From a virus (taxonomy: Duplodnaviria > Caudoviricetes): DNA of 60,641 nucleotides. Position numbers and translations under genes: made by a program. Shown here piece by piece: positions 1 through 60,641 of this stretch (position 1 is the stretch's first letter; the number at the start of each line of letters is the position of its first letter). Location: positions 1 through 60,641 of the IMG/VR virus record IMGVR_UViG_3300034737_000014; one strand, given 5' to 3'. The notes under the pieces were generated by a model that was not told the origin of the DNA, made no database searches, and saw nothing but the letters and a program-made list of their open reading frames with translations.

Positions 1-55
1 TTTGGTTTTGCCCGTGTTGATCTCGGTAACAATTTTGCATTTGATGGTTTTGTTG
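1..55. repeat. 55-bp direct repeat identical to the window end (circular assembly overlap)
   Basis: 1-55 (tttggttttgcccg...ggttttgttg) is identical to 60587-60641, and an ORF reads through the join. Confidence 0.95.
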
Positions 56-228
56 ATGTGTCTGCCCCTAACCAAGGGCAAGCGCAGTGGTTAGCGCAGC
101 CTTCTATTATGTACAGCTTTAATAAATCCTTTAGTGCCGGTATTGAACAACAGCTATACCTTAATAAGGGGTATGTTAAAGGACTCGATGAGTCAGTCCC
201 CCAGTTGAAACTTGTTTATGGATGGTAA
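1..228 (+). CDS. 3' part of Tsx/OmpK-like outer-membrane beta-barrel protein (gene starts at 60170)
   Basis: Frame 1 is open from 1 to TAA at 226-228: FGFARVDLGNNFAFDGFVD...AQPSIMY...GIEQQLYLNKGYVKGLDESVPQLKLVYGW. Amphipathic strands and a terminal aromatic residue. Confidence 0.75.
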   Translation, partial: FGFARVDLGNNFAFDGFVDVSAPNQGQAQWLAQPSIMYSFNKSFSAGIEQQLYLNKGYVKGLDESVPQLKLVYGW

Positions 229-232
229 AATT

Positions 233-511
233 ATGAAATTTGATGCACGTTATTTATGGTTGCTTGTAGTACCAGCAGTAGTATTGGGGTTAATTAACCT
301 AGATTTACTGATCGAGTATGTAAGTGTTTTATCCATCGTTCTCCTGATTGCCGGATTTACCCACATCATTAGGAAAATCTTAATGCCTTATGTTGATATG
401 GGAAAACTAATTGACGATGGTGCGGACAAGGGTTTGGTTTTCTTGGGCATGTCGATCATGATCAGTGCGTTTGCACTTGTCCTAGCGGCGCTGATTCATG
501 TCGGTCATTGA
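233..511 (+). CDS. putative holin (3 predicted TM segments)
   Basis: Small, very hydrophobic ORF directly upstream of the endolysin. ATG at 233 preferred to the track's TTG at 212, which overlaps the upstream gene. Confidence 0.65.
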   Translation: MKFDARYLWLLVVPAVVLGLINLDLLIEYVSVLSIVLLIAGFTHIIRKILMPYVDMGKLIDDGADKGLVFLGMSIMISAFALVLAALIHVGH

Positions 512-1085
512 TTTAGCAATGCCTCTTCTACCTGTTCTTAAAGAGGAACAGGTAGCATATTGGTGCGATCATCCCAAACCTACGCTACTTGCGGGCCAAG
601 TAGAGCAGGAAAGCGGATGGAAGGTTAATGCAACGCTAAAGACAGACAGGGAGTTCGGCGCTGGTTTAGCACAGTTCACTAAGACAGCTACCTTCGATGC
701 TATTGAGGAGCTTAAAGCAAAACATCCGACTGTGTTTGGCGATTGGTCTTTCACTAACCCATATACTCCCCGTTATCAGCTACGGGGTTTAGTCGTTTAC
801 ATGCACGACTTGAGTAGCGAGATTAGGGGCGCGGCAACGCCAGATGATAATTACAGAATGACACTATCGGCTTACAATGGTGGAATAGGCGGCTTGCGTA
901 AAGAGCGATTAAAGTGTAGCATTATGCCTAACTGTAACCCAAATGTGTGGTACGGCAATGTTGAATTAAGTAGTGTTAAAAGCCATAAGGCGTTTAAGGG
1001 GTACGGCCAAAGTCCTTATGATATTAACCGTGGCTACATTAAACTGGTCTATGAACGTGCCAAGAAATATGAAGGGCTATATTGA
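498..1085 (+). CDS. endolysin, lytic transglycosylase (SLT-like)
   Basis: Motifs QVEQES, GLAQF and AYNGG; lies between holin and spanins. Confidence 0.85.
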   Translation: MSVIDLAMPLLPVLKEEQVAYWCDHPKPTLLAGQVEQESGWKVNATLKTDREFGAGLAQFTKTATFDAIEELKAKHPTVFGDWSFTNPYTPRYQLRGLVVYMHDLSSEIRGAATPDDNYRMTLSAYNGGIGGLRKERLKCSIMPNCNPNVWYGNVELSSVKSHKAFKGYGQSPYDINRGYIKLVYERAKKYEGLY

Positions 1086-1561
1086 TGTGGTTTTACCCTA
1101 CAGTAGCAGCAGCGGTTATCGGTTTTTTCACCGGTTGGTATATAAACGGGTTAAGGCTCAATGCCGAGATTAATTCGTTGCACGCTACTTGGAATGAAGC
1201 TTACGCCAACCAAGCAAAGATTACTATGGACAAAGAGCACGAGCTTAATCAGCTAAACGTACAGGTGGAGGCGAATAATGCTAACCAAGCAAAAGCAATT
1301 AATGATGCGCATGATAAAAATATCAAGCTTGCTACTGACATTAAGCGGTTGCAGCAATCAGCCAGTGTCAGTTACGGCACCGTGCCCAGCGCCAGTGCTA
1401 CCTGCAAGTGTGCAAGCACAACCGCCAGGAGCGAATTTTCAGACGAGAGTATCAGCCTTCTTGTCAACCTGGCGAGAGAAGCTGACGACGCGGCAAGATA
1501 CGCCAACACCTGCCACGAGTGGGCAATAGGCGTTGCCAAAGAATTAGATAAACAACGGTAG
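1082..1561 (+). CDS. i-spanin (Rz-like)
   Basis: N-terminal TM helix followed by coiled coil; follows the endolysin. Confidence 0.8.
   Translation: MMWFYPTVAAAVIGFFTGWYINGLRLNAEINSLHATWNEAYANQAKITMDKEHELNQLNVQVEANNANQAKAINDAHDKNIKLATDIKRLQQSASVSYGTVPSASATCKCASTTARSEFSDESISLLVNLAREADDAARYANTCHEWAIGVAKELDKQR
1311..1529 (+). CDS. o-spanin lipoprotein (Rz1-like), embedded in the i-spanin in another frame
   Basis: MIKISSLLLTLSGC lipobox followed by Pro-rich PCPAPVLP; fully nested in 1082-1561. Confidence 0.75.
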   Translation: MIKISSLLLTLSGCSNQPVSVTAPCPAPVLPASVQAQPPGANFQTRVSAFLSTWREKLTTRQDTPTPATSGQ

Positions 1562-1569
1562 AATAGACG

Positions 1570-3186
1570 ATGATTATATCCAGTTTCCTAGGGGAGATGC
1601 CAGGACAAGGTGATTTAGGCAAACCCATAAACGCGGCTGACTTCGCGTCTAACTTATTGCTAGACGAAGGCCTGTTTCCTAAGTCATTCATTGTTACACA
1701 AGTATCGACTATTACCGAAGCGGACCAGTCAGTTGTTCGCATTGACGGCCAGGCCTACACACTACCCGCCGGCTTCGTTGCACGATCTCCGTTGGCTAAT
1801 GACGCAAAGGGGCGCATATACTACACATACGACACTCCTACCGACGGACAGACGGCATATGTTGTCTATTCAAAAGGCACCGACGGCCGCTTGCTCGGCG
1901 CTAACTCTGTCGTGCGTAAATTAGGCGTACCGCTGCCGTCAACGCCAAGTATTACTATTACTATTACTAACACCACGATTGACCCCCCTGTCGGAGAGGT
2001 GCCAGTAGCCACCTACTATGCAATTACGCTAACTAACGAGTGGGGCGAAGAGGGCGCGCTATCTAGCGCGTCACAACAGGCTATACTATACTCCAACACT
2101 ACGGTTGTTATTGACCGCCCTGCTGAGGCTTTAGGCGTTGACATCGCCAAGTGGAATATCTACATGGCTAACAACGGTCAATGGCAGTTCATGCAAGAGG
2201 TAGACAAAGCAACGTCTAGCGTAACACTGGTAGGCGACGCAGCTAAGTACCCAGCGCTCGGCGAAGTATGCCCATCACTTGATTGGTTGCCTCCGCCGAC
2301 AGATATTAAAGGCTTGGTCGCTATGTCTGGCGGTTTTATGGCGGCTTATTCTGGGCGTAACTTAGTATGTAGCGAACCCTATTTGCCACACGCTTGGCCA
2401 TCAGGCTATAGCTACCCAGTGCAGTACGATATTCTAGGTATCGTTCCTGTATCAGGTGGGGCAATCGTTGTTACCAACGGCCGGCAGTATGCCGCTTTAG
2501 GGGCTTCGCCGTCTACGCTACAGTTACAACAACTGGAAATGGACGCCGGTTGTGTTAGCCGCGATTCGATTATTGATATGGGTGAGTATGCAGTCTACGC
2601 ATCAACGGTCGGCCTAATTAAAATGGGCTTACAGGGTGTTGAGCTAATCAGTCAGGCGGCGTTCTCGCGCCATGCGTGGCGATCAGTTAACCCATCAAGT
2701 ATTAAGGCAATGCGGGTTAAGCATTACTACGTGTTCCAGTCAAATAATACACCAGTGTATGTGCTAGACACCAATACAGGCGTGTTTACCCGCACTGACA
2801 AGCTGAACCTAACACAGTTCTATCGCGGTTTTTATGACCCTACGGATGACCTAACCTACGCCATTAAGCATGATACAACGTTAACGCTTAACACAATCGG
2901 TATCGACTTTACGACCGGAAGTGTGTGGGAGTCGAGAGCACTGGCAAGCAATGCTGGCATTGCTCCGTCTTGGGGGCAGATTGACGCCGATACCTACCCA
3001 GTAACGCTTGAGTTCGGCACATCAGAAACAGGAACAGCATTTACCTACCAGGCATACACAGTCAACGATAGAAAACCGTTTAGATTGGCGTCGGGCCGAG
3101 AGGCGTTTGCCAAATTTCGCCTGTCTAACTTCCACGGCCAGATTTACCGTGTCGTGTTAACCAACGATAGGAGTGAATTTGTATGA
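1570..3186 (+). CDS. putative tail nozzle / DNA-stabilisation protein (tail tubular B / P22 gp10-like)
   Basis: 538 aa, beta-rich, with SEPYLPHAWP and GCVSRDSI segments typical of podovirus nozzle-like proteins. Confidence 0.55.
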   Translation: MIISSFLGEMPGQGDLGKPINAADFASNLLLDEGLFPKSFIVTQVSTITEADQSVVRIDGQAYTLPAGFVARSPLANDAKGRIYYTYDTPTDGQTAYVVYSKGTDGRLLGANSVVRKLGVPLPSTPSITITITNTTIDPPVGEVPVATYYAITLTNEWGEEGALSSASQQAILYSNTTVVIDRPAEALGVDIAKWNIYMANNGQWQFMQEVDKATSSVTLVGDAAKYPALGEVCPSLDWLPPPTDIKGLVAMSGGFMAAYSGRNLVCSEPYLPHAWPSGYSYPVQYDILGIVPVSGGAIVVTNGRQYAALGASPSTLQLQQLEMDAGCVSRDSIIDMGEYAVYASTVGLIKMGLQGVELISQAAFSRHAWRSVNPSSIKAMRVKHYYVFQSNNTPVYVLDTNTGVFTRTDKLNLTQFYRGFYDPTDDLTYAIKHDTTLTLNTIGIDFTTGSVWESRALASNAGIAPSWGQIDADTYPVTLEFGTSETGTAFTYQAYTVNDRKPFRLASGREAFAKFRLSNFHGQIYRVVLTNDRSEFV

Positions 3187-4337
3187 TGTGGGCACCGGCC
3201 ACCTCCGGCGCTAGCACGAATCGTAATGTCGCTGCGCTTCCGATTCTGCCTAACGACGCAAACATTAACCCCCAGCTTTTGGCGCGGCTACAGGCCGCTG
3301 TTGAGCGTATAGCTACGCTCGACGGACAGCGCGGTGATGCCCTAGATGCTGCACTTACTAAGCGCGATTTGGTAAATGTTGGACTGCTAAAAGTAGGACA
3401 GAATGGCAGTATTGACGGCCTAAACGATAGCACTTTCTCCGGAGGCTGGACGAACATTCCATACCTTGATGCTATGCCTACGCCAGCTCCGCCAACATTC
3501 AAAACAGGGATAGGCGCAAACTTCCTTTTCTGGCAGCTACCAACCGCAAGAGGCGTAGGCGCTACCCAAGTATTCAGGCGCACAGACAACGCGGACGGGG
3601 CAATTATTGCCGCCCCCACCGGTTCTATATACGCTGACTTGCCTGTAGACTACGGTACTACCTACTACTATAAGATTCGTTTTGTGAGTGAACGTGGCGT
3701 TGCTGGGGACTGGTCGAGTGAGGTTGCAGTAGTTTCGGAAGCCGACCCTGCTTATTTGATTGAGACGCTACAGGGCAAAGTAGATGACTCTCTCCTGGCC
3801 CAGGACCTAAGAAACCAAGTGGCTATAGGGGGAGAACTAAAGGATTCTATCACTTCTGTAGCCGGAACTGGCGGAAGAAACGCTGGCTTTTCCTTCGGTT
3901 CAGACGGAAAAGTGTCGGGTTTTTATGTTATGGCCGACATGTTTGCTGTTCTGTCGTCCGCTAACGGGGCGCCAGTTACGCCATTCATTGTATCCGGTAA
4001 TAACACGTATATCAACAACGCCACTATTAAAGACGCTTCTATAACAGGGGCTAAGATAGCAAACGCAACGATTACCTCTGCGAACATCGCCAGCTTGGAC
4101 GTAATGGCAGTGGCCGTCGGCGGCACTATTAACTCAAGTAACTATAACCAGACAACGAAAACTGGCTGGGCCATTAACCAAGACGGCTCGGCTTTCTTTG
4201 GCGGCAATACGTCGTTTGGCGGTAAGCTAGATGTTAGACGAGCGGGGAGCGGTGCTGGTGTAGATATTACGAATGACGGCATTAAGGTTTATGACAATAA
4301 CGGCGTGTTGCGCGTAGTGATAGGGAAATTGGCATGA
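3183..4337 (+). CDS. tail tip / host-specificity protein (FnIII-like plus gpJ C-terminal-like region)
   Basis: YYYKIRFVS...GDWS FnIII-like motif; PFIVSGNNTYINNATIKDASITGAKI and terminal VYDNNGVLRVVIGKL resemble J-type C-termini. Confidence 0.65.
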   Translation: MMWAPATSGASTNRNVAALPILPNDANINPQLLARLQAAVERIATLDGQRGDALDAALTKRDLVNVGLLKVGQNGSIDGLNDSTFSGGWTNIPYLDAMPTPAPPTFKTGIGANFLFWQLPTARGVGATQVFRRTDNADGAIIAAPTGSIYADLPVDYGTTYYYKIRFVSERGVAGDWSSEVAVVSEADPAYLIETLQGKVDDSLLAQDLRNQVAIGGELKDSITSVAGTGGRNAGFSFGSDGKVSGFYVMADMFAVLSSANGAPVTPFIVSGNNTYINNATIKDASITGAKIANATITSANIASLDVMAVAVGGTINSSNYNQTTKTGWAINQDGSAFFGGNTSFGGKLDVRRAGSGAGVDITNDGIKVYDNNGVLRVVIGKLA

Positions 4338-4642
4338 GTACAGGTGTTGGTTTTTACGATGAGAACGGTGCTCCGTTATGGGACACAACGGACTTTAACA
4401 TAAATACATACGGAGTTTACACAATAAACGCCGGGACTAGGGTTACAATACCTCTACCAAAAGAGCTTTACAACAGTAACATATACCTTCGGCGTAGGAA
4501 CGTAATCTCGCCTGGGGCTGTATATAGCTCGGCGCAGGTTTTTGATGCTTACGTACAAAGAGACCCAGCATCCCTAAGCATATATGTAGTTGTTGACGCA
4601 TCAAGGGCGCCTGCTGGTGTATTGGAAATTTACGTAAAATGA
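4334..4642 (+). CDS. small tail-tip-associated protein
   Basis: Coupled to the previous gene; N-terminus GVGFYDENGAPLWD is typical of genes following J-like proteins. Confidence 0.5.
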   Translation: MSTGVGFYDENGAPLWDTTDFNINTYGVYTINAGTRVTIPLPKELYNSNIYLRRRNVISPGAVYSSAQVFDAYVQRDPASLSIYVVVDASRAPAGVLEIYVK

Positions 4643-5676
4643 GTTTATACGGTGGTCTATTCTATAACGACATAGGCACAGCATACGTCTCCGCCGATGT
4701 TCCCCACCTATATAGGGCCTGGACCGGCGTGGGGACTTGGGTATATCAGGGACACGCTTTCAATGGATTTCCGAAATACGTAGGCATATATTCAGGCAGC
4801 TACACCGTTTATAAATGGGTTACTTTCCTGCCATATATAGCCGGTGTTGGGGCGCCGTTATTGGTGTCTATGCGAGTTCCGAGTAGTGGCGTTCATGCCA
4901 TAGACTCCATAGAGCCTACCAACGGGGGATGGAACGTTTTCGGCACATCCGCCCCAAAAACGATAATATCGCAGTCTGCTACAACCCCCTGGTATAGCTA
5001 CAGCGGAAGGTACCTTAGACAGAACGAGTGCGGTTATGTATGGGTTGGAAATATGATACCGTCCGGACCGAGTGATGTTTTGGGGTATGATATCAACCCG
5101 GTAGATGCCCCAATGTTGCCGGTAATCGACGCCTATGCTGGCTACACGCCAAATATGCGTGACGGCTCAACGACCGGCATATCCATAGCTAACACTGCCG
5201 GGGTGGAAGTATTCGGGTATCCCGCTAAATTCAAACCAATTAAAGGGAGAGCAGACGTGTTAGTTGCCGCCCCTGTATCATTTTCTACCAATAGAACGCA
5301 GGCTTTAGTATCAGGAACATCAGGAAAGTCGATAGTTTTTTACGGAAGTGGCCAGTATCTTTTTGATCGTGCTTTTTATTATAAGTCAATTACTATGGAC
5401 TACGGCTGCGATGGTTATGGAGGATATATAGCCTCCTACCGCACGCTAGGACTTACAATAGTCCTACGCAACATGATAGCCGCGGACGGGTATGTATACC
5501 CTACACCGGTAAGCAACAGCGCATATAATGCGTTCTCCTACGTGGATAATTCACACTCTACTGACTCGTGGGGCGGCCCGATCTCCAATGTTAGTGGCAG
5601 CACCTCGTCTGGGTACCAGATTTCCACAACATCCATCAACCAAACGAGTGAGTATGCGGTGGCCATACCTATATAG
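4639..5676 (+). CDS. putative tail/receptor-binding protein
   Basis: Gly/Ser/Tyr-rich beta protein; last gene of the plus arm. Confidence 0.45.
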   Translation: MSLYGGLFYNDIGTAYVSADVPHLYRAWTGVGTWVYQGHAFNGFPKYVGIYSGSYTVYKWVTFLPYIAGVGAPLLVSMRVPSSGVHAIDSIEPTNGGWNVFGTSAPKTIISQSATTPWYSYSGRYLRQNECGYVWVGNMIPSGPSDVLGYDINPVDAPMLPVIDAYAGYTPNMRDGSTTGISIANTAGVEVFGYPAKFKPIKGRADVLVAAPVSFSTNRTQALVSGTSGKSIVFYGSGQYLFDRAFYYKSITMDYGCDGYGGYIASYRTLGLTIVLRNMIAADGYVYPTPVSNSAYNAFSYVDNSHSTDSWGGPISNVSGSTSSGYQISTTSINQTSEYAVAIPI

Positions 5677-5725
5677 CCACCAACAAAACGCAGGACGCCT
5701 ACAGTCCTGACGCCACCTGATTCCA

Positions 5726-5929
5726 TCACTCATCGTCCGTTTCCTCTTCGTCTTCTAACAATGCACGCCCTACTGATTTAGGGCGTACTTCCCACAAAGC
5801 ACAACTCGTAACGGTACAGGCTTCTACCTGCTGCCGCCAAGAGCCGCCGCCGTTATCGGGGTGATAACAGCACTCTTTGCATTTATCGTTGATTGACTTA
5901 CGTAGTCCTTTTCGTTTTTTGATTTCCAT
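5726..5929 (-). CDS. hypothetical Cys-rich (putative Zn-binding) protein
   Basis: CKECC...CTVTSCALW; last gene of the minus arm. Confidence 0.55.
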   Translation of the reverse strand: MEIKKRKGLRKSINDKCKECCYHPDNGGGSWRQQVEACTVTSCALWEVRPKSVGRALLEDEEETDDE

Positions 5930-5940
5930 GTTGTTTATCC

Positions 5941-6543
5941 TTATGGGTATTTGTAGTTGTTCTTGATAGGTGTTACGCCCCAGCGGTAAGCCGCCACGGC
6001 TGGGAAGTAGGATGATGCTAGCTTTCGTGATTCCCGTTCCGCGCCTTTAGGATTCGGGTACTGGAAGCACATAACGCCGGAGCCATATAGCGTCACCAGA
6101 TGACGAAGTGGTGGAGCAGGAGGCGGCGGCGTAAGAAGTAAAGGCAGATATGCTTTGTCAGTTCCCTCGTATCCTCTATGTTTGAATACAAGCTCACGGT
6201 CATGAAGCACGTACGCTAATAGCATTTCGCCTACGGTGCCTCTTGGTTTCTGCACTTCACTTAATCTCTGGGAGTTATTCGATAACCAGATCAGCTTACT
6301 GCGCCACCATCTGTCATCCTTAAGCATGAAGGGCGCGCCGGCTGTTATGACTAAGTTCGGATGTTTTAACACCTCAAAGAACGCCATAACCTCCGCTGCT
6401 CTAAATACACGGTCTCCCTTGTACAGCCCATCGGTGTGTATGAAGTGAAAAACATCGGCTGCCACTTTCATACGGTCAATAAAAACGGGGTCCTTGGCCC
6501 CGCTCTCATCAATGTAGGCTCGCAGATATTTGGTTTGCGCCAC
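5941..6543 (-). CDS. hypothetical protein
   Basis: 200-aa ORF co-oriented with and overlapping the primase-helicase end. Confidence 0.6.
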   Translation of the reverse strand: MAQTKYLRAYIDESGAKDPVFIDRMKVAADVFHFIHTDGLYKGDRVFRAAEVMAFFEVLKHPNLVITAGAPFMLKDDRWWRSKLIWLSNNSQRLSEVQKPRGTVGEMLLAYVLHDRELVFKHRGYEGTDKAYLPLLLTPPPPAPPLRHLVTLYGSGVMCFQYPNPKGAERESRKLASSYFPAVAAYRWGVTPIKNNYKYP

Positions 6544-9265
6544 TGACTGCTACCTCCTTCACTCCCATGTCTGCCACATAGCGACGGATAATAGGATGCG
6601 ATAATACCGCCGCGTAGTCAGCCTTCTCATCCCAATTAACTAACAGCGAACGGCTAGTACGGGCACCGCCAACTGCATCCAGTAGTCCAGGGGCTAGGCT
6701 CGTTGGCCCTAGGTATGCCACCCCTAACTGCTGTAAGCGACGGGTTAGCATGTTGGTGGAAATCTTCGATGCAGGCGATACCGCTTGATACAAACTCATT
6801 GCCACGCTGGTAGGCATACGGTTTGTCTCTGAAGCTTTTGTCGCGGCAACGTAGGCGATGTAGCGCATGGCGTGTTCCACCGCTGGCTTCTCGATCAAAC
6901 CTACGTCAGAGTCCACAGCATCAAATACGTTGGCAACCAAGGTATCGAAGTCGCCGTCTTTAATCCAACCAGCATAGGCGTCCATTGTGTTTTTCGATGC
7001 TTCAGCAATCATTTTGAAATCTCCGCAGTCATATAAAGATTGGGCAGTACGCTCGCACGCCTTAACCCGTGATAGTATTTCCCCGAACGCAGGGATTTCT
7101 TTCATAACGTATTTCTCTTTGAACTCAGCCCACGACTCGCATTGAGCCGCCAGCGGCACGCCTTCCATCATCTTCTTATGTTGGAACGGAGGCACATGGT
7201 AGCGTCGTTCAGTTGGGTCCACATAGAAACGGTCGTGATAGTTGGAGGCGAATATGTAGCCAGTGTTCAACTTGACGTTATCTAAGCGCGCGCCTTTCTT
7301 GTTAAGAGTAGCACGAGAACTAGACACCAACGTCTTGTACCAGTTGTAGACTAGCTGGCCTCCTTGTGTGCGTTGGCTGGCAGTAACCTCGACTTCGTCA
7401 ACAAGCACCAACTTCTTGCCTAAACGCCAGTCATCGAACGAGCTGATCGACAACGCCATATCAATAACATGAACGCTGTCGTCCAGTGCTTCGCGGCCGT
7501 AGTTTACCATCATGTGCAGCATGGTTTCAGCTAACGAAGACTTACCAGAACCATGTATCCCACGTAGCAGCCATGCAGTATTTACACGAGCATTTGGTCG
7601 CGTGAAAAGTACCGACAACCAGTTAATGAAGTGGGCCGCTGCTTTCTCGTCCGACCCCATAGCTTGGAGCACCGTCTGATAGTAGGCTGGAGTGCGCTTC
7701 TTCATTTCCTTGATGGCTCGCATCGGAGTTAAGTCCCGCTTATCATCAGGTAGAAATGAAATAACCATAGGCGATGTGTAGGTGTTGATGTAAAGCTCAC
7801 CTGCTTCTTCGTACATACTGCGGCTGTCGTTAACATCATGGACTAGAGTAGCGGTAGGGAACCCTTTATCCTTGTTATATTTGATGCCGAGAACCTTTGC
7901 CTGAGTCTTTGCCGAAGTTAGCTTGAGCGGTGACAAGGAGATAGTACCGTCACGACGACGACGATATTCGTAGTGTTCATCCTGTAAACGATCACGGAAA
8001 ATGAAATGCCCATCTGGGTGGATGTGCCCTGGTGGAATAATTGAAGGTGTCATTTCTTCTGTCGTCTCTAGTAAAGCGGGTAACAGTTCTGCCTCGTCTT
8101 CTACCTCGTCCTTGGCTTCTTCGACTTCCTCGTCTTCTTCCTCGTCTTCTTCCTCTGCCGGTGCGGCGACATAAGCGCCTAACCAGTCTGGCAACACTAA
8201 AGCCTGTTGCTTCTGGGCGATGTACCAGTCGTTCCATGCTTTAGTAAACTCTGGGTCTGCCGCTGCTAAAAGGAAAGGGTCTTCTTCTTTGAAGTTAAAC
8301 ATCAAGGTATCTTCAGTGATAACTCCGAAGCGGAAGTAGTAGGCTCCGCTGTCACCATTGTTTACGTTGCAGCGTACCACTCCATTCTCATGCAATGGTC
8401 CTGGTGCTTTGGAAACTTTAGTGTTAGGCGGCACTTGTAGATACTGAACGTCAAAGCCGTCTTCGTTACGAGTAGCACGGTGTTTGCGCAAAGGTTCTAA
8501 CCCAAGCACCGCACGCAATTCGTCGATATACTCGTCCATAGCATGGGCGAAGTAAGCTGTGTCTCTCCACATAGCGGGGAAGCGCCCGATGTTAAGGGTT
8601 TCGTATTCCTTATGGACAGCGAAGATACGGTCTTCCAGTGAGGCGAACGGGTCTTCCAGACCGCCCTCTAGTACCGGTGGGGCAAGGTAGATCAGCGATG
8701 CCTTACGAACAGCCGCGGTATCCAACGGACGGTGTACGGTCATGCGGGATTCCGACAAGGTAAACGCCGAGCGTAGGGTATCCGTATACCAGTTGATACC
8801 AAGTAATAAGGATTTAAGCTCCGTGTAGTAGGCTGGTTCGTCCAGTAGGAAGAATACGTGGGCGTTTAACCCATCCTTAAAACCTTGTGACGCTGAGTAA
8901 GCCACGATGTAAGATACGCCTTGCAGGTACGGTACGTCGCTGATGAAGTCTTCCACACTGTCATAGGGGGCGCCATCAAAGTCCATACATAGCCAAGGTA
9001 GCTTTTGCGCGTCCTTCGCCATGCCACTACGTGACTCTTTATTCAAGGTACGAGTTAATGAGGAGGTGAATAAAGCACGGCCTTTATCAGCATTGTCACG
9101 AAGCGCGTTCGTAAATTCGTCTATGCTATTTACTTCAGTAGTAAATGATGACACACGGCGGGCGTTAGGGTACGCGCTCTTGCTGATACTGCCGTCTGGT
9201 TGTTTACTAAATGTTTTGGCCAAGCGTCGTGCCCGGCCTATGCCTTCTAGGAAAGTAAGAATCAT
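6509..9265 (-). CDS. primase-helicase (prim-pol-like N-terminus plus SF3/DUF5906-like helicase)
   Basis: N-terminal CMDFDG and NAHVFF motifs; Walker A GIHGSGKS, Walker B VLVDE, motif C FASN and Arg finger ERRY. Confidence 0.8.
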   Translation of the reverse strand: MILTFLEGIGRARRLAKTFSKQPDGSISKSAYPNARRVSSFTTEVNSIDEFTNALRDNADKGRALFTSSLTRTLNKESRSGMAKDAQKLPWLCMDFDGAPYDSVEDFISDVPYLQGVSYIVAYSASQGFKDGLNAHVFFLLDEPAYYTELKSLLLGINWYTDTLRSAFTLSESRMTVHRPLDTAAVRKASLIYLAPPVLEGGLEDPFASLEDRIFAVHKEYETLNIGRFPAMWRDTAYFAHAMDEYIDELRAVLGLEPLRKHRATRNEDGFDVQYLQVPPNTKVSKAPGPLHENGVVRCNVNNGDSGAYYFRFGVITEDTLMFNFKEEDPFLLAAADPEFTKAWNDWYIAQKQQALVLPDWLGAYVAAPAEEEDEEEDEEVEEAKDEVEDEAELLPALLETTEEMTPSIIPPGHIHPDGHFIFRDRLQDEHYEYRRRRDGTISLSPLKLTSAKTQAKVLGIKYNKDKGFPTATLVHDVNDSRSMYEEAGELYINTYTSPMVISFLPDDKRDLTPMRAIKEMKKRTPAYYQTVLQAMGSDEKAAAHFINWLSVLFTRPNARVNTAWLLRGIHGSGKSSLAETMLHMMVNYGREALDDSVHVIDMALSISSFDDWRLGKKLVLVDEVEVTASQRTQGGQLVYNWYKTLVSSSRATLNKKGARLDNVKLNTGYIFASNYHDRFYVDPTERRYHVPPFQHKKMMEGVPLAAQCESWAEFKEKYVMKEIPAFGEILSRVKACERTAQSLYDCGDFKMIAEASKNTMDAYAGWIKDGDFDTLVANVFDAVDSDVGLIEKPAVEHAMRYIAYVAATKASETNRMPTSVAMSLYQAVSPASKISTNMLTRRLQQLGVAYLGPTSLAPGLLDAVGGARTSRSLLVNWDEKADYAAVLSHPIIRRYVADMGVKEVAVSGANQISASLH

Positions 9266-11454
9266 TATTTTGCCTCTGCGTAATTATCTACAATACTGAT
9301 GGTACAGGAGAGGGGCATGCCCTCCAGGTATCGTGGGGTTGTGCTCATAATCTTTTTAATTCTCTCTGCTACCATCTGTGCTCTATCCTCTTTTACTACG
9401 CAAACAATCTCGTCATGAACTAGGTTAACGATAAGTTCCCCTAACTGTTTAGACAGGACATTATTGCGAACATCGAGGGCCATGTCAACGATGACGTCGC
9501 GAGAAAGTGCTTGGACAAGGTTCTCTACAAACAGTCCGCCGTACAAACCATGTAGTGCTCCGTCCCCGTATAGCCATTGCATACGACGAGAAACGATATT
9601 ACCGTCTTCATCTAAGTCGGTGGTTTCGCGTTTCTGCAAGTTGTCGTAGCGCAGGAACCTGCCAGACGGTAGGATAACTGCTTGGTGACGGAACTCGATA
9701 CCGTTAAACTTATGGCTAAACCCTTTGTACCTAGCCATACGGGGAATCATGTCGTCGCACAAATCCCAGAAAGCTGGAATCTCTGGGAAGGTCGCACGGT
9801 ACTTGTTCACAGCGAACTTCGACTCTTCGTCTGTCAGCTCTACCTTAGCTACAGTTTTAGCATAGGAGATAAACTTTCTCCACCCCATACCATAGCCTTG
9901 TCCAAGTACCGAAATCTTACCCATCTGACGCTGCGCCTTGGTTACTTCGTCAACAGGTACAGAGTACATCTCTGCTGCGGCTGTTTCGTAGATCAAAGAC
10001 GACCCGTCGGCAGGGAAAGCTTTGATGTACCCTTGGCACTGAGATAAGTAGCCTAACGTACGCGGCTCGATCTGTGATAGGTCAGCGACGACGAGTTTGT
10101 ATCCAGCAGGCGGGACAAGCAATGAGCGCAGCGTGGTGTCTCCACGGGATGGTAAGTTCTGTAGGTTGTACTCCTTACCGCTGTGGCGATTGGTATGCGC
10201 CCCGCAATAACGTAAAGGTGTAGGTATTTTGTTACCCATAGCCCGGCCTACCTGTGCTAGGGTGCGGGCACGTGTTTCGTTAATACTCGACATAATGTCT
10301 AAGCGAGCCTCTACCGCAGCGACGATTGCATCGTTATCGTGTTCTAGTAAAGCGAGCAAGCCTTCATCGGTTTTGGCTAGGGCTGGTTTGCGAACCAACT
10401 GCCCTACCTTTAGGTCTTTAGCTTTTAATGTAGCGAACAGGATAGCCTTGGCCTCGAATGCCTTAGCTACGTTGCGTTTCATGTTAGCGATAACACGAAG
10501 GTCTGCCTCAGCAGCTTTTGTAGCCTTGTTGGCTCTTGCATCATAGGCTGCTTGGCGTTCACGAATGCGACCGATTAATGCTCTAACCGCAGCGCGAAGG
10601 TCAGACAAACGGATGCGCGCTCTCTCTTTGGCCTTGCGTACTGCATTGACTGTACCTACTTTTGCCTTGACTAACTTCATAGGTACTTCGCCGTTGAGGT
10701 CCATAAGAATATCGTAGAAAGCTGGAGCGGAAGCAAACGCTCGTAAACCTAGGTTATCTAGGTTCTGCATTTGTTCCATAGACAAGGCCTCGCGTACGGT
10801 AGCGAAGTTCTTAGCCAAGCGCCCTTCTTTCTCGGAAGCTAGGCGGTCTGCGTACTCCTCCAGTTTGTCAGGCTTAGTCTCCCATCGTGGATAAACCATC
10901 ATATCAATAGTCATGTCGATAGCAGCAAGTTCTTCTGGCATCGTAATACCATGAAGCTGATTAAATATGTCACGACATATAACCAAGTCGCCGATAGCAT
11001 ATTCATCTAACGCAGCCTGTTCGTCGTCGGACAGTTCACGTTTACCTTTGGTGGCTTCGAGAGCATCGCCTTTATCCTGCAAACCTAAACGACGCGCAGC
11101 ATTTTTTAGTGCCATGTTGTCCCAGTCAAACCAATAACTAAGAAGTGATACAGTATCGCACCACTCCGCAGGGGTATATCCGTAGCGATGCACTAGGATA
11201 AAACCATCGAACAGAGTGTTGTGGGCGACAACACGTGTGTTGCCCCAGTCAATGTCTTTTAGAAACAAACGTAGCTTATCGTCAGGCAACCACAAAGGTT
11301 CTCCATCGTCAATAGCTACTGAGGCACCGCGTGATAGGAAGCGTTCGTCCATTACATACGCCGCAGTGGTCATTCGTTTTAGAGAGTATTCGTTGTCATA
11401 ATAGGTTTCAAAGTCTATGAACAAGGTTTGTAATGGCATCGTCTTAGTGTCCAA
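9265..11454 (-). CDS. polA: DNA polymerase family A
   Basis: Exo motifs IDFET, AHNTLFD and YAIGD; NLQNLP, motif A ADLSQIEPR, motif B RQMGKISVLGQGYG, motif C VHDE. Confidence 0.92.
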   Translation of the reverse strand: MDTKTMPLQTLFIDFETYYDNEYSLKRMTTAAYVMDERFLSRGASVAIDDGEPLWLPDDKLRLFLKDIDWGNTRVVAHNTLFDGFILVHRYGYTPAEWCDTVSLLSYWFDWDNMALKNAARRLGLQDKGDALEATKGKRELSDDEQAALDEYAIGDLVICRDIFNQLHGITMPEELAAIDMTIDMMVYPRWETKPDKLEEYADRLASEKEGRLAKNFATVREALSMEQMQNLDNLGLRAFASAPAFYDILMDLNGEVPMKLVKAKVGTVNAVRKAKERARIRLSDLRAAVRALIGRIRERQAAYDARANKATKAAEADLRVIANMKRNVAKAFEAKAILFATLKAKDLKVGQLVRKPALAKTDEGLLALLEHDNDAIVAAVEARLDIMSSINETRARTLAQVGRAMGNKIPTPLRYCGAHTNRHSGKEYNLQNLPSRGDTTLRSLLVPPAGYKLVVADLSQIEPRTLGYLSQCQGYIKAFPADGSSLIYETAAAEMYSVPVDEVTKAQRQMGKISVLGQGYGMGWRKFISYAKTVAKVELTDEESKFAVNKYRATFPEIPAFWDLCDDMIPRMARYKGFSHKFNGIEFRHQAVILPSGRFLRYDNLQKRETTDLDEDGNIVSRRMQWLYGDGALHGLYGGLFVENLVQALSRDVIVDMALDVRNNVLSKQLGELIVNLVHDEIVCVVKEDRAQMVAERIKKIMSTTPRYLEGMPLSCTISIVDNYAEAK

Positions 11455-11743
11455 TTATTTTAATTAGCAATAGTAGAAAAGGTTTAAGGGTTAGAAGGCT
11501 TAGAGCCGCGGCCAAACCTCCAGCGATACAAGCTAGCACGCCAACAGGGAGTAGAACCCAGTACAGATAGCCAGTGGCTTCTTTGCCTCGTCTTCCCAAC
11601 GACCAACGTGGTAGGTCGAATAAAGCTTCATTAACATCGCCATATACCCACGGGGCTATTAGGTACATGACTACCGCGACAAAGCCGCAGAGTTGGATGC
11701 CGGCGACTATGTAAGTCCCAGTCGCCCATTCTAAAAATTCCAT
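11444..11743 (-). CDS. hypothetical membrane protein
   Basis: Two hydrophobic segments; GGAGA RBS upstream. Confidence 0.55.
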   Translation of the reverse strand: MEFLEWATGTYIVAGIQLCGFVAVVMYLIAPWVYGDVNEALFDLPRWSLGRRGKEATGYLYWVLLPVGVLACIAGGLAAALSLLTLKPFLLLLIKIIGH

Positions 11744-11775
11744 AAGTGTCTCCAGCCCCGTGGAGGGGCATTTAT

Positions 11776-12306
11776 CTATCTTCTAAGGTGCTGTAATATA
11801 GCATACAAATGTTCTACTTGATTCATTGCATCGTACCATGCGTGGTGCTTTGTTCCCTGGAACTCCGGTTTAGCTACTTGCGGGAACATAGCCTTAAGGG
11901 TACGGTAACAGCGGTCGTTGCCGTACGGGAGTGGCCACTCTATGCTGTTCCGTTTTAGCAGACTGCGAAGGATAACGTTATCGAATGAAGCTCCGTTACC
12001 CCATAACATGGCCCCACTATTATCGCGCAAGAACTCACTAACGTCATGGGCTAGCTTATACTCCGGCTTGGCGTCGCCCTCCACTAGCAACTCAGCTCGG
12101 GCAGCATCGTCCTGCTCCATCCACCACATCACGGTATCGGTGTCAATATCGCCCGTAATTGTTTTCTTATCTGCCTTACCGTAGTAGCTATCGACCGTTC
12201 TAAAGCTCTTGTCCTCAGCGTCGATCACTATCAATGCCACTGACAACACCGCTGCATTTGGTCCGGTGCCCAATGTTTCCAAGTCGCACATAATATGTTT
12301 TGTCAT
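11776..12306 (-). CDS. DEDDh 3'-5' exonuclease (exonuclease VIII/Rv2179c-like family)
   Basis: MCDLETLG, WGNGASFD, DRCYRT and HHAWYDA motifs. Confidence 0.85.
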   Translation of the reverse strand: MTKHIMCDLETLGTGPNAAVLSVALIVIDAEDKSFRTVDSYYGKADKKTITGDIDTDTVMWWMEQDDAARAELLVEGDAKPEYKLAHDVSEFLRDNSGAMLWGNGASFDNVILRSLLKRNSIEWPLPYGNDRCYRTLKAMFPQVAKPEFQGTKHHAWYDAMNQVEHLYAILQHLRR

Positions 12307-12326
12307 ATCGTTTTCTCCAAATTAAG

Positions 12327-12344
12327 TAGGGGCCGAAGCCCCTA
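12327..12344 (-). terminator. GC hairpin after nrdA (possible intrinsic terminator)
   Basis: taggggc-cgaa-gccccta; UUCG loop on the minus strand; weak U-tract. Confidence 0.5.
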
Positions 12345-12347
12345 TGG

Positions 12348-14564
12348 TTAAAGTTTACAAGCTCCACCTGCACAGCCGTCGTCTTCACTCGTGTCCGAGC
12401 CGTCGCGAGTATTGTGGTAGTAGAGGGTCTTGATACCTAGCTTGTAGGCTAGGGCTAGGTCTTGTAGCAACACCTGCACCGGTACACGTCCGTCAGCGAA
12501 ACGCGCTGGGTCGTAATTGGTGTTGGCGCTGATTGACTGGTCGACGAACTTCTGCATGATCGCCACCAACTCTAGGTACCCACGGTTGTTCGGGATGTCC
12601 CATAACAATTCGTAATCTACCTGTCCGATCTCCGGTACAACCTGTTTGTATAGGCCGTCTTTGTTACCTTTGATAGAAACCAAACCGCGTGGTGGCTCGA
12701 TACCGTTGGTAGAGTTGGTGATCTGCGAGCTAGTCTCGCACGGCATCAAAGCAGTGACGGTAGAGTTGCGCAAACCAAACTGTTCGATTTTGCGGCGCAG
12801 TCCTTCCCAGTCACAATGCAATGGTTCAGAACAAATACTATCCACGTCGCGCTTATAGGTGTCGATGGGTAGTAAGCCTTTCGCATATTTGGTATGCGGG
12901 AAGTACGCACAAACGCCGAGGTCCTGTGCCAAACGATTGCTGGCAGCAAGTAGGTGGAACTGAATCTGCTCCATCAAGCGGTGAGTCAAGTTGTTAGCCG
13001 AGCCGTCACTATACTTGACGCCATTCTTCGCTAGGTAGTAAGCATAGTTGGTTATACCCACGCCTAGCGAACGGCGTAGTGTTGCCGCTCTCGCCTCACG
13101 AATAGGGTAGTCCTGATAACTGAGCAGGGCGTCTAGTGCATAAACAATCAACTCCGCCACTTCAGGAATGTCCTCCTCGCTGCAAGCACCTAGGTTGATT
13201 GCTGCTAAGGTACACAAAGCGACTTCACCCATCTGCGTCTCGATGTCTACTGGTTTGGTAGGTAGGGCAATCTCCATACAAAGATTGCTCATATACACAG
13301 TATCAGTGAAAGCGCTGTGGGTGTTCATGTGATCGGCGTTCATCACGTAGATACGACCAGTCTGGGCACGCTCTTGTACCAGAGAACTGAACAGGTCAAC
13401 GGCTCTCATCGACTTTTTACGGATAGTCGGATCAGCTTCGTACATCTCGTAAAGAGTGGCAAAGTGATCTGGGTCTCCGAAGTAAGCGTCATAAAGGCCT
13501 GGCGTATCCGCTGGGCTGAACAGGGTAATAGTGCCGCCGGTGAGCAGGCGCTCGTACATGGTTCGGTTAAGCTGTACGCCGTAATCTAGGTGACGTTCAC
13601 GTGTCTCCTCTGTACCACGGTTGTTCTTCAGCACCAACAACTGCTCGGCTTCAATATGCCACAGTGGGTAGAACACCGTCGCTGCTCCGCCGCGTGCCCC
13701 GCCTTGCGAGCAGGACTTGACCGCCGCGCGTAGTAGTTTTAGGAATGGCAATACACCGGTATGGTATACGTCGCCATTACGAACCTTACTGCCTACTCCT
13801 CGGATACGTCCGATGTTGATGCCCAAGCCAGCGCGTTGGCTGATGTATTTGACTGCTGCCTTCACGCCGCCGATGATCGAGTCAAGCGAGTCGTCTATGT
13901 CGATCTTAACGCACGAGCTGAACTGCTTGGTCGGAGTACGCACACCGCCCATGATTGGGGTAGGTAGGCTAATCTTAAACGTCGAGCAGGCCTCGTAGTA
14001 ACGGGCTACCCGTGTTAAGCGATCAGGGTATTCGGCGTGCAGTACCATTGCCTGCGCCATGTACGCCATTTGCGGCGACTCGTAGACGCGCTTGTCTACG
14101 CGGTCTTGTACTAGGTACTTACTCTCCCACTGTACGGTAGCCGCATAAGTGAAGGTGAAATCACGGTTGTGTGTTAGCTGGGCGTTGAGTAATTCTAACT
14201 CTTCGTCGCTATACAAGGGCAGGCGTTCGTCTTCGTACCGTCCTAACTCGACCATGCGCTTGATGTGATCACGAAGGTGAGGAGGCTCGAACTGACCGTA
14301 GGCCTCCTTGCGCAAGGCAAACATCTTCAAGCGTGCTGCTAGGTACTGATAGTCCGGTGTCTCGGCGGTGATGAGATCGGCAGCGGACTTAACAATCAGC
14401 GCATGGATGTCTGATGTTTTGATACCGTCAAACAACTGCAGGTGGGCGTTTAACTCCACCTGAGATACTGATACGTCTAACCCCTCCGCGCCCCATGTGA
14501 TGACACGGTGAATCTTATCCAAGTTTACTGGCTCTACTGAGCCGTCACGTTTTGTTACATTCAA
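12348..14564 (-). CDS. nrdA: ribonucleotide reductase class Ia alpha subunit
   Basis: ATP-cone VTKRDG, QFSSC, SNLCMEI, KTLYY and C-terminal CAGGAC. Confidence 0.95.
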   Translation of the reverse strand: MNVTKRDGSVEPVNLDKIHRVITWGAEGLDVSVSQVELNAHLQLFDGIKTSDIHALIVKSAADLITAETPDYQYLAARLKMFALRKEAYGQFEPPHLRDHIKRMVELGRYEDERLPLYSDEELELLNAQLTHNRDFTFTYAATVQWESKYLVQDRVDKRVYESPQMAYMAQAMVLHAEYPDRLTRVARYYEACSTFKISLPTPIMGGVRTPTKQFSSCVKIDIDDSLDSIIGGVKAAVKYISQRAGLGINIGRIRGVGSKVRNGDVYHTGVLPFLKLLRAAVKSCSQGGARGGAATVFYPLWHIEAEQLLVLKNNRGTEETRERHLDYGVQLNRTMYERLLTGGTITLFSPADTPGLYDAYFGDPDHFATLYEMYEADPTIRKKSMRAVDLFSSLVQERAQTGRIYVMNADHMNTHSAFTDTVYMSNLCMEIALPTKPVDIETQMGEVALCTLAAINLGACSEEDIPEVAELIVYALDALLSYQDYPIREARAATLRRSLGVGITNYAYYLAKNGVKYSDGSANNLTHRLMEQIQFHLLAASNRLAQDLGVCAYFPHTKYAKGLLPIDTYKRDVDSICSEPLHCDWEGLRRKIEQFGLRNSTVTALMPCETSSQITNSTNGIEPPRGLVSIKGNKDGLYKQVVPEIGQVDYELLWDIPNNRGYLELVAIMQKFVDQSISANTNYDPARFADGRVPVQVLLQDLALAYKLGIKTLYYHNTRDGSDTSEDDGCAGGACKL

Positions 14565-15655
14565 AGCGATAGTCCTTGTAGTTGTTGTAAATCGACTGAC
14601 GAGTTAAGTGCGCCGGTCAGGTAGTTAGACAATTCTACTTCCTGCGGAGCCACCTGTACTGCGTCCCGGTTGATATAAGCGTTGGTCCACGGTAGCGGGT
14701 TGCGCTCCGTTTTATAACGCTCGCTAAAGCCTAGGGCTTTTAGTCTAGTGTTGGCAATGTACTCAACGTACTGACTGAGGATGGTGGCATTGAGGCCGAT
14801 GATGCTACCGTCTTTGAACAGGTAGTTAGCCCATGCCTTCTCCTGATCGACCGCTTCATCGAACATACGGAACACATCATCCAGGCAGTCATGTGCGGCG
14901 CGTTGCCATTCATCCTCTTCGTCTCCGTGCATCATGGCCTTGAGCATTAGCTGCGTGCCGGACAGATGGAGAGCTTCGTCACGGGCAATGAACGTGATGA
15001 TCTTACTGTTACCCTCCATCAACCCGCGCTCATTGAAAGACCAGGCGCAGGCAAACGATACATAGAAACGGATAGCTTCTAAGATGTTTACCGAGGCTAG
15101 GGTCTTAAACACTTGACGACGGTGGGACACTTGGTCGGTCTCCCCGAACACCTGCAGGCGCGAGTTAAGGTCAATTAACTTATCATACTCGCTAGTCACA
15201 GCCACGGCTCGATCAAGAATCTCTGGCGTGATAGTGATGCTGTCTAACACTTCTGTAGGGTTCGGGTATACATTGCGCAAGATGTGAGTATAGCTGCGCG
15301 AATGTATTAGTTCCGAGAAAGCCCAGGTGTGTAGCCATGTCTCCAACTCTGGTAGCGAACATATCGTTCCAAAAGCTAGGGTAGGCGCGCGCCCCTGTAC
15401 CGAATCGAGTAATGTCTGATACTTCAGATTACTTGTGAATACATGGCGCTCGTTGTCGGTCAGCTTCTCGCGGAAGTCTATGGCGTCTTTGGACAGGTCG
15501 ATCTCATCTGGTCGCCAGAAGAAACCCAACTGCTTGTCCGTAAGTTTGTCAATCCACGGATACTTCATTGTGTCATAACGAGCAACGTCTACACTTTCCC
15601 CTAAGAACATAGGCTGCCCTAGGTGTGACACCTCTGTCGGTTTGAAGATACTCAT
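14561..15655 (-). CDS. nrdB: ribonucleotide reductase class Ia beta subunit
   Basis: FFWRPDE, LLDSVQGR, ELIHSRSY, EAIRFYVSF, RDEALH and VAPQE. Confidence 0.95.
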   Translation of the reverse strand: MSIFKPTEVSHLGQPMFLGESVDVARYDTMKYPWIDKLTDKQLGFFWRPDEIDLSKDAIDFREKLTDNERHVFTSNLKYQTLLDSVQGRAPTLAFGTICSLPELETWLHTWAFSELIHSRSYTHILRNVYPNPTEVLDSITITPEILDRAVAVTSEYDKLIDLNSRLQVFGETDQVSHRRQVFKTLASVNILEAIRFYVSFACAWSFNERGLMEGNSKIITFIARDEALHLSGTQLMLKAMMHGDEEDEWQRAAHDCLDDVFRMFDEAVDQEKAWANYLFKDGSIIGLNATILSQYVEYIANTRLKALGFSERYKTERNPLPWTNAYINRDAVQVAPQEVELSNYLTGALNSSVDLQQLQGLSL

Positions 15656-15975
15656 TGCTGATACATCCCTGTGCTATCAATTATCGTTTTCATTGCGGCT
15701 AGAGTACGCTTGATATTCTTCCAGCCAATAGCTTCACGCTTCTTAAGAATTGCCATAACAGCGGAATCGTCGGGGTCTACGACGTAGGAAATACCATCGA
15801 CAGACAACATACACGGATGTGTTTTATGCAGTCTGAGCATATTGTCTATTACATTAAGTGTCTTAGCCTGCTGCTTGGCCCGGCCTAGGGTCTCTTCTAA
15901 CTTGGCTAGGTCAGGTAACTTTGGCGCTACTGTGTCCTGGGTGTCTACCTTCTTCGCTACTTTCTTAGTCGTCAT
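15652..15975 (-). CDS. hypothetical protein
   Basis: 107-aa ORF coupled to nrdB. Confidence 0.6.
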   Translation of the reverse strand: MTTKKVAKKVDTQDTVAPKLPDLAKLEETLGRAKQQAKTLNVIDNMLRLHKTHPCMLSVDGISYVVDPDDSAVMAILKKREAIGWKNIKRTLAAMKTIIDSTGMYQQ

Positions 15976-15979
15976 ATTA

Positions 15980-16261
15980 TTAGCCTCTTGTATATGGATT
16001 GTACATTAGTAAACGAGTTGCCGTGCTACGCGCCCACTCGTTCTTCGTTAGGTGGTACCCTGTAGAACCGTCGAAGTCTTTGAACAGGTCGTCGAAAAAA
16101 CCGACAGGTTCTTGGTGCTTCTGTTGCAGCGCAACCAATTCATTAGCCCATTCCTGCCACGTATCGTCTGTAATCATCGGGGTATCCAATTCGTAGTACA
16201 GGTAGGAATGAACCATGAGTTGAGCGCGTCTGCGCCTTATCTTCTCTTCAGGATTTTCCAT
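15980..16261 (-). CDS. stand-alone protein resembling domain Ia of NAD+-dependent DNA ligase
   Basis: HSYLYYELDTPMITDDTW...ELVALQQKH matches the LigA Ia pattern H-x3-YY-x2-D-x-P-x-I-x-D. Confidence 0.6.
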   Translation of the reverse strand: MENPEEKIRRRRAQLMVHSYLYYELDTPMITDDTWQEWANELVALQQKHQEPVGFFDDLFKDFDGSTGYHLTKNEWARSTATRLLMYNPYTRG

Positions 16262-16266
16262 AGATG

Positions 16267-16596
16267 CTATTCACTATTTGCCTCCTTATATGTTGCGAGT
16301 TCTTCTTCGATACAGAATAAATCATCGTTGAGTTGGTCTATTCTGTAATCTTGTTCGTCGATTATCGCGGCCATGTGTGCTATCTCCCGTTCTTGCTTCT
16401 GCAAGTCGTACTCGTAGTCAGCTATCCGCTGGTGTAACTCCTCAATAGAATTTCCATCAGCATCATAGAGTTCGTTATTCAGAATATATTTAACCAACTC
16501 ATATTCCACCGGGGTCAGCTCATGCGGGTGCCTCCACATATCTTCTACCTGTGCGTACGTCAGGTCGGTATGGCTGCTAGACATCGTTGTGTTCAT
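16267..16596 (-). CDS. hypothetical acidic coiled-coil protein
   Basis: Heptad-rich C-terminal half. Confidence 0.55.
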   Translation of the reverse strand: MNTTMSSSHTDLTYAQVEDMWRHPHELTPVEYELVKYILNNELYDADGNSIEELHQRIADYEYDLQKQEREIAHMAAIIDEQDYRIDQLNDDLFCIEEELATYKEANSE

Positions 16597-16933
16597 CTGA
16601 TACCAACTCTATCACAAACATTAAACTTGTTGCCGCGTGGGCTAGGTGTGACAACCCGGACTCTGGGTCACGTTTCTCGCCCCTGCGCCAAGCGTTTATG
16701 TGGCGTAGTGCTGCTGCCAAATAACGGGCTTCTGGGTTTTCCACCTTGCGCCAGTTATCGGGCGCATACTTACATGCTCCATACTTTAACACCCCAGCGA
16801 TCTTAAGTTCTGCTACGGCTGGCATCAGGTCGAAGCGAGCTTTACCCGCATCGTACTTGTGCCCTACAGTCATGTTGTTTTGGTCATACTGCGGAAGCGG
16901 TTCCATTACATTAAACGGTCCTACAGGTCTCAT
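16577..16933 (-). CDS. DUF5664-type protein (dATP/dGTP diphosphohydrolase-related domain)
   Basis: GHKYDAGKARFDL, YGACKYAPDNW, ALRHI and DPESGLSHLAHA. Confidence 0.8.
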   Translation of the reverse strand: MRPVGPFNVMEPLPQYDQNNMTVGHKYDAGKARFDLMPAVAELKIAGVLKYGACKYAPDNWRKVENPEARYLAAALRHINAWRRGEKRDPESGLSHLAHAATSLMFVIELVSDEHNDV

Positions 16934-16947
16934 CTTAATACTCCTAC

Positions 16948-17142
16948 TTACTTTGCTAAGGCTGTTGCAGTAACGAAAGCGATAAGCGCTACCGATGCCG
17001 AGAACGAGACAACAGCCAAAAACTTAACCTCTTTGTCTGCCTGCGCCAACTGATCACGCAACAAATCTCGCTCTTCTGTAACACGATCAAACGCCTCTAC
17101 ACAACGCTTCATGCCTTCTCGCAACTTCTGGTTAGTCGTCAT
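16948..17142 (-). CDS. small coiled-coil protein with C-terminal TM helix
   Basis: ORF track; GGAG RBS. Confidence 0.55.
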   Translation of the reverse strand: MTTNQKLREGMKRCVEAFDRVTEERDLLRDQLAQADKEVKFLAVVSFSASVALIAFVTATALAK

Positions 17143-17154
17143 GGTCTGCTCCTG

Positions 17155-17404
17155 TCATTGAATAATCGTCCTTTCAGGTGCCTTGGCTAGGCTTTCCTCT
17201 AAATCGGTTAGCGTCTGTTTGAAAAACCGTATTGAACTGGTCGCCATAGTTCGGCCGAAGTCGCCATCTCCCGCCAACTGTTCAAACACACTCAGCATCG
17301 CCAGTGCTAAGGCGGGGGATACCATCCATCACTGGGTGGCTAGACATAACTGTTAATAATTCATCAGCCGCAGTATACACATTGGCTGCGTATCCTTCTC
17401 TCAT
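17155..17404 (-). pseudogene. apparently frameshifted ~82-aa gene (one extra base in a G5/C5 run at 17314-17318)
   Basis: GGAGG-RBS ATG at 17404. Removing one C gives MREGY...MDGIPALALAMLSVF...ERTIIQ, ending at TGA 17155 just before the next RBS. Confidence 0.45.
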
Positions 17405-17553
17405 TTCAATACCTCCATTAGGGTTAAAGCTACAATCGACGCGACTATCATCAAGAACATTGCTGTGTCCTTTCTCTTGGTGTTTTCGCGTAACCTTTTG
17501 TTCTCCTCTCTCAAGGCGTTGCACGACTTGCGATAAACATCTAACATGTCCAT
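17401..17553 (-). CDS. 50-aa coiled-coil/TM protein (below the ORF-track cut-off)
   Basis: MDMLDVYRKSCNALREENKRL...IVASIVALTLMEVLK; AGGAG RBS; stop overlaps the next ATG. Confidence 0.5.
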   Translation of the reverse strand: MDMLDVYRKSCNALREENKRLRENTKRKDTAMFLMIVASIVALTLMEVLK

Positions 17554-17555
17554 GC

Positions 17556-18242
17556 TCACTCCTTCTCGTTATCTACTAAAGCCGCCCATGATACAGGGAA
17601 CAACGGTCTTATAATTTCATTCCAGAGAGTTGCTAGATGTTGAATCTCTAGCTGACTGTGCGTATCGCTTCGTAGTTTATATGCACGAGCGAACGCCATG
17701 AGTGACCCGGTCACATAGTAGCTGGTCATCATTGACTGTGGCAGCACCATACGAGCCATCTCTGGTGCTACATTGGCATCCAGCATAGCGCGGTATAGGT
17801 CTTCTGCGTGGGTATATAAGTCATACACCGACGTATCTATATTACGCGCTTGTCCATAAAAATGCGGTAGGGCGGTGACCAAGTTTTGCCCGCTGCCCTG
17901 CTTAACGCTGCCCTCTGGGCGTTCGCGCCACTCGTCAGGGAGGAAAAACTCCGGTGTGTCGTCTACATAACGACGGCTGATCTCGTTGTAGGTAAAGCCT
18001 ACAGTATGCTTGAACCGTTGCCGTGCCACAAAGATAGGCACTGTCTCTCGCAGCGTGATAACGCAATGAGTAAAGGGTGTGAAGTGGTCGTGCTTGGCTA
18101 GGTACTTTATCAACTTTGCGTCTTTCTCTGGCTCACTGCCATCGCTCTGTTTGTTGAAACTGACGCGCGCTGAATCTACTACTCGCAAGTCGCTACCCAT
18201 GCAATCTATCAGTTCTGCTTTAATCTGGTTAAGCCCCATGTA
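17556..18242 (-). CDS. thyX: FAD-dependent thymidylate synthase
   Basis: VVDSARVSF, HFTPF, ARQRFKH...NEISRRYV, PEMARMVLPQ and HSQLEI. Start near MGLNQ after an AGGAG RBS. Confidence 0.92.
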   Translation of the reverse strand, partial: YMGLNQIKAELIDCMGSDLRVVDSARVSFNKQSDGSEPEKDAKLIKYLAKHDHFTPFTHCVITLRETVPIFVARQRFKHTVGFTYNEISRRYVDDTPEFFLPDEWRERPEGSVKQGSGQNLVTALPHFYGQARNIDTSVYDLYTHAEDLYRAMLDANVAPEMARMVLPQSMMTSYYVTGSLMAFARAYKLRSDTHSQLEIQHLATLWNEIIRPLFPVSWAALVDNEKE

Positions 18243-18498
18243 GTTTCTCCTTAATACGTTTGTTGGCCTCATCGGCAAGGCGCATGTTCTCTATGATCGT
18301 ATAAGCGGCTAACTCTGCTTTCTCGACGCTTGCAAAGGTATCCGTCAAAAAACCGCTATCTTTTGAGGTTTGTACTGTCAACTTTATTGGGAGTACCCCC
18401 GCATCTCTAACCGATATATTGATACGCGGGTAGGGCTGGTCGTCGCTATAAGCTTCTGTATCAGCCAGCTCAATCTCGGTGAAATCTAAGGTACTCAT
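18229..18498 (-). CDS. hypothetical protein
   Basis: Likely start MSTLDF after GGAGG; overlaps the thyX start. Confidence 0.5.
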   Translation of the reverse strand: MSTLDFTEIELADTEAYSDDQPYPRINISVRDAGVLPIKLTVQTSKDSGFLTDTFASVEKAELAAYTIIENMRLADEANKRIKEKLHGA

Positions 18499-18636
18499 AC
18501 CACAAACCCTCCTGCTAGTCGGACGCCTTGCGCTACCCAGTACCCAATCCACATGAACACGGCAATGGATGCAGCCGCGGTCATTACCGCTGAGATAAGA
18601 TGTATCATGAAGTTATTCATATTAATGCTCCTGTAA

Positions 18637-19167
18637 TCATAATGCTTGCGCCCCTATGTACTTAATTAATACCGGAGGGCGGTATGAAACTGGTTTAAGA
18701 ATCTTCCCGTCAGGACGTTTATGTACTGTGCCGTCCGGTTGAATCTTAGTTAGGTTGCTGGCCATAACTTCGTTGTATCCGCCAACCAAGTCATAGCCAA
18801 GCCCTTCGGCCAAACCTTGCAAGGTAACGATGGTGTCGGCGATGGCATCGAGCATGGCGACGTGGGCATCGGCTACAGTTACCTCATTCCCGTCTTCGTC
18901 ATACACCTTGGTACCAGTACGCAAGGCTAAGATAGCGTTCCATGCTCTGTTCAACTCGACATCGTACTCTTCGCGGACAAGCTCTCGGTACAACAGGGCG
19001 GTGCTGAAGTCAGACGGAGGCTGGTTAGCTGCTTGCATCATGCGGCGAACAGCGGCCATACCTATCTCTTTACGGTTAAATAAAGCCTCATGGGTGAGGC
19101 GTTGGTGGTCTGTTAGTACAGTGGTCAGTCGTTTTCTACAGTCCTGTAGTTTCTCTTTATCGTTCAT
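18637..19167 (-). CDS. MazG-like (all-alpha) NTP pyrophosphohydrolase
   Basis: LVREEY, DAIADTIV, EVMASNLTK and RPDGKILKP. Confidence 0.8.
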   Translation of the reverse strand: MNDKEKLQDCRKRLTTVLTDHQRLTHEALFNRKEIGMAAVRRMMQAANQPPSDFSTALLYRELVREEYDVELNRAWNAILALRTGTKVYDEDGNEVTVADAHVAMLDAIADTIVTLQGLAEGLGYDLVGGYNEVMASNLTKIQPDGTVHKRPDGKILKPVSYRPPVLIKYIGAQAL

Positions 19168-19430
19168 CGTTTCCAGCTCTCGATAATGTTTCGTGCTTGT
19201 TGGTAACCGTCTGGTCCTACGGCCTTGTCCATAACTTCTAATTCCTTATCAGTATAGAAGTATTCTGGATGAAGAAGCCGCGCATTGGCCATATACAAGT
19301 CGATCTTCTCCATGATCTCCCTATAGCGCGGCTCGTTAGTTACTCTGCCTGCCTCGTTTTTGCAGGCTTGTAACAACTTGGCTAAGGCCATCAGCCCTGC
19401 CGACCAAGGGGCGTTGAATGTATGGGTCAT
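19164..19430 (-). CDS. hypothetical protein
   Basis: GGAGG RBS; coupled to the next gene. Confidence 0.55.
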   Translation of the reverse strand: MTHTFNAPWSAGLMALAKLLQACKNEAGRVTNEPRYREIMEKIDLYMANARLLHPEYFYTDKELEVMDKAVGPDGYQQARNIIESWKR

Positions 19431-19514
19431 GTGTGTCCTCCGATGTGGTACAAAATAATTAGTAACAAAAACGCTGCGGCATAAGCCCAGCGTGGTGTAG
19501 GATGGCGGTAGTGG

Positions 19515-19754
19515 TTATCCACCTCTTACCTTCCTCGCCCACTCAATGCGGCGTTGTTCTTCGACGTGGTCGCGTTGGCACTCCTCGTCGCAGTAAAGCT
19601 CTCCCTGCCCGACATCGTTGCCGCAGTAATGGCACGCACCGTTCGGTATCAAGCCTAGGGATGTTGCTCGCTCCTTGTGGGCTGCGAGTGCGTAAGCTGT
19701 TTCGTTCTCCGCCCACATCTGAGCGATGTCGAGAGGGTCTGTGAATCGTTCCAT
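19515..19754 (-). CDS. DksA/TraR-like C4 zinc-finger protein
   Basis: DPLDIA (DxxDxA) N-terminus plus CHYC...CDEEC. Confidence 0.65.
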   Translation of the reverse strand: MERFTDPLDIAQMWAENETAYALAAHKERATSLGLIPNGACHYCGNDVGQGELYCDEECQRDHVEEQRRIEWARKVRGG

Positions 19755-19771
19755 AATAAGTGGCGCTTATC
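19755..19771. promoter_or_regulatory. palindromic operator copy overlapping the RBS of the TraR-like gene
   Basis: AATAAG-TGGCG-CTTATC. Confidence 0.6.
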
Positions 19772-19888
19772 CTTTATAGTTAAAAGAACCCGGGCGTGAC
19801 CGGGGGTTAATTAAATCAAACCAGTTAGATACATTTTACCAACGACTGGGTGAATAGTCACGCCGTTAGGTAACTTACCAACTCGTTA

Positions 19889-20254
19889 CTAAGGTCTAGG
19901 CGCTTTGCAGTGCTGAAGAATATCAGAGATAAGCTGCGCCTTGGTAATTACCTGAGCGTCTTTAGGTAGACGCTTTGGATAATCAGGCCCCTTAAAAACT
20001 GCTACTTCGTTGGGGGATTTACCCCAAACTAACCAGCATGTCCGCCCTTCTTTATTCCTTTCAGTTAGCCATAGCTGTTGCAAAGCCGACGTTTCATGGG
20101 ATGTGCCATACTTATATTCAATCCACAGGTCACCTGTCGGGCCTGAGTAATAGGCATCTGGCACGCCGTTCTGGAAGGCGGCATTTATCTTCCACACGTA
20201 AACCTCCTTAGCTAGTTTACGGTGTACTGATTGAATGAAAGAATGTTCGTTCAT
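19889..20254 (-). CDS. VRR-NUC-like PD-(D/E)XK nuclease / resolvase
   Basis: MNEHSF, GVPD, WIEYK and SALQQLW. Confidence 0.75.
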   Translation of the reverse strand: MNEHSFIQSVHRKLAKEVYVWKINAAFQNGVPDAYYSGPTGDLWIEYKYGTSHETSALQQLWLTERNKEGRTCWLVWGKSPNEVAVFKGPDYPKRLPKDAQVITKAQLISDILQHCKAPRP

Positions 20255-20266
20255 ACGAGTCCTTCA

Positions 20267-20635
20267 TTAAGCAGCAGTGTAAGACATCTTCGGTTCTTCA
20301 ATCCAACGAATACCTGGAATATCGCAGCCTGAGTCACGTAACTCTTTAGCATGAACTGCGGTGAGTCGGCGTTGGAAGAGGTAGCCTGCTCGATTATCGT
20401 AAACGTAGTCATACAAAGCGTCCCAGTCTTCTACTGCCGGGATTTCTTGTAGCTTCATGGACATCGTTAGTCCTTCGGCGGTTACCTTGCTCAATCCTTG
20501 AGAAGACATGAAGTCGATCAGGTCACTCTCTAGGTTAACAAGTTCAGCGTCGATAGCTTTGATCTGTTCGTTGAGGCCTGCTTTGTTAGCGCGTAGCTCT
20601 TTAATGCGGGCAGCTAGGTCTGATAGTGTTGCCAT
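20267..20635 (-). CDS. conserved phage replication-module protein (coiled coil)
   Basis: N-terminal coiled coil, then VEDWDALYDY...LFQRRL...IPGI. Confidence 0.6.
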   Translation of the reverse strand: MATLSDLAARIKELRANKAGLNEQIKAIDAELVNLESDLIDFMSSQGLSKVTAEGLTMSMKLQEIPAVEDWDALYDYVYDNRAGYLFQRRLTAVHAKELRDSGCDIPGIRWIEEPKMSYTAA

Positions 20636-20652
20636 TATGTTCTCCTTAAATA

Positions 20653-20678
20653 AATAAACCCCGCTTATAAAAGCGGGG
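20653..20678. promoter_or_regulatory. degenerate operator copy overlapping a terminator-like hairpin
   Basis: AATAAA-CCCCG-CTTATA at 20653-20669; hairpin ccccgc-ttataaaa-gcgggg. Confidence 0.45.
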
Positions 20679-20697
20679 CGCGAAGGGATGGGTTAGC

Positions 20698-21354
20698 TTA
20701 TTGTTTCATAACCGCTTCAGAAAGTTCTACTAACTGACGCATCGTAGCTTCGTCTGGGACATGGCCGTCAACAGATGCTTCGATAACGTAGCCAACTGCA
20801 GAGCCTTTGCTGTACTTAATTTTCTTAGCAGTCAACTTCCAGATCAACGCCTGGCGAGGCACGTTACCGTACTCCATAACGATTGAAGTGTTCCAGTCAC
20901 GAGAAGCACGTACCGCTGACTTAGAGCTGGCATGGATGATAGCGGCGGCGAGACCAGAATCGCTGTCCGCGCGGACTACAAAGTTCTGGTGGCCTTCTGT
21001 TACCACTGACCCTACGTGTTGTTTGCTTAATGCTTCCGCTTCTTCGCGAGTTAAGCGGTAGCCGAAGTATTCTTGGTTCTCAGAGTCTTCAGATACAACG
21101 CGGAACACTTTACGCATACCGAGGCTATAGACACGGATACTATCGAAGGCTTCGCCAGTTAGGGAGTTGACAAACTTACCGATCTTGGTTGGGTCTTCGC
21201 CAGCGAGTTCAGAAGTAGGTTGTACTAAGGTAATGCTCGGGACGGAAAAGTCCGAAGCGTCCATCTTAGATGTGTCTTTAGCAGAGGCAAAGCCCTGTAA
21301 GAATGAAGGTAATGTGTTAGCAGTTTGCATTGAGTTTGCTAGTTCTTTAGCCAT
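20698..21354 (-). CDS. putative ssDNA-binding/annealing protein
   Basis: Start MAKEL after GGAG; D..VPSITLVQPTS...GKFVNSLTGE pattern and position in the helicase-exonuclease module. Confidence 0.5.
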   Translation of the reverse strand: MAKELANSMQTANTLPSFLQGFASAKDTSKMDASDFSVPSITLVQPTSELAGEDPTKIGKFVNSLTGEAFDSIRVYSLGMRKVFRVVSEDSENQEYFGYRLTREEAEALSKQHVGSVVTEGHQNFVVRADSDSGLAAAIIHASSKSAVRASRDWNTSIVMEYGNVPRQALIWKLTAKKIKYSKGSAVGYVIEASVDGHVPDEATMRQLVELSEAVMKQ

Positions 21355-21359
21355 GATCG

Positions 21360-21530
21360 TAATCTCCAGTACATAAAAATAAAATGACCTCAACTTGAGG
21401 CGCGATGTCTTTCCATCAGTCAAACGTCTTTCCGTTGGTCAGCCTAGACATTACTCGGAGATGTCGTCGGTCACCGCTGTTATTCCTCACCTGCGGCTGG
21501 AGGCCCTCATCAATAAATGATGACTACAAC
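21360..21530 (-). ncRNA. candidate structured 5' leader with tandem GGAAAGAC hairpins
   Basis: Two adjacent 19-nt units, TGACCAACGGAAAGACGTT and TGACTGATGGAAAGACATC, with compensatory stems. Confidence 0.4.
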
Positions 21531-21537
21531 GAGTATT

Positions 21538-21567
21538 ATTATAAGCGTTGCTTATTACTTCCGTCAA
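21538..21567 (-). promoter_or_regulatory. sigma70-type promoter overlapped by an operator copy
   Basis: Minus strand TTGACG-N18-TATAAT; operator TATAAG-CGTTG-CTTATT at 21540-21556. Confidence 0.7.
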
Positions 21568-22319
21568 CCCCCATTACCTACATAATATGGGGCAGGGAAG
21601 TGTTCTGGGTTGTAAAACTCAGGACGCTGAAGTACGTCCTTGTACCAGGGGGCAAGCCCTATAAGCGTGTCGGGCGGAGCAAATGCTGACTTACCATAGG
21701 TCAACATCTTCTCGCCTTCAGCTACCCAGAACTGAGTAGCTTGCTTCATCAGGCGTTTATCGAAGTTGATGATTAAAGGTTTGTGTCCGTCCAGATAGTG
21801 GAAGGCCACCTCACATTCATCAACACCGAATACTTTGTGCAGTACAGCAGCGTAGAGTTGCCCTTGCTGCGTATGCTTTATCTCGTACTTACGCCCTGAC
21901 TTCCAGTCAATAATCTTCGGTGGCAGATCAGGGTGGGTAGCGAGTACGTCCATGATAGCGGTCATGGCTTTACCTTCCCCAGTAGGAAGCCGTTGCCAAT
22001 CCCGTGTTAAGTAGAATGCTTCTTCCGGCAGTAGGGTGTACCCATTTGCCTTAAGGGCGTCTACTACTTCCTTACCTACATCGTGGCAGGTAACTGCTTT
22101 GCCGTGGATGTAGTCCTCGATACCTTGGTGAAGCTCAGTGCCACGGCTGGCGGCACCATTGGATTCACGTCGGATACCTAACACCTCCTGGGCATAGAGT
22201 AGGTAAGGTACCTCCTTCATCAATGACCAGGCAGAGAAGCTCCACTTATTAAGGACTGGTTTCTCTGGCTCGGGCATGTAAGCTTGAAGGAAGCTGGGTA
22301 GTTTATTAGCGTCGAACAA
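21564..22319 (-). CDS. PD-(D/E)XK exonuclease (RecB/Cas4-like)
   Basis: WSFS, RGTELH, IMDV, IIDWKSG and QGQLYA. Confidence 0.8.
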   Translation of the reverse strand: MFDANKLPSFLQAYMPEPEKPVLNKWSFSAWSLMKEVPYLLYAQEVLGIRRESNGAASRGTELHQGIEDYIHGKAVTCHDVGKEVVDALKANGYTLLPEEAFYLTRDWQRLPTGEGKAMTAIMDVLATHPDLPPKIIDWKSGRKYEIKHTQQGQLYAAVLHKVFGVDECEVAFHYLDGHKPLIINFDKRLMKQATQFWVAEGEKMLTYGKSAFAPPDTLIGLAPWYKDVLQRPEFYNPEHFPAPYYVGNGG

Positions 22320-22322
22320 TAG

Positions 22323-23678
22323 TTACTCCTTCAATAGTTCTAACAAGTCCAACTGCTGATCGCGTTTCTGCATCAAGCGTTGGTATAGTTTCTGTTCATA
22401 GGTATTCTCGGCGGCTATCATAATAACCTCGGTGCGTTGGGTCTGCCCGATGCGGTGGTTGCGGGCGTTGAACTGCTCGAACCATTCGGTGTTTGCTACA
22501 GCGCCAGTCCAGATAATTGTGTCTGCTCGCGTCATCGTTAGGCCGTGGCCTGCTGATTTAGGATGGCACAGTACCGTCTGATATTCGCCGGCTTGAAAGT
22601 CGGCAACAATCTTATGGCGGTTCTGGTCTGGCGTGTCGCCGTCGATCACTGCGAAGGTGATACCTTTGCGCTTAAGTACGTCGGACAGGTGGTCACGCTG
22701 CGCTTTGAAAGCGAAGGCAACTAATGAGTGCGCTCGCTCTGCAATCAATTCAGCGATCAACTCATATCGCTCCTCGGACAGGCAGTGTGCGTCATGGTCT
22801 ACGTCGTAAACAAAACCACTGGCTATCTGTAATAACTTCTGAGCTAAGGCTCCAGCGTGTACCGAAGTGGCCATAGTGTCGCCAAGTTCAAGCAATGCGT
22901 TTGCCTTGAAGTCCTCGTAAATCTTACGCAATGACGGCGATAACTCTACCGTCATAGTGCGGAAGGTTCTCTCAGGCAGGTCGACGCAATCTTCCTTAGC
23001 GAAACGGATGATGGTATCCGAGAAGTAAGCAATCAACGCGGAGCGTACCCCGGGTTTCTCCTGCCACTCGGTTACCTTCAATCCGTTAGCAAACCGTTTA
23101 GTTACTGGGGTACATACCTCAGCCCTAAACGCCCCGAACAAAGGTAGCTTATCTGGGCGAACAAACTTTAGCTGCGCCCATAAATCCAGGATAGATTGTG
23201 GGGTAGGGGTTCCGCTCATGCCGATTCGGTTAGGCCAGTGTCTGCCTAGTTTGAGTAGCGACTTGGTGCGCGCGGCTGTGCCTGACTTGAACGCTGTCGA
23301 CTCGTCTACTACGCAGGTGTCGAATAACAAAGCGAGTCCTGGTGTTTCTTCAATCAGCTTAATCGAATCATGGTTAGTGATTACGATGTCATAGCGCGGC
23401 TCCTTTAGTAACGCTAATTTCTGTTTAGCTGTACCAGTAGCTACGGCTGCTTTGAGTTTAGGAGTAAATGTCTTTACGTCCTGGAACCACGCGGCTTTCA
23501 TGATAGACTTGGGGCACAGCACAAGCAGGCGCCTGGCTCTGCCTTCTTGCTTTGCCTTCTCGAACCACCACAGCACGGTGGCGGTCTTACCTGTACCTGG
23601 GTCAGACGCAATGAACGTCTTGCCCTCGGAGGTATCTATGAAGTTAAGCGTGGTTATCTGGTGGGAATAGGGGGTCAT
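22323..23678 (-). CDS. SNF2-like SF2 helicase
   Basis: DPGTGKT, VVDES, MSGTP, SAGHGL and QFNARNHRIGQ. Confidence 0.9.
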   Translation of the reverse strand: MTPYSHQITTLNFIDTSEGKTFIASDPGTGKTATVLWWFEKAKQEGRARRLLVLCPKSIMKAAWFQDVKTFTPKLKAAVATGTAKQKLALLKEPRYDIVITNHDSIKLIEETPGLALLFDTCVVDESTAFKSGTAARTKSLLKLGRHWPNRIGMSGTPTPQSILDLWAQLKFVRPDKLPLFGAFRAEVCTPVTKRFANGLKVTEWQEKPGVRSALIAYFSDTIIRFAKEDCVDLPERTFRTMTVELSPSLRKIYEDFKANALLELGDTMATSVHAGALAQKLLQIASGFVYDVDHDAHCLSEERYELIAELIAERAHSLVAFAFKAQRDHLSDVLKRKGITFAVIDGDTPDQNRHKIVADFQAGEYQTVLCHPKSAGHGLTMTRADTIIWTGAVANTEWFEQFNARNHRIGQTQRTEVIMIAAENTYEQKLYQRLMQKRDQQLDLLELLKE

Positions 23679-23681
23679 AGG

Positions 23682-24089
23682 TTACTCCTTATTATTGTTA
23701 CAGATTCCAAGCATTGCCTTGGCGTGCAGGATTGCCGCCTTCTTACCATATTCTGTAAACGGGTAGCACAAACCATGCGCAACAAGATGTTCATCTACCC
23801 CAGAAGAACAAAATTGTATTCTCATGTATAAATCTGAATGAATGGGAAAAGGAGTGTAGCACACTTCACCACTACTAGGACTGAAAGAAATATCAGGGAC
23901 TTCAACCCCATTGATAAGCTTCATCGGTACTGGTCTAGTTGGGGCTTTGAACTTAACCTCGTCCCAAAACAAAGATTGCATGGGCACGTCATCATAGTAA
24001 TACCCGTCCATAGTGTAAGCTCGTGCAGTACGGAAACGGAACTCTACAGAAATAGGGTAAGTGCTAATAGGGTCTACCATCGCTATCAC
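23682..24089 (-). CDS. hypothetical protein
   Basis: ORF track; INGVEVP motif is common in phage early proteins. Confidence 0.5.
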   Translation of the reverse strand: MIAMVDPISTYPISVEFRFRTARAYTMDGYYYDDVPMQSLFWDEVKFKAPTRPVPMKLINGVEVPDISFSPSSGEVCYTPFPIHSDLYMRIQFCSSGVDEHLVAHGLCYPFTEYGKKAAILHAKAMLGICNNNKE

Positions 24090-24161
24090 CCCCCCACCCG
24101 TAGGTTGGTGAAAATACTTTGTCGCCTACCTTGGCGGCCTCGAAAGTTGTGGTTGTCATAA

Positions 24162-24491
24162 TTAAATCTCCTTGTAGTCTGGTATTGGCATCCAACGTGT
24201 CACGTTATATAAATGATTATTGTCTGCGCTAAACCATTGATCGTACTCTGCTACATATATAGCTATATGGCGCCCTTCTTGAGAATCTAACACTAATACC
24301 TGGATAAAAGAGGGCGGTAATTTATCATTAACGCTATACCAATCTGCTTTTACAGGTGCTTGTTCGGCCCACGGCGCGCGCTGCCACATCTTTTCGTACA
24401 GTACCTTTGCTACTGGGTTCATGAAAGAATCTACGGCGCCTAACATTTCAGCGGTAGGCTCACTTGGTAGCCATTTGTATTGTGCCGTCAT
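24162..24491 (-). CDS. DUF551-like protein
   Basis: PSEPTAEM and WYSVNDKLP...VTRWMPIP. Confidence 0.7.
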   Translation of the reverse strand: MTAQYKWLPSEPTAEMLGAVDSFMNPVAKVLYEKMWQRAPWAEQAPVKADWYSVNDKLPPSFIQVLVLDSQEGRHIAIYVAEYDQWFSADNNHLYNVTRWMPIPDYKEI

Positions 24492-24739
24492 AGCTTTGCT
24501 AACTCCTTCAATGGTTCAATGGATACTGCCATCGAGTTGACAATATCCTTGGCTACGGATATTGATTTAGCCACGGCATCTTCAGGGGTTGGGTGGTTCC
24601 ATCCAGATTCCGCTTGTAGGGTAACGTGACTTATTGTCGCAAACTCTATGACGCAGTAGTACAATCCACTAGAGGTTGTTACTATACGTACTGCGCCGTA
24701 CTGCCGTGCTTCTCTAAACAAGGCTGATAAGTTGTTCAT
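24488..24739 (-). CDS. hypothetical protein
   Basis: GGAGG RBS. Confidence 0.55.
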   Translation of the reverse strand: MNNLSALFREARQYGAVRIVTTSSGLYYCVIEFATISHVTLQAESGWNHPTPEDAVAKSISVAKDIVNSMAVSIEPLKELAKL

Positions 24740-24759
24740 TTAACCACCTCCTATGATCA

Positions 24760-25224
24760 CTACTGGTTTGTTTCTTTAGGCTTCCCTGATGGCCATCCTA
24801 GCGACACTAGGGCACTAACGGCTAGCGTGGCTGGTAAGTTAGCTAGCTTCTCTTCTGGCTTAGGAAAATAACTAGCGAACTCTGGCAGGGCTTTCTCTAG
24901 CTGCTTCAGGGTACGGCACTGATTAATGACGCCTTTTAGGTCTTGCTCCGCTTTCCAGCGTGCCTCCTGCTTTTTAATAATGTCGCTGAATACTTGATTC
25001 GGGTTCGCATCACCTATGACTAACGTTCTCGTATAGTCCCCGACCACACCGTATATAGATTGAACACGTAACGCATTCTTGTTTGTATCGTATATCCGTT
25101 TTATTGGCTCGCTCATAGCGTTATACAGCATCCGCTGCGCTTCATCCTCTGTTAAACTTACAGAAGGAACATCGTCCATAATTGATCGTAGTATGGCCTT
25201 CTTCATATTTTGTGTTAGATTCAT
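24760..25224 (-). CDS. hypothetical protein (possibly Nmad5-like)
   Basis: MNLTQNMKKAIL...CRTLKQLEKALPE...NLPA pattern. Confidence 0.45.
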   Translation of the reverse strand: MNLTQNMKKAILRSIMDDVPSVSLTEDEAQRMLYNAMSEPIKRIYDTNKNALRVQSIYGVVGDYTRTLVIGDANPNQVFSDIIKKQEARWKAEQDLKGVINQCRTLKQLEKALPEFASYFPKPEEKLANLPATLAVSALVSLGWPSGKPKETNQ

Positions 25225-25456
25225 CTTAAGTTACCTTTTAGTTTGTGTCTGTGGTTGATACGTTAATAATGACCGTGGTGTTTTTAGTTATTGCATCAAC
25301 TATAAAGCTTATCCCGAAAAAGAATATCGCTACTGTAGCCATGTATAATGTAGCTAAACCATAGTTCGTAAAGAAGCACAGGTATAGCGACGATACAAAA
25401 AGTAAAAAACGCTACCACATCCACGGCTGTAACATTTTCTAGTAGGTTGAAGGTAT

Positions 25457-25618
25457 TCATTTTTTCACCTCGCATTTGTAAACCTTATCACCCAAATAAA
25501 AGCTGCCTAGCTTATCACAGTTTTCACCTATAGCACAGGCAGACATCGACCACGATAACACCAGCAGTATCGCTGTCACCGCTGCGCCCACAAAAAAAGT
25601 AAATAAAGAATCGCCCAT
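25457..25618 (-). CDS. small membrane protein
   Basis: Start MGDSL after GAGGG; TM segment followed by Cys-containing tail. Confidence 0.45.
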   Translation of the reverse strand: MGDSLFTFFVGAAVTAILLVLSWSMSACAIGENCDKLGSFYLGDKVYKCEVKK

Positions 25619-25635
25619 ATTATTTCCCCTCACAT

Positions 25636-26334
25636 TTATATACTTTTCACTTCTAATATAGCCATTAGTATAGGCTTCCATTTGTTCCACCACTGTAACG
25701 CTTTATCCGCATCACTATCCATAGCGCTGATTTCCTCGTCTGTAAAAGACCACCATTGTTGTTTCGTGTGTTGCTGACATCCTATCTTGATATGGTTATC
25801 AGTTACGGTAATGTCATATGTATCGAAGTCAATACTTAGTACATTGTTGGTAGCAACTGTCTCACCTGCTACTTTTGCACTACTGCATACCCTTGCATCT
25901 CCGGATACCGACGCCCGGCCGTATACCCTCGCGCGGTCATATACACGCGCCTTACCAGATACCTTTGAATTGCCGTATATACTCGCATTACCATATACAC
26001 TCGCAGTGTCGTATACCTCTGCGTTTAGATTTACCCGTGCGTTACCAGCTATTAGTGCATTGTCACGCACTATAGCGTTTCCAGATACCCAGGCATTACC
26101 ACATATACAGGCGTTACCAGATACACGTGCATCACAAGATACGTATGCCTCGTCATATACTCGTGCGTCGTCATATATCCACGCATCATTTTTATGAGAT
26201 AGGTTTGATTCCTTCTCTACAAAACCTCCTAGGTCTCCTTTGTTTACATCAGAAAAAGTACGCAGACTTTTGATTCTATATAACGTAATACCAGATACTA
26301 CTTTGGTTTCCTTGGTTAGTTCAAACTTTTTCAT
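25636..26334 (-). CDS. hexapeptide-repeat (left-handed beta-helix) protein
   Basis: LYRIKS...GDLGGFVEKESNL followed by many (A/S)-x-V-(Y/S)-G-(N/D) repeats; C-terminal IGCQQH. Confidence 0.8.
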   Translation of the reverse strand: MKKFELTKETKVVSGITLYRIKSLRTFSDVNKGDLGGFVEKESNLSHKNDAWIYDDARVYDEAYVSCDARVSGNACICGNAWVSGNAIVRDNALIAGNARVNLNAEVYDTASVYGNASIYGNSKVSGKARVYDRARVYGRASVSGDARVCSSAKVAGETVATNNVLSIDFDTYDITVTDNHIKIGCQQHTKQQWWSFTDEEISAMDSDADKALQWWNKWKPILMAILEVKSI

Positions 26335-27011
26335 GCCGGCACCTCCCACGACCTGCCTGTTTTCTGGTAAGGCGCGTCAGCGAAGAAGATTTCCGCAGTA
26401 AACTCGTTCATCAGGTACTTGGATACAATCCAATCGTCAGTTTCTCGCTCGTGGTACATCCATTCGTACACAATATTTGTGTCTGGTTTGATGCGGTATT
26501 GGATGCCCTCGTACCAAGCAGGATAGGTTTCTTCTATCCATTCACCGTGGGCGTAATACTGAATCTTAGCACCATCACGGTGTGCCTGAATAAGCTCATT
26601 GTGCGGATGAAGGCGGTAGGCCGTAGACTCATCCCATTCCGGCTCAACCCATACACCGTTTCTAATACAGTCGCGGTAGGCGCTTGTTCCAGCGGGCATA
26701 CACTGCCACGCCTGCCCTACTTGGTAAGAGTCAACAAGGTGTTGATGAACGTTATGGTACTTGGCTTCCTCCACTGCGTTACGGTGGCATAAGTCCCATG
26801 CGCCGTTTATGACCGGGGTTGGGCCTCCTGTTTCCACCTCTTCCCAGATGTCTTCGCTGTAATCCTCCCATACCCTATCCATACTGTTCAGACCACACCG
26901 AAAGGGGTTTTGTAAGTTTGCGTCGTAGTAAATTACTACTCCTCTATGGTTTTTGAATCGCTTGCCTTCTAATAAAGCCCGCGCCATTTGTTTTTTGCTC
27001 GTAAATTGCAT
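26331..27011 (-). CDS. hypothetical protein with internal duplicated domain
   Basis: H..L(V/I)...G...Q...P.W.....YR(L/I) occurs twice. Confidence 0.55.
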   Translation of the reverse strand: MQFTSKKQMARALLEGKRFKNHRGVVIYYDANLQNPFRCGLNSMDRVWEDYSEDIWEEVETGGPTPVINGAWDLCHRNAVEEAKYHNVHQHLVDSYQVGQAWQCMPAGTSAYRDCIRNGVWVEPEWDESTAYRLHPHNELIQAHRDGAKIQYYAHGEWIEETYPAWYEGIQYRIKPDTNIVYEWMYHERETDDWIVSKYLMNEFTAEIFFADAPYQKTGRSWEVPA

Positions 27012-27023
27012 ATCAATCTCCTA

Positions 27024-27254
27024 TTAGTGTTTTGATGGATTAAGCTGTTTCCATTCCTTTGTTTCTTTCGCATAGTCTCTAAGGTCATCGTAGTCTATGC
27101 GTACACACTGATGTATGTGCGCCTTCCCTTCCGGTGGCTGCTTATCTGCTATGGCTCTAAGACAGGCTGGTTGATTCGGGTACTGCCCAACCAAGGTGAA
27201 GTCACCATTGGTAACGGACAGGGACAGGATTGTCCACACGACAAGAGTCATCAC
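27024..27254 (-). CDS. small secreted/membrane protein
   Basis: Hydrophobic N-terminus and two Cys. Confidence 0.45.
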   Translation of the reverse strand: MMTLVVWTILSLSVTNGDFTLVGQYPNQPACLRAIADKQPPEGKAHIHQCVRIDYDDLRDYAKETKEWKQLNPSKH

Positions 27255-27550
27255 CAGTTCTCACGGCTGGCGGAATACTCATAGTCGCCTGCCTCGATAG
27301 CGTAGTCATTAAGGTCTTCGACTAGGCTAGCCACGATCTTCTCTTCGTAAGTTTCGTAGAGCGCGTCGCAAATGAACTCGTCAATGCACACCCACTCATT
27401 CTCATCGTGTGGGTTAGTCGTTACGTAGAACTCCATATAGTCAAAAGTGAATGGTGTTGTTTTCAGTTGTCGATAGTTGCTCGGTGCTTCGTCCAAGTGG
27501 TACTTGACCACAAGAAACCCTTTGTGAATCTCGTCGATAAAAGTTGCCAT
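27251..27550 (-). CDS. hypothetical acidic protein
   Basis: Start MATF after GGAG. Confidence 0.5.
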   Translation of the reverse strand: MATFIDEIHKGFLVVKYHLDEAPSNYRQLKTTPFTFDYMEFYVTTNPHDENEWVCIDEFICDALYETYEEKIVASLVEDLNDYAIEAGDYEYSASRENW

Positions 27551-27566
27551 CCTGCTCTCCTTTAAG

Positions 27567-28094
27567 TTAGATGGATGAGAATACATATAACACGCCGTCG
27601 CGTTTTACAAATGTCATACCGTCGATTTCGCAGCCACGAAGGTACGCGCTAAGGTCGAAGTAATTCTTAGATACTTCGCTCCAGCCATCGAAGAAGCAAG
27701 TATCCTCAAGGTAGCTGTATAACCACTCCTCCTTCGCCTTGTCTAAGGTGTTAAACCCGATGTCTGCTGTTCCTAAAAGGTGTTCTAGTGCATACTCAGC
27801 CGATGCCGAGCTGTCTACTTCGTCCCAGTACACCGCGACGGTTGTTAAATCTGGTTCGTCCATATATACCCAGTCCCATAGACTGTCGCAAACGTAGCTC
27901 TCTTTGATGAGACACTGCGGAATGTCTTCCCAATCTTGGAACATGAACTCTGGGCATGTTTCATCGCTATGCAATTCGCGGCAGGCGGCGTAGAAATCAT
28001 CACGGTTCTCGTAGTCCGCAGGTTCCAGCCATTCACCGAACAAGTTGCCGTTGTTGTACTTGGCGTAGGTGCCAACATAAATACGTGGGTTCAT
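27567..28094 (-). CDS. ardA: antirestriction protein ArdA (type I R-M DNA mimic)
   Basis: PRIYVGTYAKYNNGNLFGEWL, PEFMFQDWE and YFD; strongly acidic. Confidence 0.88.
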   Translation of the reverse strand: MNPRIYVGTYAKYNNGNLFGEWLEPADYENRDDFYAACRELHSDETCPEFMFQDWEDIPQCLIKESYVCDSLWDWVYMDEPDLTTVAVYWDEVDSSASAEYALEHLLGTADIGFNTLDKAKEEWLYSYLEDTCFFDGWSEVSKNYFDLSAYLRGCEIDGMTFVKRDGVLYVFSSI

Positions 28095-28294
28095 TTACTC
28101 GTCTCCCCCGCTAAACGTTCTAGGAACGCGGCGGCGAGAAGAAACTTATCCGTCATATCAATTGCTTCGTCGGATCGCAGGTCGGTAACGAAACGAGTTA
28201 AACCGTACATCTTTGCCGTGGTGTACGCTCGAGCAAAACCTGTGTCTTCGTAGTCGCATATGATGTCTTCATAAGAAACGTCTGGTGTGTCCAT
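28091..28294 (-). CDS. hypothetical protein
   Basis: GGAG RBS; coupled to ardA. Confidence 0.5.
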   Translation of the reverse strand: MDTPDVSYEDIICDYEDTGFARAYTTAKMYGLTRFVTDLRSDEAIDMTDKFLLAAAFLERLAGETSK

Positions 28295-28305
28295 TAAAGT
28301 TCTCC

Positions 28306-28581
28306 CTAAGCTGCTTTTGGTTTAAGGCGTTGCGGCTTGATGGTGCCAAGAACGCCGATTAAAAAATGGGTTGCGTGCCATGCGTCGTAGGTATCGTCGT
28401 CCATATCTTCTGGCTCTATAGCCGTGCGGTGTAGTGTTTTCATCGCTTCGGTAAAGTCATGGAAACGCAGCGGCTGATAGCGTGCCATCTCAAATAATTC
28501 TTGTTTAATTACGCGGCGCATTTGCGCAGCCGCGTTATCCGCTCGTAGTTTGGTTACGTCTTTATTCATCAACGCCTCCAT
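28306..28581 (-). CDS. hypothetical protein
   Basis: ORF track. Confidence 0.5.
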   Translation of the reverse strand: MEALMNKDVTKLRADNAAAQMRRVIKQELFEMARYQPLRFHDFTEAMKTLHRTAIEPEDMDDDTYDAWHATHFLIGVLGTIKPQRLKPKAA

Positions 28582-28840
28582 TAAGTACCGCGTGGATTGC
28601 TACTAGGGTTTCGTCGATGTCTCGCAGGCGTTTTTCTGCTATGTCGGTTGCGTCAAGCACGGCTTGTAGCATGACACCTCTGATGTCGTCGAACACGGTA
28701 GAGGAATTGAACCTAAAGAAGTTCTCGCCCGGTGCGTCGGATATGCGAGAGAATGGGTCTAAGTGTTTTTGAAGTCTATACAGGTAGGTTAATTGAACCT
28801 TTAGGTCTTTTCTTTCTTGCAACATCTCTCTGAGATTCAT
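28562..28840 (-). CDS. hypothetical protein
   Basis: AGGAG RBS. Confidence 0.55.
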   Translation of the reverse strand: MNLREMLQERKDLKVQLTYLYRLQKHLDPFSRISDAPGENFFRFNSSTVFDDIRGVMLQAVLDATDIAEKRLRDIDETLVAIHAVLNGGVDE

Positions 28841-29943
28841 TTTGTTTCTCCTTGTAAAGGGTATTTAAGGTTAGCGTAGGAACACCATTGGAATACGGCA
28901 GCGTCAATGTCTTGGTCTTGCGCCTCCCATATAGCGTCGAGGTACCAAGCGTCTTTCAATTCAGCTACGTCATGGGCGTGTTCCATTGCGGCGTCAAAGT
29001 CAGCTAGGATGAACTCATCCCAATCGTTAAACGCGGCTGGGTTTACAGGTACTCTACTGTCATAACGTGGCGAGTAAGCGCCATACCAGTCGTTGTTGTA
29101 ATAATCTATGCGTGAAGGGTCACGCCAAACAGGCAGCGCTGACCAGTCTAGCTCACAACAAACGTCAGCTAACTTCAGCAGGTGCTGGATGTCTTGTGTC
29201 TCGGCCGAGGTATGCTCGTTGCCGTACCCTACGGACACGTTGAAACATTCAGGCACTAGGTTTCGATATAACTTAGTGTCCGTGAACGAACCGCCGTCAT
29301 CTGGCTGATAATCAAAACCGTGACGATTAAGTAGGTAAGCGAACACGCCTGCCGTACCTTCGCTAGCGCAAGTCTGCCCTCCCTGCTGCCAGATAATGTC
29401 ACGGGTACCGCGACGGTCAAAGGCGATGGCATGTGTTATGTCGTCTAAAACTTCTGGCGTGTTCTCTACTATGTAATGAGAACCAACGCCGCCTACCTCT
29501 TCGCTAGCGTGGAAGATGTACAAAGCTGGTACACGTGCCATAATCATACGCGCCATGACGAAGATACCAGACGCATCGTCAGCCCCGATACAGGCGTCGA
29601 CGCCTGAGAAGTATAAGCCGTCATCGGACAAAGCAACTTCGTTAGTGTAGCCATTTGGTTGTATACCGCGATGCGCGCTATCATAGTGCGCGCTGAACAG
29701 TACGGTAGACTTCTCGTCACGCATGTCAACGATGATGTTACGGGCTTGGTCTAGCACGAACGGTACTCGTTGCTTCTTAAGGAATCGTTCGATAGCAAAG
29801 GCCGCAAGGTATTCTCCATGCGTATTAGCTGGACGCTTGGTCGTTAGCAGGTTAGCAAACAAGCGTGCCGCTTTGGTACCGCCCATTAGTTGTTCGATTT
29901 CTATTTCAGTTGTAGGGTTGAACCCTGTATATTTTGTAGCCAT
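28837..29943 (-). CDS. M28/M20-clan zinc peptidase-like protein
   Basis: SAHYD, GADDASG, EEVGGVGS, FDRRG, SFTD and NVSVGYGNEH. Confidence 0.85.
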   Translation of the reverse strand: MATKYTGFNPTTEIEIEQLMGGTKAARLFANLLTTKRPANTHGEYLAAFAIERFLKKQRVPFVLDQARNIIVDMRDEKSTVLFSAHYDSAHRGIQPNGYTNEVALSDDGLYFSGVDACIGADDASGIFVMARMIMARVPALYIFHASEEVGGVGSHYIVENTPEVLDDITHAIAFDRRGTRDIIWQQGGQTCASEGTAGVFAYLLNRHGFDYQPDDGGSFTDTKLYRNLVPECFNVSVGYGNEHTSAETQDIQHLLKLADVCCELDWSALPVWRDPSRIDYYNNDWYGAYSPRYDSRVPVNPAAFNDWDEFILADFDAAMEHAHDVAELKDAWYLDAIWEAQDQDIDAAVFQWCSYANLKYPLQGETK

Positions 29944-29964
29944 GATAGGCGCTCCTTGTTATGG

Positions 29965-31740
29965 TTAAGCGGCACGAGCACGAGCGCGGGCATTGCGCTG
30001 TTGTTCGCGGTACGCCAATAGGGTGGGGTGATTTTCGGCTGCTTGGTGACACAAGTCATCAAACAGTAACCCCAAGTTTAGACTGCCTAAAAATTGTCTT
30101 AGGCGTTTAGCCTTAGCAGGCAGAACGTTCGTTCGCAGATGTCTTGACAGGGCGTCCCCGTCATAACGCGCCATCGCTGGCATGTAGTTTACTGCGTATA
30201 CGGATTCGATAGCCTTCTTCATGCCCAGCTCACAGGCCACGCTTAAGCGCATACCTTTAGCGTTGTTGTCATCTACGTGATAGGCAATCTCGCAGTTGTC
30301 TACGAGAAACTCATCAGCACTATCACGTATATAGGCTAGGGTATACAGCTCGCCGTTGACCTCCACACAATCACTGCTAAGGGCATAACAATTCTCCCAC
30401 TCACAGTAAACGATATCGGGGTGTTCGCTGTCGTAGTATTCTCCATCAGCTTGGACAATGTAGCCGTCGCCTAGGAATTGCCCAAGCTCACCGTTGAGAA
30501 CTGGCGAGTCGAACCCGATAACTTCTGTTGTAGGGTTATGATAATGCACCGACTCTTCCCAATGGCGGCCAGATGAACTATATCGCAGCACTACAATCGT
30601 GTCCTCTTCGTCGTAATAGTCTCCGTCGTACTCCGAATAGACGGCGTCGTCGACGTGAAGATATTCCGAGTAGTAGTTAGACCATACGGCGTCATCTGGG
30701 TCAACAGAATCACCGTTTCGTAGGGTTATACGCTCATCTTCCTGCTGGTCACTCCAGCCAGCGGTATTGTTACAGGCGTAGCTGCCATCGTCGCCTTTAC
30801 TGCACACCGTCATCCATGAGTCGCCCTCTTCCCACAAAACGGCTTGATAGTCACCGTCAATGTAGGGGGCAGCGACTCGGCCATCGCCGTCTTCATCTAT
30901 GAATCGCAGGCGTAGGCCTTCTAATGCCCCTGAATTGTGCAGGTAGCCCTCTTTCTCTAGCAGGGCTAGGAAAAGCTCACGCCACTGCGTATCTGTTTTC
31001 TCTGCGAACGTTAATCCGCCGTGTGCTGTTGGGTAGGCACGCACAAACTCTTGTGTGCCACTGTTGCATACAGCGCGTCCGACGACGGTACCGCCATACA
31101 TGGCGTACACAACGGAAATGTCTGGCGAATCGTACACACGAACAGCGTCTTCGTCGTTCATACACGATTTACATATCGTGTTGTCTTCATAGATAGCGAC
31201 GATGTCGTCGCCGTTCTCGCATACCTGCAATACCAGGTCTGTTACTGGGGTAGTCAGTGTTTTGTAACGTTCTGCCAAGCGCTTGACTTCTTCATCGTCC
31301 AAATTAGTTGTTCTATGCAGCCACTTCCCGAGCGTCGTCATGACACGAGTATACCGCCCGTCGTTTTTACGCTGCGAGTAGGCTACGCGGGTAGGGTCGC
31401 TAACCGCTTGCCATAGCGCCTCCTTGTGACAAGCAACGGGATGCGCCTTGTATAACTCGGCAAAAAAGGATTCTACACGTTCGTCGTCGAACGCTGGGAT
31501 GTCCGCTTGTTTGATTTTGTGGCGGCTTAATATGCCTGCTACTGTTTGAGATAGGGGGTGTCGCCCTTTGATGAAATTCTTAGCGTAAGACCAATCGGAA
31601 AACCTAGAATATAGGCTGATTCCTTTGTAAACGCAGCAGCGATTCATTTTAATAGCGAGATACGCGGCTTTAATAGCCGTAGCGGTATACCCGCTACGTG
31701 GTACAGGGCGGTCGGTTAAGTTTAGGAACATCTTTTCCAT
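29965..31740 (-). CDS. large early protein with acidic repeats (start uncertain)
   Basis: SCM...RAV...RAY...PYID core and repeated D-AV-x-S-x-Y units; GAGGA RBS before MEKMF. Confidence 0.6.
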   Translation of the reverse strand: MEKMFLNLTDRPVPRSGYTATAIKAAYLAIKMNRCCVYKGISLYSRFSDWSYAKNFIKGRHPLSQTVAGILSRHKIKQADIPAFDDERVESFFAELYKAHPVACHKEALWQAVSDPTRVAYSQRKNDGRYTRVMTTLGKWLHRTTNLDDEEVKRLAERYKTLTTPVTDLVLQVCENGDDIVAIYEDNTICKSCMNDEDAVRVYDSPDISVVYAMYGGTVVGRAVCNSGTQEFVRAYPTAHGGLTFAEKTDTQWRELFLALLEKEGYLHNSGALEGLRLRFIDEDGDGRVAAPYIDGDYQAVLWEEGDSWMTVCSKGDDGSYACNNTAGWSDQQEDERITLRNGDSVDPDDAVWSNYYSEYLHVDDAVYSEYDGDYYDEEDTIVVLRYSSSGRHWEESVHYHNPTTEVIGFDSPVLNGELGQFLGDGYIVQADGEYYDSEHPDIVYCEWENCYALSSDCVEVNGELYTLAYIRDSADEFLVDNCEIAYHVDDNNAKGMRLSVACELGMKKAIESVYAVNYMPAMARYDGDALSRHLRTNVLPAKAKRLRQFLGSLNLGLLFDDLCHQAAENHPTLLAYREQQRNARARARAA

Positions 31741-31754
31741 ATCTTTATCCTCGG

Positions 31755-32045
31755 CTATGGTTTGTAGTAGACAACACGTGTCCATGTATCTACGATGAAA
31801 TATTTCCCGTGTTGATACACGGTACCAGTGCGGTCGATGTGAGAACATTTGCCATCTGGTTTACGCAGGGCGATATTGGTTTTGCCGTGGTCATACACGC
31901 GGTCGATAACCATGTTGTCGGTTGATAAGGTGTCTAGCGACGCGGCGAGGTCATCGAGCGTTGTTAGGTGTTTAGGGTGCGACCCTACAAAGCAAACGCC
32001 TTCATGAAAGGCGTCTATTAGTTTGTTCCATGATGACTTGGTCAT
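31755..32045 (-). CDS. hypothetical protein
   Basis: G-rich RBS upstream. Confidence 0.5.
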   Translation of the reverse strand: MTKSSWNKLIDAFHEGVCFVGSHPKHLTTLDDLAASLDTLSTDNMVIDRVYDHGKTNIALRKPDGKCSHIDRTGTVYQHGKYFIVDTWTRVVYYKP

Positions 32046-32057
32046 GTCTATCCCCCC

Positions 32058-32222
32058 TTATCGTGTTGAGTGCATAATTCGCACTGGGTTTAACTGTTGC
32101 GCGGCGTCAACCGCTTCTGTATATGTAGCGAACCAATGGCGTCGAGCGCCCTTCAAACCGTGCCCCCATTGGGCAACTGTTAACTGCCATCCACGGGCGG
32201 TTTTTGAGATTATTGCAAACAT
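32058..32222 (-). CDS. 54-aa early protein (not in track)
   Basis: GAGGA RBS; MFAIISKTARGWQL...RIMHSTR. Confidence 0.5.
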   Translation of the reverse strand: MFAIISKTARGWQLTVAQWGHGLKGARRHWFATYTEAVDAAQQLNPVRIMHSTR

Positions 32223-32264
32223 GGTTTATTCCTCTTTTTAGAGTTGAAAATAATCGCCAATTTA

Positions 32265-32505
32265 GAAGCGTAACAGCCAAAAAATGAGCGAATGGTTTAG
32301 CCATTAAGAAAATGTTACGGATAAAGCGTAACATCCAAGAAAAAGCGTAACGGCGGAGAGGCCTATACAGGCTGGTTCTGTTACTATTATTACTATTATT
32401 ACTCTTTTATAGGTATATGTGAGTAATAAAATGTGTATATAGGGTGTAGTAGGAATAGCGAACAGAAAATATACCCAAAAGCGTAATCCGTAACAAAAGC
32501 GTAAC
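32265..32505. repeat. iteron-like cluster of (AAAG)CGTAAC repeats with an AT-rich core
   Basis: Copies at about 32265, 32323, 32341, 32477, 32488 and 32495, one inverted at 32314; ttactatta repeats at 32381-32403. Confidence 0.55.
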
Positions 32506-32557
32506 AGCGTTTTTCACGTTGATTGGAACATTTTTCTTGTTGATTGGGGCGTGTTCG

Positions 32558-32609
32558 CCTATTAACTATTAACCCTGCCAGCATGTAGGCAAGGCTAATA
32601 GGTGATAGG
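32558..32609 (-). other. 22-bp imperfect RNA hairpin (RNase III-site-like)
   Basis: 20 of 22 positions pair on the minus strand, including 2 G-U. Confidence 0.5.
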
Positions 32610-32694
32610 GTGCGCGATTACTTAACTAGGTAGCCTGAAATAGGCAGGCTGAAATAGGGTACGGGGTGCGGCGCCCCGTTCCCCGATTCCCGTA

Positions 32695-32844
32695 TTAATT
32701 CCAACGAGTCAACCCCCGCACCTTAACAAACGCACGGGCTTCCTTAATGCTAGGGAAATAAACCTTTTCCCCTAGCGCCTCGTTTCCGTTGTGGATGACC
32801 ACGATACCTTTCTTTGTTGTGCCGTAAATGCTTGCGTATTTCAT
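32695..32844 (-). CDS. 49-aa early protein (not in track)
   Basis: AAGGA RBS; MKYASIYGTTKKG...GLTRWN. Confidence 0.5.
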   Translation of the reverse strand: MKYASIYGTTKKGIVVIHNGNEALGEKVYFPSIKEARAFVKVRGLTRWN

Positions 32845-32860
32845 GATTGTTCCTTTATGC

Positions 32861-32885
32861 AAAAACCCCGTAGCGTGGTACGGGG
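32861..32885 (-). terminator. intrinsic terminator after the 168-aa gene
   Basis: Minus strand CCCCGTA-CCACGC-TACGGGG-TTTTT. Confidence 0.65.
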
Positions 32886-32905
32886 TGCGGTTGAGTAGGT
32901 TACGA

Positions 32906-33412
32906 TTATTTCAGTGCTGAAGCCATATCCATCAACATCAAATAAAGCTTCATTTTCTGGTCGTTGTCTAGGCTATCCGCCTTTTTCTTAATACTTATTA
33001 GTCGCTCGCTGATTAGGTCGAACGGGTCACGGGAAACAGCGGCTTTACGCTCGTTATTTAGCGATGATTGCCAGCTAAGGTATATATCCAGCCAGTTTGC
33101 CTGAACATATTCTTTTTTAGTGGTTTTTACGCCATTCTCTAGGGTACGTTTAGCGGGCGAGATTGTATCACTAAACTGATTAGCGTCCTTATCGAATTGG
33201 TGAAACGCGATGGCGCGTACGAGAGATTGTACATCTACCTCGTACCCCGTACCGTCAAGCTCGCACACTAGCGCGTTTAGAACGTTATGATTAGCCTCGA
33301 CAGCATACGCCTCGCAAGCCTGATACATTACTTCAAAAAACTTAGAACGCGCTTTTCTAGCAGACTTGTAAAATGTTTTAACTTGTTTGATTGCTTCTAT
33401 TGCTTGTGACAT
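32906..33412 (-). CDS. first gene of the early arm, hypothetical
   Basis: 168 aa; AAGAGG RBS. Confidence 0.65.
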   Translation of the reverse strand: MSQAIEAIKQVKTFYKSARKARSKFFEVMYQACEAYAVEANHNVLNALVCELDGTGYEVDVQSLVRAIAFHQFDKDANQFSDTISPAKRTLENGVKTTKKEYVQANWLDIYLSWQSSLNNERKAAVSRDPFDLISERLISIKKKADSLDNDQKMKLYLMLMDMASALK

Positions 33413-33438
33413 GATAATGCCCTCTTGTGTTAAGATTA

Positions 33439-33480
33439 GTGATTAATCAAGACACTGTTAGCAATGCCTTGACCAATCAC
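33439..33480 (-). other. 19-bp RNA hairpin (RNase III-site-like) upstream of the first early gene
   Basis: All 19 positions pair on the minus strand (4 G-U), loop CUAA. Confidence 0.55.
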
Positions 33481-34079
33481 CGACGCAAACGAAACGGCAC
33501 GGCTCGCCGATTCTATTAACAACCTGCATAACGTAGCAGGTAGCTTGCGCCGAATGATTCGCATAATATGCGCCTAGACTCTCAATCGCTTCGCCTAGGT
33601 ATGTGCGCTATGAATCAGAAGAGGGGCAATCGTTATGCTTTGCTCTCGTTCATAGATTCCCCAAGTTGTTAAAGAAGCAAGGTGTACCGCCATAATGGCA
33701 TTTGGTACGGTGCCGAGTTTACCCGTATTTCGCTCATGGCTTCACGGTGTAGATGACGTACAACATACGGGCATTGTGCTTGCTATCACGGCTTGTTGCC
33801 TAGTAGCCCCGTTGCCTTTTCGTTTGTTGCCGCCTCTCGACAAATTCAGTAGAACACAAAACGGGATTCTATGCGGTCAACCCCCAGCACCCCTACCCCC
33901 TAGCCCCTGCCAACGCTTTCGCCGATTCGAGATTTTGGATTCGGGATTCGAGAGGGGGTGAAACGGGGAAAGGGCGGCTGGATGCGTGAGGCGGGGAGGA
34001 AAAATCACGCACAAATCTACATAATTCTCGATTCCAAATTCCAGTCCCAAGTCAACCCCTTCCAATCAACCCCCACTCA

Positions 34080-34102
34080 TGTTATAATAAACGCAGCTTA
34101 TT
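34080..34102 (+). promoter_or_regulatory. extended -10 promoter plus operator copy for the late arm
   Basis: TGtTATAAT at 34080-34088; AATAAA-CGCAG-CTTATT at 34086-34102. Confidence 0.6.
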
Positions 34103-34115
34103 AATAGGGACGCCA

Positions 34116-34316
34116 ATGGCATCGAACACGAAACAAGCAGTCAGCCGCCGCAACCGCCGCGCTGCCGGGTACAAAGAATACAAGCTGGTGGTACCACCGG
34201 AGAAAGCTGCCGTGCTCAAAGACCTAGCTGACTATAACAAGGTGTCGATCAATAAGTTCCTACATCGAATGTTAGATAGGGCGTTGCTCGGTGGTAGTGC
34301 AGCTAAGACCCGGTGA
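34116..34316 (+). CDS. ribbon-helix-helix (Arc/CopG-like) DNA-binding protein
   Basis: YKEYKLVVP beta-ribbon, PEKAAVLKDLA helix, SINKFLHRML helix. Confidence 0.65.
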   Translation: MASNTKQAVSRRNRRAAGYKEYKLVVPPEKAAVLKDLADYNKVSINKFLHRMLDRALLGGSAAKTR

Positions 34317-34701
34317 ACGCGCCGCTTTAGAAATGATCGAACGTGGCTTCGACCGCGAGGACGTTATACGTGTAACAGGAGTGTCTATGTCCCGAATAAA
34401 CTCACTTTCACGCCGTCAGCGAATACAGATAAACCGCGGCCTTGTGACTAACATGCTTCTTGATGCCTACGACACGGCCGAGTCAGCAAACGAAATGGTT
34501 AATGCTGCCAGAGAACTCGGTAAACTGCACGGCCTGTATGAGCCAGAAAAATCTGTAGTAATAAATGGCGACCTTAATGAGGCAGCCAAGCAACTATCGT
34601 CTATGAGCACCGCAGAACTGGAACGTTTAGCATCAGTGACTACAGAGATGGTTGCAGTAGAAACCCCAGACGGTATAGTATACGAGGTACGCGGTGAGTA
34701 A
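34291..34701 (+). CDS. terS: terminase small subunit
   Basis: HTH-like N-terminus, ARELGKLHGLY, MSTAELERL; immediately before TerL. Confidence 0.7.
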   Translation: MVVQLRPGERAALEMIERGFDREDVIRVTGVSMSRINSLSRRQRIQINRGLVTNMLLDAYDTAESANEMVNAARELGKLHGLYEPEKSVVINGDLNEAAKQLSSMSTAELERLASVTTEMVAVETPDGIVYEVRGE

Positions 34702-36268
34702 TATCCCCACCTTCGGTCTAACGACTGTGCCGCCAGACACGCCGCACGAACTCCAACAGGCGAAACTACGTGCTGAGGCGAAGAAAGAACTCGCCAGTCG
34801 TGAGCTAGCCCGCCGTACCCTGCGTCATTATATCCAGCGCATGATGCCAGAATACGTATTTGACTGGGTACATGATGTAACCATTGAGGAGTTGCAGAAG
34901 TTTTGGGAGGCAGTGGAACGCCAAGAATCACCACGGTTGGCTATCTTCATGCCTCCACGGGTAGGTAAGAGTCAGCTATCGTCTATCTTCCTGCCGTCTT
35001 GGGGGCTAGGGCGCTCGCCTAAGAAAGAGCTGGTCATTACTGCCTATGCTGCCAACCTTGCCGATGAGTTCTCTAAAAAGACTCGCGAACTCCTACGTGA
35101 CCCAGATTATCAGTTGATCTTCCCAAATACCAAGCTGCACAAGGACATGGCCTCTGTAGACGCATGGCGTACAACGCAGATGGGCGGGTACGCCTCAGTC
35201 GGGGTAGGCGGGGGTTTGACGGGTAAAGGTGCTGACCTATTAATCCTCGATGACTTATACAAAGACCGCGCTGACGCTGACAGTGACTCCTACCGCAAAA
35301 TGGTTGAAGACTGGTTTAAGTCAACGGCGTATACACGTATCCAGCCAGGTGGCGGATGCCTGGTGCTTTTCACCCGTTGGCATGAGGCAGACTTAGGTGG
35401 TTTCATTGAAGAACACATGCAGCACGAGAACTTTAAGATTCTACGTTTTGCTGCGCTGGCAGAGCATGACGAACCACCATATCGTTTAGCTGGAGAATCT
35501 ATTAACCCTAAGCGCAGAAGCGTTGAGGACTACCTAAGAATTAAAAAGACTGTAGGGGTTAGGGAGTGGCAGTGCCTGTACCAACAGGACCCAGTACCAG
35601 CAGACGGTACAATGTTCAAGCTATCCGATGTGCGGTATTATGACAAGGACATTGACGAAGATACGCCAGACCTTAAACGGCTACCGGATAGCCAGGACCT
35701 TGCTACCTTCTCCGCTTGGGACTTTTCTACTGGCCGCGGTACAGACTTCACTGTAGGCGGCGTTGCCGCTATTGACCGCGACTACAACCTATACCTGATC
35801 GACGTAAAACGTGGTAAGTGGGAAGCCTTCGACATCGCTGAACAGATTATCGAAGCAGCCACAGAGCACAGGACCCAGCGTAATGGCATGGAGCAGGGGC
35901 AGCTTTCGGCCATGATCGAGCCTATCCTTAACAAGCGGATGCAGGAGAAGCAGAAGTTCATTAACATAACACCGCTAAAACCAGGTAGACAGAACAAAGT
36001 GGCGCGGTCAATGACCATTCACGCCCGTATGCAACAGGGTAAAGTGTTCTTACCTAAGAACGCCCCTTGGTTGCAGGATTTCCTAGCTGAATTGATGAAG
36101 TTCCCCAATGGCCGTAACGATGACCAGGTGGACGTGTTCAGCTACTTAGGACTGATGATCAATGATGTTTCAGCCCCAGCCAAAGCGTCAGCCAAGCCCA
36201 AGAAGTCTTGGAAGGATAAGCTTAAGAAACTAAAGGCAGACGGCGAAACTTCGTGGATGTCAGCTTGA
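34694..36268 (+). CDS. terL: terminase large subunit
   Basis: MPPRVGKS, LTGKGADLLILDD, TRWHEADL, LYQQDP and FPNGRNDDQVD. Confidence 0.93.
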   Translation: MSNIPTFGLTTVPPDTPHELQQAKLRAEAKKELASRELARRTLRHYIQRMMPEYVFDWVHDVTIEELQKFWEAVERQESPRLAIFMPPRVGKSQLSSIFLPSWGLGRSPKKELVITAYAANLADEFSKKTRELLRDPDYQLIFPNTKLHKDMASVDAWRTTQMGGYASVGVGGGLTGKGADLLILDDLYKDRADADSDSYRKMVEDWFKSTAYTRIQPGGGCLVLFTRWHEADLGGFIEEHMQHENFKILRFAALAEHDEPPYRLAGESINPKRRSVEDYLRIKKTVGVREWQCLYQQDPVPADGTMFKLSDVRYYDKDIDEDTPDLKRLPDSQDLATFSAWDFSTGRGTDFTVGGVAAIDRDYNLYLIDVKRGKWEAFDIAEQIIEAATEHRTQRNGMEQGQLSAMIEPILNKRMQEKQKFINITPLKPGRQNKVARSMTIHARMQQGKVFLPKNAPWLQDFLAELMKFPNGRNDDQVDVFSYLGLMINDVSAPAKASAKPKKSWKDKLKKLKADGETSWMSA

Positions 36269-36293
36269 CAATAAGCGCCACTTGTTGTATAAG
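36265..36293 (+). promoter_or_regulatory. sigma70-type promoter with operator in the spacer (portal)
   Basis: TTGACA-N17-TATAAG; AATAAG-CGCCA-CTTGTT at 36270-36286. Confidence 0.65.
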
Positions 36294-36328
36294 ACTACCA
36301 TAGCGCTATACTAATCAGGACCCAGTAG

Positions 36329-38440
36329 ATGATTATCCCGACACAGGAACCGGACAAAGACGAGAAGAAGATTGCTGACGCTAATCTTAAAGCTTTCCGC
36401 CGTGCATACGAGGCAGGCTTCACTAAATGGCTGACTGTAGCTGATCTGTGTGACCGTTACTACCAAGGAGACCAGTGGGAGAAAGAGGACTTAGATGTCC
36501 TTGCCAAGCTTAAACGCCCAGCCTTAACGCTAAACGTGGTTCGTCCAACGATGAATGCCATCCTTGGCGAGTACGTTAATAAGCGCGCTACGTTCAACGT
36601 TAAGCCTCAAACCGAAGGCGACCAGCAGGTTGCTGACGTGCTTACTAAGATCATGATGCAGATTGCGGATGAGAACCAGTTCGAGCACGTAGAGGGTACA
36701 GTATTCCAAGACGGTATGATTACCGACCGCGGTTATTTCGATATTCGCATGGATTTCGACGATAACATTAGCGGAGACATCCGCATTACCTCCCTAGACC
36801 CAACAACTGTGGTACCAGACCCGCAGGCTAAGGAGTGGAACCCTGATACATGGCGCGAAGTTTACATCACAAAATGGTTAAGCATTGATGATATTGCCGA
36901 GCTGTATGGTGACGCGAAGGCAGAAGACGCGCGAACTCAAGCATTAAGTACCAACTTAGGGGCTGAATATGCAGAGTATACACGCCGCGGTACTTTCGGT
37001 ACACCAGAGTTCGGCTATGCCTATGATCAGATTCCTTCAGATGAACGCGACGTTAAGCGTATTCGTGTCATTGACCGCCAACATTTTGTCATTGACCGCC
37101 AAAAAGTATTCGTAGACCCTATTACTGGTGAAGAATCTCAAGTCCCGGACAACTGGGACGACGCTAGGGTCGATGAGTATACCGCGTTGACAGGCAGCTA
37201 TATAATCACTAAGACAACAAAACGCGTACGTTGGACAGTATCAGCAGGGTCGGTAGTCCTTCATGATGACTTCTCACCTTATCCATTCTTCACAGTTGTA
37301 CCTTATTTCCCACAATTCCGTCGCGGTAAACCACTAGGGTGGGTACGTGACCTGATTGACGCCCAGCAGCAGATCAATAAGTTGGCCTCCCAGTCTCTTC
37401 ACGTTGTCAACAGTACCGCTAATAGCGGCTGGGAAATGGAAGAAGGCGCGTTGGTGAATATGACGCCTGAAGAATTGGCAGCTAACGGTTCTAAAACTGG
37501 CTTGGTTTTAGTGCGTGCTCCTGGTAAACAAATATCTAAGATTCAGCCGAACCAGATTCCGTCAGGTTTGATGCAGTTCGTAGAGTACGCGCAGGATATG
37601 GTGCGCCGTATCAGTGGCGTATCAGACTACATGGTTGGTGAAGGCAGTTCAGAGGTTAGCGGTATTGCCCTAGACGCCCGCATTAGCCGCAATTTATCTC
37701 AGTTGCAACCAGCGTTTGATAGCCTAGATCGTACGCGTACCTTGTTGGCTAAACGCATGTTGCATCTGATTCAAACATATTACACCGATACTCGCATTTT
37801 CCGCATCACCTCTGAAACCGAGACTGGTGAAGCTACCCGTGAGGCCATCGCCGTCAACCAGCCTACCCCAGAAGGCACCGTGATTAATGATTTAACCATT
37901 GGGGAGTATGACGTAGTAGTTTCTAGCCAGCCTAGTCGTCAGACTTTCGTAGAGACTCAGTTTGCACAGGCTATCCAAATGGCACAGGCTGGTATCCCAG
38001 TACCACCAGACGTTATGGTTGAGTTGTCTAATTTCGCACGTAAGAATGAGATCGCGGAGCGTATCCGTCAGCAGATGGGTATGGGGCAACCTACGCCAGA
38101 ACAGCAGCAACAACAACAGATGCAGCAGCAAATACAGATGCAGCAGGTCATGCTGGAGATGCAGAAACTTCAAGCGCAGATCACCGAGCTTAATACTCAA
38201 GCAGAGCTTAACCAAGCTAAAGCTTATGCCGCGGTCACTAATCCATCTATTGAGTACAAAGGTACAGTGGCTAAACAGCAGACAGCTTTGCAAAACAAAT
38301 CTGCGGAGCTGGACGCTAAGACAGCTATCGCTCGTATGCAAACGCTGGCGCGCTCCGCAGAAGGCGGTCGTATACGTGAGGCAGAGCCTTATCGACCAAA
38401 TCAGATTCAGAGTATGACAGCAGGCGCGGAGGGAATCTAA
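36329..38440 (+). CDS. portal protein (P22-like)
   Basis: YYQGDQW, RPALTLN, GWVRDLIDAQ...NK, SGIAL, GEYDVVV and a Gln-rich barrel. Confidence 0.9.
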   Translation: MIIPTQEPDKDEKKIADANLKAFRRAYEAGFTKWLTVADLCDRYYQGDQWEKEDLDVLAKLKRPALTLNVVRPTMNAILGEYVNKRATFNVKPQTEGDQQVADVLTKIMMQIADENQFEHVEGTVFQDGMITDRGYFDIRMDFDDNISGDIRITSLDPTTVVPDPQAKEWNPDTWREVYITKWLSIDDIAELYGDAKAEDARTQALSTNLGAEYAEYTRRGTFGTPEFGYAYDQIPSDERDVKRIRVIDRQHFVIDRQKVFVDPITGEESQVPDNWDDARVDEYTALTGSYIITKTTKRVRWTVSAGSVVLHDDFSPYPFFTVVPYFPQFRRGKPLGWVRDLIDAQQQINKLASQSLHVVNSTANSGWEMEEGALVNMTPEELAANGSKTGLVLVRAPGKQISKIQPNQIPSGLMQFVEYAQDMVRRISGVSDYMVGEGSSEVSGIALDARISRNLSQLQPAFDSLDRTRTLLAKRMLHLIQTYYTDTRIFRITSETETGEATREAIAVNQPTPEGTVINDLTIGEYDVVVSSQPSRQTFVETQFAQAIQMAQAGIPVPPDVMVELSNFARKNEIAERIRQQMGMGQPTPEQQQQQQMQQQIQMQQVMLEMQKLQAQITELNTQAELNQAKAYAAVTNPSIEYKGTVAKQQTALQNKSAELDAKTAIARMQTLARSAEGGRIREAEPYRPNQIQSMTAGAEGI

Positions 38441-38799
38441 TGGCTAAGATAGATGAAGTACGGCAACTAAGCCCCCTAGCGCAGTTAGGGGCATACGGCG
38501 ATAGATTCAATGACAATACTAACCGCTACGGCGGAGCCGGTTTGAAAGGCGACGGTTGGTTCGGCCCTATACCCCTATCTAACGGCGAAGTAGCTACTGA
38601 ATACTCATCAGCGGATAAGTTCGGCACTAACCGTTATATAGGTTTCCCTACTAACCCCCCAACCCTTACTCCTATGGAGTTGATGCGATGGAAGCAAGCT
38701 GCATCCGCACATGCAGAGGTGCCAAATGACATCTACGAAAAAGCTAGGGAATTTGCTAAACAGCGTCTTGACATGGGGCTATCGCCTTTTGTAGAGTGA
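38440..38799 (+). CDS. hypothetical protein between portal and scaffold
   Basis: Coupled to the portal (TAATG); GGAGG upstream. Confidence 0.6.
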   Translation: MAKIDEVRQLSPLAQLGAYGDRFNDNTNRYGGAGLKGDGWFGPIPLSNGEVATEYSSADKFGTNRYIGFPTNPPTLTPMELMRWKQAASAHAEVPNDIYEKAREFAKQRLDMGLSPFVE

Positions 38800-38870
38800 A
38801 GGGGAGACCTAGCGTACGATTTTCAACAATAATTAGTTTTTTATGACCAACAAATATAAGGACTACACCA

Positions 38871-39827
38871 ATGAGTGACTGGATGACTGAACTCGAAGAC
38901 GAGTTGAAAAACAAACCTACTGAAGCTCCAGTAGCAGCAGTAGAACCAGAACCCGCTGAAGAACCAGCGGCAGCGGCAGCAGAACCAGAGCCTACTGAAG
39001 CGCCAGCAACGGCAGCAGTAGAGCCAGAACCTACTGACCCACAACCCATAGATGAAGGCACTCCGCCTGTATCCACAGGAGAGGAACCAGCGCCTCAACA
39101 ACGTGCGCCTATGATTCCCAAGTCTCGTCTCGATGAAGAGATCGAGAAGCGCCGTAAGCTAGAAGAAGAACTTAAACTGGCACGCAGCTTTGTGGAACAA
39201 ACGATGCAACAGCGTCAGGCGCCACAGCAACAACAGGAACCTCAGCCAACGCCAGATGATATTCTCAATGCGCTATATAAACGTGAGTATGATGCGTTAC
39301 TAGATGGTGACACGGCCGCAGCAATGCAATTCCGCCGCCAAGCCGACAGCCTTCGCACTGAAATGATTCGTCAGCAGACACTACAGGAAGCCCAGAGCGT
39401 AGTTCATGGTAACTTTGAACAGACAGCTTTCAACCAGCGTTTATCGCAGGTTGTAGAACAATATCCTGTTTTCCTAGAAACAAGCGATGACTATGACCCA
39501 CAACTAGCCCAAATGGCATTGACTATGGGTAACGCGTTTAAGGCCCAAGGATTGAATAGTGTGGCGGCACTTGAGAAAACCTTGGAAACATTAAAGCCAA
39601 TCCTTGACGCACGGTATGCCCCACCTGCACAGACCCCCGCAGCTCCACCAGCTCCGATCAAAAACGTAGCTGCTAAGGTAGCTGCCTCTCGCGCCCAACC
39701 ACCAGCTACGCAGAATGCTGGGTCTACTCAACGCGCTGCGGCTAAGGTAGATGTGATGTCTATGACGGTAGAAGACTTCGAGAAACTGCCGCAAGACGAA
39801 ATCAATAAACTATTACGCGGTGGATGA
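38871..39827 (+). CDS. capsid scaffolding protein
   Basis: Acidic Pro/Ala repeats, MIPKSRLDE, and C-terminal MTVEDFEKLP...LRG; precedes the capsid gene. Confidence 0.8.
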   Translation: MSDWMTELEDELKNKPTEAPVAAVEPEPAEEPAAAAAEPEPTEAPATAAVEPEPTDPQPIDEGTPPVSTGEEPAPQQRAPMIPKSRLDEEIEKRRKLEEELKLARSFVEQTMQQRQAPQQQQEPQPTPDDILNALYKREYDALLDGDTAAAMQFRRQADSLRTEMIRQQTLQEAQSVVHGNFEQTAFNQRLSQVVEQYPVFLETSDDYDPQLAQMALTMGNAFKAQGLNSVAALEKTLETLKPILDARYAPPAQTPAAPPAPIKNVAAKVAASRAQPPATQNAGSTQRAAAKVDVMSMTVEDFEKLPQDEINKLLRGG

Positions 39828-39850
39828 TACTGTCCAGTCTGCCCGGGCTT

Positions 39851-39873
39851 TCCCCTCTTCGGAGGGGCTTTTT
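39851..39873 (+). terminator. intrinsic terminator after the scaffold gene
   Basis: cccctc-TTCG-gagggg followed by a T-tract. Confidence 0.8.
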
Positions 39874-39885
39874 GTATTTTAGGGC

Positions 39886-39914
39886 TTGACAATAAGCATA
39901 ACTTATTATATAAA
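39886..39914 (+). promoter_or_regulatory. sigma70-type promoter with operator in the spacer (capsid)
   Basis: TTGACA-N17-TATAAA; AATAAG-CATAA-CTTATT at 39891-39907. Confidence 0.7.
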
Positions 39915-39919
39915 GGGAG

Positions 39920-40110
39920 CGTACAACCAGATTCCTCGTCAGGCCACGATACGGCCAATCTGAGTGTGCCGGTTCGTCACCGTTAACAGTCGTATTTTTT
40001 ACTTTCGTGTGCCTTCTGGGAGTGTCCTGGTGGGCGTGGCAACGACACAGCCAAGTGATTGGATTGGGTGTTCCCCAATCGAAAGAACTTTTTTGTTATT
40101 TGCCAACATA
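39920..40110 (+). ncRNA. candidate structured ~200-nt 5' leader of the capsid mRNA
   Basis: Repeated CGT..GGC-ACGA-x-AC-x-GCC units and further hairpins. Confidence 0.4.
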
Positions 40111-40122
40111 CAGGAGAAGTAT

Positions 40123-41247
40123 ATGGCGACTATTAATGCTCTGAACAGCACCTCATTTGCGGCGATGAACGCCGAAGAGAAAAAGATTTGGTCCTTAAAC
40201 TTCTGGAAAGAAGTACGTAACCAGTCATTCTTAACTGGCTTCTTGGGCGCAGACCAAAACGCAGTAGTACAACGTGTTAGCGAATTGAAAGCTACCGAGA
40301 AAGGTACTAAGGCAATCATCCACTTGATTCCTAATGCTTCATTAGGCGGTGTGGCTGGTGACAACACTTTACGCGGTAACGAAGACACTGTTACTGCACA
40401 TAGTATGGAAATTCAATACGACCAATATGCTATCGCTATGGCAAACAAAGGCCGTATGGACGATCAGAAATCTGTGTTTGATTTCCGTACAGTAGCTAAA
40501 GATCAGTTAGCTTACGGTATGGCTAAGTTGGTGGACGAGTTAGCCTTCCAAACTATGGCGGGTATTCCTTACACTCTAAACGTCGATGGTTCTCCACGTA
40601 CCACAGGCCAAGTGAGCCAGTTAGCTTTCGCTGCTGACGTATCTGCTCCTACAGCTAACCGTTGGTTACGTTACAATCCAAATACTGACAAGTTAGAAGC
40701 TGGTGACACTGCGACTATGACATCTGACAACAAGATGACATACCGCGCTTTGGTTCGTGCTAAAGCTTATGCAGTTAGCAAGCGTATCAAAGGCTTGACG
40801 ATGAATGGTAAAGAAACTTACCACGTGTTCGTTGACCCTATCACTATGTCTAACTTGAAACTAGACCCAGACTTCTTAGCGAACGTTCGTGCTGCTGCGG
40901 CTTCTTTGGGTAACAACTCTGAGTTGTTCAAAGGCGGTATCCCAACAGTTGACGGTTTGGTAATCCACGAGTCTATGTATGTTCCTAACACTTTAGGCGC
41001 TGCATCTGGTTCTAAGTGGGGTAGCGACGGTAAACTAGATGGCGCTCGTTGTTTGGTGGTCGGTGCTCAAGCGCTTGCTTTCGCTGACATCAACACTCCT
41101 GAGTGGGAAGAACAGACAGAAGACTACAACCGTAAGTTCGGTATCAGTATCTCTAAAATCTTTGGCTTCAAAAAACCTAAGTTTATGAGTTCTTACTCTG
41201 GTACGGTTGAAGACGTTGGCGTAATCGCGTTCGACGTAGCACTGTAA
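40123..41247 (+). CDS. major capsid protein (N4-gp56/DUF4043-like)
   Basis: Start MATIN after AGGAG; GDNTLRGNE, DQKSVFDFR, VDGLVIHE, GAQALAFA and GFKKPKF. Confidence 0.88.
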   Translation: MATINALNSTSFAAMNAEEKKIWSLNFWKEVRNQSFLTGFLGADQNAVVQRVSELKATEKGTKAIIHLIPNASLGGVAGDNTLRGNEDTVTAHSMEIQYDQYAIAMANKGRMDDQKSVFDFRTVAKDQLAYGMAKLVDELAFQTMAGIPYTLNVDGSPRTTGQVSQLAFAADVSAPTANRWLRYNPNTDKLEAGDTATMTSDNKMTYRALVRAKAYAVSKRIKGLTMNGKETYHVFVDPITMSNLKLDPDFLANVRAAAASLGNNSELFKGGIPTVDGLVIHESMYVPNTLGAASGSKWGSDGKLDGARCLVVGAQALAFADINTPEWEEQTEDYNRKFGISISKIFGFKKPKFMSSYSGTVEDVGVIAFDVAL

Positions 41248-41263
41248 TCTAGGCAACTAGGAT

Positions 41264-41285
41264 GGGCGGGGGAACCCGCCCTCTT
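41264..41285 (+). terminator. hairpin after the capsid gene
   Basis: gggcggg-ggaa-cccgccc-tctt. Confidence 0.55.
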
Positions 41286-41300
41286 ACTAAGGAGAACCTT

Positions 41301-41486
41301 ATGGCTTTAGTTAAAGCATTAAACGGTGTGATTCAGGTCGTAGACGGTATCCACTCGTTTTCAGTCGGTACAGAACCGCAAGAAATTCCCGATGCGTTGG
41401 TAGATGCCGCCGTATCACAAGGCTGTCAGTTGGTTGAAAACAAACCAGCACGCACAGCAACAAAGAAAGCAGAGCCAACTGAATAA
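41301..41486 (+). CDS. small head-associated protein
   Basis: AAGGAG RBS; start MALVK. Confidence 0.55.
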   Translation: MALVKALNGVIQVVDGIHSFSVGTEPQEIPDALVDAAVSQGCQLVENKPARTATKKAEPTE

Positions 41487-42097
41487 TGGACGTACTCAAC
41501 CTTCGCCGCAATGTTGCGCTAGTAACCAAGAACGCTCCCGATTTTATTATCGAGGAAGCGATTGTGAACGCCACACAGCAGTTGTGTGTGGAGGCCGAGA
41601 TTTGGCAAGCGATGATTGAGATTGATACTTCACCTGGTGACAACGAGGTATCAATCTCATCTCCATCTGGCGCCTCAGTGGTGCGTATTATGTGGGCCAC
41701 GCTAGGAGATCGTAAGCTGCAAGCCGTAGGCCCTTCGGAGTACGCTACAGCATTTACAGATACTGATCGTGCTACGCCGAAATACTACTATCAAGTGGAT
41801 AGTGGAACCTTGGCAGTGTTCCCTATGCCGGCAACAATAGAGACAGGGCAGGCACGAGTAGTTTGCCGCCTACGGGATAATACAACTAATTTACCCGATG
41901 ACCTATACTCGCTGTATAAAGAAGCGATTGTTTTTGGCGCGCTAACACGCGTACTAGCAAACCCGAGTGACTTCGGCAACCCTTCGTTGGCCAACCAGTA
42001 CGAGCAACGTTGGTTTGCTGCTATTGATAGAGCCAGAGGGCGAGCTACCCGTAGCAAAGACAACACCGTACTAGAAGCTACCTACGGAGGTTACTGA
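41486..42097 (+). CDS. head-tail adaptor protein
   Basis: Position after the capsid gene; TPKYY...VFPMP and AIVFGAL adaptor-like pattern. Confidence 0.6.
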   Translation: MDVLNLRRNVALVTKNAPDFIIEEAIVNATQQLCVEAEIWQAMIEIDTSPGDNEVSISSPSGASVVRIMWATLGDRKLQAVGPSEYATAFTDTDRATPKYYYQVDSGTLAVFPMPATIETGQARVVCRLRDNTTNLPDDLYSLYKEAIVFGALTRVLANPSDFGNPSLANQYEQRWFAAIDRARGRATRSKDNTVLEATYGGY

Positions 42098-42546
42098 TGC
42101 TATATCGCCTGAACGAGCAAGCCTTAGTGACCTCCGCTGATTACTTGTTGGACGGCGACCATGCTATCATGCTTATTGAGGGTCTCGCAGAAGTAAATAA
42201 ACAATCCGGTATGGAGTTAGATACTGACGCGGTTGGTAAAGATGTTTTGTCCGGCCGACTGCGTAACCTGACAGTGGTCGATAACGAGTTCAACCCGATT
42301 GGTTTTGTTCTTTACCACGTGTCAAAAACAGGATACGATATTAACGTCGGTTTGCACGTAATTGCTATGTACATGCGCCCTGGTCATGCAGCAGTAACCA
42401 CTAAGCTGCTGGACTTTATCAAACTGGTAGCCCGCTCTTTGGGGGCTACTAAGGTGGTAGGTATTTCACGACGGAAAGGCTGGTCTCGCAGGATGAAGCC
42501 CGACGTAACTTTTCAACTAGGTATTTGGGATTTAAGCAATGAGTAA
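42097..42546 (+). CDS. GNAT-like acetyltransferase-fold protein
   Basis: IGFVL...LHVIAMY...ARSLGATKV...RRKGWSR; the typical position before podovirus ejection genes. Confidence 0.55.
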   Translation: MLYRLNEQALVTSADYLLDGDHAIMLIEGLAEVNKQSGMELDTDAVGKDVLSGRLRNLTVVDNEFNPIGFVLYHVSKTGYDINVGLHVIAMYMRPGHAAVTTKLLDFIKLVARSLGATKVVGISRRKGWSRRMKPDVTFQLGIWDLSNE

Positions 42547-43177
42547 AGGCGGCAGTGCTCCACCTCCACCAGAAGAGAGTCAATACTCCAAGACTTTGGC
42601 GCGCATCGCAAACGAGCGTTGGGCTGATTATAAGGACCGTTTTCAGCCTGTAGAATCGGCGTATATGAATAGCGTAAACCAGCTAGATAGTAATACTAAC
42701 TATGCTGGCGCTATGGCTAAAGGTATTTCTGCGGCTAACTCTACCGCAGGCAACCATTATATGGACGCTGCCTTGCAGATGGCCGCCGGCGGCTCGGCGT
42801 CTCCGTTGATGCAACTTGGCTCTGCCTCTATGAATGCAATGGCTGACGGGGTGTACGGCGGTGCAGCGAGTCAGAGGGGCAATTTCCTACAACAGGCGCA
42901 AGGCGTAGCTAACTTAGGAAACGGAACAGTTGATCAGACTATTGGCACATTCAAAACAGTAAGTGACGCAGACACCTCCCGCATCAATAGCAACTTTGCG
43001 AACTTAGCGGGCAGTAGAATTTCCGCGCAGAATGCCAACACTGCCCTACTAGGCGAGCTTACCCAACTAGGTGCCATGTACGGCGCGCATAATGGGTGGT
43101 TCAGTAGTAAACCGAAAGACGTAAATATTGGTGGTAAGTTAGATGGTATTAGCGGCACAGAAGGGTGGTTTAGATGA
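42539..43177 (+). CDS. putative ejection (internal virion) protein, paralog 1
   Basis: MSKGGSAPPP N-terminus; Ala/Gly/Asn/Gln-rich helical sequence. Confidence 0.6.
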   Translation: MSKGGSAPPPPEESQYSKTLARIANERWADYKDRFQPVESAYMNSVNQLDSNTNYAGAMAKGISAANSTAGNHYMDAALQMAAGGSASPLMQLGSASMNAMADGVYGGAASQRGNFLQQAQGVANLGNGTVDQTIGTFKTVSDADTSRINSNFANLAGSRISAQNANTALLGELTQLGAMYGAHNGWFSSKPKDVNIGGKLDGISGTEGWFR

Positions 43178-43728
43178 GTAAAGGAAGTTCAGCTCCGGCA
43201 CCAATTCCAGAGAGCGAATACAGTAAGTCGATGGCGCGTATAGCCGACGACCAGTACAACTACTACAAGTCTAACTACCAACCGTTTGAAGACAATTTAA
43301 TTGCCAAAAGCAAAGAGAGTCCTTTGGCCGGACTAGGTCGCGTTAATGACTCTTTCACTGCTGGAAGTGCCATGACTAATGGTATGGCGGGTAGAAGCTT
43401 GTCACGCTTTGGCGTAGCGCCCATGCCAGCTCAACTCCAAGATATGTCACGCCTTAACTCGTTAAATACAGCCGCTGCTACAGGGAAAGGCGTAACAGAT
43501 TATGCTACTAATACAGTCAACCAGGACACAGCGTTACAGGGTATGCTAGCCGGCATGGGTAAGAGAGCTGTAGGCCAAGCAAGCGACGGGCTAGGTACAG
43601 CCAACAGCAATTACATGTCGCAGCAGCAGCAGTACCAGCAAGCGCAGATGGCGCAAAATCAGGCGAATCAAGCGGCTACCAACCAAAATATTGGCACCGC
43701 TGCGACTTTTGCGATGATGTTTTTCTGA
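43174..43728 (+). CDS. putative ejection protein, paralog 2
   Basis: MSKGSSAPAP...SEYSKSMARIA aligns with paralog 1. Confidence 0.6.
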   Translation: MSKGSSAPAPIPESEYSKSMARIADDQYNYYKSNYQPFEDNLIAKSKESPLAGLGRVNDSFTAGSAMTNGMAGRSLSRFGVAPMPAQLQDMSRLNSLNTAAATGKGVTDYATNTVNQDTALQGMLAGMGKRAVGQASDGLGTANSNYMSQQQQYQQAQMAQNQANQAATNQNIGTAATFAMMFF

Positions 43729-44426
43729 TGAAAGCGATACAGTTCTCAGGTGGCAAAGATTCCACAGTCATGCTTTATAGGTTGAAGCATTTGTGGGACG
43801 AAGCCACTGTATTCTGGGTTAGTACCGGGGATACCCCGCCAGAGGTACGTGAGTTTGTGGAAGCTGTCCGCGCTATGGTACCGAGCTTTGTTGAGATAGC
43901 ATCGGATGTAATAAGTGACAAGGCCGCTAATGGATTTCCCACGGACTACCTTAGTAACACTGACAGAATCGCCGCCGCTGGCGGGACGAACAACGGCAAG
44001 AAACGAAGGACGTCTTTTGATTGCTGCTTTAGTAATATAATGTTACCCATGCACGAAGCGATGAAAGCGCGTGGTGTAACAGAGATTTACCGTGGACAAC
44101 GCAACGATGACGCTAACAAGGCACCTTTACAAGATGGCCAAGTAGTGGACGGGGTTACCTACCGATTTCCCATAAAGGACTTGACTGAGCAGCAGGTATT
44201 AGCTGAGTTGGATTTGCTAAGAAAACAGGGCTTACCTGTGCCTACGTGGTACAATGAGCTTAATAGCACCCCCGACTGCTTGCACTGTACCGGATGGTTA
44301 TCAGAGAACCGCGGTAGCTGGTTAAAGAAAAATCATCCAGAGGCTTACATACTGTATTCTAAAGAGATAGCTGCGTTAGTTGATGACTTACGCGCAGCCG
44401 CACAGAGATTAGAGGAGGCTAGATAA
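43728..44426 (+). CDS. PAPS-reductase-family (PP-loop) protein
   Basis: FSGGKDS, STG, CC, GQRNDD, FPI and CLHC motifs. Confidence 0.8.
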   Translation: MKAIQFSGGKDSTVMLYRLKHLWDEATVFWVSTGDTPPEVREFVEAVRAMVPSFVEIASDVISDKAANGFPTDYLSNTDRIAAAGGTNNGKKRRTSFDCCFSNIMLPMHEAMKARGVTEIYRGQRNDDANKAPLQDGQVVDGVTYRFPIKDLTEQQVLAELDLLRKQGLPVPTWYNELNSTPDCLHCTGWLSENRGSWLKKNHPEAYILYSKEIAALVDDLRAAAQRLEEAR

Positions 44427-45133
44427 TGGCACAGATATACGAAATCCCGCGTTTCAATACCGCGTCACCCTTGGCAGGTATCGCGCAGTTGTATGCGACA
44501 TATAAGGGCATTGAGCGACAAGACGCTCAGGATCAGTATGCGAAAGAGAAAGACGCTAAAACCTTTGCATTGCAAGAACAGGAGGTAGGGGCTACGCGCG
44601 ATAGAACGGCTATGGAAGCGGAAATCGCGGCCCGCCGTATGCAGCATGAAGGTGCCCTCCAGCAAGCTAAAATGGATTGGGAGAAAGACCCGAATAACCC
44701 TGACACTAAGTACCGTCTAGCGATGGCGGATGCAGCCTTAAAGAACGCGAATACGCAGGCTGGGCTAGACGCCGCGCACGCAGATTATTTTGGGCAGCTT
44801 GGGTCAGATTTAGCCGCTACTAGGGAGTTAATGTCTAAGTTCGGTAACATCATCTTAGAGGCGCAACAAAAAGCAGGCCAAGCCCCTACACCGCTAGGCA
44901 ACCTGGCGCCGACAGGCAATCCTCAAGCGAATGATAAATTCGTGGCGCAACCAATTGTCGCGGCGCAACAATATGCCCCGACGCCTACCCCGCCTGGTAG
45001 TTTGTCTGATGCAGACTTGCAAAGGTTGGTTATGCAACAACACCGAGCTATGGCTGGAGTGCGGGGTTACAATGGTATTTCGTGGGATACACCACGCCCG
45101 GTAGGAACCAATAGTAGAGGAGCGGTTCGATAA
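44426..45133 (+). CDS. putative ejection protein
   Basis: Ala/Gln-rich helical protein in the ejection cluster. Confidence 0.5.
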   Translation: MAQIYEIPRFNTASPLAGIAQLYATYKGIERQDAQDQYAKEKDAKTFALQEQEVGATRDRTAMEAEIAARRMQHEGALQQAKMDWEKDPNNPDTKYRLAMADAALKNANTQAGLDAAHADYFGQLGSDLAATRELMSKFGNIILEAQQKAGQAPTPLGNLAPTGNPQANDKFVAQPIVAAQQYAPTPTPPGSLSDADLQRLVMQQHRAMAGVRGYNGISWDTPRPVGTNSRGAVR

Positions 45134-46203
45134 TGGCAGGAATGAGCGATCTAATACAACAAGCCCGTTTGATGGCGGCGGTAAAAGCTTACGATGCTGG
45201 TGATACCGAGACTGCGTATCGCGCCCTTGGTATTTCTATGCCTGGCGCTATCGACCCATCACAACGTGCGTTAAATGACACACGCACCGCTCTTGGACAA
45301 CAACAGTACGGGTATAACGTAGAAGCTAATCCTCTAAGAATAGATGGGTTGTCCCTTAGTAACCAAACTAAGGAGCAGCAATTAGCGCAACGTGAGGCTA
45401 AGTTCCAAGATGAGCTACTAAGTAAGCAACTATCCAATGGTAAAAACGCTACTGATGTTATCTACGACATCACTGAGAAAGCAGTAGCTCCGCATACCGA
45501 TGTCTCCAGTATGGATAAGAAACAGGTAGAGGCCTTAAACGCGCAGCATAAGATTAACGGCACAGCTCTAGGCAATACTGTTTTAGCTATGTTAGGAGAA
45601 TACAACCTTCCAGCTACCCCAGAAAACATTCGTACGCTGGCTAACGCACAGATGGCCGCCGAAAAAGTAGATATGGGCATTTCCGGGCCAGTTAGTAAAG
45701 TTAATATGGGCGCTATATTAGCCAACCATGCTAAAGCAATCGGCCTAGGCGGGGTAGTACCGGGGGATATGGATAACTATTACGCCGTCGCAGACTCAGG
45801 CATCAATGCCTTATCTTCGCCTACAAAGGACAACCGTATGCGCGAGGTTTTGTCAGTGCTAGGTACTAATGCACTCAAAGCACAGGGCCAAGGCGACTTG
45901 CTAAATGGTACATTTGCTTTTTTAGGTGATCGTAATGGTCCGCTTGATAACACAGTGATGGACAGTTTACACAATTACGCTCGGGCAAAAGACCCTAATT
46001 ACGAAACCAACCTGTCTATGTTCTATGGTCATTTGCCAACTATTTTAGAGACAGCGGCCAAAGCATCTGGCTTTAGCGGAGCCAAGGAAATGGTAGAGCG
46101 TATCCAAGACCAGAAAGAACCGGATGCGGTGTGGAGTAAGGTAATGCAGGAAGCCTACGACAAGTATGGTAAACTTTATCAGCGCAGCTTTAACGACCGG
46201 TAA
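45133..46203 (+). CDS. putative ejection protein
   Basis: Helical protein coupled to the previous gene. Confidence 0.5.
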   Translation: MAGMSDLIQQARLMAAVKAYDAGDTETAYRALGISMPGAIDPSQRALNDTRTALGQQQYGYNVEANPLRIDGLSLSNQTKEQQLAQREAKFQDELLSKQLSNGKNATDVIYDITEKAVAPHTDVSSMDKKQVEALNAQHKINGTALGNTVLAMLGEYNLPATPENIRTLANAQMAAEKVDMGISGPVSKVNMGAILANHAKAIGLGGVVPGDMDNYYAVADSGINALSSPTKDNRMREVLSVLGTNALKAQGQGDLLNGTFAFLGDRNGPLDNTVMDSLHNYARAKDPNYETNLSMFYGHLPTILETAAKASGFSGAKEMVERIQDQKEPDAVWSKVMQEAYDKYGKLYQRSFNDR

Positions 46204-46211
46204 TCATGCGG

Positions 46212-46244
46212 TATAATAGCCAGGCATAATAAGTCTGGCTTATT
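46212..46244 (+). promoter_or_regulatory. -10 box plus perfect operator copy upstream of the giant gene
   Basis: TATAAT at 46212-46217; AATAAG-TCTGG-CTTATT at 46228-46244. Confidence 0.6.
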
Positions 46245-46278
46245 ACTTTCAGTATTAATTTTATACAGGGACTACCTA

Positions 46279-49200
46279 ATGGCGACTCCTCCTAATCAGG
46301 CACAATCACCGTTAAACTTCTTGGGCCTGCCTGAGACTAGACCAGGAACCTCTTTGATTACGGAGAACCCCGGTTTCTTGGATGGAGCACAAGCCGTAGG
46401 TTACTCCCTTGCAGCCGGCGTGGCTAATGCCAGAGCCTTACTGGCCGATTCTGACCAAGAGTTAGAGCTACATCGCCGCGCCGCCGAAGAGATGACACGC
46501 CGTGCTTCGTCCCTTACTAACGAGGCTAGCCTAGTTAACCTATGGGGGAACGCGGGAGCGCAGATTCTAGGAACTGCAGCCACTGGCGGACTAGCCGGGC
46601 TTGGGGTGAAAGCCGTAGGAGGAACCGCTTTAGCCCGTTTAGCGGCGGCAACTGCTGCCGGCACAACGCTAAATGCGCCGGCCGCCTACAATGAGAGTGT
46701 CAATACTCAACTCGACCAAGGCGTCCCCTATAAGCAGGCCTTATCGGATTCTATCGCTCCGGCTATGACTAACGCCGGGCTAGATTCAGTAACTCCGATG
46801 ATGATGATTGCTAAAGGACTAGCGGGCAAAGGAGTTGATGCTGCGGCTCATGCTACTGGTGACAGCGTATTAAAACGTTTCGGTAAAACTACCGGGGCAG
46901 AAGCCTTAACTGGCGCAGCGCAAACAGGCGTAAATATCGCAGGCGTCGACGATGCTTATCAGAAGTATGACGTGTTCAGCGAGAAAGGTATCGGTGATAT
47001 GGCCAATGCTGGTATGATGGAGGCCATCGCCGGCTCGCCTTACACCGCGGCTGAATCGGTACTACATAACACCCCGGCGCAACCCCCAGTAGCTCCAGCC
47101 GCCTCGCCACAACCAGTTGAGGTAACGTCGCCATCGGCTGAGGCAACTGTAGACCCGAGCACCGAAACGGTAATCGAAGATAGTAACGGACAAGTACCTC
47201 CAGGTATGGATACCACTATTACCCCGGCGCAAGCGCGCGCGGCACGTGCTGCTGAGTTACTAGCTAACGCCAGCAAAGGCGGTGAGTTCCTGAATCTGAA
47301 GCAATTAAATGACTTCACCAAACAGCTTATTGACGATTTAGGCGGAGACCAAAACGACAGGAAAGCCCTAGCCTCTCATTTAATGTCTAAGGCTAAACAA
47401 GATTTCAACGGTAAATCAGCATACAACGCTACGACTATCGCCCAAGAACTAGACTCTCGTCTGCCGATCTTTGCCGCAGGTATTGAACAGAAGAACGCAG
47501 CGCGCGCTAATGAAGCCAATAATTCGACGCTTGAACAGGTAGGTGTAGTGACTCCGCCTACCGGCGTTACCGAGCAGGATGTTGCAAAAGCGTTTGGCAA
47601 GAAAACCTATGAGGTCCCGGCCGCAGACTTACCGAATGGAGACTTGTTTGGGTACGATAACCCGAAACAACTTAATGCTAACTTATCAGAAGTAGAGCAG
47701 AGATTAGCCCAACCGTTTGCTAACACGGTACCGCACCAAGAGGTTTCAGGTAATCAACCTATTGCTGAACCAGCTATCCCAGGCAACACACCACAGATAG
47801 AGATGTTTGGCCTGGGCGGTCAGGTAAACCCACAGGCTATGAACATGCCGGCGTTGCCTGCTCCTCCTGTTGGTTTGAGCGAAGACCACCTTAACCAAGC
47901 CGCTAGACAGTTAGCGGCTGAACAAGGTAATCACCCAGTACAGGCAGATACCCAGCCTACTGCTCCAGTGCTTGTGCGTAACCAGACGCTAGGCATTGGG
48001 GGCGACCAAGCAATTCCTGTTTTACCCACCGGCGAAGCTATGGCGGACGGTTTCGGCAAAGACCCGTTGAAAGCACTGGTCGAGTTAGAACCGACATCTT
48101 GGAAACAAGACACCACGATCACGGGCCTCCTGCCGAAGAACAAAAGCGCATTACTACGTAAAGCAGTGGAAAGCGCTGATACTATTGAACAGGCTATCGC
48201 TAATTTAGGCAGCTACAACAAAGGCGTAACACGCCAGAAAGCAAGTGATTTAATCCTAGCCTTGAACAAGCTGTTGCCTGCGCAGGAGACAGCGCCAACC
48301 GTAGAACCTACCCACGCGGCACCAGCCGTACAGCTACCCGCCGTACAGTCTATGGTTGAGCAGTCTCCAGCTAAAGCCGCCCCCGTGGCCAAACCAGGAG
48401 CTACCGCTGTCGCTGCCCGCCCTTCGCCAGCGCTACCAGCAGAAACTGTTCTAACTGATACCGACGTACCAGCTTCTAAGATAAAACTATCATCGCGCAA
48501 GACTGGGTTCAAGACACCAGTGGCTGCGGTTGCTGCCGCCAAGAAAGCTAAAGTGGCCAATCCTTTGCCAGTTAAGCTAGCTGACGGTACCTACGGTTAT
48601 ACGTCAAAAGAACTGCTAGATGCTAAAGAAGACCCGCTAGATACCCCAGTACCTGCGGAGTTGGTAACTAACAAAATTACCGCGAAGACCTCTAAGAAAG
48701 GCATTACTGCCCGCGAGTGGTTGATTAACTTATTCGCACGTAAAGACCCGCTTGACCCGCAGATAAGCGAGAAAGCCTTAGCGTATGTGGCTTCGTTGAA
48801 AGATGAACCTTTGGTTAGTTCTGACCCAGAACTTTTAACTACTCTATTGAAAGACCCCGACATCGCGGATTTAGCTGCTACACTAGACGACCCAGAAATG
48901 TCTTTGTCAGAACTAGCGTTCGCTCATTTACAGGACTTAGAGACCATAGCTCAAGCAAAAGCGGATATAGCAGCGGAATCAAACGTTGTAGAGGAAGCGG
49001 CTAAGACGCCACCTAAACCCGTTCAGAAAAAAGTAGCAAAGACGGATAACAAGCTAGCCGACCAGGTGTATGACAAGTGGACCCCGCACGAAGACGTTGT
49101 TAAAGCCGCTAACGCAATCGCCAGTGGTACTCTAAAGAAACGCGTCTTAGCCGCCCTTAAACAAACCATGCCCGGGGAAGCTGTTACATCTTTAGAACGC

Positions 49201-52200
49201 TTGAAAGACGAATACGAAGATAATGAAAACTTTGTAGAAGATATTGAGGCAGTTCAGCGCGAGCTAAAGAGAACTCAGCGGGAGCGCGGTGTAGCCCGTG
49301 CCGCTGCGTCTGGTAGCGCTGTAACGGAGATAAATGACCCGGCAGAACTAGCCCGAATTGCCGCTGAATTAGAAGCTAACACAAAAACAAAAGCTTCACT
49401 GTCTACTAGCTCTGACAAGCTAGCCCAGATCGAAAAAGAAAGTTATCGCAACAAAAAGCTATCTAACACGGCTGTGCAGGAAGAAGCGCCACTAGACACC
49501 AACGTCGACAAGGATGGTTTCTCAGCTACTACCGACGATACTCACGGCGATGCCCTACTTCGTCGAGAGGTGCGCACACTAGCCGAACGTATACTTTCTG
49601 AGTTCACGACCCCGCCTAACATTGAGGTAATTCTTGACCTTTCAGAAGCACCTGAATCAATCAAGAAGGCAGCAGAAAAAGCAGGTTTCGATGGCACGAC
49701 TGCCCAGGTTAAAGGGTTCTTTCATAAAGGCACCATGTATATTGTTTCGTCAGCGCACACTGACAAGGATTCCGTAGAGCGCGCCGTTTATCACGAAGCC
49801 TTCCATCTAGGACTGCGCCAGGCTGTATCTCCTAGAAAGCTAACGGCGATACTGAACGCGGCCATTGACCAGATGGGCGGCAGAGACGGCATCATTAAGT
49901 TCGCCAAACAGATGGGCGTCTATGACCGCCTAGTCCCTTATATCCAGAAGTACGACGACGATGTGGCTAACGGAACCCGCAGCCGCCAATCGGCAGATCG
50001 TATGTTGTTGGAGGAGACATTGGCACCTTTAGCTGAGACTCGCAGTGTGCCTAAATTATCAGGCTTATCAAAATTCTTAGGCTCTATAGCCCGTGCATTA
50101 GAATCGGTAGGCGCTATTAAGCCAGCGGCTTGGGTGCGCAAATGGTCTCCTAAATTAGTAGCTCAGGCTTTCTTAGATTTGGCCAACAAGGGGCTTAATA
50201 GTGGAACACCCGCAGACGTTCAGGATACAGATGCCGGTTTTATGGCTGTCGCTAGCCCTTCGCAGCTCTCTGCCGCCGCAAAACGTACTTACAACGATAT
50301 TAAGCAAAGAGCCGAAGATACTCAGGCATCGTTGAATAAACTACCGTACCGAACCGCTACAAGACGTCTTGCTACAGCACTTTCAGCTATGGGCGGTAAA
50401 GGAGCGGTATTTACGGCACGTCAGTTGGTATCATCCACCAAAGGTATGCTAACCAGTTTAGCGGATTCGTTTGAGTTATCAGGCAAACCGGAGCTGGCAG
50501 GCAAACTACGCAACATGATTCACCGTTTGGAAGTAATCACTGCTAAACAGGATACTATCGCAAATGAGTTTTTAGGCAAAGCGCTCCGTTCTATGGAACA
50601 CTTATCAGAGGCCAGCCAGAAGAAAACATGGGAAGTATTCCAACTTGAACTAACGCCAGAAAAAGCCGCTGAACGCCTCAACGCAGAAGAGATGCGAGCT
50701 TATCGAGGCCTACGTGATACTTTCAATAAGTTCTTCGATAGAGTAATGCGACCAGCCTATGAACGCGAGGCTAACATTCTCTTAGCTGACGGAAAGGACA
50801 CATCTTCGGTTATGGAGCTGGCAGTTGGTATGGGTGATTATGTTATCCGCCACGGCCGGTTTGAGCGCGTAGCGCAGGGGCAGGGCACCCACCGCTTGAC
50901 TAACTACCGTGCCAACTACTCGCCACGTATATATGACCGTGAGAAGATTCGTGCGAATCAAGAACAGTTCGTTAAAGACATGATGGCTAGAACAGGCATG
51001 AGTGAAGAGCAAGCTACCAACTTGTTAGACGACATCATGGACGATACTACCAACGTATCTCAAATTGGGCAGGCCCCAGTGATCGGTATGGGTAAAGCCG
51101 GTTCGCAGAAAGCACGTAAGATCAATCTGCCTAACTCCGTTTTTGATGGTTACTTGTCTAAAGACCTTGGCACTGTATTGCCGGTTTACCTGAACCGCAC
51201 TGTCCAACACTCGTTGTTCACGCAAGAGTTTGGGCGTATGCAGACCGCAGCCGATGGTAGCCTACGCATGGCCCCAGGAAACGAGTGGGCTGAGATTCAT
51301 AATGCCATTGATAGTGAAGATGACCGCGTCGTTTTCAGACGTATCATGAATACTATTACTAGCCGTACTGGTCTAACAGATTCAGCGCTTGCCCGTACTG
51401 CGTCGTCAGGTTTACGCGCCTTTGGGTCGATTATGATGATGTCACTTATCCTACTTAAATCAATCGGCGACGTAGCGTGGATCGCCGCTGCCGGCAAAAA
51501 CGGCATCGAGCGACAAGCAGCTCGTCAGGCGTTAAAAGATGTCGTTAACTCTATGATGAAGGGCGATAAAGCGCGCTCTGTAGCGGCTAATCGTATCTTC
51601 TACCAACACGCCGGATTAGTTACTAACTCGATCATGGACCGTACTTTAGCGGACTTGACCGATGTGGCTAGTACCGAAGGCTGGGAAGGTAAGTTCAACC
51701 GTGCTACGACTAAGTTCTACCAACGTACCGGTATCCACCACCTGACTACTATTCTGCGTAACGTAGCCCTCGACGCCGGACAGATCGCCGTCGATCATTC
51801 TATTGCTATCTTAGCTGATGCCAACACTACGGAAAAGGAGAAAGCGGATGCTAAGGATACTCTGGCGCGTTTCGGAGTTGATAGTGATAAGTGGACATTG
51901 TGGAAAGATGCAGGTAAACCGACGGTAGAACAGGCGCTGGAGTCAGGCAATCCTGAACTAGCCGCTGCCGCTGACAGCGCTATCACTACTCTTACTAGAT
52001 TTAGAAACAGCCATGTTGCGCACCCTACTCAGTTAGACAAGACTTTGTGGGCAGACAACGCTATCGGTAAATTGTTCTGGCAGTTTCATAGCTATTTCTA
52101 CGCATTGCAAAACCATGTTATGACTGGGTTCTTCGATAACATCATGGACCATAAAGGCAGCGAGGCCTTCAAGCAGATGGCTATTTATATCCCAGTGGCG

Positions 52201-52617
52201 CTAGTAGTTGGGGGAGCTGGTTTATATGCAGCCCATGCGTTACAGTATGCGGCCCCCGCTGCTTTCTGGGGCAACCCTCTACCTCCACAGTCTATGACTG
52301 GAATGGACTTTGGAGACGCGGCCCTTGAAGCGCTGAAATACACGGCCTTGTCTGGTTTCTCAGCCGAATCATGGAGTACAGCAGCAACGATGCCGGGCGG
52401 GTTCATGGACATCACTAACCTTGCTCCATCTGTTGGTTTATTTACCAAAACATTCGGCGTTGATAGCCTATCATCTGCGCCAGAGGACCTACTGAAGCAC
52501 GCCAAGAGTATGGCCGACAACCTATTGTACGCGGCAGCCGTCTATAAAATTTGGGGGCCAGGCAGTGACAAGCTTATGGAGGCTAGACAACGCGAGATAG
52601 AGAGGTTGACAAAGTGA
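46279..52617 (+). CDS. large ejection / polyvalent-type internal virion protein with a zincin-like motif
   Basis: 2112 aa, Ala-rich helical; KGFF...YHEAFHLG...EE. Confidence 0.7.
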   Translation: MATPPNQAQSPLNFLGLPETRPGTSLITENPGFLDGAQAVGYSLAAGVANARALLADSDQELELHRRAAEEMTRRASSLTNEASLVNLWGNAGAQILGTAATGGLAGLGVKAVGGTALARLAAATAAGTTLNAPAAYNESVNTQLDQGVPYKQALSDSIAPAMTNAGLDSVTPMMMIAKGLAGKGVDAAAHATGDSVLKRFGKTTGAEALTGAAQTGVNIAGVDDAYQKYDVFSEKGIGDMANAGMMEAIAGSPYTAAESVLHNTPAQPPVAPAASPQPVEVTSPSAEATVDPSTETVIEDSNGQVPPGMDTTITPAQARAARAAELLANASKGGEFLNLKQLNDFTKQLIDDLGGDQNDRKALASHLMSKAKQDFNGKSAYNATTIAQELDSRLPIFAAGIEQKNAARANEANNSTLEQVGVVTPPTGVTEQDVAKAFGKKTYEVPAADLPNGDLFGYDNPKQLNANLSEVEQRLAQPFANTVPHQEVSGNQPIAEPAIPGNTPQIEMFGLGGQVNPQAMNMPALPAPPVGLSEDHLNQAARQLAAEQGNHPVQADTQPTAPVLVRNQTLGIGGDQAIPVLPTGEAMADGFGKDPLKALVELEPTSWKQDTTITGLLPKNKSALLRKAVESADTIEQAIANLGSYNKGVTRQKASDLILALNKLLPAQETAPTVEPTHAAPAVQLPAVQSMVEQSPAKAAPVAKPGATAVAARPSPALPAETVLTDTDVPASKIKLSSRKTGFKTPVAAVAAAKKAKVANPLPVKLADGTYGYTSKELLDAKEDPLDTPVPAELVTNKITAKTSKKGITAREWLINLFARKDPLDPQISEKALAYVASLKDEPLVSSDPELLTTLLKDPDIADLAATLDDPEMSLSELAFAHLQDLETIAQAKADIAAESNVVEEAAKTPPKPVQKKVAKTDNKLADQVYDKWTPHEDVVKAANAIASGTLKKRVLAALKQTMPGEAVTSLERLKDEYEDNENFVEDIEAVQRELKRTQRERGVARAAASGSAVTEINDPAELARIAAELEANTKTKASLSTSSDKLAQIEKESYRNKKLSNTAVQEEAPLDTNVDKDGFSATTDDTHGDALLRREVRTLAERILSEFTTPPNIEVILDLSEAPESIKKAAEKAGFDGTTAQVKGFFHKGTMYIVSSAHTDKDSVERAVYHEAFHLGLRQAVSPRKLTAILNAAIDQMGGRDGIIKFAKQMGVYDRLVPYIQKYDDDVANGTRSRQSADRMLLEETLAPLAETRSVPKLSGLSKFLGSIARALESVGAIKPAAWVRKWSPKLVAQAFLDLANKGLNSGTPADVQDTDAGFMAVASPSQLSAAAKRTYNDIKQRAEDTQASLNKLPYRTATRRLATALSAMGGKGAVFTARQLVSSTKGMLTSLADSFELSGKPELAGKLRNMIHRLEVITAKQDTIANEFLGKALRSMEHLSEASQKKTWEVFQLELTPEKAAERLNAEEMRAYRGLRDTFNKFFDRVMRPAYEREANILLADGKDTSSVMELAVGMGDYVIRHGRFERVAQGQGTHRLTNYRANYSPRIYDREKIRANQEQFVKDMMARTGMSEEQATNLLDDIMDDTTNVSQIGQAPVIGMGKAGSQKARKINLPNSVFDGYLSKDLGTVLPVYLNRTVQHSLFTQEFGRMQTAADGSLRMAPGNEWAEIHNAIDSEDDRVVFRRIMNTITSRTGLTDSALARTASSGLRAFGSIMMMSLILLKSIGDVAWIAAAGKNGIERQAARQALKDVVNSMMKGDKARSVAANRIFYQHAGLVTNSIMDRTLADLTDVASTEGWEGKFNRATTKFYQRTGIHHLTTILRNVALDAGQIAVDHSIAILADANTTEKEKADAKDTLARFGVDSDKWTLWKDAGKPTVEQALESGNPELAAAADSAITTLTRFRNSHVAHPTQLDKTLWADNAIGKLFWQFHSYFYALQNHVMTGFFDNIMDHKGSEAFKQMAIYIPVALVVGGAGLYAAHALQYAAPAAFWGNPLPPQSMTGMDFGDAALEALKYTALSGFSAESWSTAATMPGGFMDITNLAPSVGLFTKTFGVDSLSSAPEDLLKHAKSMADNLLYAAAVYKIWGPGSDKLMEARQREIERLTK

Positions 52618-52666
52618 CCTACTTCGTGTATAAAGGATACAAAATCAAATACAAGCAGAGCTTATT
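52606..52666 (+). promoter_or_regulatory. sigma70-type promoter plus operator copy (tail-fibre operon)
   Basis: TTGACA-N17-TATAAA at 52606-52634; TACAAG-CAGAG-CTTATT at 52650-52666. Confidence 0.6.
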
Positions 52667-52669
52667 AAA

Positions 52670-53299
52670 GTGGCAACAGTAACTGTACAGAGCCTTATCG
52701 ACCAAGTCAGAACCATCCTGCAAGATCAGGATGCTACTCGCTGGTCGAACACTGAGTTTTTGTCGTGGTTACAAACAGCCTATGCTGAGATAATTGATAA
52801 AAAACCACAGGCTAATTCGACGCGGTTAGTGTTTGCTTGTCAAGCGGGTACGCAGCAGAATCTGCCCGCTGATGGAGCTTTGTTGATCAGTGTTATTCGC
52901 AATGAGTCTCCTACGGCTAAAGCAATACGCCCGGTAGAGCGAGCGGTTATGGATAGTCAAGACCCTGATTGGCACAGCGCAGCAAACAACGGCGACGTAA
53001 GTTACTATGTGTATGAGGCCCAGTCGCCAAAAGTGTTTTATGTGTATCCGCAGGCGACCGCAGGACAATTAATTTCTATCCAGTACGCAAAAATCCCGGT
53101 CGCCCATGCCTCCACAAACGAGCCTATCCGCTTAGACGATACCTACGCTGGCTTATTGACGGACTACCTTCTTTATCGTGCCTACGCTAAAGATGCAGGA
53201 GCAGGGGACTCTAACCTTGCTAATACTTACCGCGACCTTTTTTACACCAACCTTGGACTCAAGCCGCTGTATCCGGCTAGAGCCATCACAACTGTTTAA
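52670..53299 (+). CDS. second adaptor / fibre-attachment protein (DUF6682-like)
   Basis: ILQD...RWS..E, GTQQ.LP, FYVYP and DYLLYRAYAKD. Confidence 0.7.
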   Translation: MATVTVQSLIDQVRTILQDQDATRWSNTEFLSWLQTAYAEIIDKKPQANSTRLVFACQAGTQQNLPADGALLISVIRNESPTAKAIRPVERAVMDSQDPDWHSAANNGDVSYYVYEAQSPKVFYVYPQATAGQLISIQYAKIPVAHASTNEPIRLDDTYAGLLTDYLLYRAYAKDAGAGDSNLANTYRDLFYTNLGLKPLYPARAITTV

Positions 53300-53315
53300 T
53301 ATAGGAGATTCTTAA

Positions 53316-53735
53316 ATGGCAGGTTCAGCTAGTGACTACTTAGAAAACGCGTTAATTAACGCCGTATTGCGTGGTCAGCAATATACATCACCATCGTCTC
53401 TGTACTTGGCGCTATTTACCGCCGACCCTACAGATGCAAATATTACAGCAAACGAAATCGCAACCGGTACTTGGTACGCTCGCGTTGACATGACTCTTGG
53501 TGGAACTATCAATTCCGCATTTACTGCCCCTGCTAATGGTGTTACGTCAAATGCTAAGGTGTTGACATTCCAGCCAGTTACAGGCGCTCAGGTCACAGTT
53601 ACTGACTTCGCCATCTATGACGCCGCTACTGGCGGTAATATGCTTTATCATAGCTCACTTACTACGCCTAAGACATTATTGATTGACGACGTATTAAGTT
53701 TCGCTATCGGTTCGATCCAAATCTCTGCAACATAA
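53316..53735 (+). CDS. tail-fibre-associated structural protein
   Basis: SDYLENALIN, YLALFTADP and IYDAATGGNML. Confidence 0.7.
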   Translation: MAGSASDYLENALINAVLRGQQYTSPSSLYLALFTADPTDANITANEIATGTWYARVDMTLGGTINSAFTAPANGVTSNAKVLTFQPVTGAQVTVTDFAIYDAATGGNMLYHSSLTTPKTLLIDDVLSFAIGSIQISAT

Positions 53736-53738
53736 CAG

Positions 53739-55076
53739 ATGCAGCTTAATGGTTCGGCAGTCAACACAACGGCGCTGGGCAATGCCTCGCGCAGTTATGT
53801 TGTGCAGGTGCAAGGGCTGGCAATCGCGCTGGCTTTTTCGCTGTCGGCCGAAGCAACAAGAGTAGTTCAACCAGAACCCGTCACGCTCTACCAAGTAGAG
53901 CAGACGATGGGGGCGGCCGATAGGTACGTTTACCCAACATCCTATTTAGGCACAGATTTCTTAGCTTCTGCTAACGGAGTGGTAACACGCCGTGTTAGCG
54001 GAGGCATTTCCGTTACCACAGAGATGTCCGGTCACGCAGGTGTCTATACGACACAGTATGATGTTAGCGATATAACCAGCGGCAGCAGCGTAAACGCCTA
54101 CGCAACAGCAAGACACATGGCGTTGGGCCTTTCTATTTATACACAGACGTATATGGGCGGGATTCCAAATAGAATTGTCCTTGCCGACCCGTATGTTATA
54201 GAACTGCCTTTTACTGTTACAGGTAAAGGCTCGCACACAAAATACACTAACGACGAGGAGTTAGTAGCGTCTTTCAGTATGGATGGCACGCCGTTAGCGG
54301 AAGCGTTTGTTATCAATACCGCTGCGATGGTTACAGGCGCGGCAACCAGAGTTCACCAAGCAAGCGGCTCCATCGCGGCATATAGTGAGGCGGTCGCAGA
54401 AGCAGGTGGTGTAAAACGAGGGTGCAGCGCTAAGGCAGCGACGGGTTTTGTCGTATTAGGGTTCCCTGCGCTAAAAGGATTCCAAGATGGCTACGCAGAG
54501 GCAGAGACAGGTTTTTCGGTAGAAGTAGGCGAGGTTCGTGTTCTCCGCGGTTTGCAGACTTTCATTGACACCGAGAGCATTGTGTACGGCAGCGCCCATA
54601 TTATCCAAGCTGCTAAGTGTGTTCCGGTGTATAATGCTGTCAGCGTCAGCGGGGTCTATAACGTAACAACACACGGAAGTGGATACATCGCGGCGCCACA
54701 AAACGTCACCGCGTCGCCAAGACGCTTTGTGTTTCCGCACAATGAGGGAATAATCAGCATACCACTTGTAGCCGGGGAGACATTTGTCAACCACGGGTGC
54801 GCCGGAAGTATACAAACTCCGCACACGGTTACTGGTTTTGCCCGTATCCGCCGTTCTGCAGTGTGTGATGCAATCTGTATGGAAAGCCGTATCGCCGCTG
54901 CGGCTATTAGAGTTCTACAGGGCAAAGCGTTTGTAAATATCGACTTCGCTGTTCTTCGTGGGCAAGCACTGACTAACCTATCAAGACCCGCACCGGAAGA
55001 TAGGGTGTTCCCCGTGGCAGCTCGGGCAGACTCCATCTTCTACGTTGAGCCATATACAAGGGAATTTTCATTATGA
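53739..55076 (+). CDS. tail/fibre structural protein
   Basis: Ala/Val/Thr-rich repeats; context. Confidence 0.55.
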   Translation: MQLNGSAVNTTALGNASRSYVVQVQGLAIALAFSLSAEATRVVQPEPVTLYQVEQTMGAADRYVYPTSYLGTDFLASANGVVTRRVSGGISVTTEMSGHAGVYTTQYDVSDITSGSSVNAYATARHMALGLSIYTQTYMGGIPNRIVLADPYVIELPFTVTGKGSHTKYTNDEELVASFSMDGTPLAEAFVINTAAMVTGAATRVHQASGSIAAYSEAVAEAGGVKRGCSAKAATGFVVLGFPALKGFQDGYAEAETGFSVEVGEVRVLRGLQTFIDTESIVYGSAHIIQAAKCVPVYNAVSVSGVYNVTTHGSGYIAAPQNVTASPRRFVFPHNEGIISIPLVAGETFVNHGCAGSIQTPHTVTGFARIRRSAVCDAICMESRIAAAAIRVLQGKAFVNIDFAVLRGQALTNLSRPAPEDRVFPVAARADSIFYVEPYTREFSL

Positions 55077-55375
55077 TTTTAGGTGTTATCGTTAAGCAGC
55101 CAGCAGACTTCTTAGATTACGACATTAGTTTTGCGAAGTGGTTAATAGCCACAGATTCCCTAGCTACCGTTACGGCTGATATTGTAAGAATGGATGGTGC
55201 TGTTTTGGGCGAAAAAGATTTAGAAGCACGTTATGTTATCAATAATAATCCTATTGCAAAGCTGTGGCTCGCAGGCGGAATAGACGGCGTTGGGTACAAG
55301 GTTACGTTGAATGTTACAACAACCGCAGGGCGCATGACGCAAGCGGAGTTACGTGTGAAAGTTAAAGAGGTATAA
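55073..55375 (+). CDS. fibre-tail adaptor (Ig-like)
   Basis: KQPADFLDYDI.F..W and WLAGG..G..YKVT...TT.AGR. Confidence 0.7.
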   Translation: MILGVIVKQPADFLDYDISFAKWLIATDSLATVTADIVRMDGAVLGEKDLEARYVINNNPIAKLWLAGGIDGVGYKVTLNVTTTAGRMTQAELRVKVKEV

Positions 55376-55377
55376 GA

Positions 55378-56004
55378 ATGCCAGCCGTATTTATAAACAA
55401 TTACGCAACCACAACAACCTCCGCACTATCGTCGTCGGATACTAGCGTTAGCGTGGCCGATGCGCTACCGGCGCTCACTGGCAGCAACTATTATCTTCTG
55501 ACGTTTTTCTATGTCGATAACGGCGTCGAAACTAACAGAGAGATCGTTAAAGTCACGGCTGTAGGCAGCAACAACACGCTTACGATTGTTCGCGGCCAAG
55601 AGAACACTAACAGCTATGCGTGGGCGTCCGGTTCTAGGGTTGAGTTACGTGTCACATCTGCGCCGCTAAATGATTTCACTGCAAAAAAAGTAGATAAAGA
55701 TTCTGATACGGGCGCGGCGCTATTGCCATCTGGAACGACAGCACAACGCCCAGCAGACGGCCAAGCAAAACTGCGATTCAACACTGATCTCGCTAAGTTT
55801 GAAGGACATAATGGTAGTGCTTGGGGGTCATTAGGTGGGGCAACAGGTGGTGGTAATGACGCTGTATTTTATGTCAACGGGCAAACAGTAACAGCTAACT
55901 ATACTGTTCCTTCAGGGCAAAACGCCATGAGCGCGGGACCTATCACTATTGCGGATGGCGTAACAGTTACTATATCTGATGGTTCAGTTTGGACCATCGT
56001 TTAA
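55378..56004 (+). CDS. primary tail fibre with C-terminal docking-like domain
   Basis: EIVKVTA...RGQENT, LPSGTTAQRP...RFNTD...FEG and GGATGGG...NAMSAGPIT...WTIV. Confidence 0.65.
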   Translation: MPAVFINNYATTTTSALSSSDTSVSVADALPALTGSNYYLLTFFYVDNGVETNREIVKVTAVGSNNTLTIVRGQENTNSYAWASGSRVELRVTSAPLNDFTAKKVDKDSDTGAALLPSGTTAQRPADGQAKLRFNTDLAKFEGHNGSAWGSLGGATGGGNDAVFYVNGQTVTANYTVPSGQNAMSAGPITIADGVTVTISDGSVWTIV

Positions 56005-56015
56005 GGGGATTATAA

Positions 56016-57077
56016 ATGTCAGTAAAGGTAGACGGAACTTCCGGTATTAGTGCTATTCAATCAGTAGCATTAACAGATAAATTAGGTAGAAGAAACTACC
56101 TAATTAACGGTAATTTTGATAAATGGGATTATGCTACAAGCCAGACAGCGTCTGGATTTGGTTCTGATAATAGATGGAATAATCTAAATAATGGTTCAAC
56201 CAAGACGGCATCTCAACAAACCTGCGGCGATACAGAACGCGTGTTATTTAACGCTATGTATTTTAGTAGAACAAAAGTAACTACTTCGTCTGGTTCGAGT
56301 AACTACGTATCTAAAATACAACCTATAGAGAATGTTAATCTGTTAGCGGGTAAAACTGTTACATTATCCTTTTGGGCTAAAGCGGATGATAACAGAAATA
56401 TTGCTGTAGAGTTTCTTCAGAATTTTGGAACTGGTGGAAGCCCAAGTACATCAGTTACTGGTATTGGTTCTCAACTTGTTGCTTTAACTACGTCTTGGAA
56501 AAGGTATGTAGTTACTGTAACTATTCCATCTATTGTAGGAAAAACTCTTGGGTCAGATGGAGTACAGACTACATGGACAGGCTTAAACCTTTGGTTTGAC
56601 GCCGGCAGCAACTATGCAGCTCGTGCTGCTAACTTAGGGCAGCAATCAGGTACATTCGATATTGCTCAAGTTAAGATTGAAGATGGTTCAGTTGCTACTA
56701 ATGGCTGGCATCCTTATGACGGGGAGTTTGGCGGAGAAGTTGATGCCTGTGCTAGATACTATGAAAAAACTGACAGTTTTGGGGTCATCGTGGCTGAAGT
56801 AACTGACGTAGATAATCGCGGGGGAGGAGCGTGGCATTTTAGAAGTGTCAAGAGAGTAGTACCCACAATCATTTTTAATGGGGCGCTATCTAACTACAAT
56901 ATTCATAACTACAGTACAGACACAGACGTCGCTGTAACTGGCATGAGCTGTGTTGCTACAAATTTAAGCAGTACAAGAATTTTAGCTTCATCCTCCTCCA
57001 ATATCTCAAGAGGTCATGGCACTGATATTTCTTCAACTAACGCCAATGCGTTTATTGCTGCTTCAGCAGAGTTCTAA
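56016..57077 (+). CDS. receptor-binding fibre with carbohydrate-binding-like domain
   Basis: RNYLINGNF..W, VTLSFWAK, VKIEDGSVAT and CARYYEK. Confidence 0.7.
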   Translation: MSVKVDGTSGISAIQSVALTDKLGRRNYLINGNFDKWDYATSQTASGFGSDNRWNNLNNGSTKTASQQTCGDTERVLFNAMYFSRTKVTTSSGSSNYVSKIQPIENVNLLAGKTVTLSFWAKADDNRNIAVEFLQNFGTGGSPSTSVTGIGSQLVALTTSWKRYVVTVTIPSIVGKTLGSDGVQTTWTGLNLWFDAGSNYAARAANLGQQSGTFDIAQVKIEDGSVATNGWHPYDGEFGGEVDACARYYEKTDSFGVIVAEVTDVDNRGGGAWHFRSVKRVVPTIIFNGALSNYNIHNYSTDTDVAVTGMSCVATNLSSTRILASSSSNISRGHGTDISSTNANAFIAASAEF

Positions 57078-57091
57078 GAGGAATTAAAACA

Positions 57092-57442
57092 ATGGTCTAT
57101 ACGATTGAAATTACCTCTGTTAAAATCCAATCTAACGGTTGGTTACTAAACGGAAATACACATGTCCCTGATGCCCCAGGCAATAAAGAACGAGAAGCTA
57201 TTCTAAAATGGATTGCAGAAGGTAATACACCTGAACCACAATTCACAGATGAAGAACTAGCTGCTAACAAAAAAGCGAAAGCTATATCAGATGCTAGGAC
57301 TGTATTAGCTTCAACTGGGTGGATTATGGAAAAGTATACTGATTTGGTTGTAATACAAAAACTTATGGCAGAAGAAGAGTTTAATACCAAATATGCAGCC
57401 GTATTAAAGCAAAGAAATGATGCAAGAGAGGCGCTTAAATGA
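57092..57442 (+). CDS. fibre assembly chaperone-like protein
   Basis: VPDAPGN...WIAEGNTPEP and LASTGW...R..AR. Confidence 0.6.
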   Translation: MVYTIEITSVKIQSNGWLLNGNTHVPDAPGNKEREAILKWIAEGNTPEPQFTDEELAANKKAKAISDARTVLASTGWIMEKYTDLVVIQKLMAEEEFNTKYAAVLKQRNDAREALK

Positions 57443-57897
57443 GTTCATTAGCCTGTAAGAATGTAAAGATACAAGATACTAATGGAAATGTAGCAAGTAC
57501 GATAAGTTGGGACGGCAATAATGTTACATTTGATAAGCCTGTATTAGTACCAACTGCGCCTGTTGGCACGAAAAACACCCAAGTAGCTACAACCGCTTTT
57601 GCTATGGGGGCTGGCGTTGGTAGCAACCAAACTTGGCAGGATGTAAAATCAAATAGAGCACTGGGCACTACATATACAAATTCTACTGGAAAACCTATTA
57701 TTGTCTCCGTTAGGTATGAGATTACTGGTATTGCAGTCTCTATGATAGTAGATGGCGTAACTGTGGCGTCATTCTATAATTCAACTAACTCACAGTTAGG
57801 GGTCACTCAACAAGTAGTAGTGCCAAATGGTTCTACTTATACGGTTACTGCTTCGTCTGGCTCTCCAACGCTAACAATATGGACTGAACTTAGATAA
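57439..57897 (+). CDS. short tail fibre module
   Basis: PTAPVG...TQVATTAF, GSNQTWQDV, YTNSTGKPI, VPNGSTY and WTELR. Confidence 0.7.
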   Translation: MSSLACKNVKIQDTNGNVASTISWDGNNVTFDKPVLVPTAPVGTKNTQVATTAFAMGAGVGSNQTWQDVKSNRALGTTYTNSTGKPIIVSVRYEITGIAVSMIVDGVTVASFYNSTNSQLGVTQQVVVPNGSTYTVTASSGSPTLTIWTELR

Positions 57898-58214
57898 TGG
57901 AGAACACAATGAAATACTATAAAGATGTAAACAATAATGTATACGCATACGAGTTAGATGGTTCACAGGATTATCTAATAGGTGATAAAGTCGCTATGAC
58001 GTCTGATGAAGTTGAAGCACACCTTAACCCATCTATTACACCAGAGCAACTCACTCAAAACCGTATCAACGAACTTAAATCACTTTTATCTAGTACGGAC
58101 TTCAAAGTATTACCAGATTATCAACAACGCAGCGGTAAAACTGATGCGGAAATGGCACAGATACTTTCAGATCGTAAAGCATGGTATGATGAATTGAAGG
58201 GGCTAACTAAATGA
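57897..58214 (+). CDS. fibre assembly chaperone-like protein
   Basis: MKYYKD.NNNVYAYE.DGSQD and LSSTDFKVLPDY. Confidence 0.6.
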   Translation: MENTMKYYKDVNNNVYAYELDGSQDYLIGDKVAMTSDEVEAHLNPSITPEQLTQNRINELKSLLSSTDFKVLPDYQQRSGKTDAEMAQILSDRKAWYDELKGLTK

Positions 58215-58750
58215 GCGGTAGTATTGGAAGCAACTCTAATGGAGACTTAGAGTTATATAGTGGCTCTACAAAAGTATTAACAGCACATGCTACAACAGGA
58301 GTTACCGATTTTGTAAAAACACCAACAGCACCTACACCTACCGCTGGCGCGAATGATACCCAGGTGGCTACTACTGCAATGGTACATGCGGCAATTACAA
58401 ATGATTTGCATGTTACGGGGGCTGCGCCTATGTACGCTTGCAGAGCATGGGTGAATTTTGATGGTACACAATCAACTCCATCTATTAGAGGAAGTGGTAA
58501 TATTAGTAGTGTTACAAAAAACGGTACGGGTAACTATACTATGAGTTTTACAACAGCTATGCCTGATGTAAAATATGTATCGGTTTTTGGTGGTAGAAAC
58601 AATGGCGACGGAAACGGTTGTTGGCTGGCAGAATACGGTGATCCTTCTACACAAGCAGGGAAAACAACTACTTCTCTAACAGTTGCGAATTATAAAGACG
58701 ATGGTACTTCTCTTGATATGTCTACTTTTATGACTACAATCTTTAGATAA
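58211..58750 (+). CDS. short tail fibre module
   Basis: PTAPTP..G.NDTQVATTA and CRAWVNFDG...SGNISSV...GTGNY...F.TAMPD..Y. Confidence 0.7.
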   Translation: MSGSIGSNSNGDLELYSGSTKVLTAHATTGVTDFVKTPTAPTPTAGANDTQVATTAMVHAAITNDLHVTGAAPMYACRAWVNFDGTQSTPSIRGSGNISSVTKNGTGNYTMSFTTAMPDVKYVSVFGGRNNGDGNGCWLAEYGDPSTQAGKTTTSLTVANYKDDGTSLDMSTFMTTIFR

Positions 58751-58764
58751 AAAGGAAAAAACAA

Positions 58765-59037
58765 ATGGTAGTAATTTACGAAAAACCAGATAAGTCAGTT
58801 TCAGTATTAACCCCAACACAAGAAGCATTAAGCTTTGCTACGATTCAGCAAATCGCCGAGAAAGATGTACCTTATAATCTACCCTACTGGATTGTCGATG
58901 AAACAACTTTACCAGATGCACCAATAGAGTATTGGCAGTTAGATGGAACACAAGGCACACCAGACGGTTTCGGCGGCGAATCTAACGAGTTTGACGCTGA
59001 GTTATTAGAAAAGTTTAAGCAAGGAGTTATCGGATGA
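58765..59037 (+). CDS. fibre-associated small protein
   Basis: IAEKDVP...YWIVD...LP and PDGFG. Confidence 0.6.
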   Translation: MVVIYEKPDKSVSVLTPTQEALSFATIQQIAEKDVPYNLPYWIVDETTLPDAPIEYWQLDGTQGTPDGFGGESNEFDAELLEKFKQGVIG

Positions 59038-59318
59038 TCACGGTTAATAAAGATAAAGTTTCACAACAGTTCGCTCAACAAGCTAAATCCGCTGTTTATG
59101 ATTTACTCGACCAAACTGCACAAAACTACGATTATCGTAGTTTCGCTGAAGTAGCGCAGTTTGTAAATAGCAACGTATGGAAGGCGGAAGCGGACGGTTT
59201 ATTGGCTTGGCAAGATGCTGTTTGGCTAAAAGCTTACGAACTACTAAAAGAGCCTATTACAAACATTTTTGATTTTATGGCGCAGTTGCCAAAGTATGTT
59301 CCATCTAGTGGTTCTTAA
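59034..59318 (+). CDS. fibre-associated small protein (DUF4376-like)
   Basis: LDQTAQ.YDY.S and EA..L.AWQDAVW. Confidence 0.55.
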   Translation: MITVNKDKVSQQFAQQAKSAVYDLLDQTAQNYDYRSFAEVAQFVNSNVWKAEADGLLAWQDAVWLKAYELLKEPITNIFDFMAQLPKYVPSSGS

Positions 59319-59393
59319 GATTTAATAGCCTATTATTACTGATAGGAAATTCATGGTTAGTAAGAGAGTTATTTTAGGTGTAGAGGGCACACA

Positions 59394-59678
59394 GTGGCAG
59401 AAGAAACATTTAACAGACGTAGCACTGATGCAAATTATATACAGCTTAGGGGTGAGCTTGAGTTATTAAAGCAGAGCCTAGATAGCCGTATTAATGGGCT
59501 TTCGGAAAAACACGGCGATTTACGTGGGGATGTTGATGCTCTAACTAAAGCAGTCCAAGGACTAACTAATACAGTTAGTAGTGCAGTTAAGTACATCCTA
59601 GGCGGGGCGGCTGTTATCAGTTTCCTAATGTCTGGTTACGGCATTAAAATACTAACGGTCCTGGGAGGTGGCACTTAA
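59394..59678 (+). CDS. coiled-coil protein with C-terminal TM (holin/XhlA-like)
   Basis: NRRSTD motif, coiled coil, then TM helix. Confidence 0.55.
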   Translation: MAEETFNRRSTDANYIQLRGELELLKQSLDSRINGLSEKHGDLRGDVDALTKAVQGLTNTVSSAVKYILGGAAVISFLMSGYGIKILTVLGGGT

Positions 59679-60166
59679 TGTCCCAGATTGATAGACAAAT
59701 TTTCTACTTCCAGTGGTTTAATCGTTTATTTTTAATGATGCTAGCGTTGACTGTAGCTGTTTTAACCTATTGGACCCTTGAGCCTGACCCATTGCAAGTA
59801 TATTATGTAGACGGCGAAATAAACTGGTCTACTTGTGCCCACAGGGAGTATAGCTTTGATCGTTATGTTAGGTCTGAGAAAGACTTAACAATTATCGTAC
59901 AAGAACGGTGGCATGACCTTGATGGCATGATGGATTATAATGGCATAGAAGGCGAATACGTATATGGCGACATTATTACTTATACGCTAGGAGCAGGCTT
60001 TAATAAAGTTATGACGTTTAATAAAAAAGTACCTAAAGATATTCCTGTAGGTAGGTATGAATATAGGCCTTGGGCTACGTATAAAGTTAATCCGATTAAA
60101 ACAATCACTCGCTTACTACCGGTACAAGAAGTTACAGTGGTTTGTAGCGCAAAAAAGGATGAATAG
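59678..60166 (+). CDS. membrane-anchored periplasmic protein
   Basis: Single N-terminal TM, Ig-like beta domain, two Cys. Confidence 0.55.
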   Translation: MSQIDRQIFYFQWFNRLFLMMLALTVAVLTYWTLEPDPLQVYYVDGEINWSTCAHREYSFDRYVRSEKDLTIIVQERWHDLDGMMDYNGIEGEYVYGDIITYTLGAGFNKVMTFNKKVPKDIPVGRYEYRPWATYKVNPIKTITRLLPVQEVTVVCSAKKDE

Positions 60167-60169
60167 AAA

Positions 60170-60641
60170 ATGGAATTTGTTTTAACATTACTAGCAGCCA
60201 CCTCGATATTATGGGGCGCCGTATTCAAAGACGCCGATGCCGCTGACTTCCAGCGCACAACAATATCTTACCTGGCTGGGGACGGCTATGTCACTGGGGA
60301 ACACCAACGAAACATCATCAGCCTCGACACCATCAACGCAGGTAGCGCAGGATTGTTATATGCAAACATCGACCTACAAAGCTTTACTGGACCAAAAGCG
60401 TACAGCGTTAGCCGCATTGTCGGGCATCTTGGTACAGGATTACATCTCGCAGGACAGCTCCAAAATGCACAAGGATACAGCAATACCAATGTTGGTTTGG
60501 GTTACGATTGGTTTACTTCTAATGGCTTTATTGGTGCAGATGTATATTATCGTACAGATAACCTGAGAGGTGATGGTGTTTACGTATTTGGTTTTGCCCG
60601 TGTTGATCTCGGTAACAATTTTGCATTTGATGGTTTTGTTG
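60170..60641 (+). CDS. 5' part of Tsx/OmpK-like outer-membrane protein (214 aa after circularisation)
   Basis: MEFVLTLLAATSILWGAVFKDADA/ADFQRTTISYLAGDGY..., open to the window end and in frame with 1-228. Confidence 0.75.
   Translation, partial: MEFVLTLLAATSILWGAVFKDADAADFQRTTISYLAGDGYVTGEHQRNIISLDTINAGSAGLLYANIDLQSFTGPKAYSVSRIVGHLGTGLHLAGQLQNAQGYSNTNVGLGYDWFTSNGFIGADVYYRTDNLRGDGVYVFGFARVDLGNNFAFDGFV
60587..60641. repeat. 55-bp direct repeat identical to the window start
   Basis: Exact match to 1-55. Confidence 0.95.

Follow-up and report, generated by a model that had tools for sequence, protein, structure and literature searches.

A predicted Tsx-like outer-membrane barrel encoded across the joined ends of an uncultured phage genome, next to its lysis genes

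What is encoded where the two ends of a viral genome record meet, and what would a tailed phage gain from such a gene beside its lysis module? The window, that is, the whole 60,641-b stretch analyzed here (record IMGVR_UViG_3300034737_000014, Caudoviricetes), closes on an exact repeat of its own beginning: bases 60587–60641 are identical to bases 1–55, and 55 b is the longest exact overlap between the ends (the repeat has no strand of its own). The source database lists the record as 100 % complete, in its class with direct terminal repeats. The repeat is an overlap left by the assembly of a genome that is circular or terminally redundant; assemblers often use 55 as their largest k-mer, and k = 55 leaves exactly 55 b of overlap on a circular path. 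The repeat lies inside a gene. On the plus strand, an ORF opens at the ATG at 60170, with AAGGA 10 b upstream, and runs through 157 codons to 60641 with no stop before the record end, and its 3′ part occupies positions 1–228 (+), with 75 codons and a stop at 226–228, ending in the aromatic Y-G-W, an end typical of outer-membrane barrels. The two pieces overlap by 18 residues. Once one copy of the repeat is deleted, script translation gives a single ORF of 214 aa, uninterrupted across the joined ends as the first-pass annotation had claimed, and the intact copies in related contigs agree.

The joined ORF is a real and conserved phage gene coding for a 214-aa precursor. Related phages do carry it intact, with 214 aa on contigs L003, L004, and L007 and 216 aa on L005 and L006 (the last two look like one phage). 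The joined window protein is identical to P0001 at 203 of 214 residues and to the L003 copy at 194 of 214. In blastn comparisons of the joined 3.4-kb region, one segment spans the junction against L004 and L007 (2747 b, 79–80 %), and the same holds against L003 (1446 b, 81 %). Searched against 5.8 billion proteins, the 157-aa part matched 26 at E <= 0.001 among 86 candidates, 23 of them being 214–217 aa long with full query coverage. The dN/dS of the gene is 0.058 (L003), 0.055 (L004), and 0.044 (L007), with dS of 1.0–2.2 and synonymous sites near saturation, and values this low indicate strong purifying selection. Logan contigs of two runs (X1 and X2, possibly the source sample and then not independent evidence for the junction) match the final 142 b and the final 55 b of the record without a mismatch, and extend 327 letters beyond its last base, an extension known by length alone. 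Over window positions 60300–60641, the Logan contigs of vent and mat runs split into many short variant pieces, with numerous single-base variants; the phage appears to be present as several co-occurring strains.

The protein is predicted to be an outer-membrane barrel. Codons 1–24 (60170–60241, +) make up a presumed signal peptide ending in A-D-A; a helix is predicted at residues 2–18, with low pLDDT, followed by A-D-A/A. This N-terminus aligns with the canonical signal peptides of cellular relatives, and its n-region has a Glu and no Lys or Arg. If it acts as a Sec-type signal, it would be cut after A-D-A (residue 24), and the host BAM machinery would insert the mature chain of ~190 residues into the infected cell's outer membrane. 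AlphaFold2, applied to the L003 copy rather than to the window's own protein, gives a 12-stranded barrel of the outer-membrane type (pLDDT 81.5, pTM 0.71), with between-strand segments of 2–8 residues. The strands alternate hydrophobic and polar faces. A fold of this kind, with amphipathic strands and a terminal Y-G-W, is what the first-pass annotation had read in the sequence, and the C-terminal residue is W or F in 26 of the 26 full-length rows of the family alignment (A1, 28 rows). As modeled, the mature protein would be a monomeric 12-stranded barrel, like PDB 1tlw, almost without surface loops.

Which family such a barrel belongs to is less immediate. Structure comparison gives Tsx as its best match, with a margin over NanC/KdgM of only ~1.5–2 Z units, and the top Foldseek matches are the KdgM/NanC small 12-stranded channels, which resemble the barrel in size and strand number. 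One might then suppose a small channel of another kind, such as a KdgM/NanC-like channel for acidic sugars, sharing with Tsx nothing but the fold. Membership of KdgM/NanC was rejected, as the likeness is one of fold, with no sequence or profile link, and no KdgM-type Pfam model matches any of the 28 A1 rows at E <= 10. All the sequence and profile links point to Channel_Tsx/DUF5020, and a channel of another kind is accordingly very hard to credit.

These links are indirect. Pfam has no match for either window fragment, and none at E <= 10 for the 28 A1 rows; the barrel family does not reach the gathering score of Channel_Tsx (PF03502, 27.2 bits) or the cut-off of DUF5020 (PF16412, 36.7 bits), and matches neither at E <= 10. 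A six-frame search with PF03502 over the L003 and L008 records gave nothing at E <= 10, with positive E. coli controls. The barrel has no direct match in PHROGs or NCBIfam, its profile finds at best unrelated proteins among PDB sequences (E 0.38), and neither tblastn/megablast against 50,697 phage records nor a search of viral contigs with P0027 gave a match. Against 1.84 billion representative proteins, the A1 profile finds 79 at E <= 0.001. The Pfam scan took 51 of these, i.e., all those of at least 203 aa except P0022, with the 27 shorter ones left out. The 11 closest (203–218 aa) have no Pfam family. Among the 40 distant ones (206–272 aa), 34 match DUF5020 and/or Channel_Tsx at E <= 0.01, 20 reach a curated cut-off, and 6 match neither.

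Once the phage-type family (alignment A2, 24 rows) is compared by hhalign with 33 of the 34 DUF5020/Channel_Tsx-positive proteins (A3), the two align over 192 columns, i.e., the whole mature chain, with a probability of 99.9 % and E 2.9e-35; placing E. coli Tsx at the head of the target alignment gives E 1.2e-34. Against E. coli Tsx alone the comparison is not significant (probability 0.6 %, E 0.1). In turn, the A3 profile has Tsx as its sole match in the PDB (E 1.8e-4) and finds the phage-type gene in a metagenome-assembled genome (MAG) at E 1.6e-22. In the ESM Atlas, the clusters nearest to the barrel are DUF5020 and Channel_Tsx (score 0.96, 195–200 shared features). The likeness to Tsx/OmpK/DUF5020 suggested in the first-pass annotation stands as superfamily homology to Tsx/DUF5020, and falls as membership of Pfam Channel_Tsx or DUF5020 by these families' own thresholds. 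The motifs named there are all present and are the best-conserved columns between phage and cellular Tsx-like proteins; common to both forms are G-x-G-Y, F-x-G-F-x-D, Q-P, G-x-E, and N-K...D-E-x-V-P-Q. We conclude that the barrel is, with little doubt, a divergent and shortened branch of the Tsx/DUF5020 superfamily.

The shortening is considerable. The phage protein has 214 aa, whereas the precursor of E. coli Tsx, a nucleoside-specific channel (PDB 1tlw/1tly; PF03502), has 294 aa, and relatives of 246–294 aa show their excess as gaps between strands, in line with the shorter loops noted at first reading. The cellular Tsx-like or DUF5020-positive proteins (226–294 aa), including those of the order to which the MAG carrying L007 belongs, are homologous to the phage form over the whole mature chain, but they are longer, with insertions between strands, and have canonical basic signal peptides. 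In comparison with E. coli Tsx, the phage barrel almost lacks surface loops, has no direct HMM match, and seems mostly not to conserve the positions important for transport. Mutation of F27, G28, S217, G239, or G240 of E. coli Tsx is reported to leave it transport-defective (PMC6499177). Of these five, G28 alone aligns with a conserved residue (G43), whereas F27 is opposite T42, in an hhalign alignment too remote to be trusted at the level of residues, and G239 and G240 fall, with low alignment confidence, in an E. coli-specific insertion that is missing from the phage protein. The polar lumen-facing residues D68, E188, N194, Q172, and Q207 are common to the phage and cellular groups. Across these groups, lumen-facing positions are not more conserved than lipid-facing ones (0.76 versus 0.68, p 0.70).

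Such a barrel might be useful to a phage precisely for what it does not expose. It could be a loop-less stand-in for a host Tsx-like receptor channel, limiting superinfection or the loss of progeny on debris. Lambdoid prophage porins (Lc/NmpC) limit superinfection or progeny loss on debris, and their genes adjoin lysis genes. More generally, the lambdoid surface proteins Lc/NmpC, Lom, and Bor are encoded, as the barrel is, by outer-membrane accessory genes near late or lysis genes; they differ in that the phages are temperate and the proteins are expressed from the prophage, and in being 16-stranded trimeric porins, 8-stranded Ail/Lom proteins, or a lipoprotein. With between-strand segments of at most 8 residues, where cellular relatives are 30–80 residues longer between strands, the phage protein would leave little exposed, and Tsx and its loops serve as phage receptors (PMC6499177). 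Yet an extra barrel alone neither removes nor masks the host receptor, and no repressor of host porins was identified. Furthermore, no tyrosine integrase was found in the genome, which agrees with the apparently lytic phage of the first-pass annotation and makes a setting of lysogenic conversion unlikely. Surface remodeling of this kind is improbable.

The position of the gene raises other possibilities. As had been proposed, it is placed in a late lysis cassette, directly upstream of the genes for a holin (233–511, +; phrog_8226, E 1.4e-5), an endolysin (498–1085, +; phrog_669, E 5e-21, with a weak SLT match), and an Rz-like inner-membrane spanin (1082–1561, +), in which an ORF for an Rz1-like outer-membrane spanin is embedded at 1278–1529. 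On its other side are two genes, p94 (59394–59678, +), for a small protein whose hydrophobic C-terminal segment reads as transmembrane from the sequence, and p162 (59678–60166, +), which codes for a predicted N-terminal transmembrane helix followed by a periplasmic beta-sandwich. The order p94-p162-barrel-holin-endolysin(-Rz/Rz1) is found in the window and in L003–L008. This includes L008, which has a different phage background and a barrel (P0028) sharing 85 of 214 residues, or ~40 %, with that of the window. L028 has instead a 183-aa ORF, a p94-like gene, p162, the barrel, and another membrane protein; from its sequence, the 183-aa ORF resembles an M15 peptidase. In both L008 and L028, an ORF of 176–188 aa that looks ferritin-like by sequence separates the lysis module from the portal gene (L008:8112–8642, L028:4312–4878). 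The portal-like ORF of L008 (8653–11769) has 1038 aa, versus 674 aa for its homolog in L028 (4885–6909), and its extra middle part looks like an intein-type insertion, judging from the letters. A scan for promoters and terminators in window positions 57000–60641 returned 18 sites, versus ~10 expected, none of them clearly placed.

The presence of the barrel inside the lysis cassette in seven contigs (the window and L003–L008) would suit a lysis accessory that weakens or permeabilizes the outer membrane at the end of the infection and thereby aids the spanins. However, a complete Rz/Rz1 pair is already there, and the barrel is homologous to solute channels, not to membrane-disrupting proteins. 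Moreover, L024, from a close relative, has the same cassette without it: p94-p162-holin-endolysin-Rz/Rz1, the holin gene following p162 after only 9 b (L024:2378–2388). One would expect a core lysis protein to be present wherever the cassette is, and the barrel is not. Its gene is therefore an accessory one, neither essential nor a core component of lysis, and a role in disrupting the outer membrane is decidedly improbable.

The barrel gene lies directly 3′ of p162 in eight of the eight barrel-bearing contigs (the window, L003–L008, and L028), preceded in all of them by p94 or a p94-like gene, and in L028 the two ORFs overlap (p162 ends at 3128 and the barrel starts at 3125). This trio is kept in L028 despite a different endolysin ORF, placed upstream, and a different downstream membrane protein. 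The p94-p162 pair is itself conserved in several diverged phages, usually upstream of lysis genes and with or without the barrel (window 59394–60166; L024:1600–2378; L026:434–1404; L028:2203–3128). With p162 as query, eight loci are found; the barrel is present in six of them and absent from L024 and L026, the latter having a p94-like gene and p162 only.

The p94 and p162 genes, neither of which has a family, may be lysis regulators, and the barrel might work with p94 and p162 in lysis timing or in the sensing of superinfection, tuning the firing of the holin, either by admitting a small extracellular signal to the periplasm or by contacting the periplasmic domain of p162. The logic would be analogous to that of lysis inhibition in T4. 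The p162 protein has 41 homologs, with two invariant Cys in its periplasmic domain, and no family; its model (pLDDT 88.4) shows a long N-terminal helix and a beta-sandwich. Its nearest named cluster in the ESM Atlas is the LydB holin antagonist (0.86), which is a lead only. On the other hand, p162 has no family match, and none to an antiholin, in Pfam, PHROGs, or NCBIfam, no match among the 50,697 phage records, and a fold search that returns generic beta-sandwiches only. Complex prediction of its periplasmic domain with the mature barrel scored 0.00 in two runs without controls, which speaks neither for nor against binding. In L024 and L026, two of the 10 contigs, the pair also occurs with no barrel and hence does not need it, and the adjacency may merely mark a site permissive for insertion. 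A role in lysis timing is unlikely, though it comes next after the nucleoside-type channel and ahead of surface remodeling. Its most elaborate version is more improbable still: the three proteins would be a phage-built, envelope-spanning sensor that controls lysis timing through its own outer-membrane port, with p162 contributing an inner-membrane anchor and a disulfide-bonded sandwich in the periplasm. By an equally long shot, the channel would admit a signal from lysed or superinfected neighbors (nucleosides or nucleic-acid fragments), which p162 and p94 would relay to the holin. We know of no described lysis-inhibition system with an outer-membrane port of its own.

A channel for nucleosides is the reading that we rank first, because it combines Tsx ancestry with the nucleoside context of some cellular relatives and with the nucleotide genes of the phage. 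The phage genome encodes, as the first-pass annotation had noted, nrdA, nrdB, and a thymidylate synthase, as well as a DNA polymerase, a primase, and a helicase; no tRNA gene was found in it. Genes for the terminase, portal, major head, tail-fiber, and internal virion proteins lie on both sides of the cassette. Among the structural genes there is also a 2112-aa ORF (window 46279–52617) without a PHROGs match at E <= 1e-5. The best match of the terminase among cultured phages is only 40 % identical, which makes this an uncultured lineage. DNA of this phage occurs in hydrothermal-vent and microbial-mat metagenomes, and no RNA dataset is among the sequencing runs listed for it.

Among 185,579 species genomes, the profile search finds one locus, the 7.4-kb contig L007, in a MAG titled Thiotrichales bacterium. 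L007 is itself a phage-type fragment of a lysis cassette. A homolog of p162 (P0121) is filed under an Ignisphaera MAG. Both are probably viral contigs binned under cellular names, so that the host hint they give is weak. In the order of the MAG containing L007, the phage profile has matches in 13 of 98 scored genomes (of 99 searched, one was unscored). Twelve of these 13 matches are cellular genes with open frames of 194–294 aa, matching mainly over the C-terminal third. The loci of nine of the 12 were examined, and seven of the nine reach the Channel_Tsx cut-off. Four are in nucleoside-uptake gene clusters, with an amidohydrolase on one side and a PnrA-like nucleoside ABC binding protein on the other, whereas the phage form is in a lysis module. 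Three others lie between CvfB and a methyltransferase-like gene, and two beside RibD_C and an NMT1/PAS protein; nucleoside context is absent from these five of the nine.

If the channel reading is right, the barrel would be a narrow channel through which nucleosides or similar small solutes pass passively, raising the flux across the outer membrane toward the host's periplasmic system of nucleoside uptake, and offering other phages or colicins little to bind. It would in this way feed phage DNA synthesis, the supply that the phage nrdAB and thymidylate synthase would also serve. Against it, the gene's neighbors are late structural and lysis genes, a late place for one that feeds replication, and the apparently poor conservation of the E. 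coli Tsx transport positions and the null result on lumen conservation also speak against a nucleoside channel. So do the five cellular loci outside a nucleoside context, the lack of a direct family match and of a significant match to E. coli Tsx alone, the small structural margin over NanC/KdgM, and the acidic n-region of the presumed signal peptide. The whole explanation, with its mechanism of passive nucleoside-type transport, is put forward tentatively, at somewhat less than even chances, and nucleosides as the substrate, with the benefit to the phage, are a possibility to which we give similar weight.

Among the 50,697 phage records, Tsx-like ORFs were found only in two 133-kb contigs named "Acinetobacter phage MD-2021a" and in Pseudomonas phage VAC3. 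In VAC3, the ORF (hit H18) occupies bases 484–1113 of GenBank PQ466445.1, at the extreme left end of the record, and may belong to flanking host DNA and not to the phage. A publication on this phage mentions the Tsx annotation in passing, beside a LysR-type ORF (PMC11704353). Uncultured tailed phages encode various outer-membrane barrels, none of them named Tsx; those in BFVD include an outer membrane protein of Aeromonas phage phiAS5 (TMq 0.62) and a DUF481 protein (E 8.8e-6, TMq 0.60). A literature search, mostly of titles and abstracts, returned no account of a phage lysis module with a Tsx-like barrel. To our knowledge, phage-encoded outer-membrane barrels are listed in databases with almost none having a known role.

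The gene described here is a clean case among them, with a complete genome, a confident fold, an ancestry in the superfamily of nucleoside channels, and strong purifying selection. It is also an example of how ORF callers miss genes that the terminal overlap of a "complete" viral contig cuts in two. In L003 and L024, nature provides the same lysis cassette in two forms, one that includes the barrel and one that lacks it. With ~190 residues and loops of at most 8, the protein is close to a minimal natural barrel of the Tsx type, which could be used to probe what the loops of Tsx contribute, or as a small scaffold. Should it act together with p162 and p94, the control of lysis would gain an outer-membrane component. 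If it does conduct nucleosides, its gene would count as an auxiliary one for uptake, with its action at the outer membrane of vent bacteria.
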